DNA of 50,696 nucleotides. Origin: Gemmatimonadaceae bacterium. GTDB lineage: Bacteria; Gemmatimonadota; Gemmatimonadetes; Gemmatimonadales; Gemmatimonadaceae. Shown piece after piece: positions 1-50,696 of the stretch. The notes under the pieces were generated by a model that was not told the DNA's origin, made no database searches, and worked only from the letters and a program-made list of their open reading frames with translations. The translations under genes were made by a program, and so were the position numbers. Location of the stretch: positions 1-50,696 of the forward strand of contig DATFBS010000064.1 in NCBI GenBank assembly GCA_035253695.1, given 5' to 3'. How positions within the stretch are numbered: position 1 is the first letter of the stretch; each line of letters opens with the position of its first letter.

Positions 1-588
1 ATCCTCGGCATCTTCGAGCGCGTAGCCTCTGAGAACGGCGCTCGCGATCGGCGATTCCGCGTCGAGCACGCGCAGCATATCGCACCGGCGGACATTTCGC
101 GCTTCGCGGCGCTCGATGTCATTCCGAGCATGCAGCCCTACCACGCGATCGACGACGGACGCTGGGCCGACAAGGTCATCGGGGCGGAGCGCTCGAGGAC
201 CACCTATGCGTTCCGTTCGCTACTCGATGCACGGGCCACACTCGCTTTCGGCAGCGACTGGTACGTCGCGCCGCCGACGCCCCTCGAAGGCATCTACGCC
301 GCCGTCACGCGCCGCACCATCGATGAGAAGCAGCCCGGCGGATGGGTGCCGGAGCAGAAGATCACCGTCGAAGAAGCCCTGCGTGCTTACACCATCGGCT
401 CCGCCCATGCGGAGTTTGCCGAGACCGAGAAGGGGTCCCTGGAGCGCGGGAAGCTCGCCGACTTCGTCCTTCTCGATCGCGACCTCACACGCGTTCCGCC
501 GGAGAGCATCCGCGAAGCACTTGTGATGATGACCGTCGTGGGTGGTCAGGTGGTCTTCGATCGAGAGACCGGTGGAGACAAGAGGTGA
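1..588 (+). CDS. amidohydrolase family protein (Amidohydro_3-like), C-terminal part; 5' end lies outside the window
   Basis: Frame-1 translation is open from nt 1 ([27 protein letters not shown]...) into the ORF 130..588. The C-terminal motifs (GSDW, GSAHAEF...[15 protein letters not shown]) are typical of metal-dependent amidohydrolases. Confidence 0.7.
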
Positions 589-1001
589 TGACCATTCGTG
601 CGCGGGTGTTGGTGGCGGCGCTTCTGGTCGCGGCATGCGACCAACCGAAGGAAGAAGTCCCTTCCGTCGGACAGACACCCATTCAGACCCGCGCCACGCG
701 CGAGGCGCGAATCCGCGAGCTCGAGCAGCAGGCGCGAGCGCTTGTCAGGACCGACGGCTGCGACCAGGCGAATCAATGCGCCACGGCACCGGTGGGCGTG
801 AAGGGATGCGGTGGCCCCCGGAGCTACCTCGTGTACTGTAAAGCGACAACGGATGAGGCAGCGCTGTTGCGCACCCTCGATGAGCTGAAGCGAGTCGAGG
901 AAGAGTACAATCGCGTGGAACAGATCGCGTCCGATTGTATGATGATCCTGCCTCCCGCGGTCCGGCTTGAGGGGCGTACCTGCGCGGCGGCGGTTCCCTG
1001 A
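588..1001 (+). CDS. hypothetical secreted protein or lipoprotein
   Basis: ATG at 588 overlaps the upstream TGA (TGATG), suggesting coupling. N-terminus [19 protein letters not shown] looks like a lipoprotein signal with a lipobox Cys. The ORF-track extension upstream of 588 overlaps the preceding gene out of frame. Confidence 0.5.
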   Translation: MTIRARVLVAALLVAACDQPKEEVPSVGQTPIQTRATREARIRELEQQARALVRTDGCDQANQCATAPVGVKGCGGPRSYLVYCKATTDEAALLRTLDELKRVEEEYNRVEQIASDCMMILPPAVRLEGRTCAAAVP

Positions 1002-1015
1002 CCTTTGCGCAACTT

Positions 1016-1172
1016 CCTTTTAAGAGGCGGTAGCACAGAGACACACCGAGACATTGCACAGAGACACATTGAGGAAGATCAACTGCGAAAGCTTTCCTGA
1101 AGCACTGCAGTGGAGTCCTCGGTGTGTCTGTGTGGAAAGTCTCGGCGTGTCTCTGTGCTACCGCTTTTCAGG
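1016..1172. repeat. long imperfect palindrome (~57-bp arms) built from CACAGAGACA/CCGAGAC units; the loop contains two mini-palindromes (GAAAGCTTTC, CACTGCAGTG)
   Basis: Left arm 1016-1075 is the reverse complement of right arm 1106-1172 with a few mismatches or indels. It lies between convergent genes. The right arm overlaps the last 4 codons of the regulator gene. Confidence 0.6.
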
Positions 1173-3599
1173 CTCGTTGCGCGATGAAGTCATCCGCGCG
1201 GCCCCCACGCGCCTGACGAGCGCCTCGTAGCGCGCGTCGCCGTGTAGCGGCCGCAGCTGCGGATCTACGCCGAGGAATGCCATAGAGTGCGAGCGCTCCT
1301 CGTACGCGCGCTCGAGCAGATCGAGGGCGCGCTCCCGCTCACCGAGCGCTAAATGAACCTTCGCGACCTCGTACTTGGGCACGTACCCTCGTGCGGCGAC
1401 CGTCTCCAGCTCACGCAGGAGCGCTCTCGCTCCGGCACTGTCCCGCGCGACCGCCCGCGCACGGGCGAGCGAGGCGACGAACAGCGTACTGCGATTGGTC
1501 AGCGTCGCGGCTCTCTCCAGCAACGTCACCGACTCGGCCTCGCGGCCGAGCTCCTGTAGTGCCCATCCACGCCAGAGCAGCGCCACAGCGTAGTCGGGAT
1601 CGAGCTCGAGCGTGAGCCGGCACTGCTCGGCTGCGCGCTCGTGCTCTCCAGCGTAATACAACACCCATCCGTGCGCCGCGCTCGCGATCAACGACAACGG
1701 GTCGATCTCCTGGGCGCGTCCCATGGCGCGCACCGCCTCTTCGAATCGGGCACGCACCGTCAGAAAGTTCGCGTACCACTGATACGCGGTCGAATAGCGC
1801 GGCCCGACTTCGATCGCGCGCGTGAACCACTCCTCGGCGCGCGGCCAGTTCCAGTTGTAATAGAGCTCGACGTACCCGAGTGTCGCGTACGGCTGCACCA
1901 ATGCGGAATCGATGGCCATGGCTCGCCGCGCTGCACGCTCCGCTCGCGGGAACGCCTCACGCGGCGCGAGGTAGTCATAGAAGCCCAGGACCGCGTGCGC
2001 GTCGGCGAGGCCCGCGTGCGCGAGCGCATACGTGGAGTCCTTCTCGATGGCCTGCGCGAAATACGCTGCCGCCGCTTTGAGGCCTTCTTCCGTGCGCCGG
2101 TACCACGAGTAGCGGCCTTTCATATACAACGCGTGGCGACCGCGCAGATAAAGATTGTACGCCTCGAGGTCCGTATCGCGCCGGGCTGTTGCCGCCGAAT
2201 CGGCGCGGCCGACGAGCGTCCCCTTGAGAGTCTCGACGATGGACCGCGAGATCTCCTCCTGAATGTCGAACACGTCCTCGAGCTTCCGCTCGTACGTTCG
2301 CGACCAGAGCTGATATCCGTCTAGCGCGTTGGAAAGCCGCGCCGTGATGCGCAGCGTGCTGTCGGCGGCCCGGACGCTGCCGTCGAGCACCGTGGCGACG
2401 CCGAGCTGCCTACCCACCTCACGCACGTCGAGCGTCTTTCCCTTGAACGCGAACGACGACGTGCGGGACGCCACGCGCACGCCCTGCACGCGACCGAGTG
2501 TGTTGATCAGCTCCTCGGTCATACCGTCGCTGAAATACTCGTGATCGTGCGCGGCACTGAGATCGACGAACGGAAGCACGGCGACGCTGGCGCTGCTCGC
2601 TTTACTTCCTTCGGACGCGCGACCGCGCGCGGTCATCGCGACGGCGATCACGATCGCGATGATGGCGGCGGCGACGGGCCACCAGTGTCTTCGCGTGGAG
2701 GGTTGTCTCGCGACGACAGCCGGCGGACTCGGCGTCTGCGTCGGTGGTGCCGACTCCGTCGCGACGCTGGCTGAGGCCGGTGGAGACGGAGCGGGCGCGA
2801 TCGGCTGCGCGCGCATCGATGCTGCCAGCTCCGCCACGGCTGCGTCCGGCTCGGTCCCGAATTCCTCGGCGAGGAGCGTCGCGTGGATACGAGCGTGCTG
2901 GAGCGCCGCGGCCCGGTCACCGGAGCGGTCGAGCGCCCGCATGAGCCTCACCACGACGCGCGAGCTATACGGGTCCTGCGCAGCCAGAGCACGCCACCAC
3001 CGAACGGCCTCGACCGCATTGCCTCGACGTTCGGCACTCTCACTGAGGGACTCGAGTACCCGTGCGTACGCGCGGCCCAGCCGATCGCGCTCGCCGGCAG
3101 CCCACCGCTCGAACTCCTCGGCGTCGGCGAGGAAGAAGCCATCGAGAAAGGGGCCGCCGTACAGCTCGGCTGCCCGCTGCCATTCCCCGCGCTCGATCGC
3201 GTCCTCGAAGTCGCCGACATCGCTCGGCAGCACATCGATCGAAAGGCGAAGGTCGTCACCGGCGCTGATGATCGCCTCCGCCCCAAGAGCCTGGTTCACC
3301 CGATAGATCGAATCGGAGAGGAGGGCTCGGCCGTGTTCGGCGTCCTGCTCGGGCCACAGATAGGCAATCAGCTTGTCGCGACTGACCCCTCGTCCACGGG
3401 CGGCGGCCAGCATCGCCAGCAGGGCGACGCGGCGCCGTTGAGCGGCGCGGCCGGCGAGAGGACCCGCCGGCGTCTGAATCGACGCGCCGCCGAGCAGCTT
3501 GAGTGAGAACACCTTAGGCGTGGCGAGAGCAGGGCGAGAAACGGACGAGAGCGCGCCGAGGCCGCTCCGACATGATACGCGCGCCCCCGGTCCGGGCAA
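1158..3599 (-). CDS. BTAD/SARP-type winged-helix transcriptional regulator with a TM segment, a TolB-N-like domain and C-terminal TPR repeats
   Basis: N-terminal OmpR/BTAD-like region (LKLLGGASIQT...RRRVALLAMLAAA...). One hydrophobic helix (WWPVAAAIIAIVIAVAM). A VLPFVDLS...YFSDGMTEELINTL motif as in TolB_N-like domains, followed by multiple TPR-like repeats. The true start may be an alternative codon downstream of 3599. Confidence 0.7.
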   Translation of the reverse strand: MPGPGARVSCRSGLGALSSVSRPALATPKVFSLKLLGGASIQTPAGPLAGRAAQRRRVALLAMLAAARGRGVSRDKLIAYLWPEQDAEHGRALLSDSIYRVNQALGAEAIISAGDDLRLSIDVLPSDVGDFEDAIERGEWQRAAELYGGPFLDGFFLADAEEFERWAAGERDRLGRAYARVLESLSESAERRGNAVEAVRWWRALAAQDPYSSRVVVRLMRALDRSGDRAAALQHARIHATLLAEEFGTEPDAAVAELAASMRAQPIAPAPSPPASASVATESAPPTQTPSPPAVVARQPSTRRHWWPVAAAIIAIVIAVAMTARGRASEGSKASSASVAVLPFVDLSAAHDHEYFSDGMTEELINTLGRVQGVRVASRTSSFAFKGKTLDVREVGRQLGVATVLDGSVRAADSTLRITARLSNALDGYQLWSRTYERKLEDVFDIQEEISRSIVETLKGTLVGRADSAATARRDTDLEAYNLYLRGRHALYMKGRYSWYRRTEEGLKAAAAYFAQAIEKDSTYALAHAGLADAHAVLGFYDYLAPREAFPRAERAARRAMAIDSALVQPYATLGYVELYYNWNWPRAEEWFTRAIEVGPRYSTAYQWYANFLTVRARFEEAVRAMGRAQEIDPLSLIASAAHGWVLYYAGEHERAAEQCRLTLELDPDYAVALLWRGWALQELGREAESVTLLERAATLTNRSTLFVASLARARAVARDSAGARALLRELETVAARGYVPKYEVAKVHLALGERERALDLLERAYEERSHSMAFLGVDPQLRPLHGDARYEALVRRVGAARMTSSRNEPEKR

Positions 3600-3629
3600 G
3601 ACACCTCACCGCATCTCTCAGGAGACGAT

Positions 3630-4205
3630 ATGCGTATGCCAATCACTGCCACAGTCGCCACGCCTGTACTGGCCGCCAGCGTGGTCGCGATCGCCCTCGC
3701 GTGCGCCGAGCGCCGCGAGCCGACGAGTCCAGCGGTCGCGCACGTGCACGTCGCCGCGAAGCAGACGGCCGCCCCCATTTCCGATCTGGGTCCCAAGCTG
3801 GCCGCGCTCAGGGGCGCGACCGCGCGATATCACGACTTCGCTGCGGCGCAGGCCGATGGATACGGCATTCAGGTCACCGGCTGCATGGAGGACGCGTCCC
3901 GAGGAGGAATGGGCTATCACTTCGGCAAAGGCGACCTGATCGATGGACAGGTGATCGAAGCGCGTCCGGAGGTATTGCTCTACGAGCCACAAGGGAAGGG
4001 GAAGCCGCGGCTCGTCGGGGTCGAGTTCATCATCCCCTTCACCGCGTGGACAGGTACCGAGCCGCCGACGCTTTATGGCCAGACCTTCGCGCGCAACGAG
4101 ACGTTCCAGGTTTGGGCGCTGCACGTCTGGGCGTGGCGGAACAACCCCGCCGGTGTGTTCACGGACTGGAATCCGGCGGTCAGCTGCGACCGCGACAACG
4201 CCTAA
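3630..4205 (+). CDS. hypothetical lipoprotein
   Basis: Signal peptide with LACAE lipobox. No recognisable catalytic motif. Divergent from the regulator gene. Confidence 0.5.
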   Translation: MRMPITATVATPVLAASVVAIALACAERREPTSPAVAHVHVAAKQTAAPISDLGPKLAALRGATARYHDFAAAQADGYGIQVTGCMEDASRGGMGYHFGKGDLIDGQVIEARPEVLLYEPQGKGKPRLVGVEFIIPFTAWTGTEPPTLYGQTFARNETFQVWALHVWAWRNNPAGVFTDWNPAVSCDRDNA

Positions 4206-4217
4206 CAGGAGCCTCTC

Positions 4218-4499
4218 ATGCGACGCTACATGATCGAGCGGGACCTGACGGGCGCCGGCCAGCTCACCGCGGATGAGCTCCGTGGCATCTCGACGAAGTC
4301 ATGTGAGGTGCTCCGTGACCTCGGCCCGGAGGTCCAGTGGGTGCAGAGCTACGTCACCGACGACAAGATCTACTGCGTGTACCTCGCGTCGAACGAGCGG
4401 CTGATCCGCGAGCACGCCAAGCGCGGGGGATTCCCCTGTAGCCGGGTGAGTGAAGTACGGGCAGGGATCGATCCGACGACGGCGGAGCTGAGGCAATAG
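4218..4499 (+). CDS. DUF4242-like small protein
   Basis: 93 aa. Pattern MRRYMIERDL...AGQLT..EL.....KSCEVLRDLGP.VQWVQSYVTDDKIYCVYLA...IREHAKRGGFP matches the DUF4242 family I recall. SD-like CAGGAG upstream. 13 nt after the previous gene. Confidence 0.55.
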   Translation: MRRYMIERDLTGAGQLTADELRGISTKSCEVLRDLGPEVQWVQSYVTDDKIYCVYLASNERLIREHAKRGGFPCSRVSEVRAGIDPTTAELRQ

Positions 4500-4500
4500 G

Positions 4501-4617
4501 TCCCAAGGGTCCTCAGGGTCCTCAGGGTCCTCAGGGTGCGTAGTGCTCAGGGGGTTCACACTCTGAGGACCCTGAGGACCCTGAGGACCCTGAGGACCCT
4601 GAGGACCCTTGGGACTA
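4501..4617. repeat. palindromic element made of tandem 9-mers: (GGGTCCTCA)x3, loop, (TGAGGACCC)x5
   Basis: Direct reading of 4501-4617. Arms are reverse complements with unequal repeat numbers. The loop sequence GGGTGCGTAGTGCTCAGGGGGTTCACACTCTGAGG is conserved in the second copy at 17947-18058. It sits between convergent genes. Confidence 0.75.
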
Positions 4618-5760
4618 GGGCTTTTGACTCGTCTCCACCGGCATTTCGAACTTCACCGGCAGCTGCACCAGCTGTCGCACGCGCTGGCCGCCGAGCAAAG
4701 CCGGATGGAATCGAGCGTTCTGCAGCGCGCGGCGTACGGCGTCGGTGAAGAGCGCGTGGCTCGTCGAGATCGCCGAGATGCTCTCGAGAACCACGAGGCC
4801 GCCTGTGTCGACCACGAACTCCACGAGGACCTGACCGGTCACGCGCTCACGGAACAGGGAATCGGGATACGCGGGCCGCACGGTCGAGCTGCTGTCGGGG
4901 CGCGCGACGTGATCGACCTGGTCGGCGGTGAAGAGCTGGCGCTCCTCGACCTGCTTGGTCAGCTCGGCCGGTGGGGCAGCGGCGCGCCGGGCCTTCCGCC
5001 GACGCTCCTCGAATCCCGTCCAGATCACGATGGCGCCGCATGAGCCCCCACCCCGGACCCACCGGAATTCGGGAGGAACGGTGGCCACGCCGAGGTAGAC
5101 CTCGATTCCCTCGATGATGTAGGGGTCCAGCGCGTCGAGGTCGAATTCTCCGGCGGTCGCCGGGAATCCGTCGAGCCAGACGAGCGGCGCACAACGCATC
5201 CCGCGGAACCGAACGACGTTCGAGAACGTCGACGAGTAGATGCGAGCGCCTGGGACGCTGCGGAACAGGTCGGTCACCTGCGACGGATTCCGCTGGTCGA
5301 TCTGCTCGCGCGTGATGAAATGCCCGCCTGACGAGCGTGAGCGCCGCTGGTAGAATCCCGCCAGCCGTCCATGTTCATCGAACCGGCGGTTGCCGCGGAC
5401 GATCACAGCGGCAAGTGACTGGGCAAGGGGGGTCACGATGACGGACATCGCTGCCGCCTCGTTGGCGGCGATCGCGATGCTGGCGACCGTGGGGATGAAT
5501 CCCAGCCGCCGGACGCCGACGGTGAGCGTGCCCGCGGGCACGTTCGTTAGGCGAAACTCGCCCTGGGCGTTGGTGTGCGCCCGCAGGTTGGTGCCGACGA
5601 TCGTGATCTCGGCTCCGGCGATTCCGGCTCCGGATGAGTCACGCACCATCCCCGCCACGGTACCGCGCGCCGACGGCTGCTGGGCGCGGAGGGACGCGGG
5701 AGTGAGCGCGAGCGCGCCCCCTGCCAGGCCAATGGCGGCCACGCCGCACAGACGACGCAT
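4615..5760 (-). CDS. TonB C-terminal domain protein with N-terminal CarboxypepD_reg-like and plug-like domains
   Basis: The likely start is MRRLCGVAAIGLAGGALALTPASLRAQQ (signal peptide) at 5760. The ORF-track start at 5844 adds 28 aa with no signal-peptide character. CarboxypepD_reg-like β-sandwich (GTVAGMVRDSSGAGIAGAEITIVGT...). C-terminal TonB-like motif (RVTGQVLVEFVVDTGGLV...RQLVQLPVKFEM). Confidence 0.6.
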   Translation of the reverse strand: MRRLCGVAAIGLAGGALALTPASLRAQQPSARGTVAGMVRDSSGAGIAGAEITIVGTNLRAHTNAQGEFRLTNVPAGTLTVGVRRLGFIPTVASIAIAANEAAAMSVIVTPLAQSLAAVIVRGNRRFDEHGRLAGFYQRRSRSSGGHFITREQIDQRNPSQVTDLFRSVPGARIYSSTFSNVVRFRGMRCAPLVWLDGFPATAGEFDLDALDPYIIEGIEVYLGVATVPPEFRWVRGGGSCGAIVIWTGFEERRRKARRAAAPPAELTKQVEERQLFTADQVDHVARPDSSSTVRPAYPDSLFRERVTGQVLVEFVVDTGGLVVLESISAISTSHALFTDAVRRALQNARFHPALLGGQRVRQLVQLPVKFEMPVETSQKP

Positions 5761-5946
5761 GGGACCACCTCCGCCTGCGAGGGTAGGGTCGGGGATGAGG
5801 GGGCGCAAGGGCCAGGCCGTCAGCGCAGTGTAAAGGCAGGCCAACGCTGAGGTCCGCGAGGTAGTGGAGGTAGTCCAGGCGATCGACGAGAAGTCGCCTG
5901 ATCAGCTTGGTCTACCTGGACTCCCTGGACAACCTGGGCAACCTCT

Positions 5947-6876
5947 CTAGGGCGTAATGTCTATCGCGAGATGAAGCTGTAGGTATCGCTCGATGACTCG
6001 AGCGAGAGAAGAAGCGAATCTCGCTCTGTTCTCTTCCGTATCCCGAACTCCAACTCGGTTCGACTCGATCTGCACCGCGCAGATCTGACCCCCTCCCCGA
6101 CACCCATGCACCGCGGTGTTATAGCCGCCGGCGAAGTACTCGGCGTCGCCGGGGTCGGGCGTCGAGTCGCTGGGAACGGCGGGGAAGCCCTCCGCCTCGA
6201 GCAGCGCGCCAAGGCTCGAAGGGCCGCGCAGCAGCTCGGAGAACGACAGTGGGGAGAGCACCGATATCGTTCGGATGCTGCTCGAGCTCTCGAACGCGGG
6301 GCGGCTGTCCAGAGAGTCGTTCGGCTTGCGAAGATCTCCCGCGTCCAGGAGATAGCCGAGCTCCAACCGCTGGATCGCGTGGCCATGGCCGTGCAGGTCG
6401 AGGTAGAGGCCGCCCGTGAGATCCCTGCTGATCGCGTTCTTGGCTTCGGCGATGAACTGGTGGAATTCCTGCCACGCGAGCTGGGCCTCCGCGTCCCCCT
6501 GTGCGCCCTCGACGATCTCGCGGTTCGCGTCGAGCTTCACGCGATGCAGGTGCACGATGACGACATGCGCATGCTTTCCCGTCAGCCTGACGAGAGCGGA
6601 ATCGGCCGCGCGAGCCAGCTCGCCCGTGTTCAGGTCGGTGACGGTCGTCCCGTACGTGCGATCGGGAATCTCCGCCGGTCGAAGCGATCCGCCGTGGGGC
6701 GCAGTGAGGATGACCGGAAGCTCTCCGGCGATGTACTCGATGTAGTTGTTGCGTCCGAAGTAGGAGGTGCCCGGCGTATAGCGCGCCGTGTCCACCGGGT
6801 CCACGCGCGGCGACGCCGGAGAGGCGCACGCCGACAGCAGGACGAGGAGTCCGAGCGACGAGCGAGCGTTCAGAAC
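5947..6876 (-). CDS. N-formylglutamate amidohydrolase (FGase)-fold zinc hydrolase, secreted or lipoprotein
   Basis: Motifs [19 protein letters not shown] and HGHGH are typical of the FGase/succinylglutamate desuccinylase-like fold. Lipoprotein-like N-terminus [10 protein letters not shown]. The exact start is uncertain: no ATG/GTG/TTG sits immediately before the signal peptide. The ORF-track extension to 7422 overlaps the E1 gene and is spurious. Confidence 0.5.
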
Positions 6877-8981
6877 GCCGCGATCTCCTGCACGACGCGC
6901 TTGAAATCGTCGATCTGCGGGAGGATCGCGTCTTCGAGCGACGGCGCGTAGCCGACGAACGTATCGGTCGACGCAATGCGCATCACCGGCGCGTCGAGCC
7001 AGGCGAAGCATTCCTGCGCGATCGCGGCGGCGATCTCGGCGCCGTATCCCCACGACAGCGAGTCCTCGTAGGCGACGATCACGCGATTCGTCTTCTTCGT
7101 CGATGCGAACACCGCCTCTCGATCCCACGGCGAAAGCGTGCGCAGATCGATCACCTCGACATCTGGACCGCCAGCCTCGGCGATCTGGTTCGCGGCGACG
7201 AGCGCGCGCTGCACCGTTGCACCGTAGGTGACGATGGTGATGTCCTTCCCGTCGCGGACCACCTTCGCCTTGCCGAACGGAATCATGAAGTTCGGCCCGG
7301 GGTACCGCGATTTGTTGTATGTCTGCCGATAGAGATGCTTGTGCTCGAGGAAGATCACCGGATCGTCGCAGCGAATCGCCGTGCGCAGCAATCCGTTGGC
7401 ATCGAGCGCGGTCGCGGGACACACGACGCGAAGCCCGGGCGTGTGCGTGAACAGCGACGCGCCGGTCTGCGAGTGGTAGACGGCACCGCGGATGTAGCCA
7501 CCGTAGGTCGTGCGCACGACGACCGGCGCGGAGAACGCGTTATTCGACCGCCAGCGCATCGTGGCCAGCTCGTCGCGGAGCTGCATGTATGCCGGCCAGA
7601 TATAATCGAAGAACTGAATCTCGACGACCGGCTTCAATCCGCGGATCGCCAGACCAACGGCGCGACCGACAATGTTCGCCTCGGCGAGCGGTGAGTTGTA
7701 GACACGGGTGCCGCCGAACTCCTTTTGCAGTCCCCACGTCACCTTGAAGACGCCACCCTTGCCTTTCACCTTGCCCATGTACTGCTCGCGTGACAGGTCG
7801 GCGACATCCTCACCGAACACCACGATCTTCTCATCGCGCCGCATCTCATCCTTCATGCACGCGTTGAGCAGATCGACCATCGTCGTCGGCTCGCCGGCGA
7901 ACTGTGGATCGTCCTCCGTGTCGAACGCATCGCTAGTGGGATCGACGTCGGGCGAATAAACGGCGAAGTACACCGTGTCAGCGGCGGGCTGCGGCTGGGC
8001 GAGGGCGTCGTCGGTCGCGGCAAGGATCTCGGCGTCCACCTCCTGACGAAGTCGATCGAGCTCATCCTCCGTCGCCATTCCCTCCGCCACCAGCCAGCGC
8101 GGGAAGGTGATGAGCGGATCGCGCTGCGCCTCCGCCTCGCGCTCCTCGGGAGGCTTGTAGAAGACCTCGTCGTCGGACTGTGAATGCGAGTACGGACGAA
8201 TGACGCGAGCGTGCACGAACGCCGGGCCCTTCCCTTTGCGCGTGTGATCGACGGCTTTCTTCATCACCTCGTATGAGGCGACCAGATCGCACCCGTCGAC
8301 TTCCAGGATCAACAGATTCGGGAAGCCGCTCACGAGCTTCGAGATCGAGCCACCCGCTGTATTCACCTCGACCGGGACGGAAATCGCGTAGCCGTTGTCC
8401 TCCACGAGGTAGACGATGGGCAGCGACAGATTGCAGGCGGTGTTGAGGGATTCCCAGAACTCGCCTTCGCTGGTCGTGCCATCGCCGGTGGTGACGAGAA
8501 CGATCTCATCTTTCTGGAAACCTTCGGTGAGGCCAAGCGCCTTCGCGCGAACGATTGCCTCAGCGGACCCGACTGCCTGGAGGAACTGCGTTCCGGTCGG
8601 CGACGAGGTGGAGACGATGTTCAGCTCTTTTTTTCCCCAGTGGCTGGGCATCTGCCGCCCGCCGGAGTTGGGATCGATCGCCGCGCCAACCGCCGAGTAG
8701 AGCATCTCCGCGGGCGTCATGCCGAGCTGCAGGCACAGCGCGCGGTCGCGGTAGTACATGTAGAACCAGTCATGCGCCGACCGCGTAACCATGCCAGCGG
8801 CGGTCAGGATCGCCTCATGTCCCGCGCCGGAGATCTGGAAGAAGATCTTATTCTGCTTCTTGAGCTGGATCTCTTTGTCATCGAGCCGGCGCGAGAGGTA
8901 CATCGTGCGATAGGCGGCGACGAGCTGATCGCGCCCGAGCTCCGATGTCCCTTTCCGCTCCGCTTTCGTTTGAGTCGCCAT
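6870..8981 (-). CDS. 2-oxoacid (pyruvate/branched-chain) dehydrogenase E1 component, fused alpha and beta subunits, TPP-dependent
   Basis: N-terminal E1-alpha TPP-binding region ([17 protein letters not shown]...GAGHEA...[15 protein letters not shown]) and C-terminal E1-beta transketolase-like region ([11 protein letters not shown]...[14 protein letters not shown]...). The start is set at [10 protein letters not shown] (ATG ~8981). The 39 upstream codons in the ORF track are translation of the repeat element. Confidence 0.8.
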
Positions 8982-8997
8982 AGAACTTGAAGATAGT

Positions 8998-9095
8998 CGT
9001 CGAACGAGGAACGAGGAACGAGGAACGAGGAACGAGGAAGCCGTCGCGAGCTCCGCGCCGCGTTTCCTCGTCCCTCGTTCCTCGTTCCTCATTGG
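8998..9095. repeat. palindromic element: (GAACGAG)x5, 22-nt loop, (CCTCGTT)-type units x4
   Basis: Direct reading. It lies in the divergent region between the E1 and HIT gene starts. The unit GAGGAAYGAGG is shared with the elements at 20053-20133 and 38488-38590. Confidence 0.65.
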
Positions 9096-9134
9096 CACCT
9101 TCCGTGCTTCTTCGAGTGGTACCAGGAGGGTCTC

Positions 9135-9617
9135 ATGGGAACGCAGTCAGGACACTGCATCTTCTGCGACATCATCAAGGGCGCGGCCGAGGTCTCGGTG
9201 TGCTACGAGGATACCGAGTCGATCGCGTTCATGGACATCCAGCCGGTGAACGCGGGCCACGTTCTTGTCGTGTCGCGGCAACACTTCGAGTCTTTCCTCG
9301 ACTTGCCGAAGAGTCTGGGGACGCACCTGTTCGAGGTGGCAATGCAGCTGGCGCCGGCCATTCGAAAGGTGTCGGGGGCCGACGGCATGAACCTCATCGT
9401 CTCGAGTGGAGCCTCGGCCGGTCAGGATGTGTATCACTTTCACATCCACCTGATCCCCCGGCGGCAGAACGATGGATTCGACGTCCCGCTCCCATTCGCC
9501 AACTCGGAGATGCCCGACCGTACGGTGCTCGACATGATGGCGGCGCGGATCATCAGCGCGTTACGGGATCCCACACGCGCGCGTCCGACGCCCCGTGAGG
9601 CGGCGGCCGTTCCGTGA
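9135..9617 (+). CDS. HIT (histidine triad) family protein
   Basis: HFHIHLIP histidine-triad motif. Zn-finger-like CIFCDI at the N-terminus. SD AGGAGGG 6 nt upstream. Confidence 0.8.
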
Positions 9618-9845
9618 CCTTTTTCGGGATGGCACCGTCGAAAATATGAAAGGCGGACGCGCCGCGCCCTTGCGCCCCGACGTTCCGCTCCGCATTCGTA
9701 AGGCGCGCGGTGCTCCACCGTACCCGCGCCGATCAACGACTGGAGGCACATGAGCGTCGATCGACGACCCTCTTCCGACCGAACAGACCGTCGGCCCACC
9801 GTCGTCGTCCTACGCTGGTGCACTCTATCCACCATGCCACATCGC

Positions 9846-9892
9846 CCCGCCCGGGTTCCCCATCCGGCGCGGGGCGACGTGCTTTTCGGCGA
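9846..9892 (+). terminator. GC-rich hairpin (TCGCCCCGCCCGG..CCGGCGCGGGGCGA) followed by CTTTTC; terminator or attenuator-like
   Basis: Inverted repeat read directly. A short T-run follows. It ends ~10 nt before the SD (GAGGTG) of the HNH gene and ~230 nt after the HIT gene. Confidence 0.3.
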
Positions 9893-9898
9893 GGTGCA

Positions 9899-10303
9899 AT
9901 GTCTCGGCACGGCATTCATCGCATCTGCCTTCCCCGCGCCCCGCGTGGCCTTCTCCGGCGGCGCCGTTCCTCCCACCTCCGTCACGTCGATTTCAAGCGA
10001 GCGCTCAAGCGCGCCGTAATGCGCGACTGCGGCCGGCGCTGCGTGTACTGCGGTGCCGGGCTCGAGCATGATCATGCGACCATCGATCACGTGCACCCGC
10101 GCGCGCGGGGAGGCATCACCGCGTACGGGAACCTCGTCGCCGCCTGCGCACCCTGCAATCGACTGAAGGGTGACATGCTGCCGCACGATTTCTTCGTCCG
10201 ATATCCGCTGGCGGGGATGAACTTTCTGTTGTACGCGCGGGTGGTGCATCGCGCCTTGAAGCGCGGCGCGCGACGCGCGGTGAGTCTGGCCCTGGCGGCG
10301 TGA
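9899..10303 (+). CDS. HNH endonuclease domain protein
   Basis: CVYCG...HDHATIDHVHP...GG...NLV.ACAPCNRLKGD matches the HNH C-x2-C/H-N-H/C-x2-C pattern. The start is chosen at the ATG with a GAGGTG SD (9899). The ORF-track start at 9710 is probably an extension and 10019 is an alternative. Confidence 0.55.
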   Translation: MSRHGIHRICLPRAPRGLLRRRRSSHLRHVDFKRALKRAVMRDCGRRCVYCGAGLEHDHATIDHVHPRARGGITAYGNLVAACAPCNRLKGDMLPHDFFVRYPLAGMNFLLYARVVHRALKRGARRAVSLALAA

Positions 10304-10313
10304 AGTAGGAACT

Positions 10314-10434
10314 AGTGGTCAGGGGTCAGGGATCAGGGGGTGTCAGGGAGGAGGTTGAAGGAGAGAACGGCGCGCTGAAGTTCTCTCCTATGACCTATTC
10401 CCTGACACCCCCTGATCCCTGACCCCTGACCACT
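10314..10434. repeat. 37-bp near-perfect inverted repeat of (GGTCAGG/GATCAGGG) units with a nested inner hairpin (GGAGAGAAC...GTTCTCTCC)
   Basis: 10314-10350 is the reverse complement of 10398-10434 with one mismatch. The inner 9-bp stem is at 10361-10389. It lies between convergent HNH and nadE genes. Confidence 0.75.
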
Positions 10435-10446
10435 AACTCCTGGCTC

Positions 10447-12288
10447 TCAATAATCCACCGGCCTTAAGTACGACTCGCCAATCGCATTCGGGCTCACCAT
10501 CGCGACCGTGGGCAACCGGCGCTTCCAGTGCGTACCCTCGAGGCGCTGCCTGACGAGCTCCACTTCCTTGCCCTCGAAGCCGCGCGCCACCAGTTCGGCG
10601 GGCGCGTAGCCGCTGAGCAGCCATTGGAGAATCCGATCGGCTTTCTCATAGGTGATGCCGAGATCCCCCTCGTCCGTCTGACCGTGGATGAGATCAGCCG
10701 TGGCGGGCTTTTCGACGATGGCCTTCGGAACGCCGAGATGGCGCGCCAGCTGCCAGACTTGCGTCTTGAACAGGTCGCCAAGCGGATTCACCGGAGGCGA
10801 GTCGTCGGCGTGCCAGGTGAAATAGCCGAACAGGCGCTCCGTCTTGTTCCCCGTGCCTAACGGAATGGCCTGGTACTTGGACGACAGATCGAAGAGCGCG
10901 ATCATGCGCACGCGCGCCATCACGTTGCCGCGACGGCCCGGGGACGCATCGGACTCGGCGGTGAGATACCCGTCCACCGCCGGGGAGATGTCGAGCGTTC
11001 TTCCCGTGATACCGAGCGCGTCGATGACGAGCTGCGCGTGCTCCAGGCTCTCCCTGCTCGAGGTGCGATAGGGCAGTCGCACACCGATGACGTTTTCGGG
11101 GCCGAGTGCGCGCGCCGCGAGAAAGGCGGTGACGGCGGAGTCGACTCCGCCGGACAGGCCAATGATCCCCTTCGAGAATCCGCGGCGCTTCACTTCCTCC
11201 TCGATGAAGTGCACGAGCCATTTTTCCGTCAGGCCGCCGTCGATGTCGAGCGGCGGTGGCCCGCCCGCCCCTTCGAGCGGCGCGACCTGAACGACCCGCA
11301 GCGGACCGCGCGCGGGCGCCTCGACATCGGGATGCACCAACGCGTGATCCCCGTTCTCACTGGGCGGATCGAAGGCGAGGGGTGGCGCCTCACGAGACTC
11401 CTTCGCGAGCAGGCTTTCCATGAGATGCGGCATCGCCGTGCGGAGATCGGCGAGCAGTGGCATGTCGGCGCGCGCACGGGTGAGGTCGGCGAGGTCGAGG
11501 GGCAGCGTCACCAGCGCTTCATCCCAGAGCGGTGCGCGAGTGCGGACGTCACCCTTCGGGCCCGAAATGAGCGACGCCCCGGAGAAGATCTTTCCCCCCT
11601 CACTCCCGGCGAGGTTCGCGAAGGACACGAAGACGCCATGCTCCTCGGCGATGTCCCGGATGAGACGCTCCCATCGCGCGACACTCGCGGGGCCCGGAAT
11701 CGCGTCTTCACGAGGCCACGCCCCCCGCGCCGGTGCCGCGCTCGAGACGAAAATGACCTGCGCACCATCGAGCGCGGCGAGCGTTCCCGAGAGCGAATGC
11801 CAGGCGTCTTCGCAGACGAGAATCGCCGCGCGTCCCCACGATGTATCGAAGGCGTGAAACTCGTGGCCGCGCTCGACGAACCGCTCCTCATCGAACAGCC
11901 CGTACGTCGGAAGGAACACTTTGCGGTGTACGTGCAGCACATCCGGTCCCTCGGGGCCGAGTGTGACGTACATCGCGCTGTTGAAGAGCGTGTTCTGGAA
12001 GATCTCGTAGAAGCCGACGACGACGTCGAGGCTCGCCAGCCCGTTGGTCGCACCGCGCCACGCGTCCTGCAGGTCGCGCGCGAGCGTTCCCGCGGTGACG
12101 GCGAGATCCCGCACGCCGCCTTCGACGAAGTACCCGGTGAGCGCGGTCTCGGGGAGATGCAACACCTGCGGCCGCGGGCGCATGCCGTTCACCTGCGCGA
12201 ACACTTCGCGGAGCCGCGTCAGATTCGCGGCGTAGTCGCCCTTCGCGGGCTTGATCTGAGCAAGGGCGAGGTGAACGAGGGGGGGCAT
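10447..12288 (-). CDS. nadE: glutamine-dependent NAD+ synthetase (N-terminal CN-hydrolase domain and C-terminal NAD synthetase domain)
   Basis: Nitrilase-superfamily region (ILVCEDAWH). ATP-pyrophosphatase region with SGGVDSAV P-loop and GTGNKTE..FGYFT motifs. 613 aa. Confidence 0.85.
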   Translation of the reverse strand: MPPLVHLALAQIKPAKGDYAANLTRLREVFAQVNGMRPRPQVLHLPETALTGYFVEGGVRDLAVTAGTLARDLQDAWRGATNGLASLDVVVGFYEIFQNTLFNSAMYVTLGPEGPDVLHVHRKVFLPTYGLFDEERFVERGHEFHAFDTSWGRAAILVCEDAWHSLSGTLAALDGAQVIFVSSAAPARGAWPREDAIPGPASVARWERLIRDIAEEHGVFVSFANLAGSEGGKIFSGASLISGPKGDVRTRAPLWDEALVTLPLDLADLTRARADMPLLADLRTAMPHLMESLLAKESREAPPLAFDPPSENGDHALVHPDVEAPARGPLRVVQVAPLEGAGGPPPLDIDGGLTEKWLVHFIEEEVKRRGFSKGIIGLSGGVDSAVTAFLAARALGPENVIGVRLPYRTSSRESLEHAQLVIDALGITGRTLDISPAVDGYLTAESDASPGRRGNVMARVRMIALFDLSSKYQAIPLGTGNKTERLFGYFTWHADDSPPVNPLGDLFKTQVWQLARHLGVPKAIVEKPATADLIHGQTDEGDLGITYEKADRILQWLLSGYAPAELVARGFEGKEVELVRQRLEGTHWKRRLPTVAMVSPNAIGESYLRPVDY

Positions 12289-12424
12289 CGCCTTAAAGAT
12301 GGTCGAGATCGGCGTTGGAGGCCAGCTTTCGGGTCTAACGCCAAAGACGTCCCAATGTCGGAATACGGAGTTCAGAACTCAGACATAACGATGGGACCCG
12401 CAATCCCCGGTGTCGACGCCGCGG

Positions 12425-13888
12425 TCACCTCGTGATGAACGGAGGAGGCTTGATCGCATTCACGCATTGAGTATCTACGCCTGTCAGGCCACCCCGCCTG
12501 ATGAACTCCACGACGATCGCTTCGACGCATTTCTCCGCCCCTGCGTGTGCCATGCCCGGCACCGTGATCACGGTCGCGTTAGGCACGGCGCTGGCGACCG
12601 CGGCAGCGAGCCGAGGTGGCGTCACCGGGTCCAGCGCTCCGGAGATGACGAGGACGGAAAGGGGGCGCGTGGCGACCGGTTCGACGCCGGGCGGCCTCGC
12701 ATGCGGCCACACGGCACACGCCTCCTGGTACATCCGCAGGCGATAGTCCCCAAGGAAGGTCGCGTGTCCGTGTCCCGGCGGACGCGCTTCCATCGCATCC
12801 CTGGGAAGCCTGCTATCGACGCAGGCCACACTCAGGTGCGCGCCGACATCGAGCTGATCGAACACCACTCGGCTGAGCTCGTACGCCACTCTCACGAACG
12901 GAGTCCAGTCTCCGCCGTGAGCGGCATGAACGACTATCGGAATGCGACGGGACAGGCGCGTCGAGTAAAGCATGAGTCGGAGGCGATCGGCGAAGACGCC
13001 GCGTGTCAGACTCACGGTGATGCTGTCGCGGGAGCGCGGATGCTCCACGCGCAACGACATCGGTCCGCGGTCGAACCGCTCGAGCAGCGCATTCAGCTCG
13101 CTTCGTAAGCGCGGAAACGAGCCTCGACAGAATGGATCGGCTGCGCAATCCAGCATGACACGCTCGAGTGCCGCTTGTGCGTCACCCGCGGCCGAGCGTG
13201 GAAGCGACGCGCCGAGCGGCATGGCACCCTGCAGCACGACGGTCCGGAGACGGTCCGCGTGCCTTCCCAAGTAGTCCAGGGCGACCTGCGTGCCGTAGGC
13301 GCTGGCATCGAGATCGATCGAGGAAAAGCCGAGCGCGCTTCGCACTGCTTCGAGATCGGCGGCGGCATTGGCGGTCGTGTACTGCGTCAGGTCGGCACGG
13401 CGGGAGAGGCGCAACGCGCACGCCCGGACTGAATCGGAGGGGAATTGGTCGCCGAGGTACGCGCCGACGTCGCCGGCCGTTCCGTAGAACTCGCAGCGCA
13501 ACGCATTCGAGGCCCCGGTTCCGCGCTGATCGACGAGCACGATGTCGTGCGTCGCCCGCGTCGTCGAATGCGAAGCGGCAACCAGGTCGGCGAGCGGTGT
13601 GGCCGCCAAGCCGGGGCCACCGACCAGATAAAACAACGCCTGCCGCGGGGCGTTCGCGGGAGCACGCGAGGGCAGAATGACGATCCGAAGCGGTATCGTG
13701 CGGCCACCCGTGATCGCCCGGTTCTCGGGGACCTCGAGGGTGGCGCAGCGGACCTGTTCGTCGAGCCCGGGTACGCGACAGGGACTGGACGACAGCGCTG
13801 GCTGGGCGAATCCGACTCTTACCGCACAGACTCCGAGTCCGGCCAATGTTGCCGCCCAGCCGGCGTGCCGCGTTAGCATGGTCATCAC
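12425..13888 (-). CDS. secreted alpha/beta hydrolase (proline iminopeptidase/TAP-like S33 family)
   Basis: Signal peptide. GGPG oxyanion motif (FYLVGGPGLAA). Nucleophile elbow-like SAYGTQVA. C-terminal TAP-like region. Confidence 0.65.
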   Translation of the reverse strand: MMTMLTRHAGWAATLAGLGVCAVRVGFAQPALSSSPCRVPGLDEQVRCATLEVPENRAITGGRTIPLRIVILPSRAPANAPRQALFYLVGGPGLAATPLADLVAASHSTTRATHDIVLVDQRGTGASNALRCEFYGTAGDVGAYLGDQFPSDSVRACALRLSRRADLTQYTTANAAADLEAVRSALGFSSIDLDASAYGTQVALDYLGRHADRLRTVVLQGAMPLGASLPRSAAGDAQAALERVMLDCAADPFCRGSFPRLRSELNALLERFDRGPMSLRVEHPRSRDSITVSLTRGVFADRLRLMLYSTRLSRRIPIVVHAAHGGDWTPFVRVAYELSRVVFDQLDVGAHLSVACVDSRLPRDAMEARPPGHGHATFLGDYRLRMYQEACAVWPHARPPGVEPVATRPLSVLVISGALDPVTPPRLAAAVASAVPNATVITVPGMAHAGAEKCVEAIVVEFIRRGGLTGVDTQCVNAIKPPPFITR

Positions 13889-13978
13889 TCAATCCTCGCC
13901 GCGCGTGTCGATCGTCACAAGCTATGAGCCGTACGTGCTGATACCATTCGGGTCCCTTCGGGGTATTTTTCTGGACGT

Positions 13979-16024
13979 ATGAATCGCTCGATCAGTCCTC
14001 GCCTCCTTCTCGTCACAGCGCTGTTCGCGCTCCCGGCGCTTTCAACGCCGTTGCTGTCCGCGCCTGTGCTGCTTGCACAGGAGACGGAAAGCTCCGAGCC
14101 GTGGCGTCTCATTCAGCCGCCGCAGTCCTCGCTCGTCGTTGCGCGTGATGGCTCGCTCATCGGTGAGATCGGGAAGGAGTGGCGCACATCCGTATCCATC
14201 AAGTCGCTGCCGAGGTACGTACCGCAGGCGTTCGTCGCCATCGAGGATCACCGCTTCTACGAGCACGGTGGCGTCGACGTCATCGGGATCGCCGGCGCGA
14301 TCAAGGATGCGGTCACCGGCTCACCGCGCGGCGCGAGCACGATCACGCAGCAGCTCGTCGGGAACATGCATCCGGAGGAGATCGATCGCCGCGATCGGTC
14401 GCTCAGCCGCAAGGTTCGCGAGCAGCGCGCCGCGATCGAGATGGAGAAGCGCTATTCGAAGGATGAGATCCTCGAGGCGTACCTGAATCAAATCGCGTTC
14501 GGCCACGGCTGGTACGGCATCGAGGCGGCGGCACGGCACTACTTCGGGAAAAGCGCGGCGCGTCTGACGCTCGAAGAAGCGGCCACGCTGGCGGCGCTTC
14601 CGAAGGGGCCGGCCATCTACGATCCCATTCGTCATCCCGACCGCGCGAAGAGCCGTCGCGATGAAGTACTCGGGCGAATGGCGGCCAACGGATTCATCAC
14701 CCGCGCGCAGGCGGATGCGGCGAAGAAGCGCCCCCTCGTCGTTGCGCCCAACATGGGGATGTCGGCACCGTCGCCGTACTTCGTGGATGTCGTTAGGTCT
14801 CAGGCGGAGCGCGCCGGGGTACCGGTGATGAATGGGGGATACCGGATCGTCACGACGCTCGATGCCGCGTTGCAGAACGCCGCCGTCGAAGCGCTGACGG
14901 AGGGCACGCGTCGCGTCGAGGGGCTACCAGGATACGGGCAGCCGACCTATGCGAAGCGTGCGCGCGGCCAGCTCGACTATTTGCAGGGCATGGTCGTGTC
15001 GCTGGACGCTCTCACCGGAGAGGTTCGTGCGCTCGTCGGCGGACGTGATTACGCCGAGTCGCCGTTCAATCGAGCGGTCAACGGTGTTCGTCAGCCGGGA
15101 TCGGCGTTCAAGCCGATCGTCTATGCGGCAGCCGTCACCGACAGCATGCCGGCGAACGCGATCGTTCCCGATACCGCGATCGCGATTCCCTTGCCGGACG
15201 GTACGATGTACGAGCCAGGGAACGCCGACGATGAGTTCCTCGGGCCCATCACTGTTCGCGAGGCGCTGGTGCGCTCGCGCAATCCCGTCGCCGTGCAACT
15301 CGGGCTGTTGGTGGGAATGGATTCGGTCGCGTCCTTCGCGCGCCGTATGGGCATCGAGTCGCAGATCGTGCCCGTGCCATCGTCGGCGATCGGGGCCTCG
15401 TCGCTGCGCCCCATCGAACTCGTCGCCGCGTATTCGGCGTTCGCCACGTTAGGTGTGGCGGTCGAGCCGCGCTACATCACGCGCATCGAGGATCGCACCG
15501 GTCGCCCCGTGTGGACGCCGGAGCCGAAGCCGCCCGCCCTCGCGATCGATCCGCGGGTCGCCTTCATCGTGCGCGACATCATGCGGGAAGCCGTGGAGCG
15601 GGGAACGGGCTCATGGGTCCGAAGGCTGGTCGACCCGCGGGTTCCCGTGGCGGGGAAAACGGGCACGACGAACGACAACACCGACGTGTGGTTCGTCGGG
15701 ATGACGCCGGAGCTGGTCGCGGGGGTATGGCTCGGATTCGACCGTCCGCGGCCGATCGCCCGCGGCGCGGGAGGCGGGACGTACGCGGCCCCCATCTTCG
15801 GTCAGATGATCGCGAAATACTACGAGGGCAGAGCGGTCGGTACGTGGACGCCGCCAGCGGGTCTCGTGTCGGCCGAGCTCGATCGCGCAACCGGCCTGCT
15901 CGCCGACGCGTTCACGCCGGATGAGCGCCGCTATACGGAGTACTTTCTCGAGGGGACGGAGCCGATCGAGCTGCGGCCGACTCCGTGGATGATATTCCAG
16001 TACGGGCCACTGGGTGGTGCTTGA
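13979..16024 (+). CDS. class A penicillin-binding protein (bifunctional GT51 transglycosylase/transpeptidase, PBP1A type)
   Basis: GT51 motifs (EDHRFYEHGGVD, GASTITQQL, RKVRE, KDEILEAYLN). Transpeptidase motifs (SAFKP, SRN, KTGTT). Confidence 0.85.
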   Translation: MNRSISPRLLLVTALFALPALSTPLLSAPVLLAQETESSEPWRLIQPPQSSLVVARDGSLIGEIGKEWRTSVSIKSLPRYVPQAFVAIEDHRFYEHGGVDVIGIAGAIKDAVTGSPRGASTITQQLVGNMHPEEIDRRDRSLSRKVREQRAAIEMEKRYSKDEILEAYLNQIAFGHGWYGIEAAARHYFGKSAARLTLEEAATLAALPKGPAIYDPIRHPDRAKSRRDEVLGRMAANGFITRAQADAAKKRPLVVAPNMGMSAPSPYFVDVVRSQAERAGVPVMNGGYRIVTTLDAALQNAAVEALTEGTRRVEGLPGYGQPTYAKRARGQLDYLQGMVVSLDALTGEVRALVGGRDYAESPFNRAVNGVRQPGSAFKPIVYAAAVTDSMPANAIVPDTAIAIPLPDGTMYEPGNADDEFLGPITVREALVRSRNPVAVQLGLLVGMDSVASFARRMGIESQIVPVPSSAIGASSLRPIELVAAYSAFATLGVAVEPRYITRIEDRTGRPVWTPEPKPPALAIDPRVAFIVRDIMREAVERGTGSWVRRLVDPRVPVAGKTGTTNDNTDVWFVGMTPELVAGVWLGFDRPRPIARGAGGGTYAAPIFGQMIAKYYEGRAVGTWTPPAGLVSAELDRATGLLADAFTPDERRYTEYFLEGTEPIELRPTPWMIFQYGPLGGA

Positions 16025-16041
16025 GATCGTTTAGCTAAACT

Positions 16042-16154
16042 TCCGAAGACGTCGGACATCAGACGTCAGAGTTCAGATGTCAGAAACCGAAACCGCACTA
16101 GGCAACGAGGTGTCTGACGTCTGACCACTGACGTCTGATGTCTGAGGTCTTCGG
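16042..16154. repeat. imperfect palindrome built from GACGTCAGA-type units (~42-bp arms)
   Basis: 16042-16083 is approximately the reverse complement of 16111-16154. It sits directly after the PBP gene and overlaps the ORF-track start of the next gene. Confidence 0.6.
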
Positions 16155-16181
16155 ATGTGTCTCTTCTCGCAAACCATCGCA

Positions 16182-16934
16182 ATGCGAAACGTCCTCCTGT
16201 TCTCGCTGCTCGTGTCGGGCTGCGCAACGCAGCCGGCCCCGACTCCAGCCCCGGCCACTCCGTCGATCACCACCGCCGAGCAGCTCGTCAGCGCGATGCA
16301 CGACCGGTACGCCGGCAAATGGTATCCGACGCTCGCCTTCGTGCAGAAGAACACCCGCTACCTGCCGCAAGGGGGCACCGACACGTCGACGTGGAGCGAG
16401 GTGCTGAGCTTCCCCGGCAAGCTGCGGATCGACGTCGAGCCGCGGGCCAACGGCAACGGCAACATCTACCGCAACGACACGGTCTACGTCTTCAACAATG
16501 GGCGACTCGTCAGGCAGGCGCGTGCGCCGCATCCCCTCCTGCTGCTGGGCTTCGATGTGTACTTCCTGCCCGTCGACCGTGCGATCGCCGGTCTGCGCGA
16601 GATCGGCTTCAATCTCGCGCGGATGCACGAATCGACCTGGCAGGGACGTCCCGCATACGTGGTCGGCGCGGTCGCTGGGGATCTCCGGTCACGGCAGTTC
16701 TGGATCGATCGCGATCGCCTCGTGTTTGTGCGGATGATCGAACCGTCACGCCGCGATACGACGAAGACGTCGGAGATCCGCTTCAACCGGTATTACCAGG
16801 TGGGCGACGCCTGGCTCTCTCCGGAAGTGGAGTTCCTCACCGACGGCACCCGCGATTTTCTCGAGGAGTACACGCAGATCAAGACGGGCGTGCCGGTCGA
16901 GGCTTCCGTGTTTGATCCGGGGAAATGGAGATGA
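16182..16934 (+). CDS. hypothetical lipoprotein
   Basis: The likely start is MRNVLLFSLLVSGCATQ (lipobox). The 9 upstream codons in the ORF track overlap the palindrome arm. Confidence 0.5.
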   Translation: MRNVLLFSLLVSGCATQPAPTPAPATPSITTAEQLVSAMHDRYAGKWYPTLAFVQKNTRYLPQGGTDTSTWSEVLSFPGKLRIDVEPRANGNGNIYRNDTVYVFNNGRLVRQARAPHPLLLLGFDVYFLPVDRAIAGLREIGFNLARMHESTWQGRPAYVVGAVAGDLRSRQFWIDRDRLVFVRMIEPSRRDTTKTSEIRFNRYYQVGDAWLSPEVEFLTDGTRDFLEEYTQIKTGVPVEASVFDPGKWR

Positions 16935-16947
16935 CCCTGAGGTAGTC

Positions 16948-18084
16948 CTACCTCGGGTCGTCCCCGGGCTTCCTCCCGACGAAATGGAACCCGACGAGTC
17001 GATGATGCTCGTATCCCGCGAGGATCGCTCGCTTCTTGTCGCGCGGGTCGAACCGTTGAACGCCAAGTACCTGCGACACGATCGGGATGGACGCGAGGGC
17101 CTCCTGAAAGACGGTCGTGACTTCCAGGTCGATGAGTCCCTTCACCTTCGGGCTTCGTGACAGGCGGAGCACTGATCGCCGAATCTGAAACGTGTTGGGG
17201 TCGAGAAAGATCGATCCGTTCACGTCGGGATTCTCGATCTTGGCCCACGCGTAGAGGTCGATGCGAAGGAGGTCCGTTCCATCGACATGATCGAGTCCGC
17301 CATCGACGAAGCAGTGGTTGTCGAGAAAGAGCGGATCGGCGAAGTCGAGCAGCGTTGGAATATTGAAGAACACCTCTCCACGTTGACGGCGAGTGGGACG
17401 CGTCAGGATCCGCCCGGGCCGATACCGCCAGGGCGGCTTACTTGCGACTACCACCGTGTCGATATCGTCGATGCGGGTTTCGCCGTCCCGCAGCTCGCTG
17501 CTGACGATCAACTCCTGCGAGTAGACAAACGGATATCGCTCCGACAGGAGACGGTATTGCTCTCCGTTCATCTGCAGCTGCGTGAGGAGCGTCAGGAGCG
17601 AAGAGTCCGTCACCGCGCGGAGTCCGGGTGTCGTACACGAGGGATTCGCGCGAACCTGCACGGGAGCGAGCTTCAGAGCCACGCGCGTGAGCTCGATCCG
17701 TAGGGAATCCTGTGCTCCCGCCCGCACGGTGAGCATCAGATCCTTTGGCGCATAGCCGAGCCGGCGGATGTGAAGCGCGAACGATCCCGGCGGGAGCGCG
17801 CGCAGCACGAACGTGCCGCTGTCGTTGGCGAAGCGGTGGATCTCCAGCGACGGCACCGCGATCACGCTATGCGCGAGCGGCTCTCCACTCTCGCGCGCGA
17901 CGACGATGCCGACGACGCTGCCTTGCGCCGAGAGAGATGCTGGAAGAAGGGTGCTCAGGGTCCTCAGGGTCCTCAGGGTCCTCAGGGTGCGAGGTGCTCG
18001 GGGTTTTCGCACCCTGAGGACCCTGAGGACCCTGAGGACCCTGAGGACCCTGAGCACCCTGAGCACCTCTGCTCTACTTGGCAT
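16948..18084 (-). CDS. CarboxypepD_reg-like domain protein; N-terminal region encoded by a repeat element (possibly disrupted signal peptide)
   Basis: Mature-like region ASLSAQGSVVGIVVARESGEP...RRLGYAP is paralogous to the N-terminal domains of genes 4615-5760 and 42760-45843. The ORF from ATG 18084 reads through the 9-mer palindrome as MPSRAE(VLR)5...(TLR)4. That ATG overlaps the stop of the upstream cupin gene by 11 nt. True start and secretion status are uncertain. Confidence 0.5.
   Translation of the reverse strand: MPSRAEVLRVLRVLRVLRVLRVLRVRKPRAPRTLRTLRTLRTLSTLLPASLSAQGSVVGIVVARESGEPLAHSVIAVPSLEIHRFANDSGTFVLRALPPGSFALHIRRLGYAPKDLMLTVRAGAQDSLRIELTRVALKLAPVQVRANPSCTTPGLRAVTDSSLLTLLTQLQMNGEQYRLLSERYPFVYSQELIVSSELRDGETRIDDIDTVVVASKPPWRYRPGRILTRPTRRQRGEVFFNIPTLLDFADPLFLDNHCFVDGGLDHVDGTDLLRIDLYAWAKIENPDVNGSIFLDPNTFQIRRSVLRLSRSPKVKGLIDLEVTTVFQEALASIPIVSQVLGVQRFDPRDKKRAILAGYEHHRLVGFHFVGRKPGDDPR
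17947..18058. repeat. palindromic element of tandem GGGTCCTCA / TGAGGACCC units (~45-bp stem), second copy of the family at 4501-4617
   Basis: Near-perfect palindrome centred at ~18003. The loop GGGTGCGAGGTGCTCGGGGTTTTCGCACCC is homologous to the loop of the 4501 element. Confidence 0.75.
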
Positions 18085-18445
18085 ACCTCCCAGCCCCGAG
18101 AAAATGCAACGACACGTACAGCTCGTTCCCTACCACCCAGCTGTCGTGCGGGTCGGCCGGAACGTGGAATAGAGTTCCCGGCACCAGGTCGTGCACCTTT
18201 CCGTCGGCGAACTCCACCGTCGCGTGCCCAGACAGGACGAGACCAATGTGCTCTACATCACACCGCTCCTTGCCGACCGTTGGACCGACGTGCACCGACC
18301 AGCGCCAACCAGGCTCGTACGTCGCCCGGCCAATGGTCATCCCGCCCATCGAGACGAGCTCGAAGCGGCCCTTCTCGAAGTGACGCACTTCATCGGGCGT
18401 TTCGAAGCGCTTTAGAATCAGCTCGTACATCACGGACCTTAGCAA
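18074..18445 (-). CDS. cupin domain protein
   Basis: Small β-barrel cupin pattern (G..H.H....E..YVL.G......G). 123 aa. The start may be the internal MYELIL. Confidence 0.6.
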   Translation of the reverse strand: MLRSVMYELILKRFETPDEVRHFEKGRFELVSMGGMTIGRATYEPGWRWSVHVGPTVGKERCDVEHIGLVLSGHATVEFADGKVHDLVPGTLFHVPADPHDSWVVGNELYVSLHFLGAGRYAK

Positions 18446-18545
18446 AGGTGGATGGCGCTGGACTACATCTGGCGGTTACAGCACGGGACTTGCCTTTTGA
18501 ACGGGCAAGGAAACGAAAAGTCTGCCCGTCAGAGAGGATGAGACC

Positions 18546-19310
18546 ATGCGCCCCTCTTCGTTCTTCGGATTGCTGTCCATCGCACTGATTGGCGCGCTGC
18601 CGCTGGGCTGCGGCGACGATGGGCCGACCGCGCTCGACGATTCCACGGACGGCCCCACCAGCCCGCAAGGGCCACAGGCCACACCGCCCAATCTGGCACC
18701 CACAGCAGTGGCGGGACCAGACCAGTCCGCCGAGTGCGCGTCACACGCGGGCTCGACCGTTACGCTGACCGCTGCGGGGTCCGCGGACAGCGACGGCCAG
18801 ATCACACTGTACGAATGGTTCGAGAGCGGGAAGCGCATCGCAATCGGTTCAACGCCGACAGTCACGCTCGCATTCGGTGAGCACACCATCATCCTCCGCA
18901 CGACGGACGATGACGGTGGAACGAACGATGACGTCGTCGTCGTCAACATCCGGGATACCCAGGCCCCGACGGTCGCCATGGTTGTCAGCCCTGCGAGCCT
19001 GTGGCCGCCTAACCACACCATGCACGTCGTTGCGCGCGGCGTCACGGCGAGCGATGTCTGTGATCCGGCGCCTGCGCTGAGCTTCGCGATCACTAGTGAT
19101 GAGCCGGAGAACGGCCTCGGCGATGGCGACACCGCGCCCGACTGGGCGGTGCAGCCGTCCGGAGCATCCCTCGCCGACGTGCTCGTCCGAGCCGAGCGCA
19201 GTGGACTCGGGAATGGGCGAGTGTACACGATTCGCGCGACCGCGGTCGATCGTGCGGGCAATGGCTCCAGCGCCGCGACCGGCACCGTGACCGTGCCGCA
19301 CAACCAGTGA
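18546..19310 (+). CDS. secreted lipoprotein with PKD/Ig-like domain
   Basis: Signal peptide with LGCGDD lipobox. PKD-like stretch (TVTLTAAGSADSDGQITLYEWFESGKRIAIGSTPTVTLAFGEHTIILRTTDDDGGTNDDVVVVNI). Confidence 0.55.
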   Translation: MRPSSFFGLLSIALIGALPLGCGDDGPTALDDSTDGPTSPQGPQATPPNLAPTAVAGPDQSAECASHAGSTVTLTAAGSADSDGQITLYEWFESGKRIAIGSTPTVTLAFGEHTIILRTTDDDGGTNDDVVVVNIRDTQAPTVAMVVSPASLWPPNHTMHVVARGVTASDVCDPAPALSFAITSDEPENGLGDGDTAPDWAVQPSGASLADVLVRAERSGLGNGRVYTIRATAVDRAGNGSSAATGTVTVPHNQ

Positions 19311-19312
19311 CG

Positions 19313-20092
19313 TCAGGGCACCGAGTCGAGCACGCGCCGCTTACCTAACGGGTCGATGTCGAACGCGACGGCCTGGCGCCGTCGCGCTTCGGCGCCCCGT
19401 ACCGTCGCCAGGGCCGTGTAGTAATCCAGATACGCGAACGACGAGACCCCGCCACGCACGAACTCGTAGCTCGAAACGAGCTCGCGCCACTTGGCCATGT
19501 GGTCGCTGACGTCGATGTACAGGTACGGCTGAAACCGCTCGGTGTCTTCCCAGTTCTCGGCGTACCAGAGACGGGTCCCGCGATGCGCGGGCTCTCCCTT
19601 CGAGCCCACCTCGATCGCGGCGAGCAGCACCGCGTCGACGACGATGGCGTGCGCGGCCGCATGGTCGCGGTGAATGCTCTCCCGCCAATGTGTGATGACG
19701 AGGGTCGGCTTGGTCTGACGAATGACATCGGCCACGTAGCGCCGAGCCTCGTCGGTGTCTGGAACCTCCCCATCGCGATAGGGGGCGAAGATGACGTCCC
19801 CGCCTAACACACGCGCTGCCGCTTCCGCTTCTTTCCGCTTTTGTGCCCCGTACGCCGTCGGCGGAAGCTTGGGATTCCCGCGCTCTCCCAGGCTCAGGTG
19901 CAGAATGACGACGCGATCGCCGAGCTGACGCTGCTTGAGAAGCACGGCACCGGCGGTGAGCTCCATGTCCCCCGCGTGCGCGCCGACGGCCAGGATCGTC
20001 CGGGGTGCTTGCTGACCCTGGGTCGGAACCGCGACCAGGGCGAGAACGACGAAAGGAACGAGGAATGAGGAAGCTGAGATCGTCTTCCTCAT
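19313..20092 (-). CDS. PIG-L/LmbE family deacetylase, secreted
   Basis: LmbE-like N-terminal motif (ILAVGAHAGDMELTAGA) and a conserved HxxH region. The signal peptide MRKTISASSFLVPFVVLALV is encoded by the arms of the repeat element at 20053-20133. Confidence 0.7.
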   Translation of the reverse strand: MRKTISASSFLVPFVVLALVAVPTQGQQAPRTILAVGAHAGDMELTAGAVLLKQRQLGDRVVILHLSLGERGNPKLPPTAYGAQKRKEAEAAARVLGGDVIFAPYRDGEVPDTDEARRYVADVIRQTKPTLVITHWRESIHRDHAAAHAIVVDAVLLAAIEVGSKGEPAHRGTRLWYAENWEDTERFQPYLYIDVSDHMAKWRELVSSYEFVRGGVSSFAYLDYYTALATVRGAEARRRQAVAFDIDPLGKRRVLDSVP

Positions 20093-20133
20093 TCCTCGTG
20101 CCTCGTTTTCCTCATTCCTCGTTCCTCGTTCGC
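20053..20133. repeat. palindrome AGGAACGAGGAATGAGGAAG / CTTCCTCATTCCTCGTGCCT plus a tandem extension of the right arm (GAGGAAYGAGG family)
   Basis: 20053-20072 is the reverse complement of 20083-20102 with one mismatch. A further direct repeat runs to ~20133. The deacetylase start codon (~20090) lies inside the right arm. Confidence 0.65.
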
Positions 20134-20142
20134 AGAACTACC

Positions 20143-21840
20143 TCAGAGTAGCGGTGCGCAACCTGACGGATTCGTGCACACCGGCACCAGCTCGATCCCC
20201 CGATAGTAGTGCTTCAGGATCTCGATGAACGACGCCTTCTTTTCCGCCATGCCGACCGCACCCGTCTGCGACATCCCGACGCCGTGACCGAAGCCGCCGC
20301 CCCACGCCACGAAGCCGGTGAGCTCCTTTGTCTTCCTGTCGTGCACCGGCTCGATGTACACCAGCGTGCTCGGCAGGTTGACCTTCGCGCCGCTGGCGTC
20401 GATGAAGCGAAGCGACGAGCGGATGCGATCCTTCGTATCGGTGAAGGTGCCGGCCTCCGTCACGTACTCGATCGTCTTCACGCGGCCCGATCCGCTGCGC
20501 TCGAGCACGTTGATCGCCAGCACGGCGCCGACGTCCTGACCTGCCCATAGAGAGAGGACGTTGCGGATCTCGGCGTTGGTCCACTCGAACGTCCAACGGT
20601 GGAAGCGGCTCCAGTCCGCCTCGAAGTCGCCTGCCTTCGTCGCGCGGAGCTGCCGCGCGTTCGCGTTGTTCTGGACGCCGTCGTCGTGATTCTCGAGCGA
20701 GTTGCCGCGCTGATGATCGGGGATCCCCCGCAGGTAGGCGACCGGTGCGGAGTTGAAGACATCCTCATTGTTGGCGGTGAATCCACCACTCGTCGAGAAG
20801 TACAGGGCCTCGATCGGACGGATACGATCGACCGTCGCGATCAACCCGTCAGTCTCGTTCACCGCCTGCGTGGAGAGCGGATGCTCATCCTGGAAGCCGC
20901 CGTACACCTGATCGGCGGTCGTCGGGAGCAGATTGTAGCCGTCGGACGCCCGCTTGTTGAAGTTCGCGATCGCGTAGGTGCGCGCGGCGACCGACTGCGC
21001 CTTCAGCGCCTCGAGCTCGGGGAAGGCGATAGGACCCAGCTCGCGAGGCACGACGCCCCACAGATACTGCTCGAGTGGAAGCTCGTTGACTCCGGCGATC
21101 GCACCTCCACCGGTCGCGATGTGAACCTCGGCGACGCCCCGGTACAGCCGCGTCCCGATGCGGACAATGCCGTCGGGCGACGCGAGCACCACGTTCCCCG
21201 GTACATTGGCGAGCGAGGTCGTGCCGCGCCGCACGTCGATCTGCGCGACGCCGTCGGAGCGCGTCACGGTGAAGGGGCCACCAGGCGCAGTCGGGGGGAA
21301 GGTGAGTCCCGCGGCAGTGAAGCTGGCGACGAAGGCGGTGCGTTGCGCCGCGGTCGCGTTCGTCGGCAGCGAGCCAATGCGAAGGCGCCAGCAGTTCGCT
21401 CCCGCCACGAACTCGGTATACCACTCGAACCCGGCGGTAGTTACTCGCGAGGTCCAGTTGTCGCGGGTCGCAACGCTCCCCGTGCAGGCCACCTGCCACC
21501 AGAGCCGCGTGCGAGGCGTTCCACCGGGAATCAACACCGCCGTGAGATTCTCGGCGTTCCCGGTCGCGATCGTTGCACCCGTGGTCTTGTTGATCACGGT
21601 GAACGACGTCGGACTGCCGATCGTCAGGCTAGTCGTGGGCGTCGATCCGTTGATCGCGGCAATGACGCCAATCCGGATCATCCCGGTAAATCCGGCAGGC
21701 GGATCGATCGGCTCACCGATGGTATCATCGCGGCCGTTCTCGAAGCGGGGGGAGTGCGGGCTCGTGACGAGATCGGTGCAGGCGGCAACCATAACGAGCG
21801 TGCCCGAGGCGAGGCTCGTCACCAGACGACCGAGACGCAT
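20143..21840 (-). CDS. SpoIID/LytB domain protein (peptidoglycan amidase-enhancer-like), lipoprotein
   Basis: C-terminal SpoIID/LytB signature region (AQSVAARTYA...YFSTSGGFTANNEDVF...). N-terminal lipobox VAACTD. Confidence 0.7.
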   Translation of the reverse strand: MRLGRLVTSLASGTLVMVAACTDLVTSPHSPRFENGRDDTIGEPIDPPAGFTGMIRIGVIAAINGSTPTTSLTIGSPTSFTVINKTTGATIATGNAENLTAVLIPGGTPRTRLWWQVACTGSVATRDNWTSRVTTAGFEWYTEFVAGANCWRLRIGSLPTNATAAQRTAFVASFTAAGLTFPPTAPGGPFTVTRSDGVAQIDVRRGTTSLANVPGNVVLASPDGIVRIGTRLYRGVAEVHIATGGGAIAGVNELPLEQYLWGVVPRELGPIAFPELEALKAQSVAARTYAIANFNKRASDGYNLLPTTADQVYGGFQDEHPLSTQAVNETDGLIATVDRIRPIEALYFSTSGGFTANNEDVFNSAPVAYLRGIPDHQRGNSLENHDDGVQNNANARQLRATKAGDFEADWSRFHRWTFEWTNAEIRNVLSLWAGQDVGAVLAINVLERSGSGRVKTIEYVTEAGTFTDTKDRIRSSLRFIDASGAKVNLPSTLVYIEPVHDRKTKELTGFVAWGGGFGHGVGMSQTGAVGMAEKKASFIEILKHYYRGIELVPVCTNPSGCAPLL

Positions 21841-21912
21841 GGAAACTCCGTCAAAATTGGGGAGCCGTAACTTAGCGGCGTGCCGCGCTCTCGGAAGTCC
21901 GAAAACTCCCCG

Positions 21913-22320
21913 CTACGGTGCGCGCTTCAGCAGCGCGGTGAGGGCTACCGGCCGCACGTGACACTCATCGGCGGTTACGACGACGTCGCGGCGCTCCCAG
22001 TCGACGAACCCCGGCTTTCGCACGGTTACCGTGTAGGTTCCCTCGCGTTCGCCGGCGGCGACGAGCGGCAAATTGTCGAGATCAGGCCGGTTCGGCGGAT
22101 AGCTCGAGGTGTCGGCATACGCGGCGTCCCGTGCGATCAGCTGAGCTCCGGAAGCCGACGGCCCTCCCGTGACGGAGTCCTGCACGGTCACGTGAAGGCC
22201 CCACACGAAGTTAGCAGTGCAGGCTACCGGCAGCCCGTCGACGGTATCACACGCGCCGAGTGCGAATGCGCAGAGGGCAAGAAGCGCCTGCGGGACAAGA
22301 CGGGAGGCACGCATCACCAC
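21913..22320 (-). CDS. hypothetical lipoprotein (small β-sandwich-like)
   Basis: Signal peptide with lipobox LGACDT. GTYTVTVRKPGFVDWERRDVVV resembles carboxypeptidase-regulatory-like folds. Confidence 0.45.
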   Translation of the reverse strand: MVMRASRLVPQALLALCAFALGACDTVDGLPVACTANFVWGLHVTVQDSVTGGPSASGAQLIARDAAYADTSSYPPNRPDLDNLPLVAAGEREGTYTVTVRKPGFVDWERRDVVVTADECHVRPVALTALLKRAP

Positions 22321-22359
22321 CGAGACCCCACGCGATTCCCGGTAGTCACCGCCTACACC

Positions 22360-22770
22360 TCAGTTTGCGGGGGTGACAGCACCTCCCGACCGCGCGCGTG
22401 GCCGGCAGACGACGAGCGTGGCGACAAGCGCCGGAAGTCCGGCCGCGAGGCACAGCGCAAATGCGCCCCAGCGTCCCGGGTCATCCGGATACCCGAGCTG
22501 ATGATCGTAGAAGGCGACCTCGAGGACGGGCTCAACCCCCTGAGCCAGGAGTACCGCCAGCCCGACGATGCCGGCGGCCGCACGGGCGGGCGCATCAGGC
22601 CAACCCCGCGCGATGAGGCAGCCGACAATGGCGAAGGCCGCGACGGCGAAGATCCAGTGGTCGGTCCAGCCGAGGCTGAGCCGATGATGCACAGGACGGG
22701 CAAGATGCCAGTCGATGTGAATGACGGCTGCAAGCCCAAGGACCAGCGCGGCGTATGCGGGACGGCGCAT
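22360..22770 (-). CDS. hypothetical integral membrane protein
   Basis: Four hydrophobic segments. No recognisable motif. Confidence 0.4.
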   Translation of the reverse strand: MRRPAYAALVLGLAAVIHIDWHLARPVHHRLSLGWTDHWIFAVAAFAIVGCLIARGWPDAPARAAAGIVGLAVLLAQGVEPVLEVAFYDHQLGYPDDPGRWGAFALCLAAGLPALVATLVVCRPRARSGGAVTPAN

Positions 22771-22824
22771 AGGACTGTCACCTCAAATGGGCGATCTCAT
22801 TCTGCGGCGTGGAATCGTCACCCG

Positions 22825-24213
22825 CTAGCGCACCCAATCGTTCACGCGCTGGTCGGGCATCATCCCCACGGACCCAAGGAGCGCGTCGAGGTCCTTTCGC
22901 TGGAAGACGCGCCCACGCAAGACGACCGCCGCGATGCGCCGGGTGTTGGTGATATCGGTGAGAGGATTGGCATCGAGCAGGACGAGATCCGCGACTTTGC
23001 CCTGTTCGATCGTACCCACCGAGTCAGCGAGGCCGAGCCACTCGGCGGGCTTTCGCGTCGCGCTGGCGAGCGCTTCCAGTGGGGTCATGCCGACCGAGTC
23101 GACGAACAGCCGCAGCTCCTCGTGCAGCGAAGCACCCGGAAAGATGTTGAGGACGGCGACGTCCGAGCCGGCCATGATGCGGACGCCGGCTTCGCGCATC
23201 TCCCGGAGATGCTTGAGCGCGATGGGCCAGGCGCGATCGAAGTATTGCCGTCGCTGCGGCGTCACCTCCTCGACCTGCTCGCGCCAGTCGAGGATCATGA
23301 ATCGCGACAGATACGGCCGTAGCGGATGCGCGGCCGGGGTCGTGTCGGACACGAGGGCGCGAAAGTACTCCAGAGGACGGAAGACCGATTCGGTCGCTAC
23401 GACGATCGTGGGGACCACTCCGACGTCGCGAGTCGCGAGCTGACGCCAGAACGCCATTCGCTCGTCGCGCGGAAGGGAGTCGAGCGAAATAGGAAATCCA
23501 TGCTCCACACCATCCTGGCCGGCCTCGATAAACCCCGCCGGCGTCGCCGTGACCACGTGCCCCACGAGACGCTTTCCGCGTGCATGTGCCGCAGCCGCCA
23601 ACGCGAGATAGGTCTCGCGATCCTGCACCGTGCGGATCTTGAAATGGTCGAGCTCCAGCGCGGCCAGCGAGTCGATGGTCCGACGCGCGTCGTTAGGTGA
23701 GCCGACGGGAATCCGCGCCCGCTCGAACGGCTCGACACGCTCCTCCGGCGGATCGCGTCGCATGCGCTCGATGTTTCGGAGCGATTCGAGATAGGGCCCC
23801 GCGATGAGCATCCGCGGCCCGATCCGCTGCCCGCCCCGTATCTCCCGGCGCCACCGCAGCACCTCGGCGTGCTCGCTTCCCTGATCGCGGAGGGTCGTCA
23901 CCCCGTGCACGACGTACAGTCCGAGCGCCGAGGCGCGGGTCTTCGACGTGTGGGCGTGCATCTCGAAAAGACCGGGGATGAGGAATTTGCCGCTCCCATC
24001 CACGACGATCGCTCCCGCTGGAGCGCGCACGTCAGCGGCGCTACCGATGTCGGCGATTCGGCCATCACGGACGAGCACCGTGCGGTCGGCGGACGGAGCA
24101 GCCTCGGTCATCGGGATGACCGTCACATTCTGGATTACGATCGACGTCTGGCGCGCCGCGCATCCTGGCAGGGCGGCGAGCGCCGCCGCGAGAACCACGA
24201 GATGTCGGATCAC
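22825..24213 (-). CDS. amidohydrolase family protein (secreted)
   Basis: Signal peptide. Metal-binding HAH motif (EMHAHT). Amidohydrolase C-terminal region (GSDVAVLN...GKVADLVLLDANPL). Confidence 0.75.
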   Translation of the reverse strand: MIRHLVVLAAALAALPGCAARQTSIVIQNVTVIPMTEAAPSADRTVLVRDGRIADIGSAADVRAPAGAIVVDGSGKFLIPGLFEMHAHTSKTRASALGLYVVHGVTTLRDQGSEHAEVLRWRREIRGGQRIGPRMLIAGPYLESLRNIERMRRDPPEERVEPFERARIPVGSPNDARRTIDSLAALELDHFKIRTVQDRETYLALAAAAHARGKRLVGHVVTATPAGFIEAGQDGVEHGFPISLDSLPRDERMAFWRQLATRDVGVVPTIVVATESVFRPLEYFRALVSDTTPAAHPLRPYLSRFMILDWREQVEEVTPQRRQYFDRAWPIALKHLREMREAGVRIMAGSDVAVLNIFPGASLHEELRLFVDSVGMTPLEALASATRKPAEWLGLADSVGTIEQGKVADLVLLDANPLTDITNTRRIAAVVLRGRVFQRKDLDALLGSVGMMPDQRVNDWVR

Positions 24214-24229
24214 AGCCCTCCTCGATCTA

Positions 24230-25075
24230 TCATTGTTCGGTGGTCTTCGTCGCCACGACGAGCAAGTGCGCGCTACAGCCGAGTACCGAAGGCTCCGACT
24301 CCAAAAGCCGCGCCACGTGGAGAAGGGCCTTTCGTTGCTCGGGATTCGTCCAGCGTTCGTCGAAGTCAGACAGAATCCATCCCGGGCCTTCCACTCCGTA
24401 GAGGCCTTTCACGGCGAGACCGACTTGCTGCGTCTCCCCGCGCAACTCCTCCGGCGCATGGAAGTACGCTGTCGTGAAGTAGTCCATGCGCTCCGTAGTA
24501 TTGCGGTGCTGGCCTTCCCGCACATCGCGCTCGACGATCCTCGCGAATCGCGCGTCGCCGAGGAGGTTGCGGGAAAGACCATCGAGCGCGGACGCCCAGC
24601 GTGAGATGGCTGCGGCGATGAGCACGCCTCCGGGCGCGAGCACTCGCGCCGCCTCGGCCAGCGCGCGTTGCCGATCGATCGCGTCGACGAGGTGATACAG
24701 CGGCCCGAGCAGGAGCACGAGCTCCGCCGTGGCGTCGGCGAAGGGAAGCTGTCGTGCATCGGCCACGCGACAGGACGCGAGCGCGTGCTTCGCGCGCGCG
24801 TTCCGACGCCGCGCTTCCTCTACGAGGCGCGGCACGGCGTCGACGAGGTGGACGGTGTAGCCACGCTCGGCCAACCAGAAGGCGTACGCACCAGCAGCCC
24901 CACCGACATCGAGCACCGTCGCCGGCGGAGGGGGGCCGTGTCGCTCGACGAGCTCCCGCGTTCGCGCCTCTTCGAGCTTGAAGGGGCCTTGCTCGAGGCG
25001 GGATTCCTCGGGCGTTCGGTCATAGAAGTCGGCGATGGCAGGGTCGAGGCCCGGTAACCGTTCCACGTTAGGCAT
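24230..25075 (-). CDS. class I SAM-dependent methyltransferase
   Basis: SAM-binding motif I VLDVGGAAGAYA, then acidic β2 (VHLVD) and motif post-I (RVLAPGGVL). Confidence 0.75.
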   Translation of the reverse strand: MPNVERLPGLDPAIADFYDRTPEESRLEQGPFKLEEARTRELVERHGPPPPATVLDVGGAAGAYAFWLAERGYTVHLVDAVPRLVEEARRRNARAKHALASCRVADARQLPFADATAELVLLLGPLYHLVDAIDRQRALAEAARVLAPGGVLIAAAISRWASALDGLSRNLLGDARFARIVERDVREGQHRNTTERMDYFTTAYFHAPEELRGETQQVGLAVKGLYGVEGPGWILSDFDERWTNPEQRKALLHVARLLESEPSVLGCSAHLLVVATKTTEQ

Positions 25076-25486
25076 CCAGGAAAGCCACCGCTTCTCGAAA
25101 CTGCTCAGGGGCAGCCAGAAAGGTCAGGAGCGGAATCGTCGTGTCCCGAATCTCGCTCAGCGGCTGAAACCCGAGCTTCGAGAGCAGCTTGAGCGATTCC
25201 GTATTCGGTGCATCGACGGCCGCGCGTATCAGCGGCAGCCGAAGTGCGTCGAAGCCATGAGCAAGTCCGCTCACCATAGCCTCCGTGGCGAGCTCGCGTC
25301 GCCACACCCGGGATGCAAAGCGATTACCGGTTCATGGAACGTGAACGCGCCCTTCAACGCTACCTCGCGATCATCGAAAAGGTATCGCCGCACCGGAGGG
25401 GCATTCCAGATCCTGAGTATCCGGTCGACGTCATCGTCCATTGTCGGACGCAGCGTCAGCCGGCGGGTCTGCAGCGCGGGAAGCAC
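25068..25486 (-). pseudogene. GNAT (RimJ/RimL-like) N-acetyltransferase, frameshifted and possibly internally deleted
   Basis: N-terminal GNAT segment (GTG 25486; LQTRRLTLRPTMDDDVDRILRIWNAPPVRRYLFDD) ends at a stop at 25271. The C-terminal GNAT segment (RFASRVWRRELATEAMVSGLAHGFDALRLPLIRAAVDAPNTESLKLLSKLGFQ) is in another frame (25068-25330). Span 419 nt is not a multiple of 3. The middle acetyl-CoA-binding region looks shortened. Confidence 0.45.
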
Positions 25487-25506
25487 ACGAATCGTGTGTA
25501 GGAGAG

Positions 25507-25959
25507 CTAACGCGGTGCCGAGGAAGCGCGACGGACGCGTCGCACGACGATGAGCATCCAGAGGGCGCTCGCGAGCAGCAGGGGCGACGACCAGACACCG
25601 GGTGCAGGCCGGCCGAGCCACAGACTCGTGAGGCTGTGACCCAGCGCGTTCGCGATGTGAACGACACTGAGCGCGGTGGCCAGCGGAACACACCATCGGC
25701 GACCACGATAGGCAAACGGCGCGAGGCCGAGCCAGAGGACGACCGCAATCGCGAGGCCGCTGAGCCACGCCCTGAACGAGAACGTCGGCGGAAACGGAAA
25801 GCCGCCCAGGCGCTGTTGCAAGGAGAGCGCGGTGGAGTTGTACAGCGCGAGAAAGTCGTTTGCCGCTTCGTCGGCGACGTGCACCGCCAGCGCGAGTCCG
25901 AGTGCGATCCACGCGTGGCCGAACGTGCGGTGGACGGGAGCATGGGAACGCGGGGTCAC
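25507..25959 (-). CDS. hypothetical integral membrane protein
   Basis: Four predicted TM helices. 150 aa. No recognised motif. Confidence 0.45.
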   Translation of the reverse strand: MTPRSHAPVHRTFGHAWIALGLALAVHVADEAANDFLALYNSTALSLQQRLGGFPFPPTFSFRAWLSGLAIAVVLWLGLAPFAYRGRRWCVPLATALSVVHIANALGHSLTSLWLGRPAPGVWSSPLLLASALWMLIVVRRVRRASSAPR

Positions 25960-26160
25960 GTGTCGTCAGGCATTCGAGCGCCGCAGGCCGCCCCGCGCAT
26001 CAGGCCTAACGAGAAGACCATTCCGCCGCGGCCGGAGCGGGAGACGAAGACCCGAGAAGTGTGACGTGCATCACGAATGTTGCCCCTTGATGGAACACCT
26101 GTCCCTTCTAGATTGCGCGGCCCTGCGGGGTTCCTGTCAACTCCTCTTCAGGAGGCAGGT

Positions 26161-26313
26161 GTGCGGAAGAAACCCACGCTTGTGCTCGAGACCCTCGAGC
26201 CACGGATCGCTCCCGAAGCGATCGGCAATCCGGGGAACAACAATCCCCCCGCCAACAACACCAACAATCCGGGCAATGAGGGCACCGGTGGCAAGGTCTC
26301 GACCGGCCCGTAA
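26161..26313 (+). CDS. small precursor-like peptide A (50 aa): conserved leader + Gly/Asn/Pro-rich core
   Basis: GTG start preceded by AGGAGG. Sequence MRKKPTLVLETLEPRIAPEAIGNPGNNNPPANNTNNPGNEGTGGKVSTGP. It shares the leader with peptide B. The ORF-track version starts further upstream at 26077. Confidence 0.5.
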   Translation: MRKKPTLVLETLEPRIAPEAIGNPGNNNPPANNTNNPGNEGTGGKVSTGP

Positions 26314-26377
26314 GTGCCGGGCCGGGCAAGCTGGTTCCACTGAGTTTCCAATCACATCAACCTGGGAGTGAACTCAC

Positions 26378-26554
26378 ATGGAAGAGAAACCCACGCTGAA
26401 GCTCGAGGAGCTCGAGCAGCGCATCGCACCGGAAAGTGTCGGCAACCCGCATGACGCTCCTCCAGGCCAGGGCAATTGGGGCGGCGGTCCGGGCAACTCC
26501 GGCCCAGGCGATCAGAACGGCCAGAACAATCAAGGCGACGGCGGCCAGCCGTAG
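26378..26554 (+). CDS. small precursor-like peptide B (58 aa), paralog of peptide A
   Basis: ATG with GGGAG 8 nt upstream. Sequence MEEKPTLKLEELEQRIAPESVGNPHDAPPGQGNWGGGPGNSGPGDQNGQNNQGDGGQP. It is below the ORF-track cutoff. The leader KPTLxLExLExRIAPExxGNP is conserved with peptide A. Confidence 0.5.
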   Translation: MEEKPTLKLEELEQRIAPESVGNPHDAPPGQGNWGGGPGNSGPGDQNGQNNQGDGGQP

Positions 26555-26569
26555 CACGGCGATCGAAGG

Positions 26570-26646
26570 GTGGCTGTCGCGATCCCTGCGACAGCCACTC
26601 CTCGGCGTAGCTGCTTGAACTCGTTCCGCCGCGAAGTCGGCGGAAC
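26570..26646 (+). terminator. two consecutive stem-loops (11-bp and 9-bp perfect stems) between the peptide genes and the processing/export gene; attenuator or partial terminator
   Basis: GTGGCTGTCGC-gatccct-GCGACAGCCAC (26570-26598) and GTTCCGCCG-cgaagt-CGGCGGAAC (26623-26646), read directly. Confidence 0.4.
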
Positions 26647-26654
26647 ATGAGGGG

Positions 26655-28982
26655 GTGCGGGCCGGACTCATGACAATGAGCGCGGAACCGAAGCTTCGGA
26701 CCGATCTGATCGTCAGCCGGATGGAGACGCCGGAAGGTCCGCGGTTTGTGCTCAAGGATCCACGCACTCGGCGGTACTTTCGGCTTCGGGAGCTCGAGTA
26801 CGCAATCGCCCGCCGGCTGGATGGACGGTCGCCGACCGCCGAGCTGGCGCCGGCCCTCTCCGCCGAGCTGGATGTCGATCTCGATGCCAGCGCACTCGAT
26901 GCGTTCGTGGCCCAGCTCCGTCGGCAGGGGTTGATCGACGACCCCTCGGCGCCGACACCACCACGCGAAGGCTTCGTCCGCGGCACGCCCCTCTATCTCC
27001 GCTTCCGCGCGTTCGACCCCGACCGACTGCTCGACTGGCTGATCGTTCGGGTGCGGTTCTTCTTCACCCCGTACTTCGTCCTCGGCTCGGCGGTGCTTCT
27101 GGGCTGGGCGATCATCACAGTCGTCACGCATCGTGCCGACATCATGCAGGACCTCACCCGCCTGTGGAACTTCCAGAGTCTGTTCCTCGCCTGGGTCGTG
27201 GTCCTCTGTGTCGTGACGTTGCACGAGTTCGCGCACGGGCTCACCTGCAAGAACTTCGGCGGCAGGGTGCACGAGATGGGCTTCATGCTCATCTACTTTC
27301 AGCCAGCCTTCTACTGCAACATCAGCGATGCGTGGCTGTTTCCGCAGAAGTCCCGGCGACTCTGGGTGACGGCGGCGGGCGCATACTTCGAGCTGTTCGT
27401 ATGGTCGGTCGCCACGCTGATCTGGACGGTCGTCGAGCCGGGGACGTGGATCAGCGGCGTGGCCCTCATCGTGATGGCGACTTCGGCCATCAAGCAGTTC
27501 TTCAATCTGAATCCGCTGATCAAGCTGGACGGCTACTATTTCCTGAGCGATCTCCTCGAGGTGCCGAACCTGAGACAGCGGGCATTTTCATATCTGAGTG
27601 GCAGACTGAGACGCCTCGTCGGAGCGATTGAGCCCTCTGGATTGCTGGACGCCTCCGGACGGGAGCGCGCGATATTCGTCGCCTACGGCGCGATGGCGTT
27701 CACGTTCTCGTACTGGTTCCTCGCGAAGATCGTGCTTGGTATCGGTGGGTATCTGACCTCTCGGTATCAGGGTCCGGGCTTCGTGGCGTTCACGATGTTC
27801 CTCGGCCTGGTATTTCCACAGCCCGTGCGTCGCCTTATCGGACGCCGCACGAGTTCGCGTCCCACGCCACCCCCGTCGACGGCGGTCTCTCCGCAGACGG
27901 ACACAACCGCGTCCGCGGCCCCGGCGCCTTCTGCGTCGGGAGTAAAGCTCGGTAGTCGAAAGCGGAGGGCGGTGTCGCTCACGCTCGCCGCCGTGGTGGT
28001 CGCGCTCCTTTTCGTGGCGCGCATTCCGTTACGCGTCGGCGGGGCGTTCGAGCTTCTTCCCGCGCGGAACGCCGACGTTCCCTCCACGATCGGCGGCGTC
28101 ATCGAACGGGTGTATGTCGAGGAAGGAAGCGTAGTGGAAGCCGGCGACACCATCGCGCGTCTCTCCGGGCGAGACCACCGCGCTCGTTTGAGAGCGGTGG
28201 AGGCCGATGTCGCCGAACGCGAAGCACAACTTCGGCTGCTCAAGGCTGGGGCACGTCCGGAAGAGCTCGCTCTCGCGCGACTCGCGGTGGCGAGGGCGGA
28301 GGAACCGCTCCGGGTTGCGCAGGCGGAAGTGGAACGGGTGCGCACACTCGCGGCGACGCAGGTCGTGACGCGCGCGGAGCTCGAGCGGGCCGAAGAGCAA
28401 GTGGCGGTGCTCACCAACGAGCTGGAGCAGGCGCGCGGGCGGCTCGCGATGCTGACCGCGGGAAGCCGTCCTGAAGAGATCGCCGCGACGGCACAGGCGG
28501 TCGCGCGGGCGGTGGCCGAGCGAAATCGACTGGAGGCCGAGATCGCGCGCCTGGTGGTGGTCGCACCCCATGGCGGTGTGGTCATGACTCCGCGTCTCTG
28601 GGAGAAAGTCGGGGGCTACGTCGAGCCTGGCGACCTGGTCGCGGAAATCCACTCCCTCGATCGCCTAACGGCGCAGATCGACGTCTCCGAGCGGGACATT
28701 GGAGAGGTCCAGCTCGGGCAACCCGTCGCACTGCGACTTCGTGCGTACCCCAACCGAACATTTCAGGGGACGGTCACGCGCATCGCCGGCGCTGCCGCCG
28801 ACAGCGGCTGGCTCACGGAGCGAACGGTTCGGGTCGAGGTGGACCTCCCGAATGCCGGCCACCTGCTCCGGCCGATGATGACGGGCTATGCCCGTATCCA
28901 CGTCGGGGACCGGCGAGCCGTCGACGTCTTGACGCGCCGCGTTAGGCGTTACGTTCGCGTCGAATTCTGGTCGTGGTGGTGA
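26655..28982 (+). CDS. tripartite fusion: PqqD-like RRE domain + M50/site-2-protease-family metalloprotease + HlyD-type periplasmic adaptor
   Basis: N-terminus (YFRLRELEYAIARRLDGRSPTAELAPAL...ALDAFVAQLRRQGLI) fits the PqqD/RRE pattern. The TM region contains HEFAHGL (HExxH) and FNLNPLIKLDGYYF (NxxPxxxLDG), diagnostic for S2P/M50. The C-terminal half has a biotin-lipoyl-like hairpin (VYVEEGSVVEAGDTIARL), a long coiled coil and a HlyD β-barrel region. GTG start at 26655; alternative ATGs at 26670 and 26676. Confidence 0.8.
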   Translation: MRAGLMTMSAEPKLRTDLIVSRMETPEGPRFVLKDPRTRRYFRLRELEYAIARRLDGRSPTAELAPALSAELDVDLDASALDAFVAQLRRQGLIDDPSAPTPPREGFVRGTPLYLRFRAFDPDRLLDWLIVRVRFFFTPYFVLGSAVLLGWAIITVVTHRADIMQDLTRLWNFQSLFLAWVVVLCVVTLHEFAHGLTCKNFGGRVHEMGFMLIYFQPAFYCNISDAWLFPQKSRRLWVTAAGAYFELFVWSVATLIWTVVEPGTWISGVALIVMATSAIKQFFNLNPLIKLDGYYFLSDLLEVPNLRQRAFSYLSGRLRRLVGAIEPSGLLDASGRERAIFVAYGAMAFTFSYWFLAKIVLGIGGYLTSRYQGPGFVAFTMFLGLVFPQPVRRLIGRRTSSRPTPPPSTAVSPQTDTTASAAPAPSASGVKLGSRKRRAVSLTLAAVVVALLFVARIPLRVGGAFELLPARNADVPSTIGGVIERVYVEEGSVVEAGDTIARLSGRDHRARLRAVEADVAEREAQLRLLKAGARPEELALARLAVARAEEPLRVAQAEVERVRTLAATQVVTRAELERAEEQVAVLTNELEQARGRLAMLTAGSRPEEIAATAQAVARAVAERNRLEAEIARLVVVAPHGGVVMTPRLWEKVGGYVEPGDLVAEIHSLDRLTAQIDVSERDIGEVQLGQPVALRLRAYPNRTFQGTVTRIAGAAADSGWLTERTVRVEVDLPNAGHLLRPMMTGYARIHVGDRRAVDVLTRRVRRYVRVEFWSWW

Positions 28983-29025
28983 TCGTCACCGATTCGGGCC
29001 AAGGCGCCAGCGCGCGCCGTGGGAA

Positions 29026-31224
29026 TCAGTAGCGATAGTAGTCGACCGCCATCCTCAGGCCACCACCGGGCTCGCGACGCCAGATCACGAGAAACTCGAC
29101 CACCGACGTGCGGTCGCCGTTCGGCCCAGTCGTCACGAGTGTCGAGCGGCCGATCTGATAGGGATTGTCCGGATGTCCGCCGACATCGATTACGTCGAGC
29201 TTCCAGGACTTGGCGTTGCGGATGCCGGTCCAGTACTTGTCGATTGCCGCACGGCCCTGCACGAGCTCGCCCCGTTCCCCGTCGATGCGCGCGTCATCGG
29301 TGTAGAAGCGAGCGACCGCAAGCATGTCCCCCGAGTTGAACGCCGCGACCATGGAGTCGTTGACGGCCTGAATCTCCGCGCGCAGAGCCGGGTTCTGCAC
29401 CGGCGCACGTACCACAGGTGGCGTCGCCTTCGTCGGGTGTTCGCCACGCTCCGCGTGCGAAAACTCCCAGAGGACGTTCACGATCTTCCATTCCCCGTTG
29501 ACACGCGCCAGGTGCATGAGGTCGATCCAGTCCGTCATCCGGGCGCGAGCACTTGCCGCGTTGCCGAAGATCTCGAGGATCTCGACCTCGCGCCTCCGCA
29601 ACGAGTCCGGCGTCTCCCGGCCCCAGCCACGGCGCGTACCCTGCACCAAGGTCATCGCCGTCTGGTTCTCCATTCGATTCGCGCCGCGCTCCGGATCGGG
29701 ACGCCAGATCCGCTTGGCCAAATCCGGATGAACCGCGCGCTCCATCCGTGCCGCGTCGCCGGTGTACCAGCCGTCCACATAGTCGAGGACGGCGGCCCTG
29801 ATGCGTACACTATCGATCGACGATCCCATCATCGGGACACGCTCCATCACCTGCCACGAGCCGACCGTGAGGTGCGTGATTCGCCCGAGGGAATCCTCGT
29901 GAAACCCGAAGCGCCGCGATCCATCGTCGCTGCGGAAGAAGCGGGGGCTGACCTCGATGAATCGGCCATTGAACGCCGAAAGCGAGCCGTCCTGATTGGC
30001 GACGACGTCGGCCTCTCCCATCTGTCGTGGATTGGCGCACGTGTGACAGACGATGTTCGCGCGATAGTGACCAGCGTACCGAGCGGCCGACCGGGCCGCA
30101 GCCTCGCGCGACGCGTGCATCGGCACCGGTCGCTTCGCGGCCTCGGGTGCGGGGGCGAGGCGATCGAGCACCGCGCGCGTGACGGTAAAGCGCAAGTTGC
30201 TTCCCTCACGGTGGCTCGCGACGAAGACACCGAGGTTCCGCGCTGGAAGCAGGGTCATGAGCGATGAGAAACCGGCGACGTCGCCGCCATGCTGGACGCC
30301 CCGATCATCGTTGGCTCGCTGGATTTGCTGCCACCCGAGCCCGTAGCCGGGGATCAACGGGTGCATCGTGACATGCTGGCGCTGCATCTCGCGAGTCATC
30401 CGCTCACTCATGATCGCGCTGCGTCCGGCGAGCTGGGCGATCATGAAGCGCGCCATGTCTCGCGCCGTGCTGTTCATCGACGACGCCGGCGTCGTGTGAT
30501 ACCACTCCCAGGGCGCCCTTGCGGCGGTGTCCCCCTGGACGTCGTACGGCGTCGCCGCCTGAGATCGCACGGCCTCCGGGACGGTCACCCAGGTGCGCGT
30601 CATGCCGAGCGGGCGCCAGATGCTGTCGACGAGATACTTCTCGAAGGGGAGTCCCGACACATCCTCGACGATGACGCCGGCAAGCGCGACCCCGTACGTC
30701 GAGTACGCCGTCGCCCAGCCTGGTGCCGCATACTGGATGAGCCTCGGACGCAGGTAATCCCGCAGCGGCTGCAGGCTCGCTTCGCCGTCGGCGAGAGGGC
30801 CGGGACGGATCTCGTCCAGCGCCGCCGTGTGGGTCAAGAGGTGCCTAACGGTGGTCGGCGTCCGATATCGCGTCCGGATCCGCAGGTCGCGCAAGTATCG
30901 ATGGACGTTGGAATCCAGGTGGACGCGGCCGCGATCGATCAGCTGCGCCACCGCCACGGCGGTCATGATTTTGCTGATCGACCCGATCCGGACGATCGTC
31001 GAATCGGTCATGGAGCGCCGGCTCTCGAGGTCGGCGAAGCCGTATCCCTTCGAGAAGATCACGCGCCCTCCACTCACTACCGTCACCACCGCCCCCGGAA
31101 TCCGCTCGGCGGCCATCGCCGCCGGTACGACCGAGTCGAGCATCGATCCCAACCCGGATGCGCTCTGCGCCGACGCGATCCGCGTCAGGCCGCAGACGAG
31201 AAGAGCCACGATGAGTTTTGTCAT
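29026..31224 (-). CDS. serine hydrolase (beta-lactamase/PBP-like, class C fold) fused to two C-terminal NTF2/SnoaL-like domains
   Basis: S-x-x-K motif (SISK) and YxN-like region. Signal peptide. The C-terminal ~250 aa contain two NTF2-like modules, the first closely related to the protein at 33576-34043. Confidence 0.7.
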   Translation of the reverse strand: MTKLIVALLVCGLTRIASAQSASGLGSMLDSVVPAAMAAERIPGAVVTVVSGGRVIFSKGYGFADLESRRSMTDSTIVRIGSISKIMTAVAVAQLIDRGRVHLDSNVHRYLRDLRIRTRYRTPTTVRHLLTHTAALDEIRPGPLADGEASLQPLRDYLRPRLIQYAAPGWATAYSTYGVALAGVIVEDVSGLPFEKYLVDSIWRPLGMTRTWVTVPEAVRSQAATPYDVQGDTAARAPWEWYHTTPASSMNSTARDMARFMIAQLAGRSAIMSERMTREMQRQHVTMHPLIPGYGLGWQQIQRANDDRGVQHGGDVAGFSSLMTLLPARNLGVFVASHREGSNLRFTVTRAVLDRLAPAPEAAKRPVPMHASREAAARSAARYAGHYRANIVCHTCANPRQMGEADVVANQDGSLSAFNGRFIEVSPRFFRSDDGSRRFGFHEDSLGRITHLTVGSWQVMERVPMMGSSIDSVRIRAAVLDYVDGWYTGDAARMERAVHPDLAKRIWRPDPERGANRMENQTAMTLVQGTRRGWGRETPDSLRRREVEILEIFGNAASARARMTDWIDLMHLARVNGEWKIVNVLWEFSHAERGEHPTKATPPVVRAPVQNPALRAEIQAVNDSMVAAFNSGDMLAVARFYTDDARIDGERGELVQGRAAIDKYWTGIRNAKSWKLDVIDVGGHPDNPYQIGRSTLVTTGPNGDRTSVVEFLVIWRREPGGGLRMAVDYYRY

Positions 31225-31329
31225 GTCGCCGAAGGTTTGGGGACGCTCGGCTCCGCGACAGAGGCAATGTGACGAACTGGCCGCGCCATGGAGTGGGTTG
31301 TCACTAGCCAGATGCCATCAAGACCTACA

Positions 31330-31546
31330 GGCTGGCATCAAGAACAAGAAGCGGTTTGACACGGATGACACGGATTGAACTGAAGGTGCCTAATCGTTCA
31401 TGCGCGGCGTAACTCTCCTCTCGCAACCAGAAAAAAAAGACATTTCTTGTTGTTGTAGAGGAGGGATCCCTGCGCCCCGCGTCGATCCGGCCGCTTCGGT
31501 TCAATCCGTGTCATCCGTGTTCAACTGCTCTCCGTTCTTGATGCCC
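31330..31546. repeat. ~217-bp highly structured element, copy A (terminal ~48-bp inverted repeats with GACACGGAT tandem units, inner hairpins); candidate MITE or structured ncRNA
   Basis: Near-identical to 35545-35738 apart from a central A-rich insertion. The termini GGCTGGCATCAAGAA...TTCTTGATGCCC are reverse complements. It lies between same-strand genes. Confidence 0.6.
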
Positions 31547-31578
31547 GCCTGTCGCCTCACAAGCCCCGGCAGAGAAGA

Positions 31579-32295
31579 TCACCTCGGCTTGAGGAGGGCG
31601 CGAAGCTTGGCGCTGTGCGTCCGGCTCGACGTGATGCGAGATCCATCCTTCATCGTGAGGACGTATTGTCCGTGGACGTGCGGCTCCAGGGTCGTAACGC
31701 AGTCCACGTTGACGATCGCCGAGCGATGCACGCGCACGAATTTGCTCGGATCGAGGCGTGCCTCGACGGACTTGAGCGTCTCGCGGACGAGATGCCGCCG
31801 GCCGCCGCTGTGCAGACGAGCGTAATTCCCCTCGCCGGCGATCCACTCCACGTCGGCGGCGCGGACAAGGGTCATTCGGGACGCCGACCGTACGACGAAT
31901 CGCGCTTCGGGGCGCGGACGTTCGCTCACCCGCGCGCGCGCGCGTGCCAGCGCCGCCCGAAACCGGGCACGGTCGAAGGGCTTGAGAAGGTAGTCGACCG
32001 CGCTGACGTCGAATGCGCGCAGCGCGTACTCATCGTACGCGGTGACCACGACGATGAACGGACGCTGCTCGGGGGCCAGATGGGACTCGAGCAGCTGCAC
32101 GAGACCAAATCCATCCATCCCGGGCATTTGCACGTCGAGAAAGAGCACCTGGGGGGCCGACTCGAGGATTCCCGTCAATGCCTCTTCGCCAGTGCGGTAT
32201 TCCCCGACGAGCGTGACGTCCATTTCGTCAGCCAGCAGCGCACGAATGCGTTCGCGTCCCAGCGGCTCGTCGTCGACCAGGGCGACGCGTACCAT
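31579..32295 (-). CDS. LytTR-family response regulator (REC + LytTR DNA-binding domain)
   Basis: REC domain with phospho-acceptor Asp (LFLDVQMPGMDG). C-terminal LytTR domain (RFVVRSASRMTLVRAADVEWIAGEGNYARLH...FVRVHRSAIVN). Confidence 0.85.
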   Translation of the reverse strand: MVRVALVDDEPLGRERIRALLADEMDVTLVGEYRTGEEALTGILESAPQVLFLDVQMPGMDGFGLVQLLESHLAPEQRPFIVVVTAYDEYALRAFDVSAVDYLLKPFDRARFRAALARARARVSERPRPEARFVVRSASRMTLVRAADVEWIAGEGNYARLHSGGRRHLVRETLKSVEARLDPSKFVRVHRSAIVNVDCVTTLEPHVHGQYVLTMKDGSRITSSRTHSAKLRALLKPR

Positions 32296-32296
32296 C

Positions 32297-33421
32297 TCAG
32301 GCGACGGCCGCTCGGAACGGGATGTCCACCGCGACGAGCAGGCCGCCGTCCTCGCCGTTGGTGAGGTGGAGCGAGTGGTCAGCCCCGTAGCGCTCGCGAA
32401 GCCGCTCGCGGGTGTTCGTTAGGCCGACCCCTTCGCGCGGAAAGCCATTGCCCTGAAGGGCCCCTCCCGGACCGTCGTCGGAAACGGAAAGGTGCAGACG
32501 CTCGCCGTCTCGCCTGGCGCTAATGGTGACGCGGCCGCGCCCATGACGGGACCCGATGCCGTGTTGCAGCGCATTCTCGACGAGCGGCTGCAACACGAAC
32601 CGCGGAACCAGCGCGCTTTTCGTCTCGGTCGCGACTCTCACATCGAGCGTCAGTCGGTCCTCGAATCGCACCCGCGCGATGTCGAGATACGCGTCCAGCA
32701 GTTGCAGCTCCTCGTCGAGCGGGACCTCGGGCCGGTCGCGACCGTCGAGCGTGCGGCGCAGGAGATCCCCGAGCCGAGCCAGCATGGTGTCGGCTGCCTC
32801 GACGTCCCGGTGCATGAGCGTCGAGATGGCGTGCAGTGTGTTGAACAGAAAATGAGGCTGGAGCTGCGCGGTGAGCGTTTCAAGACGTGCTTCGGCGAGT
32901 CGCGTCTCCAGACGTGCGGCGCGCGCGGTGTCCTCCATGGCGCGGCGGTTGAACTCGACGGCGTGGATGACGGCGAACATCGCTGCGAACGCCATGAACT
33001 CGTAGACGATGTTGCTGAGAATCAGGCGGCCGACGACGACACTCCGGTAGTCGGGGATGAGCCAGGCGGCGATCCCAGCGTACATGAAGTACTTGATCGG
33101 AACGCAGGCGAGCGCGACGAGCGTTTGAACGCTCACCGACCGCCACCACCGCGCCCGCTCCCACGGGATCGCGCGCACGACCCAGAAAAACAACGGCGTG
33201 AAGACCGCGCAGGTGTACCAGTCCGCGAGCCGGTCGATCAGCACCGGCGTCCATGGCACCGGGCGGCCGTCGCGCATGAAGTAGATGGACGTCTGGACCG
33301 CCGAGAGCAGTCCGAGCGCCGTCCAGACGACGAAGCCGAGCAGCCATGGCTGCCATCGGCGCGCGGGCGATCGGGAAGAGAGCATCAGAAGAGAATCTGG
33401 CCCCGAACCGAGGGGAGGCAA
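32297..33421 (-). CDS. LytS/YehU-type sensor histidine kinase
   Basis: Multi-TM N-terminus. His_kinase-type H-box (LQPHFLFNTLHAISTL). HATPase_c motifs (LQPLVENALQHGI, DDGPG, GVGLTNTRERL). The gene ends 1 nt before the response-regulator start, so the two form an operon. Confidence 0.8.
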   Translation of the reverse strand: MPPLGSGPDSLLMLSSRSPARRWQPWLLGFVVWTALGLLSAVQTSIYFMRDGRPVPWTPVLIDRLADWYTCAVFTPLFFWVVRAIPWERARWWRSVSVQTLVALACVPIKYFMYAGIAAWLIPDYRSVVVGRLILSNIVYEFMAFAAMFAVIHAVEFNRRAMEDTARAARLETRLAEARLETLTAQLQPHFLFNTLHAISTLMHRDVEAADTMLARLGDLLRRTLDGRDRPEVPLDEELQLLDAYLDIARVRFEDRLTLDVRVATETKSALVPRFVLQPLVENALQHGIGSRHGRGRVTISARRDGERLHLSVSDDGPGGALQGNGFPREGVGLTNTRERLRERYGADHSLHLTNGEDGGLLVAVDIPFRAAVA

Positions 33422-33575
33422 GCACCGCTCGTCCCGTCGGAGGGCCAGTTCGTCTCACGGACAGCCGTCGTTAGGGCCCCAGCCCCGCGCGGCGTAGCAA
33501 GCTCTGGAAACGCGGATCGCCGCGCAACGGGTCCCGCACCGCACCGACCTTCAGTTCGGTCGGTCCATTGTCACC

Positions 33576-34043
33576 CTACTGCGGCCGAAGCTCCCACAGC
33601 ACGTTGACGATGACCCACCGGTCGTTCCACCGAGCGACGTGGAGGTAGTCGACCCAGGTGCCGGCATCGACGCGCACGCTGGCGGTGTTTCTGAAGATGT
33701 CCAGGATGCGGACGTCCTTGCGCTGCTCGCCGGGTGGCGTGTCCTTCCCACCGCCACCCCGCGTGTTGAGCACGAGTGTCATTGCGCTCTGGTGTCCGAG
33801 CACGCGTCGCCCGCGCTGGTCGGTATTCATGATTCGCTTGGCCAGATCCGGGTGAACCGCGCGTTCCATGCGCTCGGCGTTTCCGGCGTACCATCCCTCG
33901 ATGTAGTCGAGTGCGGCGGCGCGGATCGCGACGCTGTCTGCCGCCGATTGAGCGTGCGACATGGATGGCAACGCGATCGCCAGGACAGCGGTGATCGCGA
34001 GCGAGAGGCGTTTCGCGGCGGGGATCACGGAGAGAGTCGACAT
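33576..34043 (-). CDS. NTF2/SnoaL-like family protein, secreted
   Basis: Signal peptide. Strong paralogy to the first NTF2 module of gene 29026-31224 (DY.EGWY.G.A.RMERAVHPDLAKRI...W.IVNVLWE). Confidence 0.6.
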   Translation of the reverse strand: MSTLSVIPAAKRLSLAITAVLAIALPSMSHAQSAADSVAIRAAALDYIEGWYAGNAERMERAVHPDLAKRIMNTDQRGRRVLGHQSAMTLVLNTRGGGGKDTPPGEQRKDVRILDIFRNTASVRVDAGTWVDYLHVARWNDRWVIVNVLWELRPQ

Positions 34044-34101
34044 ATCGGCAATGGATGGAAGCTGCGCTTGACGTCAGGCGCGCCGGAGTGCGAGCGAGAT
34101 G

Positions 34102-34776
34102 TCACAGCCGCTTGATCGGCGGTGGCGCCGGGATGGTGTGCACGGGAGCGATTGAGAACCCCATTTCCGAAACCGGCCTATCGGCATCGGAGGGATCTCC
34201 CCTCTCGATGACGCCGCCGCGCTCAATGGAGGATGTGACGCGTGCGTCACCCCAATAGGTGATGTTTCCGCCCTCCACGACGGTGGCGGCGATCCTGGTG
34301 ATCGGCTTCGTAAAGATTCTGCCCCCGCTCAGCACGGAAGCGGCGACGCTGCCCACCGCCATCGAACGAATGTCGATCGTCCCGCCATTGTCCACGCTGG
34401 CCTCAATGGCCACCTGACGCGGGAAGCTGCCCGTGCTCTCGATCATACCTCCATGCGCGATCGAAACGCGGGCGAGCTCTGGCGTCAGGATCTCGATCTC
34501 GAGCTCCCGTCGCGGTCTGCCTTTGCTCTTCACCTTCTCGATGACGAGCGCGTCTCCGGAGGCGATGGTGACTCGCGCATCGTCCCGGCTGCCTTTGAGG
34601 AAGGTTACGCGCTGGGTGGGCCCGTAGCGAAGGATCACTTTGCCACCATGCCGCAGCTCGACCGAGCGGAAGGGAGCAACATCAACCGACGTCGGTTCCG
34701 ATTGGCCACTGGCGCGAACGGAAAGGATTCCCGAAAACACCAGTAGCCCGCAGGCGCGCGCAATTCCCGATGACAT
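34102..34776 (-). CDS. DUF2807/GIN-domain-like secreted protein (putative adhesin-head β-helix)
   Basis: Signal peptide. Repetitive β-strand pattern with GG and I/V-rich segments, typical of head-domain GIN/DUF2807 proteins. Confidence 0.5.
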   Translation of the reverse strand: MSSGIARACGLLVFSGILSVRASGQSEPTSVDVAPFRSVELRHGGKVILRYGPTQRVTFLKGSRDDARVTIASGDALVIEKVKSKGRPRRELEIEILTPELARVSIAHGGMIESTGSFPRQVAIEASVDNGGTIDIRSMAVGSVAASVLSGGRIFTKPITRIAATVVEGGNITYWGDARVTSSIERGGVIERGDPSDADRPVSEMGFSIAPVHTIPAPPPIKRL

Positions 34777-34990
34777 GGCTCTTCTCCTGGGCGACGGGTT
34801 CCATCGCGTTCCGGAGAAGACCGCGCTGCCCAGTCGCGCCTCCTCCGTGGCGATACCTTGTCATCCGACAATACGTGCCGTGTTGTCGAACGTCAAGGTA
34901 TCCCGGCCGGCCGATGTCAGCCCTCGACTGGCTCGAGGCAGTCCAACCCCGTCGGCGGACCGCCCCTTGAGCTTCGGTTGCGGTTCGTGT

Positions 34991-35494
34991 TCACGCGCGG
35001 ACCAGAGGGCTCACACCAAGCGCGCAGACATACAGCCCGAGCCCGAATACGGTATGTGTCACGAGGCTCTTCAGCCGGGCCTGCATGGGTTTGGGCGTTC
35101 GTGATGCCGCGATGCCGAGGCCGAGGGATGGCTGTAAGAGAAAGAACGGGAACACGAGCGTGGCAACGCCGTACAGCAGAGCGGGGAGCAGCGTTGGCTG
35201 AGCGAGCCAGTCACCTGCTGTCAGAGCCACGAACCCCAACGCCAACGCGATCCCGATGGCATAGTGGCCAATCCATCCGACCACGCACTCCCGGGGCTTC
35301 CGTGGAGCGGTCGCAATGCTCGCGTGCCGAAGAATGCCCTCCGGCATGTGCCGAAGCCAACGCCCGAGCAGGCAGTAGTCGAGCGATGGAATGCTGAACG
35401 CCCGCCTCAGGAAGAGATTCCATAAGTCCATGAGCAGGGTTGCGCCGATGCCAATTCCCACCGCCCCAAGGACGTCGTTTGCGTCAATGCTCAT
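34991..35494 (-). CDS. DUF2938-like integral membrane protein
   Basis: The likely start is MSIDANDVLGAVGIG (ATG ~35494). The 50-codon ORF-track extension to 35644 is translation of element copy B. Four TM segments. Confidence 0.5.
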   Translation of the reverse strand: MSIDANDVLGAVGIGIGATLLMDLWNLFLRRAFSIPSLDYCLLGRWLRHMPEGILRHASIATAPRKPRECVVGWIGHYAIGIALALGFVALTAGDWLAQPTLLPALLYGVATLVFPFFLLQPSLGLGIAASRTPKPMQARLKSLVTHTVFGLGLYVCALGVSPLVRA

Positions 35495-35544
35495 TATCCG
35501 CGGCGAGGCCAGCGAGCGGTAAGAGTATTTCGCGACAGGCGTGA

Positions 35545-35738
35545 GGCTGGCATCAAGAAGGAGAGCAGTTTGACACGGATGACACGGATTGAACGGAAGG
35601 TGCCTGATCGCTCCTGGCCAGCGTAACTCTCCTCGCGCAATCACAAAGAGAGGAGGGATTTCAGCGCACCGAGTCGATCCCGACGCTACCGTTCAATCCG
35701 TGTCATCCGTGTCAAACTGCTCTCCTTCTTAGATGCCC
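35545..35738. repeat. ~194-bp structured element, copy B (paralog of 31330-31546)
   Basis: The outer ~48-bp arms GGCATCAAGAAGGAGAGCAGTTTGACACGGATGACACGGATTGAACGG and their near-perfect reverse complement were read directly. The inner CTCTCCTC...GAGGAGGG hairpin is present as in copy A. Confidence 0.65.
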
Positions 35739-35742
35739 AGTC

Positions 35743-36117
35743 TTATTCCGGAACCGGAAAGAACAGCTCATTGCCGTCGGGATCGTCGATCTGGAGCGTG
35801 TCGTACCCCCACCAGGTCTCCTTGGTGGGAACAGAGCGCTCGACGAGCTCACGACGAAGATCGGTGAGCCCCTCGGCGGTCAGCTCGATGAACAGACGCG
35901 CTTTGTCTCGACGCGTAGCATCCTGGCAGAGGATGATCTCGCACTCTCCATGATTGACCTGACAGACCGTCCCTGCGCCGTCGCCTTCATGCCAACCCTT
36001 CTCGAAGCCGAGCATGTCGACGTAGAAACGAATTGCGCGGTTCACGTCGGCAACGAAGAACACCGGGCGCGTGTACCACCGATGAACGGTCTGGCTTTCC
36101 ATGGGTTGCTCCGTCAT
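35743..36117 (-). CDS. VOC/glyoxalase-bleomycin resistance family protein
   Basis: Single βαβββ VOC module pattern (FFVADVNRAIRFYVDMLGF...DPDGNELFF). Confidence 0.7.
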   Translation of the reverse strand: MTEQPMESQTVHRWYTRPVFFVADVNRAIRFYVDMLGFEKGWHEGDGAGTVCQVNHGECEIILCQDATRRDKARLFIELTAEGLTDLRRELVERSVPTKETWWGYDTLQIDDPDGNELFFPVPE

Positions 36118-36125
36118 TCGGCGGA

Positions 36126-37817
36126 TCAGCGACTCCGCTCCGGACGCGGAACCTCCTTCCTCGGCGATAATGGCGTATCCGCCGGCGCCACGACGCCGTT
36201 CTCGTCATGGGAATTCCCATCACCGACGAGCGCCGACGGCGTGACGTCCGCATCGGCGGCTCGCGTCTCACCGGCGATCTTTCCCAGATACGTCGGCAGC
36301 TCGACCCCGGCAATCTCCCGGAGCACGTGCATCATCGGGGGCAGGGTGTTCGCCATGCTCTGGAGGAAGCCGGAGGTCGCCCCGTTAGGCCCGCCGCCAT
36401 CCCATACCACCACCTTGTCGAACTTGATGTTCGAGATCGCCTTCGCGGACGTCTCCGCCAGCGTGTCGAGATGCTCGACCATCATCAGCTGGAATGCTTC
36501 CTTCGCTCCGCCCGCGGCGACGACCAGCTCCTTCATCGCCTCCGCCTTCTTCGACATGATCTCGTACTGGCCGCGCGCTTCCGCCTCGAGCTTCATGTAG
36601 ATCGCCGCCGCTTCCGCCTCGGCCTCGATGCGCCGACGCTGCGCCTCGGCCTCCGCCTCGACGATCGTCCTCGCCTTTTCCGCCTTCGCCGGCGCCTCGA
36701 GCTCGGCGCGACGAACCGCTTCCACACGCTCCGCATCGGCAAGCGCGGCCCGCGCCATTGCGCGGTTCTGCGCTTCCTGCACCGACGCTTCCGCCTCGCG
36801 CTTCCGCGTCTCCGCCAGCTGATACGCCTCGGCTTCGCGGACCTGGAGCGACGCGCGTGTGGACGCGATGAGCGCCATCGATTCCGCTTCGCCTGCCACG
36901 GCCTTTGCCTCCGCGCTCGCGACAGCGATACGCTTCTCCTGCTCGGCGTCCTTGACCGCGGCGTCTCGCAGGAATGCGGCGCGCTGTTCGCCCACCCGCT
37001 GCTCCTTCTCGAGATCGGCGATCCGCACCAGCTTCTCGCGGTCCGCCTCGCGCGTTCCGATCTCGCGCAGCTTCATCGCGTTGGCGACCTGAACCAGCCG
37101 ATCGCGCTCCGCCTCCGCCACGCGCACCTCGCCGAGCTTTTCCTGCTCGGCCACGTCACCGCGCGCCTGTTGCACGGCGGTCGCGGCGGCCTTCTTTCCG
37201 ATCGCCTCGATGTACCCGGAATCGTCCTTGAGGTCGGTGATGTTCACGTTGATCAGCACGAGGCCGATCTTGTTCAGCTCCGGCTCGAGCGACTGCTGCA
37301 CGCGGTGCAGGAACGCGTCGCGATCGCGGTTGATCTCCTCGATCTTCATCGACGCGATCACCTGACGCAGCTGGCCGAAGATGATGTCCTGCGCCTGACG
37401 CTTGATCTGGTCGTGCGTGAGGTTGAGCAGACGAATCGCCGCGTTCTGACGCACCTCCGCTTCGGTTCCGATCGCCACCGTGAACACACTCGGCACCGAC
37501 ACGCGAATGTTCTCGAACGACAGCGCATCCTTGAGCGGGATGTCGATCTGAATCGGCTCGAGCCCGAGATACGCGTACTCCTGAATCACCGGCCAGACGA
37601 ACGCGCCCCCGCCGGAGATGCACTTCGCGCTCTCGCCGCCGCCGACCTTTCCGGAAATGACGAGCACCTTGTTCGCCGGACAGCGTTTGTATCGCGAGAC
37701 GAACAGCGAGACCATGCTCATCACGAGCACGGCACCCAGGAGTACGCCGCCGATGGCGATCGTCGTCGCGCTCAGATCGGGCAGCTGAAGAGCGGGGAAG
37801 ATGTCAGCGAACGGCAT
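36126..37817 (-). CDS. flotillin-like SPFH/band-7 protein (YqiK-type)
   Basis: N-terminal TM segment, SPFH domain, and a long Ala/Glu-rich coiled coil with EA repeats (AEAEAQRRRIEAEAEAAA). Confidence 0.85.
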   Translation of the reverse strand: MPFADIFPALQLPDLSATTIAIGGVLLGAVLVMSMVSLFVSRYKRCPANKVLVISGKVGGGESAKCISGGGAFVWPVIQEYAYLGLEPIQIDIPLKDALSFENIRVSVPSVFTVAIGTEAEVRQNAAIRLLNLTHDQIKRQAQDIIFGQLRQVIASMKIEEINRDRDAFLHRVQQSLEPELNKIGLVLINVNITDLKDDSGYIEAIGKKAAATAVQQARGDVAEQEKLGEVRVAEAERDRLVQVANAMKLREIGTREADREKLVRIADLEKEQRVGEQRAAFLRDAAVKDAEQEKRIAVASAEAKAVAGEAESMALIASTRASLQVREAEAYQLAETRKREAEASVQEAQNRAMARAALADAERVEAVRRAELEAPAKAEKARTIVEAEAEAQRRRIEAEAEAAAIYMKLEAEARGQYEIMSKKAEAMKELVVAAGGAKEAFQLMMVEHLDTLAETSAKAISNIKFDKVVVWDGGGPNGATSGFLQSMANTLPPMMHVLREIAGVELPTYLGKIAGETRAADADVTPSALVGDGNSHDENGVVAPADTPLSPRKEVPRPERSR

Positions 37818-38412
37818 CGGTCAGCTCCTTCCTGGTGGGGTCGGCGACGACGTGGACCGTGTTGGGGCCGACGACATCGACGACCATGATCGACGCGCCC
37901 GTCGGAAGCGGCGCGTCCGAGGTGATTGCCTGGTACTCGACGATCCGGTTCTGGAGCTTCAGCATCACTTTCCCCGATCCCTTTCGCTCGCCCGGGATCG
38001 TGAGGTACACGGTGCCGGTGGCCCCAACGGCGCCGTGAATCGACACCGTGCCGTCGTCCTCGAAGCCCAGCATCCAGCGCATCGCGACGGCGGTGCCGAA
38101 CATCGCCGCGACCCCGGCGATGAGCGCGAGCGGAATCGCCGCCCACAGACCGAGCGGTGTCGCCAATCCCGTCAGCCCGCCCAGCCCGAAGAACGCGACG
38201 CCCGCCGACAGGGCTCGAACGCTCAGCAGATCGAGCCCCTCGTGCGCCGTATGCATGCCCGCGAGGCCATGCCCCTCGCCCGCGTCCACATCGCCCCCGG
38301 CATCGATGACGCCGAGGAGGCCGAGGAGTAGCTGGACGACGAGGACGCCGCCTCCGAGGGCGGCGCATACGACGAAAAAGGTGGTCATGCGAAAGTGTGG
38401 CGGGGGAGTCAT
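37804..38412 (-). CDS. NfeD-like membrane protein (YqiJ-type flotillin partner)
   Basis: Multi-TM N-terminus and a C-terminal OB-fold-like region (GTVYLTIPGERKGSGKVMLKLQNRIVEYQAITSD). It overlaps the flotillin start by 14 nt, which is the classic nfeD-flotillin operon arrangement. Confidence 0.7.
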   Translation of the reverse strand: MTPPPHFRMTTFFVVCAALGGGVLVVQLLLGLLGVIDAGGDVDAGEGHGLAGMHTAHEGLDLLSVRALSAGVAFFGLGGLTGLATPLGLWAAIPLALIAGVAAMFGTAVAMRWMLGFEDDGTVSIHGAVGATGTVYLTIPGERKGSGKVMLKLQNRIVEYQAITSDAPLPTGASIMVVDVVGPNTVHVVADPTRKELTDAVR

Positions 38413-38487
38413 ACAGATACTGCTTTGTCGCCACTTTCGCCAGAGGAAAAGATGCCGATGCGGCGCTAGTTATGCGCGTCGATACGG

Positions 38488-38590
38488 GTCCTGCGAGGGA
38501 GGAATGAGGACCGAGGAGTGAGGAATTCGATCGGGCGAGACCGAGGTCATCAGACTTCCTCACTCCTCACTTCTCATTCCTCCATACCTC
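38488..38590. repeat. palindrome of GAGGAATGAGG/GAGGAGTGAGG units (~28-bp arms), third member of the GAGGAAYGAGG family
   Basis: 38488-38515 is approximately the reverse complement of 38563-38590. It sits between the 3' end of gene 38599-39483 and the nfeD start. Confidence 0.6.
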
Positions 38591-38598
38591 TCCCGGCG

Positions 38599-39483
38599 CT
38601 ACCGAAGATGTTGGACCGAGACTGGATCTCTTCGCTTCACGCCGAACCGGGAGGCGAAGTCGCCCTGATTGATCGAGAGCGAGAGCACACCTCGCGAGTG
38701 CATCACGGCGAGGGCCTGGCCGGTAGGCACATCGCTGAACGTGCTGCGCCAGGGGAGACGTAAGGTGCGGGAGCCGACCCGCACCTCGAGCGAGTCTCCG
38801 ACCTTCGCGCCGAGCGAATCGAGCAGCGCTGCCCGAATGTCGGTTACCACGTTGCCGTACGGGTCTTCGACATACCGCACTGCTCCTTCGATGCGTCCTC
38901 CGCTCAGACGCGGGGGTCGGACATCGAGCATCACCGGGGTGATCGGTGGGCCGAGCGAGTCGAGCGGGGTCCCGGCCGCGAGGTGGGCGGCCACGGGCGC
39001 GAAGATGTCGCGGCCGTGAAAGGTGAACGACGGCTGCTCGGCGCGGAAATACCGTGTGTTGCGCAGCTCGACGGCGCGCTCGACCCCCTCGGTCTGCATA
39101 ACGAGAGTGAAGACGCCATTGTCCGGACCGACGAGGCGATGCCCCCGCTTCGTGAGGACGGCGATGGCCTTCCGCTCGCTCCCGACGCCCGGGTCGACGA
39201 CGGCGACGGCGACGGTGCCTTCGGGATAGAACGGCAGTGCCTGCTCGAGCACCTCGCCCGCAATCTCGATGTCGTACGGCGGAACGTCGTGCGTGAGATC
39301 GACGATCCGCATGTTGGGCGCGATGCCCAGCATCACCCCCTTGCAGGCCGCGACAGCACCGTCCTTGACGCCGAAGTCGGTCAGAAAGAGCACGGTGGCC
39401 GGCTCGCGCGGCGGAGTCTCTCGTGCACACGCTACCGCGGCACCAAGCGCCAGAACCACCAGCGTCCGCACCGCTCGTCTCAA
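38599..39483 (-). CDS. SAM hydroxide adenosyltransferase family protein (DUF62; fluorinase/chlorinase-like fold), secreted
   Basis: Conserved DFG (LFLTDFGVKD), VVDPGVG and C-terminal β-barrel region typical of DUF62. N-terminal signal peptide. Confidence 0.65.
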   Translation of the reverse strand: MRRAVRTLVVLALGAAVACARETPPREPATVLFLTDFGVKDGAVAACKGVMLGIAPNMRIVDLTHDVPPYDIEIAGEVLEQALPFYPEGTVAVAVVDPGVGSERKAIAVLTKRGHRLVGPDNGVFTLVMQTEGVERAVELRNTRYFRAEQPSFTFHGRDIFAPVAAHLAAGTPLDSLGPPITPVMLDVRPPRLSGGRIEGAVRYVEDPYGNVVTDIRAALLDSLGAKVGDSLEVRVGSRTLRLPWRSTFSDVPTGQALAVMHSRGVLSLSINQGDFASRFGVKRRDPVSVQHLR

Positions 39484-39872
39484 GGCGTGCCTGTGCGCAT
39501 CTCCTCGAGCGCGAGCTGCATGTACATGAACGCGGCGGCCTCATCGGACATCGGCTGCTGGCGGAAGGAATCCAGCCACGCCGTGATCCGCGCATCGGAG
39601 GGCGCAAGTGCCTGCTCGAGCTCGGCGCGCTCGGCGGGAGTGGCGCGATCCACCGCGGCGTTGCGGTCGACGTCATCGCCAATACCCCAGCGCTCGGCAA
39701 GCGGCACGAGATGCCGCAGATCCTCAGGGACATTGTTCGTGTTGAGCTTCTGCGACGCGACGGTACTGCCTGACGGCTCCCGCCGTGCCTCGTCGGAGGT
39801 CGAGCCGCATCCGAGGAGCAGAATGAACGCCATGACGTGTGGCGCGATACGAACGTCAGGAGCAGAGATCAT
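39480..39872 (-). CDS. hypothetical lipoprotein
   Basis: Probable start MAFILLLGCGS (lipobox). Its stop overlaps the downstream gene start by 4 nt. Confidence 0.4.
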   Translation of the reverse strand: MISAPDVRIAPHVMAFILLLGCGSTSDEARREPSGSTVASQKLNTNNVPEDLRHLVPLAERWGIGDDVDRNAAVDRATPAERAELEQALAPSDARITAWLDSFRQQPMSDEAAAFMYMQLALEEMRTGTP

Positions 39873-39917
39873 CGGATGGCGCCTCTCCCTATCGCGCCGG
39901 AAAAGCAGGTAATCGAC

Positions 39918-40316
39918 TTAGACGTCGGCGACAACTGCGTCCGCTTCGATCTCGACCAGCCACTCGGGATCGATGAAGCGCGCCACCTGCATGATGGTGT
40001 TCGCCGGCCGAATGTCGCGGAAGACCTCTCCGTGCGCACGCGCGACGGCCTCCCAATCCTGGATTCGGGTGAGCAGAATGCGGGTGCGAACGACGTCCGA
40101 GAGCGACGCGCCCGCCGACTCGAGTGCCCGCTGGATGATCTCGAGACACCGACGCGCCTGCGCACCGGCATCACCAACACCGACCGTCCGTCCATCCGGG
40201 CCTAACGGCGCGGTTCCCGAGACCACGAGGAGGGGCCCGGCGCGAACCGCGCGGGAGATGCCCACGCGCGGTTCGTAAGGGCTGCCTGACGAGACCAGCT
40301 GGTGATGGACCGCCAC
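39918..40316 (-). CDS. RidA/YjgF family protein
   Basis: 132 aa. Pattern S.AV.AG.L.VSG....G..........Q....L.NI...L..AG.....VVK..V.L. Confidence 0.75.
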   Translation of the reverse strand: MAVHHQLVSSGSPYEPRVGISRAVRAGPLLVVSGTAPLGPDGRTVGVGDAGAQARRCLEIIQRALESAGASLSDVVRTRILLTRIQDWEAVARAHGEVFRDIRPANTIMQVARFIDPEWLVEIEADAVVADV

Positions 40317-40337
40317 GGTGTTCCCGCCGACGCGGCC

Positions 40338-41033
40338 TTACGGAGCGGTCCGCTCACGCGCGGCAGGAAACGCGGCCGCAGGGTAGGGGCCAATCTTGTC
40401 GACGGTGTACGCACTCGCCCAGAAGTCCGGCGGCCCTTCGCTGTCGGCGACGCGGTTGCTCACCGGTTTCACGCCGCGCTTGAGATACGCGGCGACGTCG
40501 CGCAGGTCCTGGTCGGACATGTGTCGGAACGCCGGCCATGGCATGGGCACGGCAAGATACTTTGGATGTGCCGGAAAGTTGCCCTGGCCCGGAGTGGTCG
40601 ACGTGATGTCGACGTCCGGCGTCTCACCGGGGCGCAAGCCGTATCGCAACGCGTTGAAGATCTGGCGCTCGCTGAACCGGCCGAGCCCCGTCATGTTGTC
40701 AGGGGTGAGATTGCGCGGCCGCGTCCTGAAGGGCCCGATCTTGAATTCCTGCGAGGTGTCTCGCGCCCCGACGAGCCAGCCATCCGCGTTCGGATTCGAG
40801 CCGCCGCCATGGCAGTCTCCGCACGCGTGGTGAATCACCAGCGTCCGTCCGCGCATCACCTGCTCATCCGCCGCCAGGCTCGCCGATGCGTCGTCCACGC
40901 CAAGACTCACGAAGAAGGAGCCAGCGAGAGCCGCGACGACGACAAGACCCAGCACCACCGGGGCCGACCTGCTTCGTGTGCGCTGCGATCCCACGATATC
41001 CTCCTTGCGATAGATGAGGCGTATCCCCTTCAT
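40338..41033 (-). CDS. membrane-anchored mono-haem cytochrome c
   Basis: Start MKGIRLIYRK (ATG 41033). One TM/signal segment. CGDCH haem-binding motif. The ORF-track extension to 41534 overlaps the multicopper oxidase gene. Confidence 0.65.
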   Translation of the reverse strand: MKGIRLIYRKEDIVGSQRTRSRSAPVVLGLVVVAALAGSFFVSLGVDDASASLAADEQVMRGRTLVIHHACGDCHGGGSNPNADGWLVGARDTSQEFKIGPFRTRPRNLTPDNMTGLGRFSERQIFNALRYGLRPGETPDVDITSTTPGQGNFPAHPKYLAVPMPWPAFRHMSDQDLRDVAAYLKRGVKPVSNRVADSEGPPDFWASAYTVDKIGPYPAAAFPAARERTAP

Positions 41034-42436
41034 GGCGAGCGCGTCGCGCTGCGCGCGTCGGCGTTTCGCTCTTCGATCACTTCGAGAATCCCCATCATCC
41101 CGTGATCCTCGTGGTCGAGGATGTGGCAGTGGAACATCCACTTGCCCGGGAAGTTGGCGTACCGGACGATGAACCGCGCCGATCCGTGCTTCGGCACGTT
41201 CACCACATCCTTCCAGGCGCGGAACCGCTCTGGCACCCCGTTGCGATCGAGCACCTGGAACTGGAAGCCATGCAGGTGGAAGGGATGGTCCATTCCGACG
41301 AGGTTCTCGATCTCCCAGATCTCGGTGGCGCCCAGCTTCGCGGCGACGTCCACGCGGCTGTGATCCATCATCTGACCGTTGATCATCCCCTGCGTGAGCA
41401 CCATGAGCCGCGTGGCGGTCGACTGCGTGGTGTCCAGCGCCGGCACTGGACGCAGCACGGCAGGCAACGGTGCGGCGCTGATCGGCCGTCGCTTCGTGTA
41501 TTGCAGTGTGAGCAGGTCGCGGGTGCGATTCCACGTCTGCGGGCGCGTCTGCGGGACGTAGCGATCGTAGGGAAGGGCCTGCAGGGGAACACGGTCTCCC
41601 GGCGCACCGGTTCCCCGTATCAGCAGCTCGACGCGCTCCGCGTTCGCGACGAGAATCTCATCGACTTCGACCGGATGCTCGAAGAGCCCGCCATCGCTGC
41701 CGACATGCAGCAGCGTGTGGCCGGGCAGTGAAAGCCGGTACACCCGGGCAGCCGACGCATTGATCACGCGCCACCGCTGCATTTCTCCAGCGCGGATGCT
41801 GATCGTCGGCATCACCGTGCCATTCACGAAAACGATGTCGCCTTCGCGGCCGTTCTCCCGGTCGACGATGCCCGCCGTCGAGAGCGACGCCGGCAGATCG
41901 ATCGAGTTGTCGGCCGCGAATCGGTTGTCGGAGATGACGATCAGCTTTTCGGGGAGCCCGCGGAGTGGATCGTCGGCCGCCCGGACGATGACGGCGCCGT
42001 AGAGTCCTTTCGCGATCTGATAGCCCGTCCGGTGATGCGGGTGGGGATGATACCAGTACGTGCCAGCCGTCCCCGGCCGAATGGTGAAGACGTAATCGTA
42101 CGTTTCCCCGGGGGCGACCGGATGAAATGGGCTTCCGTCCGACGTGAACGGCAGATGCAGGCCGTGCCAGTGAATGGTCGTCGGCTCAGGGAGCTTGTTT
42201 CGAAAGTGGACCGTCACCCGGTCTCCTTCGCGGAACTCCAGCGTAGGCCCGGGGAATTGCCCGTTGTAGGCGAACATCTCGGTCGGCGCGCCCGGCGCGA
42301 GCGACAACCGTGTGGGCGCGGCGGTGAGCGTTACCTCCACCCGCCGCTGCGAGAGAGCGGGCATCGCCCACATCGCCGTGAGGCCAACGAGCACCAACCC
42401 GCGGCGGAGCGTCGTCGCTCGGCGGTTGATCGACAT
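41030..42436 (-). CDS. multicopper oxidase (laccase/CueO-like), probable Tat substrate
   Basis: Copper-binding motifs HWHGLH, WYHPHPH, HPFHLHG and HCHILDHEDHGMM. Tat-like RRATTLRRG N-terminus. It overlaps the cytochrome c start by 4 nt. Confidence 0.8.
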   Translation of the reverse strand: MSINRRATTLRRGLVLVGLTAMWAMPALSQRRVEVTLTAAPTRLSLAPGAPTEMFAYNGQFPGPTLEFREGDRVTVHFRNKLPEPTTIHWHGLHLPFTSDGSPFHPVAPGETYDYVFTIRPGTAGTYWYHPHPHHRTGYQIAKGLYGAVIVRAADDPLRGLPEKLIVISDNRFAADNSIDLPASLSTAGIVDRENGREGDIVFVNGTVMPTISIRAGEMQRWRVINASAARVYRLSLPGHTLLHVGSDGGLFEHPVEVDEILVANAERVELLIRGTGAPGDRVPLQALPYDRYVPQTRPQTWNRTRDLLTLQYTKRRPISAAPLPAVLRPVPALDTTQSTATRLMVLTQGMINGQMMDHSRVDVAAKLGATEIWEIENLVGMDHPFHLHGFQFQVLDRNGVPERFRAWKDVVNVPKHGSARFIVRYANFPGKWMFHCHILDHEDHGMMGILEVIEERNADARSATRSP

Positions 42437-42759
42437 GGTGGGATCTCGGAGAGAGCCGCCGGGCGAAATTCCCGCGCGACTCGTCAGGCAGCGTCAGCGC
42501 AACCGTCGGCGCACCGTTGCGCCGGCGCGCAAAAATGCCTCGTCCAGGCGATTTCGGAAAGACCCGACCTTACCGGAGGGGGTGCTCGCCTGTTTCCAGC
42601 GGGTATCGGCCGACGCAGAGTTGCGGCCGGCGCCGCGGCCGGTAGCTTAGCAGCACCTGCGCGGGCATTCGCGCAAGTCTCCTGGAAGTCCTCCCGGCGG
42701 TGACCTTTCCCCGTCAGAGGAGGCGTACGCAGCAAGCCCGTTCTCGCCACGAGGTGCCC

Positions 42760-45700
42760 ATGGGTACGCGCAGTCTGATTCGCGCGGTCGTGCTGACCGC
42801 ATCGTTGGGGACGCTCGCCAGCATCGCTGGCGCACAGGAACAGCAGGCGACGATCACCGGCCGAGTCACCGATGCCAGCACCGGCGAGCCGATCGCCTCG
42901 GCGCAGGTGAGCGTGGTCGGGACGGCGATCGGTGCCGCGACGAACAGCGAAGGTCGCTACACGATCCGAGGTGTTCGCGCCGGAGTCGTAGAGCTGCGCG
43001 TGCTGCGCGTGGGCTACGCGGAACGGAAGCAATCCGTCACCGTGGCCGCGGGCCAGGCGACCACGGCCGACTTCGCGATGACGGTCGCGCCGATCTCCCT
43101 CGCGCCGGTCGTCACGACCGCCACCGGCGAGCAGCGACGTGTCGAGCTCGGCAACTCGATTGGGAACGTCGATGCGGCGAAGCTCACGGAAGAGAAGCCG
43201 ATATCGAACATCGGCGACCTCCTGGCCTCACGCGTCTCCGGAGTGACGGTGACCCCCGGCGTGCAAACGGGCGCCGGTATCCGCATCCGCATTCGCGGAA
43301 CGAGCTCGCTCTCACTCACCAACAATCCCATCTACGTCATCGATGGGATCCGCGTCGAAGGCACCACCGGCGCGTCGTCGGTGAGCGTGGGCGGGACGAC
43401 GACGAGTCGCGTCGGCGACATCAACCCGGAAGAGATCGAGTCGATCGAGATCGTCAAAGGCCCCTCGGCGGCGACGTTGTACGGCACGGACGCGGCGAAC
43501 GGCGTGGTCGTGATTCGCACCAAGCGCGGCGTCTCCGGTCGCGCCCAATGGACGTACTACACCGAGCAGACGGCGATTACCGATCGCAGCGACTACCCGA
43601 CCGCGTATCGCGCGTGGCGGACCGGCACGACGAGCACGACGAACTCGACGCCGTCGAACACGGTGCAGTGCTTCCTGAGCCAGGTGTTGACGGCGGCATG
43701 CACGCAGGACAGCGTCACGAGCTTCAATCTGCATGAGGACGACGAGACGACTCCATACGGCATCGGCTATCGCCAGCAGCATGGCTTGCAGCTCGCCGGG
43801 GGCTCGGAGACCATTCGCTACTTCGTGCATGGCGAGTGGGAGGATGAGGATGGTGTCACCAAGCTGCCCAAGTTCGACGAGCGGTACCTGGCCGCGCGCG
43901 GCCTGTCGCTCCGGGACGAGCAGCAGGACCCCAACCATCTGCGGCGCATAACGGGTCGCGCCAACATCAGCTTCGCACCGCGCGACAACCTCGACCTCGC
44001 CGTCCACGCCGGCTACACATCGCTCGACATCCGGCTGCCGATGAGCGACGACTCCGGCACCGCGGGCATTGCGGCGAACACCTACGGAGGACCGGGCTTC
44101 AAGTACAACATGAACGCCGCCGGCGACACGCTCTATGGCTGGCGCGAGTTCACGCCTCGCGATGTGTACGAGGCGGTCACGGAGCAGAACATCGAGCGCC
44201 TCATCAGCTCGGTGTCGGCCAACTGGCGCCCACGCGAGTGGCTGGCCGTGCGCAGTAACTTCGGTGTCGACTACATCAACCGCGTTGATCTGCAGCTTTG
44301 CCGGTTCGGCGAGTGCACCAACAGCACCGACCGCGCCGGGTTCAAGGAAGACAATCGGACGAACTATTTCCTGTACACGCTCGACGCCGGTGCAACGGCG
44401 ACGCGCCAGCTGAGCGATGCGCTCGAATCACAGACGACGGCCGGGCTCCAGGTCACGCGCAACGTGTTCAATCGCAATGGTGCGCGGGGCGAGCAGCTTC
44501 CCCCGGGCGCCACGACGGTGGGCACGGGAAGCGTGATCCGGGCCGACGAAGCGACCACCGAGAGCCGGACAGTCGGAGCGTTCCTCGAGCAGCGCATGGC
44601 GTTCCGCGACCGACTCTTTGTGACGGGCGCGATCCGCTCCGATCGGAACAGCGCGTTCGGCGCCGACTTCGAGACGGTGTTCTACCCGAAATTCTCGCTC
44701 TCATGGATCCTATCGGAGGAGCCCTCCTTCCCGGCGCTGGGATGGCTCAACCAGTTCCGGTTGCGTACGGCGTACGGAGCCTCTGGCGTTCAGCCGGGCA
44801 CCACGGACGCAGTGCAGTTTTACAGCAGTACTCGCACGATTGGCGAGAGCGGGGAAGCCACGGGCGTCGCTTTCACGGCATTGGGCAACCGCGACCTCAA
44901 ACCGGAGCGATCCAACGAGTGGGAGGGCGGGTTCGACGCCAGCTTCTTCAACAGCAGGGTGAACACCGAGCTGACCTACTATCGCAAGATCTCCAAGGAT
45001 GCGCTCGTCAGCCGCACGCTTCCTCCTTCCATAGGGACGGGTGCCACGACCCGCTTCGAGAACCTGGGGGAAGTGCGCAACTCCGGGTGGGAAGCAATGA
45101 TCGATGCCCAGATCATCGACATGGATCGCTTCGGCTGGAGCCTGACGATGACCGGATCGACCAACAGCAACGAGCTCGTCAGCCTCGGGGGCGTTCCGCC
45201 GATCATCACCAGCAGCACGCTCCGTCAGGTCGAGGGCTATCCGCTCAATGGATGGTGGTCGCGGCGCCTGGTGAGCTACAACGACGCCAACCGTGACGGG
45301 ATCATCGCGCTCGGCGAGATCGTGGTCAGCGACACCGCCGAGTTTCACGGGTACTCCTCGCCCCGCCGCGAGGCGGCGTTCACCAACACGTTCAGCTTCC
45401 TGAACCGTCGGCTGCGGCTGTCCGCCTTGATGGACTACAAGGGCGGCCACCTCGTCTACAACAACAGCGAGCGCATCCGTTGCGCGAGCCGCTTCAACTG
45501 TGCCGGCCTGGTCTCTCGCAACGCATCGCTCTTCGAGCAGGCGAGGACGGTGATGGTGCGCGAGCATGCGAGCCGATCCGTCGCGGGGTTCTTCGAGAAG
45601 GGCGACTTCCTCCGCTTCCGCGAGCTCGCGCTCACCCTCACGCCATCGGATGAGTGGGCCGCGCGGCTGTTCCGCGGACGGAGCATCACCGCCACGGCCG

Positions 45701-45843
45701 CCGTGCGCAACCTCGGCATGCTGTGGACGGAGTACACGGGGGTCGATCCCGAAGCCTTCGGCACCACCGGGGATGCGCCGTCATCGTTCCAGGCCTTCGG
45801 CCCGCCAACGTACTTCTCGTTCCGTCTCACCCTCGGCTTCTAG
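42760..45843 (+). CDS. SusC/RagA-family TonB-dependent outer-membrane receptor
   Basis: Start MGTRSLIRAVVLTASLG (signal). CarboxypepD_reg N-terminal domain. Plug region (IDGIRVEG...NPEEIESIEIVKGPSAATLYG). Long β-barrel ending in an aromatic residue (TLGF). Confidence 0.85.
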   Translation: MGTRSLIRAVVLTASLGTLASIAGAQEQQATITGRVTDASTGEPIASAQVSVVGTAIGAATNSEGRYTIRGVRAGVVELRVLRVGYAERKQSVTVAAGQATTADFAMTVAPISLAPVVTTATGEQRRVELGNSIGNVDAAKLTEEKPISNIGDLLASRVSGVTVTPGVQTGAGIRIRIRGTSSLSLTNNPIYVIDGIRVEGTTGASSVSVGGTTTSRVGDINPEEIESIEIVKGPSAATLYGTDAANGVVVIRTKRGVSGRAQWTYYTEQTAITDRSDYPTAYRAWRTGTTSTTNSTPSNTVQCFLSQVLTAACTQDSVTSFNLHEDDETTPYGIGYRQQHGLQLAGGSETIRYFVHGEWEDEDGVTKLPKFDERYLAARGLSLRDEQQDPNHLRRITGRANISFAPRDNLDLAVHAGYTSLDIRLPMSDDSGTAGIAANTYGGPGFKYNMNAAGDTLYGWREFTPRDVYEAVTEQNIERLISSVSANWRPREWLAVRSNFGVDYINRVDLQLCRFGECTNSTDRAGFKEDNRTNYFLYTLDAGATATRQLSDALESQTTAGLQVTRNVFNRNGARGEQLPPGATTVGTGSVIRADEATTESRTVGAFLEQRMAFRDRLFVTGAIRSDRNSAFGADFETVFYPKFSLSWILSEEPSFPALGWLNQFRLRTAYGASGVQPGTTDAVQFYSSTRTIGESGEATGVAFTALGNRDLKPERSNEWEGGFDASFFNSRVNTELTYYRKISKDALVSRTLPPSIGTGATTRFENLGEVRNSGWEAMIDAQIIDMDRFGWSLTMTGSTNSNELVSLGGVPPIITSSTLRQVEGYPLNGWWSRRLVSYNDANRDGIIALGEIVVSDTAEFHGYSSPRREAAFTNTFSFLNRRLRLSALMDYKGGHLVYNNSERIRCASRFNCAGLVSRNASLFEQARTVMVREHASRSVAGFFEKGDFLRFRELALTLTPSDEWAARLFRGRSITATAAVRNLGMLWTEYTGVDPEAFGTTGDAPSSFQAFGPPTYFSFRLTLGF

Positions 45844-45855
45844 GACGACGATCCG

Positions 45856-47253
45856 ATGATTTCATACACGAGGACACGCTCGGTACTCACCCGGCTGCGT
45901 CGGTCCGCGGCGGTGGTGTCACTCACCGTCGCTGCCGCGGGAGCTCTTCCGCTGGCGAGCTGCTCGCCGGACGATTTTCTGACGATTACCGACCCGGACA
46001 TCATCAATCCCAGCGATGTGCAGTCGCCCGCGGGAGCGAACGCGGTACGACTCGGCGCAATATCTCGGTTCAAAATGGCCACCAGCGGAGCGCCGCCCAC
46101 GGGAGCCGATACCTCGAGCCTATTCCTGCTCGGAGGGTTGTTCGCTGACGAATGGATCAACGGCGATTCGTTCATTGCACGGCAGGAGATCGACCAGCGG
46201 GTCATCACCACCGAGAACACGTTCCTGACCACGGCCAACCGCATTCTGCACCGCGCGAGGTTCAACGCCGAGCTCGCCGTCGAGCTGCTCGCGCAGTGGG
46301 TCCCCAACGCCCCCGCGTGGCAGGTCGGCGAGATGCACCTCATTCAGGCCTACGTCGCGAACATTCTGGCCGAGCACTATTGCGACGGCCTGGTCTTCAG
46401 CGAAGTCGTCGACGGACGGGAAGTGTACGGAACGCCGATCACCGTGATGCAGACGTTGGAGCGTGCCCTCGAGCACGCGAACGACGGGCTCGCGCTAACG
46501 TTCGGTACGGACACGGCATCGCTTCGCGTCCAGCGGTCGCTGCAGGTCATCAAAGGACGCATTCTGTTGAACCTGAATCGCCCGGCTGAGGCAGCCACGG
46601 CGGTGGCAGGGGTACCCGCGAATTTCGCGTACATCAACGCGCACAGCACGACGACCAGCATCAACGGGGTGTGGCAGTACAACAACCTCGCGCGGCGGTA
46701 CAGCGTCGGGAACGCGGAGGGTGGGAACGGGATCAACTTCGCGACAGCCGGGGACCCACGACTCCCGGTGTGCGTCGGCGGTACGACCGGATGCATCTCG
46801 CAGTCGACCCGCGACGATCAGTCGCAGCCGATACACGTGCAGCGGAAATGGCCGAATTCGGATAGTCCCGTCGCCATCATCACTGGCGTCGAGGCTCGGA
46901 TGATTCGGGCCGAGGCATTGCTCCGCGCGGGAAACTTCGCGGCGGCATTGGACACGATCAACGCCGCGCGGACGGGGGTCACCGGGCTCACGCCGCTGAC
47001 CGACCCGGGAAGTGACTCGGCTCGGGTGAGTCTGCTCTTCCGCGAGCGTGCCTTCTGGATGTTCGGGACCGGCACTCGCGTCGGGGATCTTCGCCGGCTC
47101 ATTCGCCAGTATGGCCGACCACAGAACACCGTCTTCCCGACGGGAGTGTGGCACAAGGGCGGGAACTACGGCACCGACGTCAACATGCCCGTTCCGCAGG
47201 CCGAGCTGAACAACCCGAACGTCGAGCAGGCCTGCCTCAATCGGAATGCGTAG
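45856..47253 (+). CDS. SusD/RagB-family outer-membrane lipoprotein
   Basis: Lipobox LASCSPDD. C-terminal RagB/SusD signature (EARMIRAEALLRAGNFAAALDTINAAR). Immediately downstream of the SusC gene. Confidence 0.7.
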   Translation: MISYTRTRSVLTRLRRSAAVVSLTVAAAGALPLASCSPDDFLTITDPDIINPSDVQSPAGANAVRLGAISRFKMATSGAPPTGADTSSLFLLGGLFADEWINGDSFIARQEIDQRVITTENTFLTTANRILHRARFNAELAVELLAQWVPNAPAWQVGEMHLIQAYVANILAEHYCDGLVFSEVVDGREVYGTPITVMQTLERALEHANDGLALTFGTDTASLRVQRSLQVIKGRILLNLNRPAEAATAVAGVPANFAYINAHSTTTSINGVWQYNNLARRYSVGNAEGGNGINFATAGDPRLPVCVGGTTGCISQSTRDDQSQPIHVQRKWPNSDSPVAIITGVEARMIRAEALLRAGNFAAALDTINAARTGVTGLTPLTDPGSDSARVSLLFRERAFWMFGTGTRVGDLRRLIRQYGRPQNTVFPTGVWHKGGNYGTDVNMPVPQAELNNPNVEQACLNRNA

Positions 47254-49387
47254 CTGGCTGTTCGCGGCCGCCTGTGTGGCCGCGGTCGGACACGGCGTCG
47301 CAGCTCAGGCACCTAACGAGGTGCCTGAGCTCGCGCGCCGCGTGGAGGTGCGGCGGACGGCGTTCGGAGTTCCGCACATCAAGGCCGACGATCTGCGTGC
47401 CGCGGCGTATGCGCTCGCCTACGTGCAGCTCGAGGATCACGGCGCGCGGGTCGCGATCGGTCTGCTGCGTGCGCGCGGCGAGATGGGTCGCTGGTTCGGG
47501 CGCGACAGCATGGAAAGCGACTTCTCGGCCAAGCGGGACTATGCGCTGGCGGTGGAGCACTACGCGCAGATCGATCAGGCGACACGCGACGTGTACGAGG
47601 GGTTCGCGGCCGGGGTCAATCGATACATCGCGCTCCATCCCGAGGAGTTTCCGCCGGAGTTCGCGCCGAACTTCACCGGATACGATGTCGCGGCGCGCGA
47701 CGTGAGCTCGGCGTCAGCCGCGCAGGCTCGGCGATTTCTCGCCCGATTCGAGGCCCCACGGCAGCGCGGGCCCGGCGACGCGCCTCCTCCGAGCGAGGGC
47801 ATCGACGACATCGAGGAAGGATCCAACGCCTGGGCCTTCGCGCCGAGCCGCACGAGGTCGGGGCGCGCGATTCTCCTTCGCAATCCGCACCTCTCGTGGA
47901 CCGCCGGATACTACGAGGCGCACGTCACCGTCCCTGGGGTGCTCGATTTCTACGGAGATTTCCGCATCGGCGGGCCCTTCGGCGTCATCGGCGGCTTCAA
48001 TCGCCACCTCGGGTGGGCGACGACGAACAATGCGCCCGATCTCGACGAGATCTACGCGCTCGACGTCGATCCATCACTCCCCGATCACTTCCTGTTCAAT
48101 GGGACGTCGCTTCCCGTGCAGCGCGAGCTCGTGACGGTCGCCTTCCGGAACGGGCCCGGCGTGTCCACCGAGACTCGTGAGATGTGGCGGACGCCGCTCG
48201 GACCGGTCATCCATCGCGACAGCGGCAAGGTGTACGTGCTTCGCGCAGCTGCCGAGGGAGAGTTCCGCGCCGGCGAGCAGTTCCTGCGGATGATGCGGGC
48301 GCAATCGCTCGCCGAATGGAAGGACGCGATGCGTATCCGTGCCCGGGTGAACTCCAACTTCACCTATGCCGATCGTGCGGGAAACATCTTCTACGTATGG
48401 AACGCCTCGATTCCCGCGCTGCCGCATCCAAGCGGAGGAGATACGACGGCGGTGCCAGCGCGCGGTATCGACGACGTGTGGACTCGTTATGTGCCCTTCG
48501 ATTCGCTGCCGCAGCTCCTCAACCCGCGCGGCGGCTATGTGCGCAACGAGAACGATCCGCCCTACCATACGAACTTGCGGCAGGTGCTCGATCGCTCGCG
48601 CTACCCCGCCAACTTCCCCGAGCCGCTGCTGCGACTCCGCAGCCAGCTGAGTCTCGCGTTGATCGACCCACCGAAGAAGCTGAGCCTCGAGGACGTCGTC
48701 GCGCTGAAGCACTCCTATCGCATGCTGCTCGCCGATCGCGTCAAGGATGACCTCGTGGCGGCGGTGAGAGCCTCGTCGCCTTCCCCGCCGGTGAGCGAGG
48801 CGATCGAGCTCCTCAGGCGCTGGGACAACACCGCCGGACACACGAGCCGTGGGGGCGTGCTCTTCGAAACGTGGTGGCGGAAATACGTCGAGGGCGCCAA
48901 TCCCGACACGATGTTCGCACAGCCGTGGTCCGTCGAAGCCGCGGCGACGACTCCCCGAGGTCTGAAGGACCGCTCGAGAGCCGCCGAGGCATTTGCCTGG
49001 GCTGTCGAGGAGACGACGCGGCGGCATGGCCGCTACGATGTCGCCTGGGGTGAAGTACATCGCGTGCGCATCGGCACGGTCGACGTGCCGGTTGGTGGAT
49101 GCAGCGGCGCCCTTGGCTGCTTCCGCGTGCTCAACTTCAGAACCGACGCCGACGGCAAACGCTCGGTGGTCGGGGGCGATGGCTGGGTCATCGCCGTCGA
49201 GTTCACCGATACGCCGCGCGCCTACTCGGTGCTCGCGTACGGAGAAAGCGCGCGCGAGGACTCACCGCATCACGCCGATCAGGCCGAGATGTTCGCGCGC
49301 GGCGAAATGAAGCGCGTGGCCCTCACCGAGCGCGACATCGAGTCACAAACGATTCGTCGCTACCGCCCGGGCGCCATCGCCCCGTGA
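47246..49387 (+). CDS. penicillin acylase-family Ntn-hydrolase (AHL acylase/PvdQ-like), secreted
   Basis: Signal peptide. β-subunit N-terminal nucleophile motif GSNAWA. Overall length and motifs fit the family. It overlaps the SusD stop by 8 nt. Confidence 0.8.
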   Translation: MRSWLFAAACVAAVGHGVAAQAPNEVPELARRVEVRRTAFGVPHIKADDLRAAAYALAYVQLEDHGARVAIGLLRARGEMGRWFGRDSMESDFSAKRDYALAVEHYAQIDQATRDVYEGFAAGVNRYIALHPEEFPPEFAPNFTGYDVAARDVSSASAAQARRFLARFEAPRQRGPGDAPPPSEGIDDIEEGSNAWAFAPSRTRSGRAILLRNPHLSWTAGYYEAHVTVPGVLDFYGDFRIGGPFGVIGGFNRHLGWATTNNAPDLDEIYALDVDPSLPDHFLFNGTSLPVQRELVTVAFRNGPGVSTETREMWRTPLGPVIHRDSGKVYVLRAAAEGEFRAGEQFLRMMRAQSLAEWKDAMRIRARVNSNFTYADRAGNIFYVWNASIPALPHPSGGDTTAVPARGIDDVWTRYVPFDSLPQLLNPRGGYVRNENDPPYHTNLRQVLDRSRYPANFPEPLLRLRSQLSLALIDPPKKLSLEDVVALKHSYRMLLADRVKDDLVAAVRASSPSPPVSEAIELLRRWDNTAGHTSRGGVLFETWWRKYVEGANPDTMFAQPWSVEAAATTPRGLKDRSRAAEAFAWAVEETTRRHGRYDVAWGEVHRVRIGTVDVPVGGCSGALGCFRVLNFRTDADGKRSVVGGDGWVIAVEFTDTPRAYSVLAYGESAREDSPHHADQAEMFARGEMKRVALTERDIESQTIRRYRPGAIAP

Positions 49388-49399
49388 GCGAGGCCTCCC

Positions 49400-49921
49400 T
49401 CAAAAGGGGATGCGCGACGCGATCGCAAGCGAACCATGCCTCGTCGGTAGGATCGAGAGACGCGCTGGAACGTCAGTGTCCCGCCAGCGCTCGAAGCTGC
49501 CGACGACGAGCCCCAGGATAGTTCCGACTGCGAGACCGGTTGTGGCACCAAGAGCGGCGGCCGGCCCCCCTTCGAAGCACCAAAAGCCCGTACAGTCGAT
49601 CACCTCCGCCCAGGCGAAGCCGACCACGCCGCCGACGACCAGGCCACCGAGGGCGCCCCTCCCAGCACTCCGGCCGCGACTGGTTCCCCTGCTGACCTCG
49701 AGCCGGCGTATCACCGAGCGCGGAAAGGTGAAGTCACCCCGGTCGTGACGAACCACCAGCGTCGAGTCGGTAACCGCGATCAGCCGTCCGACGACCACTT
49801 GGGCTGGGGACGCGGGCGTGATTCGGATTCGCGTCCCCCGAGGAAGAGTCTCCGCCGTCTGCGCCGATGCAGCTCCGACAACGAAGAGCATTGCCAGCAG
49901 GATCGTAGGTGACGCTCTCAT
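49400..49921 (-). CDS. hypothetical secreted/membrane protein with C-terminal glycine-zipper segment (paralog 1)
   Basis: Signal peptide, small β-rich domain, then a Gly-rich hydrophobic segment (GALGGLVVGGVVGFAWA). About 40% identical to the next gene. Confidence 0.5.
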   Translation of the reverse strand: MRASPTILLAMLFVVGAASAQTAETLPRGTRIRITPASPAQVVVGRLIAVTDSTLVVRHDRGDFTFPRSVIRRLEVSRGTSRGRSAGRGALGGLVVGGVVGFAWAEVIDCTGFWCFEGGPAAALGATTGLAVGTILGLVVGSFERWRDTDVPARLSILPTRHGSLAIASRIPF

Positions 49922-49976
49922 TGCGACCCCCGCACTGAAGACGGTGCCAACTTAGGAGGTCGGGGCGGCCCGCAGC

Positions 49977-49994
49977 CTACGTCATGTTACGTAG
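49977..49994. promoter_or_regulatory. palindromic motif CTACGTcatgttACGTAG, ~56-73 bp upstream of the paralog 1 start
   Basis: Read directly. The same motif with the same spacing occurs upstream of paralog 2 (50591-50607). Confidence 0.35.
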
Positions 49995-50004
49995 CCGTGG
50001 AACG

Positions 50005-50535
50005 CTAGAACGCGATGCTCGATACGATCGACACCGACCGCCCGGCTATCGGTACCATCGAGAGACGCATCGGCACCGCCGTGGCTCGCCAGATCTCGCC
50101 ACCGCCTGTAACAACGCCGATGAGGGTGCCTATCGACAGGCCAGCGAAGGCGCCGAACGCCCCAGTCGCGCGTCGGTCAAAGCAAATGAAATCCCCGCTG
50201 TCGCAGTCGTCTCCCGCGGCAACACCCAACACCCCTCCGATCGCGAGGCCGATGAGGGCGCCCTTCCTGGCGTTTTCGCCGCGACTGACTCTTCGGCGGA
50301 CCTCGAGGCGCTCGACATCCGAGCGGGGGATGCTGACGTCGCCCGAGTCGAGCTGCCGGACCAACAGCGCCGAATCGCTCAGGGCGACCAGCTGCCCAAC
50401 CACGACGGACGGGTTGTTCGCGGTCCTCACCCGGACGAGAGCACCCGTGGGAACCGGCCGAGACGCCTGCGCTGGAACTGAAGTAACGACGACCACCGAA
50501 AGCAGTGCACACAGAGGCATTGATGTCGCTCGCAT
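50005..50535 (-). CDS. hypothetical secreted/membrane protein with glycine-zipper segment (paralog 2)
   Basis: Same architecture as 49400-49921 (signal peptide, β-domain, GALIGLAIGGVLGVAAG). Confidence 0.5.
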   Translation of the reverse strand: MRATSMPLCALLSVVVVTSVPAQASRPVPTGALVRVRTANNPSVVVGQLVALSDSALLVRQLDSGDVSIPRSDVERLEVRRRVSRGENARKGALIGLAIGGVLGVAAGDDCDSGDFICFDRRATGAFGAFAGLSIGTLIGVVTGGGEIWRATAVPMRLSMVPIAGRSVSIVSSIAF

Positions 50536-50590
50536 GGCGACCTCCCCACTGAGGACGGTCGCAAGCTAGACCACATGGGTGTACCACGCC

Positions 50591-50607
50591 CTACGTCATG
50601 CTACGTA
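50591..50607. promoter_or_regulatory. palindromic motif CTACGTcatgcTACGTA flanked by CCACGCC direct repeats, ~56-72 bp upstream of the paralog 2 start
   Basis: Read directly. It is conserved with 49977-49994. A T9 run follows at 50618-50627. Confidence 0.35.
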
Positions 50608-50696
50608 TCCACGCCGCTTTTTTTTTCTTACGGCAGAGGGAGGCGAGGATGTCCAGGTCGTCGAGGTGATCGAGGAGAAACAACGACGTTCTCTGG

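What the first reader, a model, noticed from the sequence alone, without database searches (positions are those of the whole stretch)
31330..31546. ~200-bp highly structured element present in two copies 4 kb apart (candidate MITE or structured ncRNA)
The sequences at 31330-31546 and 35545-35738 align almost base-for-base. Both have ~48-bp terminal inverted repeats containing tandem GACACGGAT units (GGCATCAAGAA-GGAGAGCAGTTTGACACGGATGACACGGATTGAACGG ... reverse complement). Both share an inner module with a CTCTCCTC...GAGGAGGG hairpin and a GGTGC...GCACC pair. Copy A carries an extra A8-containing insertion in the centre and a partial duplication of the terminal repeat at its left edge (31306-31329). 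Both copies sit between two co-directional minus-strand genes: 3' of the lytTR operon and 5' of the serine hydrolase, and 3' of the VOC gene and 5' of the DUF2938 gene. They therefore occupy terminator/5'-UTR positions. Base-paired positions in the inner module differ between copies in ways that are at least partly compensatory (e.g. CTCTCCTCTCGC vs CTCTCCTCGCGC), which hints at a selected RNA structure rather than only a transposed DNA repeat.
Basis: seen in the sequence. Interest (0 to 1): 0.7.

Follow-up and report, generated by a model that had tools for sequence, protein, structure and literature searches.

The report
Palindromic mobile-type repeat after stop codons
The two ~200-bp copies are gene-less members of a very widespread family of palindromic DNA repeats that sit just after genes; in other bacteria the same repeat arms flank a small nuclease gene of unknown function, so this looks like a miniature mobile element, not a structured regulatory RNA.

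Summary
The two copies are real: A 31327-31552 and B 35544-35738, ~80-85% identical. Each is a near-perfect palindrome (arms 56-70 nt, about -130 to -142 kcal/mol on both strands).

They are not a private pair. The 22-nt core ACACGGATGACACGGATTGAAC is invariant in all four arms. It occurs exactly in more than 118 loci of a one-genome-per-species collection (Bacteroidota, Geomonas and others), again as inverted arms of intergenic hairpins made of 9-10-nt CACGGAT units. Rfam has no family for it.

Across that family the arms behave like conserved terminal inverted repeats, not covarying stems. Between A and B only 2 of 68 pairs change on both sides. There is no sense-strand G.U excess.

At every related site I could examine, the same arms flank a 128-aa GxxExxY / PD-(D/E)XK gene as a 0.55-0.76 kb cassette.

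The host is a Gemmatimonadaceae genome. It carries 10 long palindromes built of tandem short units in 50.7 kb, 8 of them starting within 40 nt of a stop codon. The orthologous spacer in five relatives holds other hairpin families, a short unrelated sequence, or nothing.

Verdict: a MITE/REP-like palindromic repeat at gene 3' ends. The structured-ncRNA reading is not supported. The enzyme that moves it is inferred, not shown.

The parts
31327..31552 (.). Copy A, whole palindromic element (226 nt)
   Evidence: Inverted repeat I1 and direct repeats D1/D2/D9. MFE -141.7 kcal/mol on the + strand and -131.8 on the - strand. Essentially identical in 3 assemblies.
31327..31396 (+). Copy A, left arm
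   Evidence: I1: 70 nt, 81% complementary to 31483-31552.
31483..31552 (-). Copy A, right arm
   Evidence: I1.
31356..31380 (+). Copy A, conserved core of the left arm (TTGACACGGATGACACGGATTGAAC)
   Evidence: 0 mismatches. nhmmer with the family arm profile gives 31.8 bits.
31499..31523 (-). Copy A, conserved core of the right arm
   Evidence: 2 mismatches. nhmmer 34.0 bits.
31413..31465 (.). Copy A, small central hairpin CTCTCCTC...GAGGAGGG, including the 22-nt A8 insertion at 31435-31456
35544..35738 (.). Copy B, whole palindromic element (195 nt)
   Evidence: I2, D1, D2, D9. MFE -132.8 kcal/mol (+) and -129.8 (-).
35555..35610 (+). Copy B, left arm
   Evidence: I2: 56 nt, 89% complementary.
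35675..35730 (-). Copy B, right arm
   Evidence: I2.
35570..35594 (+). Copy B, conserved core of the left arm
   Evidence: 0 mismatches.
35691..35715 (-). Copy B, conserved core of the right arm
   Evidence: 0 mismatches.
35627..35657 (.). Copy B, small central hairpin CTCTCCTC...GAGGAGGG

Best explanation
A and B are two diverged, ORF-less copies of a dispersed palindromic DNA repeat. It is MITE-like, with REP/REPIN and cyanobacterial STRR hairpins as the nearest analogues.

Each arm carries a 23-25-nt core (GACACGGAT GACACGGAT TGAAC). That core is the signature of a family of inverted-repeat arms found in many bacterial phyla. In this high-GC Gemmatimonadaceae genome the element has gained an extra outer stem and a GC-rich inner arm.

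Shown:
- The two copies share ancestry over their whole length, including the non-palindromic centre, yet lie in unrelated flanks.
- The core is held constant while the rest drifts.
- The orthologous spacer in relatives is empty or holds other hairpin families.
- Elsewhere the same arms form 53-69-nt terminal inverted repeats around a GxxExxY / PD-(D/E)XK gene.

Inferred:
- The element spreads by copying at the DNA level, through a protein that recognises the core. The candidate is a GxxExxY nuclease acting in trans. The copies in the window are non-autonomous derivatives (arm - small hairpin - arm, as would be left by deletion of the gene).
- Because the element lands or survives just 3' of stop codons, it is transcribed with the upstream gene. 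There it forms a ~90-bp hairpin that would block 3' exonucleases, impede read-through, or be cut by RNase III. That would separate the upstream transcript from the downstream gene. I treat this as a side effect or secondary use, not the reason for its sequence.
For: Family:
These include the isolates Spirosoma spitsbergense, Geomonas sp. Red32, Flavobacterium sp. A45 and Segetibacter.
- The matches sit in the same hairpin architecture.
- An arm profile finds 241 arms in 123 sources, including the four window arms.

Common descent with constraint on the core:
- 45 of 46 core positions are identical between A and B, against 115 of 149 in the other stem parts (Fisher p = 7e-4).

Turnover at one site. 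The spacer between the response regulator and the hydrolase in six Gemmatimonadaceae genomes holds:
- this element (window);
- a GACGCGGAG-unit hairpin (L123, L146);
- a GAGGTGATC-unit hairpin (L147);
- a short unrelated sequence (L124);
- nothing (L125).

Arms behave as TIRs, not as covarying stems:
- Own-arm vs other-arm similarity of the inner 30 nt is 0.487 vs 0.468.
- Only 2 of 68 pairs changed on both sides.
- Sense-strand G.U 66 vs antisense 82.

Cassette:
- GxxExxY (TIGR04256 / PF13366) genes lie within 76 nt of an arm in 6 of 7 cases.
- One subfamily is flanked by mutually complementary arms at every site I could examine, each with different neighbours (L058, L126, L136, L148, L151). 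The cassettes, including L039 and L054, measure 554-756 bp.

Position:
- A starts 26 nt and B 4 nt after the upstream stop codon.
- 8 of 10 long palindromes in the window start within 40 nt of a stop codon.
- Across the family, arms occupy 28% of tandem, 33% of convergent and 15% of divergent spacers (p = 0.037).
Against: - No target-site duplication at A, B or the cassettes.
- No GxxExxY gene in the window or in 75 kb of related genomes, so no partner enzyme is shown for this lineage.
- The extended 200-bp form has only these two copies in everything searched.
- The CACGGAT arms are absent from the five related Gemmatimonadaceae contigs.
- No exact protein copy of a cassette was seen at two different sites, so recent movement is not demonstrated.
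- The gene could equally have invaded pre-existing hairpins.
- Gene calls used for the family statistics are crude (longest-ORF rule).
- Some MAG taxonomy is unreliable: L066 and L068 share flanks but are binned to different phyla.
Confidence: 0.6

Rival explanations
1. Gene-end hairpin kept for its function and generated in place. The genome uses long hairpins built of tandem short units as terminators or 3'-end protectors. They would grow by replication slippage (as proposed for cyanobacterial STRR hairpins), and A and B would be two such hairpins. This partly overlaps with the best explanation, since function could be secondary there.
For: - The window has 10 palindromes made of tandem 7-, 9- or ~10-nt units, 8 of them within 40 nt of a stop codon.
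- The same spacer in relatives carries hairpins of the same design but with different units.
- In tandem gene pairs the window's hairpins lie nearer the upstream stop than the next start.
- STRR hairpins between genes are documented, and their function is described as unknown (PMC2670836).
Against: - A and B share ~80% identity through non-repetitive inner and outer parts, so one was copied from the other or both from a third copy. They were not grown independently in place.
- Their core is identical to that of copies in other phyla.
- There is no U-tract.
- There is no sense-strand G.U preference, and A and B fold better on the antisense strand.
- Across the wider family the bias toward the stop codon is not significant (42 vs 31, p = 0.24).
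Confidence: 0.2
2. Array of binding sites for a host DNA-binding protein. The 9-10-nt periodic CACGGAT units on both arms would be iteron-like sites, or a cruciform, recognised by a conserved chromosomal protein. The conserved core would reflect that protein and not a mobile-element enzyme.
For: - The core is conserved much more strongly than the rest of the element and is conserved across phyla.
- Units are spaced at roughly one DNA turn.
- The arms are conserved as sequence, not as structure.
Against: - No universally conserved protein is known to me with this site (from memory).
- The family is patchy: it is absent from 75 kb of close relatives of the host.
- Variants change all their units in concert (CGCGGAT, CACTGAT, CACGAAT), which fits element lineages better than one fixed host site.
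- The arms are tightly linked to GxxExxY genes.
Confidence: 0.1
3. Structured non-coding RNA or cis-regulatory RNA. This is the reader's second option: the element would be selected as a folded transcript.
For: - Very stable predicted fold (z about -12 to -16).
- The inner hairpin is shared by both copies.
- 2 of 68 pairs changed on both sides.
Against: - No Rfam hit at gathering threshold or at relaxed E-value.
- The stability comes from palindromy and is present on both strands.
- No promoter or terminator.
- No strand signature in the family.
- Family centres and loops are not conserved.
Confidence: 0.05
4. Simple local segmental duplication, with no wider meaning.
For: There are only two copies of the 200-bp form, 4.2 kb apart and in the same orientation.
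Against: - The homology ends exactly at the palindrome ends, and the flanks are unrelated.
- No flanking direct repeats.
- The core is shared with more than 118 other species.
- The orthologous site in L125 is empty.
Confidence: 0.03

Closest known systems
[quoted passage not shown] Correia/NEMIS, ERIC, RUP)
   Same: Short (195-226 bp), no ORF, long terminal inverted repeats, intergenic, and more than one diverged copy. In other genomes a longer form carries the same inverted repeats around a single gene.
   Different: - No target-site duplication.
- The most conserved part lies 25-30 nt in from the ends, not at the tips.
- The arms are made of tandem 9-10-nt units.
- The candidate partner gene is a 128-aa PD-(D/E)XK protein, not a known transposase.
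- The same core is shared across phyla.
REP / BIME / REPIN elements mobilised by RAYT (Y1) transposases
   Same: Intergenic palindromic repeats with no target-site duplication. They are mostly found after genes and between convergent genes. They are said to affect mRNA stability and termination (abstract of PMC3733652).
   Different: - REPs are 20-40 bp and carry a GTAG or CGTC tag at one end (PMC3733652). Neither size nor a conserved tag applies here.
- REP sequences are species-specific (my recollection), whereas this core is identical across phyla.
- No RAYT gene was looked for or seen.
Cyanobacterial STRR (short tandemly repeated repetitive) hairpins
   Same: Intergenic hairpins whose arms are tandem short units, found between co-transcribed genes, with unknown function (transcript stability or translational coupling has been proposed; PMC2670836). 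The window's eight other palindromes, with 7-nt and other units, look very much like this.
   Different: - The units are 9-10 nt, not 7.
- A and B have a fixed, cross-phylum core plus non-repetitive outer and inner modules.
- The family is linked to GxxExxY genes.
'Multicopy nucleotide sequences' of Geobacter (Geomonas) bemidjiensis
   Same: Unexplained palindromic and tandem-repeat families that occupy 12% of intergenic regions non-randomly (PMC2996986). Geomonas sp. Red32 carries the same 22-mer in at least 6 fetched loci.
   Different: I did not find the CACGGAT or CGCGGAT sequence in the supplementary text of that paper that is held. Identity with one of its families is therefore not shown.
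23S rRNA intervening sequences that carry a small ORF in a long stem (from memory, not tested)
   Same: A long stem with a small gene of unknown function in the loop, with the stem being a natural RNase III substrate.
   Different: Those sit inside rRNA genes, and the ORF belongs to a different small-protein family. No sequence relation was tested here.

Membership tests
MITE | Short (<~600 bp) and non-coding | tested here: met
   226 and 195 bp. ORFs listed across the elements are only read-through extensions and opposite-strand ORFs typical of a 66% G+C genome; none was tested for coding.
MITE | Terminal inverted repeats | tested here: met
   Arms of 70 nt (81% complementary) and 56 nt (89%).
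MITE | Target-site duplication flanking each copy | tested here: not met
   The flanks of A (..CCTAC| |GTCGCC..) and of B (..GCGTG| |TATTCC..) share no direct repeat. The cassettes have none either.
MITE | Multiple dispersed copies in one genome | tested here: inconclusive
   Two copies in 50.7 kb. The rest of the genome is not available. There are 0 hits for the extended form in JGI metagenomes or plasmids.
MITE | An autonomous element with matching inverted repeats | tested here: inconclusive
   Cassettes with the same core in their inverted repeats exist in Bacteroidota and Geobacteraceae. None was found in the window or in related Gemmatimonadaceae contigs. The enzymatic role of GxxExxY is unproven.
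REP / REPIN | 20-40-bp imperfect palindrome with a GTAG or CGTC tag at one end | tested here: not met
   The arms are 56-70 nt. GTAG is present beside A only (minus strand, CCTGTAGG) and is absent at B.
REP / REPIN | Cognate RAYT (Y1 HUH transposase) flanked by REPs | not tested
   No RAYT profile was run. All-against-all clustering of ORFs in the 118 loci found no recurrent family except small GxxExxY proteins and ordinary housekeeping types.
Intrinsic (Rho-independent) terminator | GC-rich hairpin followed by a U-tract | tested here: not met
   0 terminator-like sites at either copy. No T run follows either arm on the gene strand.
Structured RNA family (Rfam) | Match to a curated covariance model | tested here: not met
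   0 hits at gathering score in the window and in 15 family loci. The best relaxed hit is U6atac at 11.9 bits, E = 1.2.
Structured RNA (general) | Compensatory base changes that preserve pairs | tested here: not met
   2 of 68 pairs between A and B. In the family, arms are no closer to their own partner than to others. There are 235 non-wobble and 208 wobble-type mismatches among 2459 aligned arm positions.
STRR-type tandem-unit hairpin | Arms composed of tandem short units in inverted arrangement, intergenic | tested here: met
   GACACGGAT occurs twice followed by TGAACGGA(T/A). Identity at a 9-nt shift in the arms is 0.53-0.56, against 0.10-0.38 for shifts of 7, 8, 10 and 11 nt.
STRR-type tandem-unit hairpin | Heptanucleotide unit | tested here: not met
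   The unit is 9-10 nt in A and B. Several other palindromes in the window do have 7-nt units.

The most novel reading that the evidence does not exclude
The 22-25-nt CACGGAT core would be the recognition site of GxxExxY (PF13366) PD-(D/E)XK nucleases. The 0.55-0.76-kb cassettes (about 60-nt inverted repeat, 128-aa gene, inverted repeat) together with their abundant gene-less hairpins would form an undescribed, cross-phylum class of minimal mobile element. It would move without target-site duplication, either as an IS-like unit or as a homing gene that copies itself into empty hairpins. The two window copies would be its non-autonomous form in Gemmatimonadota. This would give a function to a protein family with about 16,500 clusters at 50% identity. 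It would also explain a large share of unexplained intergenic repeats in Bacteroidota, Geobacterales and others.
Probability: 0.3. Interest if true: 0.8.

Novelty: new variant of a known kind. Interest (0 to 1): 0.55.

Why it matters
- Annotation: long perfect hairpins directly after stop codons will shape mRNA ends, operon boundaries and RNase III processing in these genomes. They also break assemblies and create spurious ORFs.
- Conservation: a repeat core held identical across phyla is unusual for REP- or MITE-type elements. It points to one conserved recognising protein.
- Testable lead: the tight pairing of these arms with GxxExxY genes offers a concrete hypothesis for a very large protein family of unknown function, and for unexplained 'multicopy nucleotide sequences' reported in Geobacter genomes.
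- Ready-made comparison: one spacer holds four different states in six related genomes. That is a natural experiment for studying the gain, loss and replacement of such hairpins.

Tried and rejected
- Rfam: whole window at gathering score, 15 family loci, and a relaxed scan of copy A. Nothing.
- Literature search for the sequence itself: 0 papers. Searches for motif fragments and REP terms gave nothing specific.
- Supplementary tables of the G. bemidjiensis paper searched for CACGGAT / CGCGGAT: 0 occurrences.
- Wider copies of the 200-bp form: two metagenome scans (outer extension; core + GAAG) gave 0, and plasmids gave 0.
- The core in IMG/VR viral contigs: 0, so there is no phage link.
- Target-site duplications: none.
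- Promoter and terminator scans: 0.
- Strand test by G.U vs A.C mismatches relative to gene direction: no sense bias.
- Own-arm vs other-arm covariation: none.
- Exact-protein look-ups, hoping to see one cassette at several sites: each protein sat at a single site across samples.
- GxxExxY protein: no homologue among solved structures by sequence, and no PADLOC or PHROG match.
- The AlphaFold model was too poor (pLDDT 59.6) to justify a fold search.
- Looking for arm-derived peptides in the tails of 150 diverse GxxExxY proteins was uninformative (5 of 150).
- Ideas considered and dropped from the sequence alone:
  - CsrA-binding sponge: the GGA motifs are all paired, and Bacteroidota lack CsrA as far as I recall.
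  - DnaA boxes: 3 of 9 positions differ.
  - CRISPR repeat, attC site and tRNA-like T-arm: no fit.
  - Collagen-like or other coding repeats: intergenic, no frame.

Full report
1. The observation

Both copies are in the sequence as described.
- Copy A spans 31327-31552 and copy B spans 35544-35738.
- They align in two blocks of 91 and 90 nt at 85% and 83% identity, plus the outer ends.
- A carries 22 extra bases with an A8 run in its centre.
- Each copy is a long imperfect palindrome. A has 70-nt arms that are 81% complementary. B has 56-nt arms that are 89% complementary.
- The 25-mer TTGACACGGATGACACGGATTGAAC occurs four times, once per arm, against 0.00 expected by chance.
- Predicted folding energies are -130 to -142 kcal/mol on either strand, 12-16 standard deviations beyond shuffled controls.
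- Pfam confirms the stated neighbours. All are on the minus strand: LytTR response regulator 31579-32295, beta-lactamase-type hydrolase 29026-31224, VOC/glyoxalase 35743-36117 and DUF2938 34991-35494.
- A starts 26 nt and B 4 nt after the upstream stop codon.
- Element A is essentially identical in three independent assemblies from different samples, so it is not an assembly artefact.

Some details fail.
- Only 2 of 68 predicted pairs differ on both sides between A and B.
- The GGTGC/GCACC pair exists in B only.

2. The element is not a private pair

The 22-mer ACACGGATGACACGGATTGAAC is invariant in all four arms.
- Carriers include isolates of Bacteroidota (Spirosoma spitsbergense, Flavobacterium sp. 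A45, Segetibacter) and of Geobacterales (Geomonas sp. Red32).
- They also include MAGs labelled Acidobacteriota, Gemmatales, Cloacimonadota, Methylobacter and others.
- Some MAG labels are doubtful. L066 and L068 share flanks but are binned to different phyla.

In these loci the 22-mer is again the outer part of an arm of an intergenic hairpin. The consensus is:
GGAACACGGAT GACACGGAT TGAACGGAT nnnCACGGAT ... loop ... and the reverse complement.

Variants keep the design but change all units together:
- CGCGGAT in Geomonas;
- CACTGAT, CACGAAT, CACAGAT and CACAGAG elsewhere.

An arm profile finds 241 arms in 123 sources.

The family has no Rfam model. It is absent from IMG/VR viral contigs. I found no paper that contains the sequence.

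The extended 200-bp form of the window (extra outer stem GGCATCAAGAAGGAGAGCAGTTT and GC-rich inner arms) was found nowhere else.

3. Host and local dynamics

Homologues of the neighbouring hydrolase that carry a source name are labelled Gemmatimonadaceae, Gemmatimonadales or Longimicrobium.

I fetched the orthologous spacer between the response regulator and the hydrolase from five relatives whose hydrolase is 83-89% identical. Aligned against the window, the same spacer holds:
- the CACGGAT element in the window;
- a hairpin of GACGCGGAG units in L123 and L146;
- a hairpin of GAGGTGATC-type units in L147;
- a short unrelated sequence in L124;
- nothing in L125.

The downstream conserved sequence resumes at the same point in all six. 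So this position, right after a stop codon, repeatedly gains, loses or swaps hairpins of one design but different sequence.

The window itself has ten long palindromes (stems of 24-56 bp) in 50.7 kb. Their arms are tandem 7-, 9- or ~10-nt units. Eight of them start within 40 nt of a stop codon. Two of them (4494-4612 and 17941-18076) share the unit GAGGACCCT, so they form a second dispersed family.

None of the five related contigs (75 kb) has CACGGAT arms. This suggests a lineage-specific arrival.

4. DNA repeat or RNA structure?

Several tests point to a DNA-level repeat.
- Between A and B, the core is 45/46 identical while the other stem parts are 115/149 identical (Fisher p = 7e-4). The core is constrained as sequence.
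- Across 41 family hairpins, the inner 30 nt of an arm are no more similar to their own partner than to arms of other hairpins (0.487 vs 0.468). Complementarity arises because both arms are copies of one consensus, not because of compensation.
- Among 63 hairpins, mismatches are 235 non-wobble and 208 wobble-type.
- In co-directional gene contexts the sense strand has 66 G.U against 82 for the antisense strand.
- A and B fold slightly better on the plus strand, antisense to their neighbours.
- No promoter-like or U-tract terminator-like site is present.

Arms are never inside ORFs in my crude gene calls. They occupy 28% of tandem, 33% of convergent and 15% of divergent spacers in the family loci (p = 0.037). 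This is a bias toward gene 3' sides, as is reported for REP elements.

5. A partner gene

Clustering all ORFs of the 118 loci gave one recurrent small family next to arms. These are GxxExxY proteins (TIGR04256, PF13366 PDDEXK_3).
- Six of seven full genes lie within 76 nt of an arm, and three sit between convergent arms.
- I then sampled this subfamily by protein, not by hairpin.
- At every independent site examined the gene is bracketed by mutually complementary arms that contain the core and a small TTCTGC-TTCG-GCAGAA hairpin. These sites are L126, L136, L148 and L151, plus L058, each with different neighbours.
- Including L039 and L054, the inverted repeats are mostly 53-69 nt (range 36-80) at 74-92% identity. 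The cassettes measure 554-756 bp and have no target-site duplication.
- L074 shows hairpin - gene - hairpin - 3' remnant of the gene - hairpin.
- Gene-less hairpins commonly have the layout arm - small hairpin - arm. That is the product expected if the gene were lost by recombination between the two small hairpins.

What is known about the protein family:
- It is very large: 16,491 clusters at 50% identity with E <= 0.001.
- A survey of the PD-(D/E)XK superfamily lists its function as unknown and notes multiple transfers between divisions (PMC3424549).
- It has no solved homologue by sequence and no PADLOC or PHROG match.
- My structure model was too weak to use.

Caveats:
- No GxxExxY gene is in the window or in the related contigs.
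- Each exact protein sat at one site only.
- How far the link extends across the whole family is unknown.

6. Most likely mechanism

- Shown: A and B descend from one sequence and lie in unrelated flanks. Their core is constrained and is shared with a cross-phylum family of inverted-repeat arms. The site is dynamic in relatives. The arms elsewhere are the inverted repeats of a one-gene cassette.
- Inferred: the element is a non-autonomous, MITE-like derivative that is copied at the DNA level by a protein recognising the core. The best candidate is a GxxExxY nuclease. Whether that protein acts as a transposase-like enzyme or as a homing nuclease that uses the arms as homology is open.
- Inferred: once the element sits behind a stop codon it is transcribed and forms a ~90-bp hairpin. 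Such a hairpin should hinder exonucleases and read-through and be a substrate for RNase III. This may be why copies persist at gene ends.

The main rival is that such hairpins are kept primarily as gene-end signals and arise in place by slippage. That fits the other palindromes of the window. It does not fit the shared non-repetitive parts of A and B, nor the cross-phylum core.

7. Comparison with known systems

It works like a MITE or REPIN. It is not a member of REP/REPIN, because size and the GTAG/CGTC tag are not met (PMC3733652). It lacks the target-site duplication typical of MITEs.

In design it is closest to cyanobacterial STRR hairpins between genes, whose function is still unknown (PMC2670836). 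It also resembles the unexplained multicopy intergenic sequences of Geobacter bemidjiensis (PMC2996986).

I rate it a new variant of a known kind. The element itself is a moderately interesting repeat. The cassette link is the part worth following.

Noticed in passing
window 1021-1170, 4494-4612, 9001-9095, 10307-10441, 16033-16164, 17941-18076, 20054-20103, 38493-38588: Eight further long palindromes whose arms are tandem short units: GAGGACCCT (9 nt, two sites), GAACGAG / GAGGAAT / GTCAGGG / GTCAGAC (7 nt), and CACAGAGACA-type (~10 nt). Most start 2-40 nt after a stop codon. They look like STRR-type gene-end hairpins, at about one per 5 kb.
   Followed up: partly
L123:9725-9806, L146:~1200-1310, L147:7046-7141, L124:~9840-9900, L125:~9692-9715: The orthologous spacer between the response regulator and the hydrolase in related Gemmatimonadaceae carries two other hairpin families (units GACGCGGAG and GAGGTGATC), a short unrelated sequence, or nothing. 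The GAGGTGATC unit equals the extended Shine-Dalgarno sequence, and its complement equals the 16S rRNA 3' end (from memory).
   Followed up: partly
L058:1918-2498; L126:2414-2967; L136:2411-3017; L148:2858-3478; L151:2921-3521; L039:1483-2101; L054:6750-7505: Cassettes of 554-756 bp: a GxxExxY (PF13366) gene flanked by inverted repeats, mostly 53-69 nt, that contain the CACGGAT core and a small TTCTGC-TTCG-GCAGAA hairpin. Each has different neighbours and none has a target-site duplication.
   Followed up: yes
L074:7080-7900: Array of hairpin - GxxExxY gene - hairpin - a 3' remnant of the same gene (..ILTNDKKRFHTDL) - hairpin. The gene's C-terminal codons run into the first CACGGAT units.
   Followed up: partly
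L116:785-812: A 28-nt small palindrome (CCTGCCTGGCTGAAGCCATTCAGACAGG) is inserted inside a CACGGAT arm, compared with the otherwise near-identical arm of L100. This looks like a nested insertion of an even smaller repeat.
   Followed up: no
window 31325-31555 and 35540-35745: Both copies fold better on the plus strand (-141.7 and -132.8 kcal/mol; 7 and 6 G.U pairs) than on the minus strand (-131.8 and -129.8; 4 and 3 G.U pairs), although both neighbouring genes are on the minus strand. The family shows the same non-significant trend (antisense 82 vs sense 66).
   Followed up: partly
L125:8973-9691 and L125:2786-3802: In the relative with the empty site, the LytTR response regulator is called as two fragments (75 aa and 69 aa), so it may be a pseudogene. 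An IS110-family transposase lies about 5 kb upstream.
   Followed up: no
L066 and L068: Contigs binned to a gammaproteobacterial MAG and to a Magasanikiibacteriota (CPR) MAG have nearly identical sequence around the hairpin. This probably reflects mis-binning, so the phylum spread taken from MAG labels should be read with care.
   Followed up: no
window 26655-28982: A single 775-aa ORF combines a daptide-type HExxH intramembrane metalloprotease region (NF041824) with an HlyD/RND-adaptor region. It may be part of a RiPP export or maturation locus.
   Followed up: no
window 6870-9098: One 742-aa ORF matches both the alpha and beta subunits of the pyruvate dehydrogenase E1 component (a fused E1). 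Its listed start runs over the palindrome at 9001-9095, so the true start is probably further downstream.
   Followed up: no
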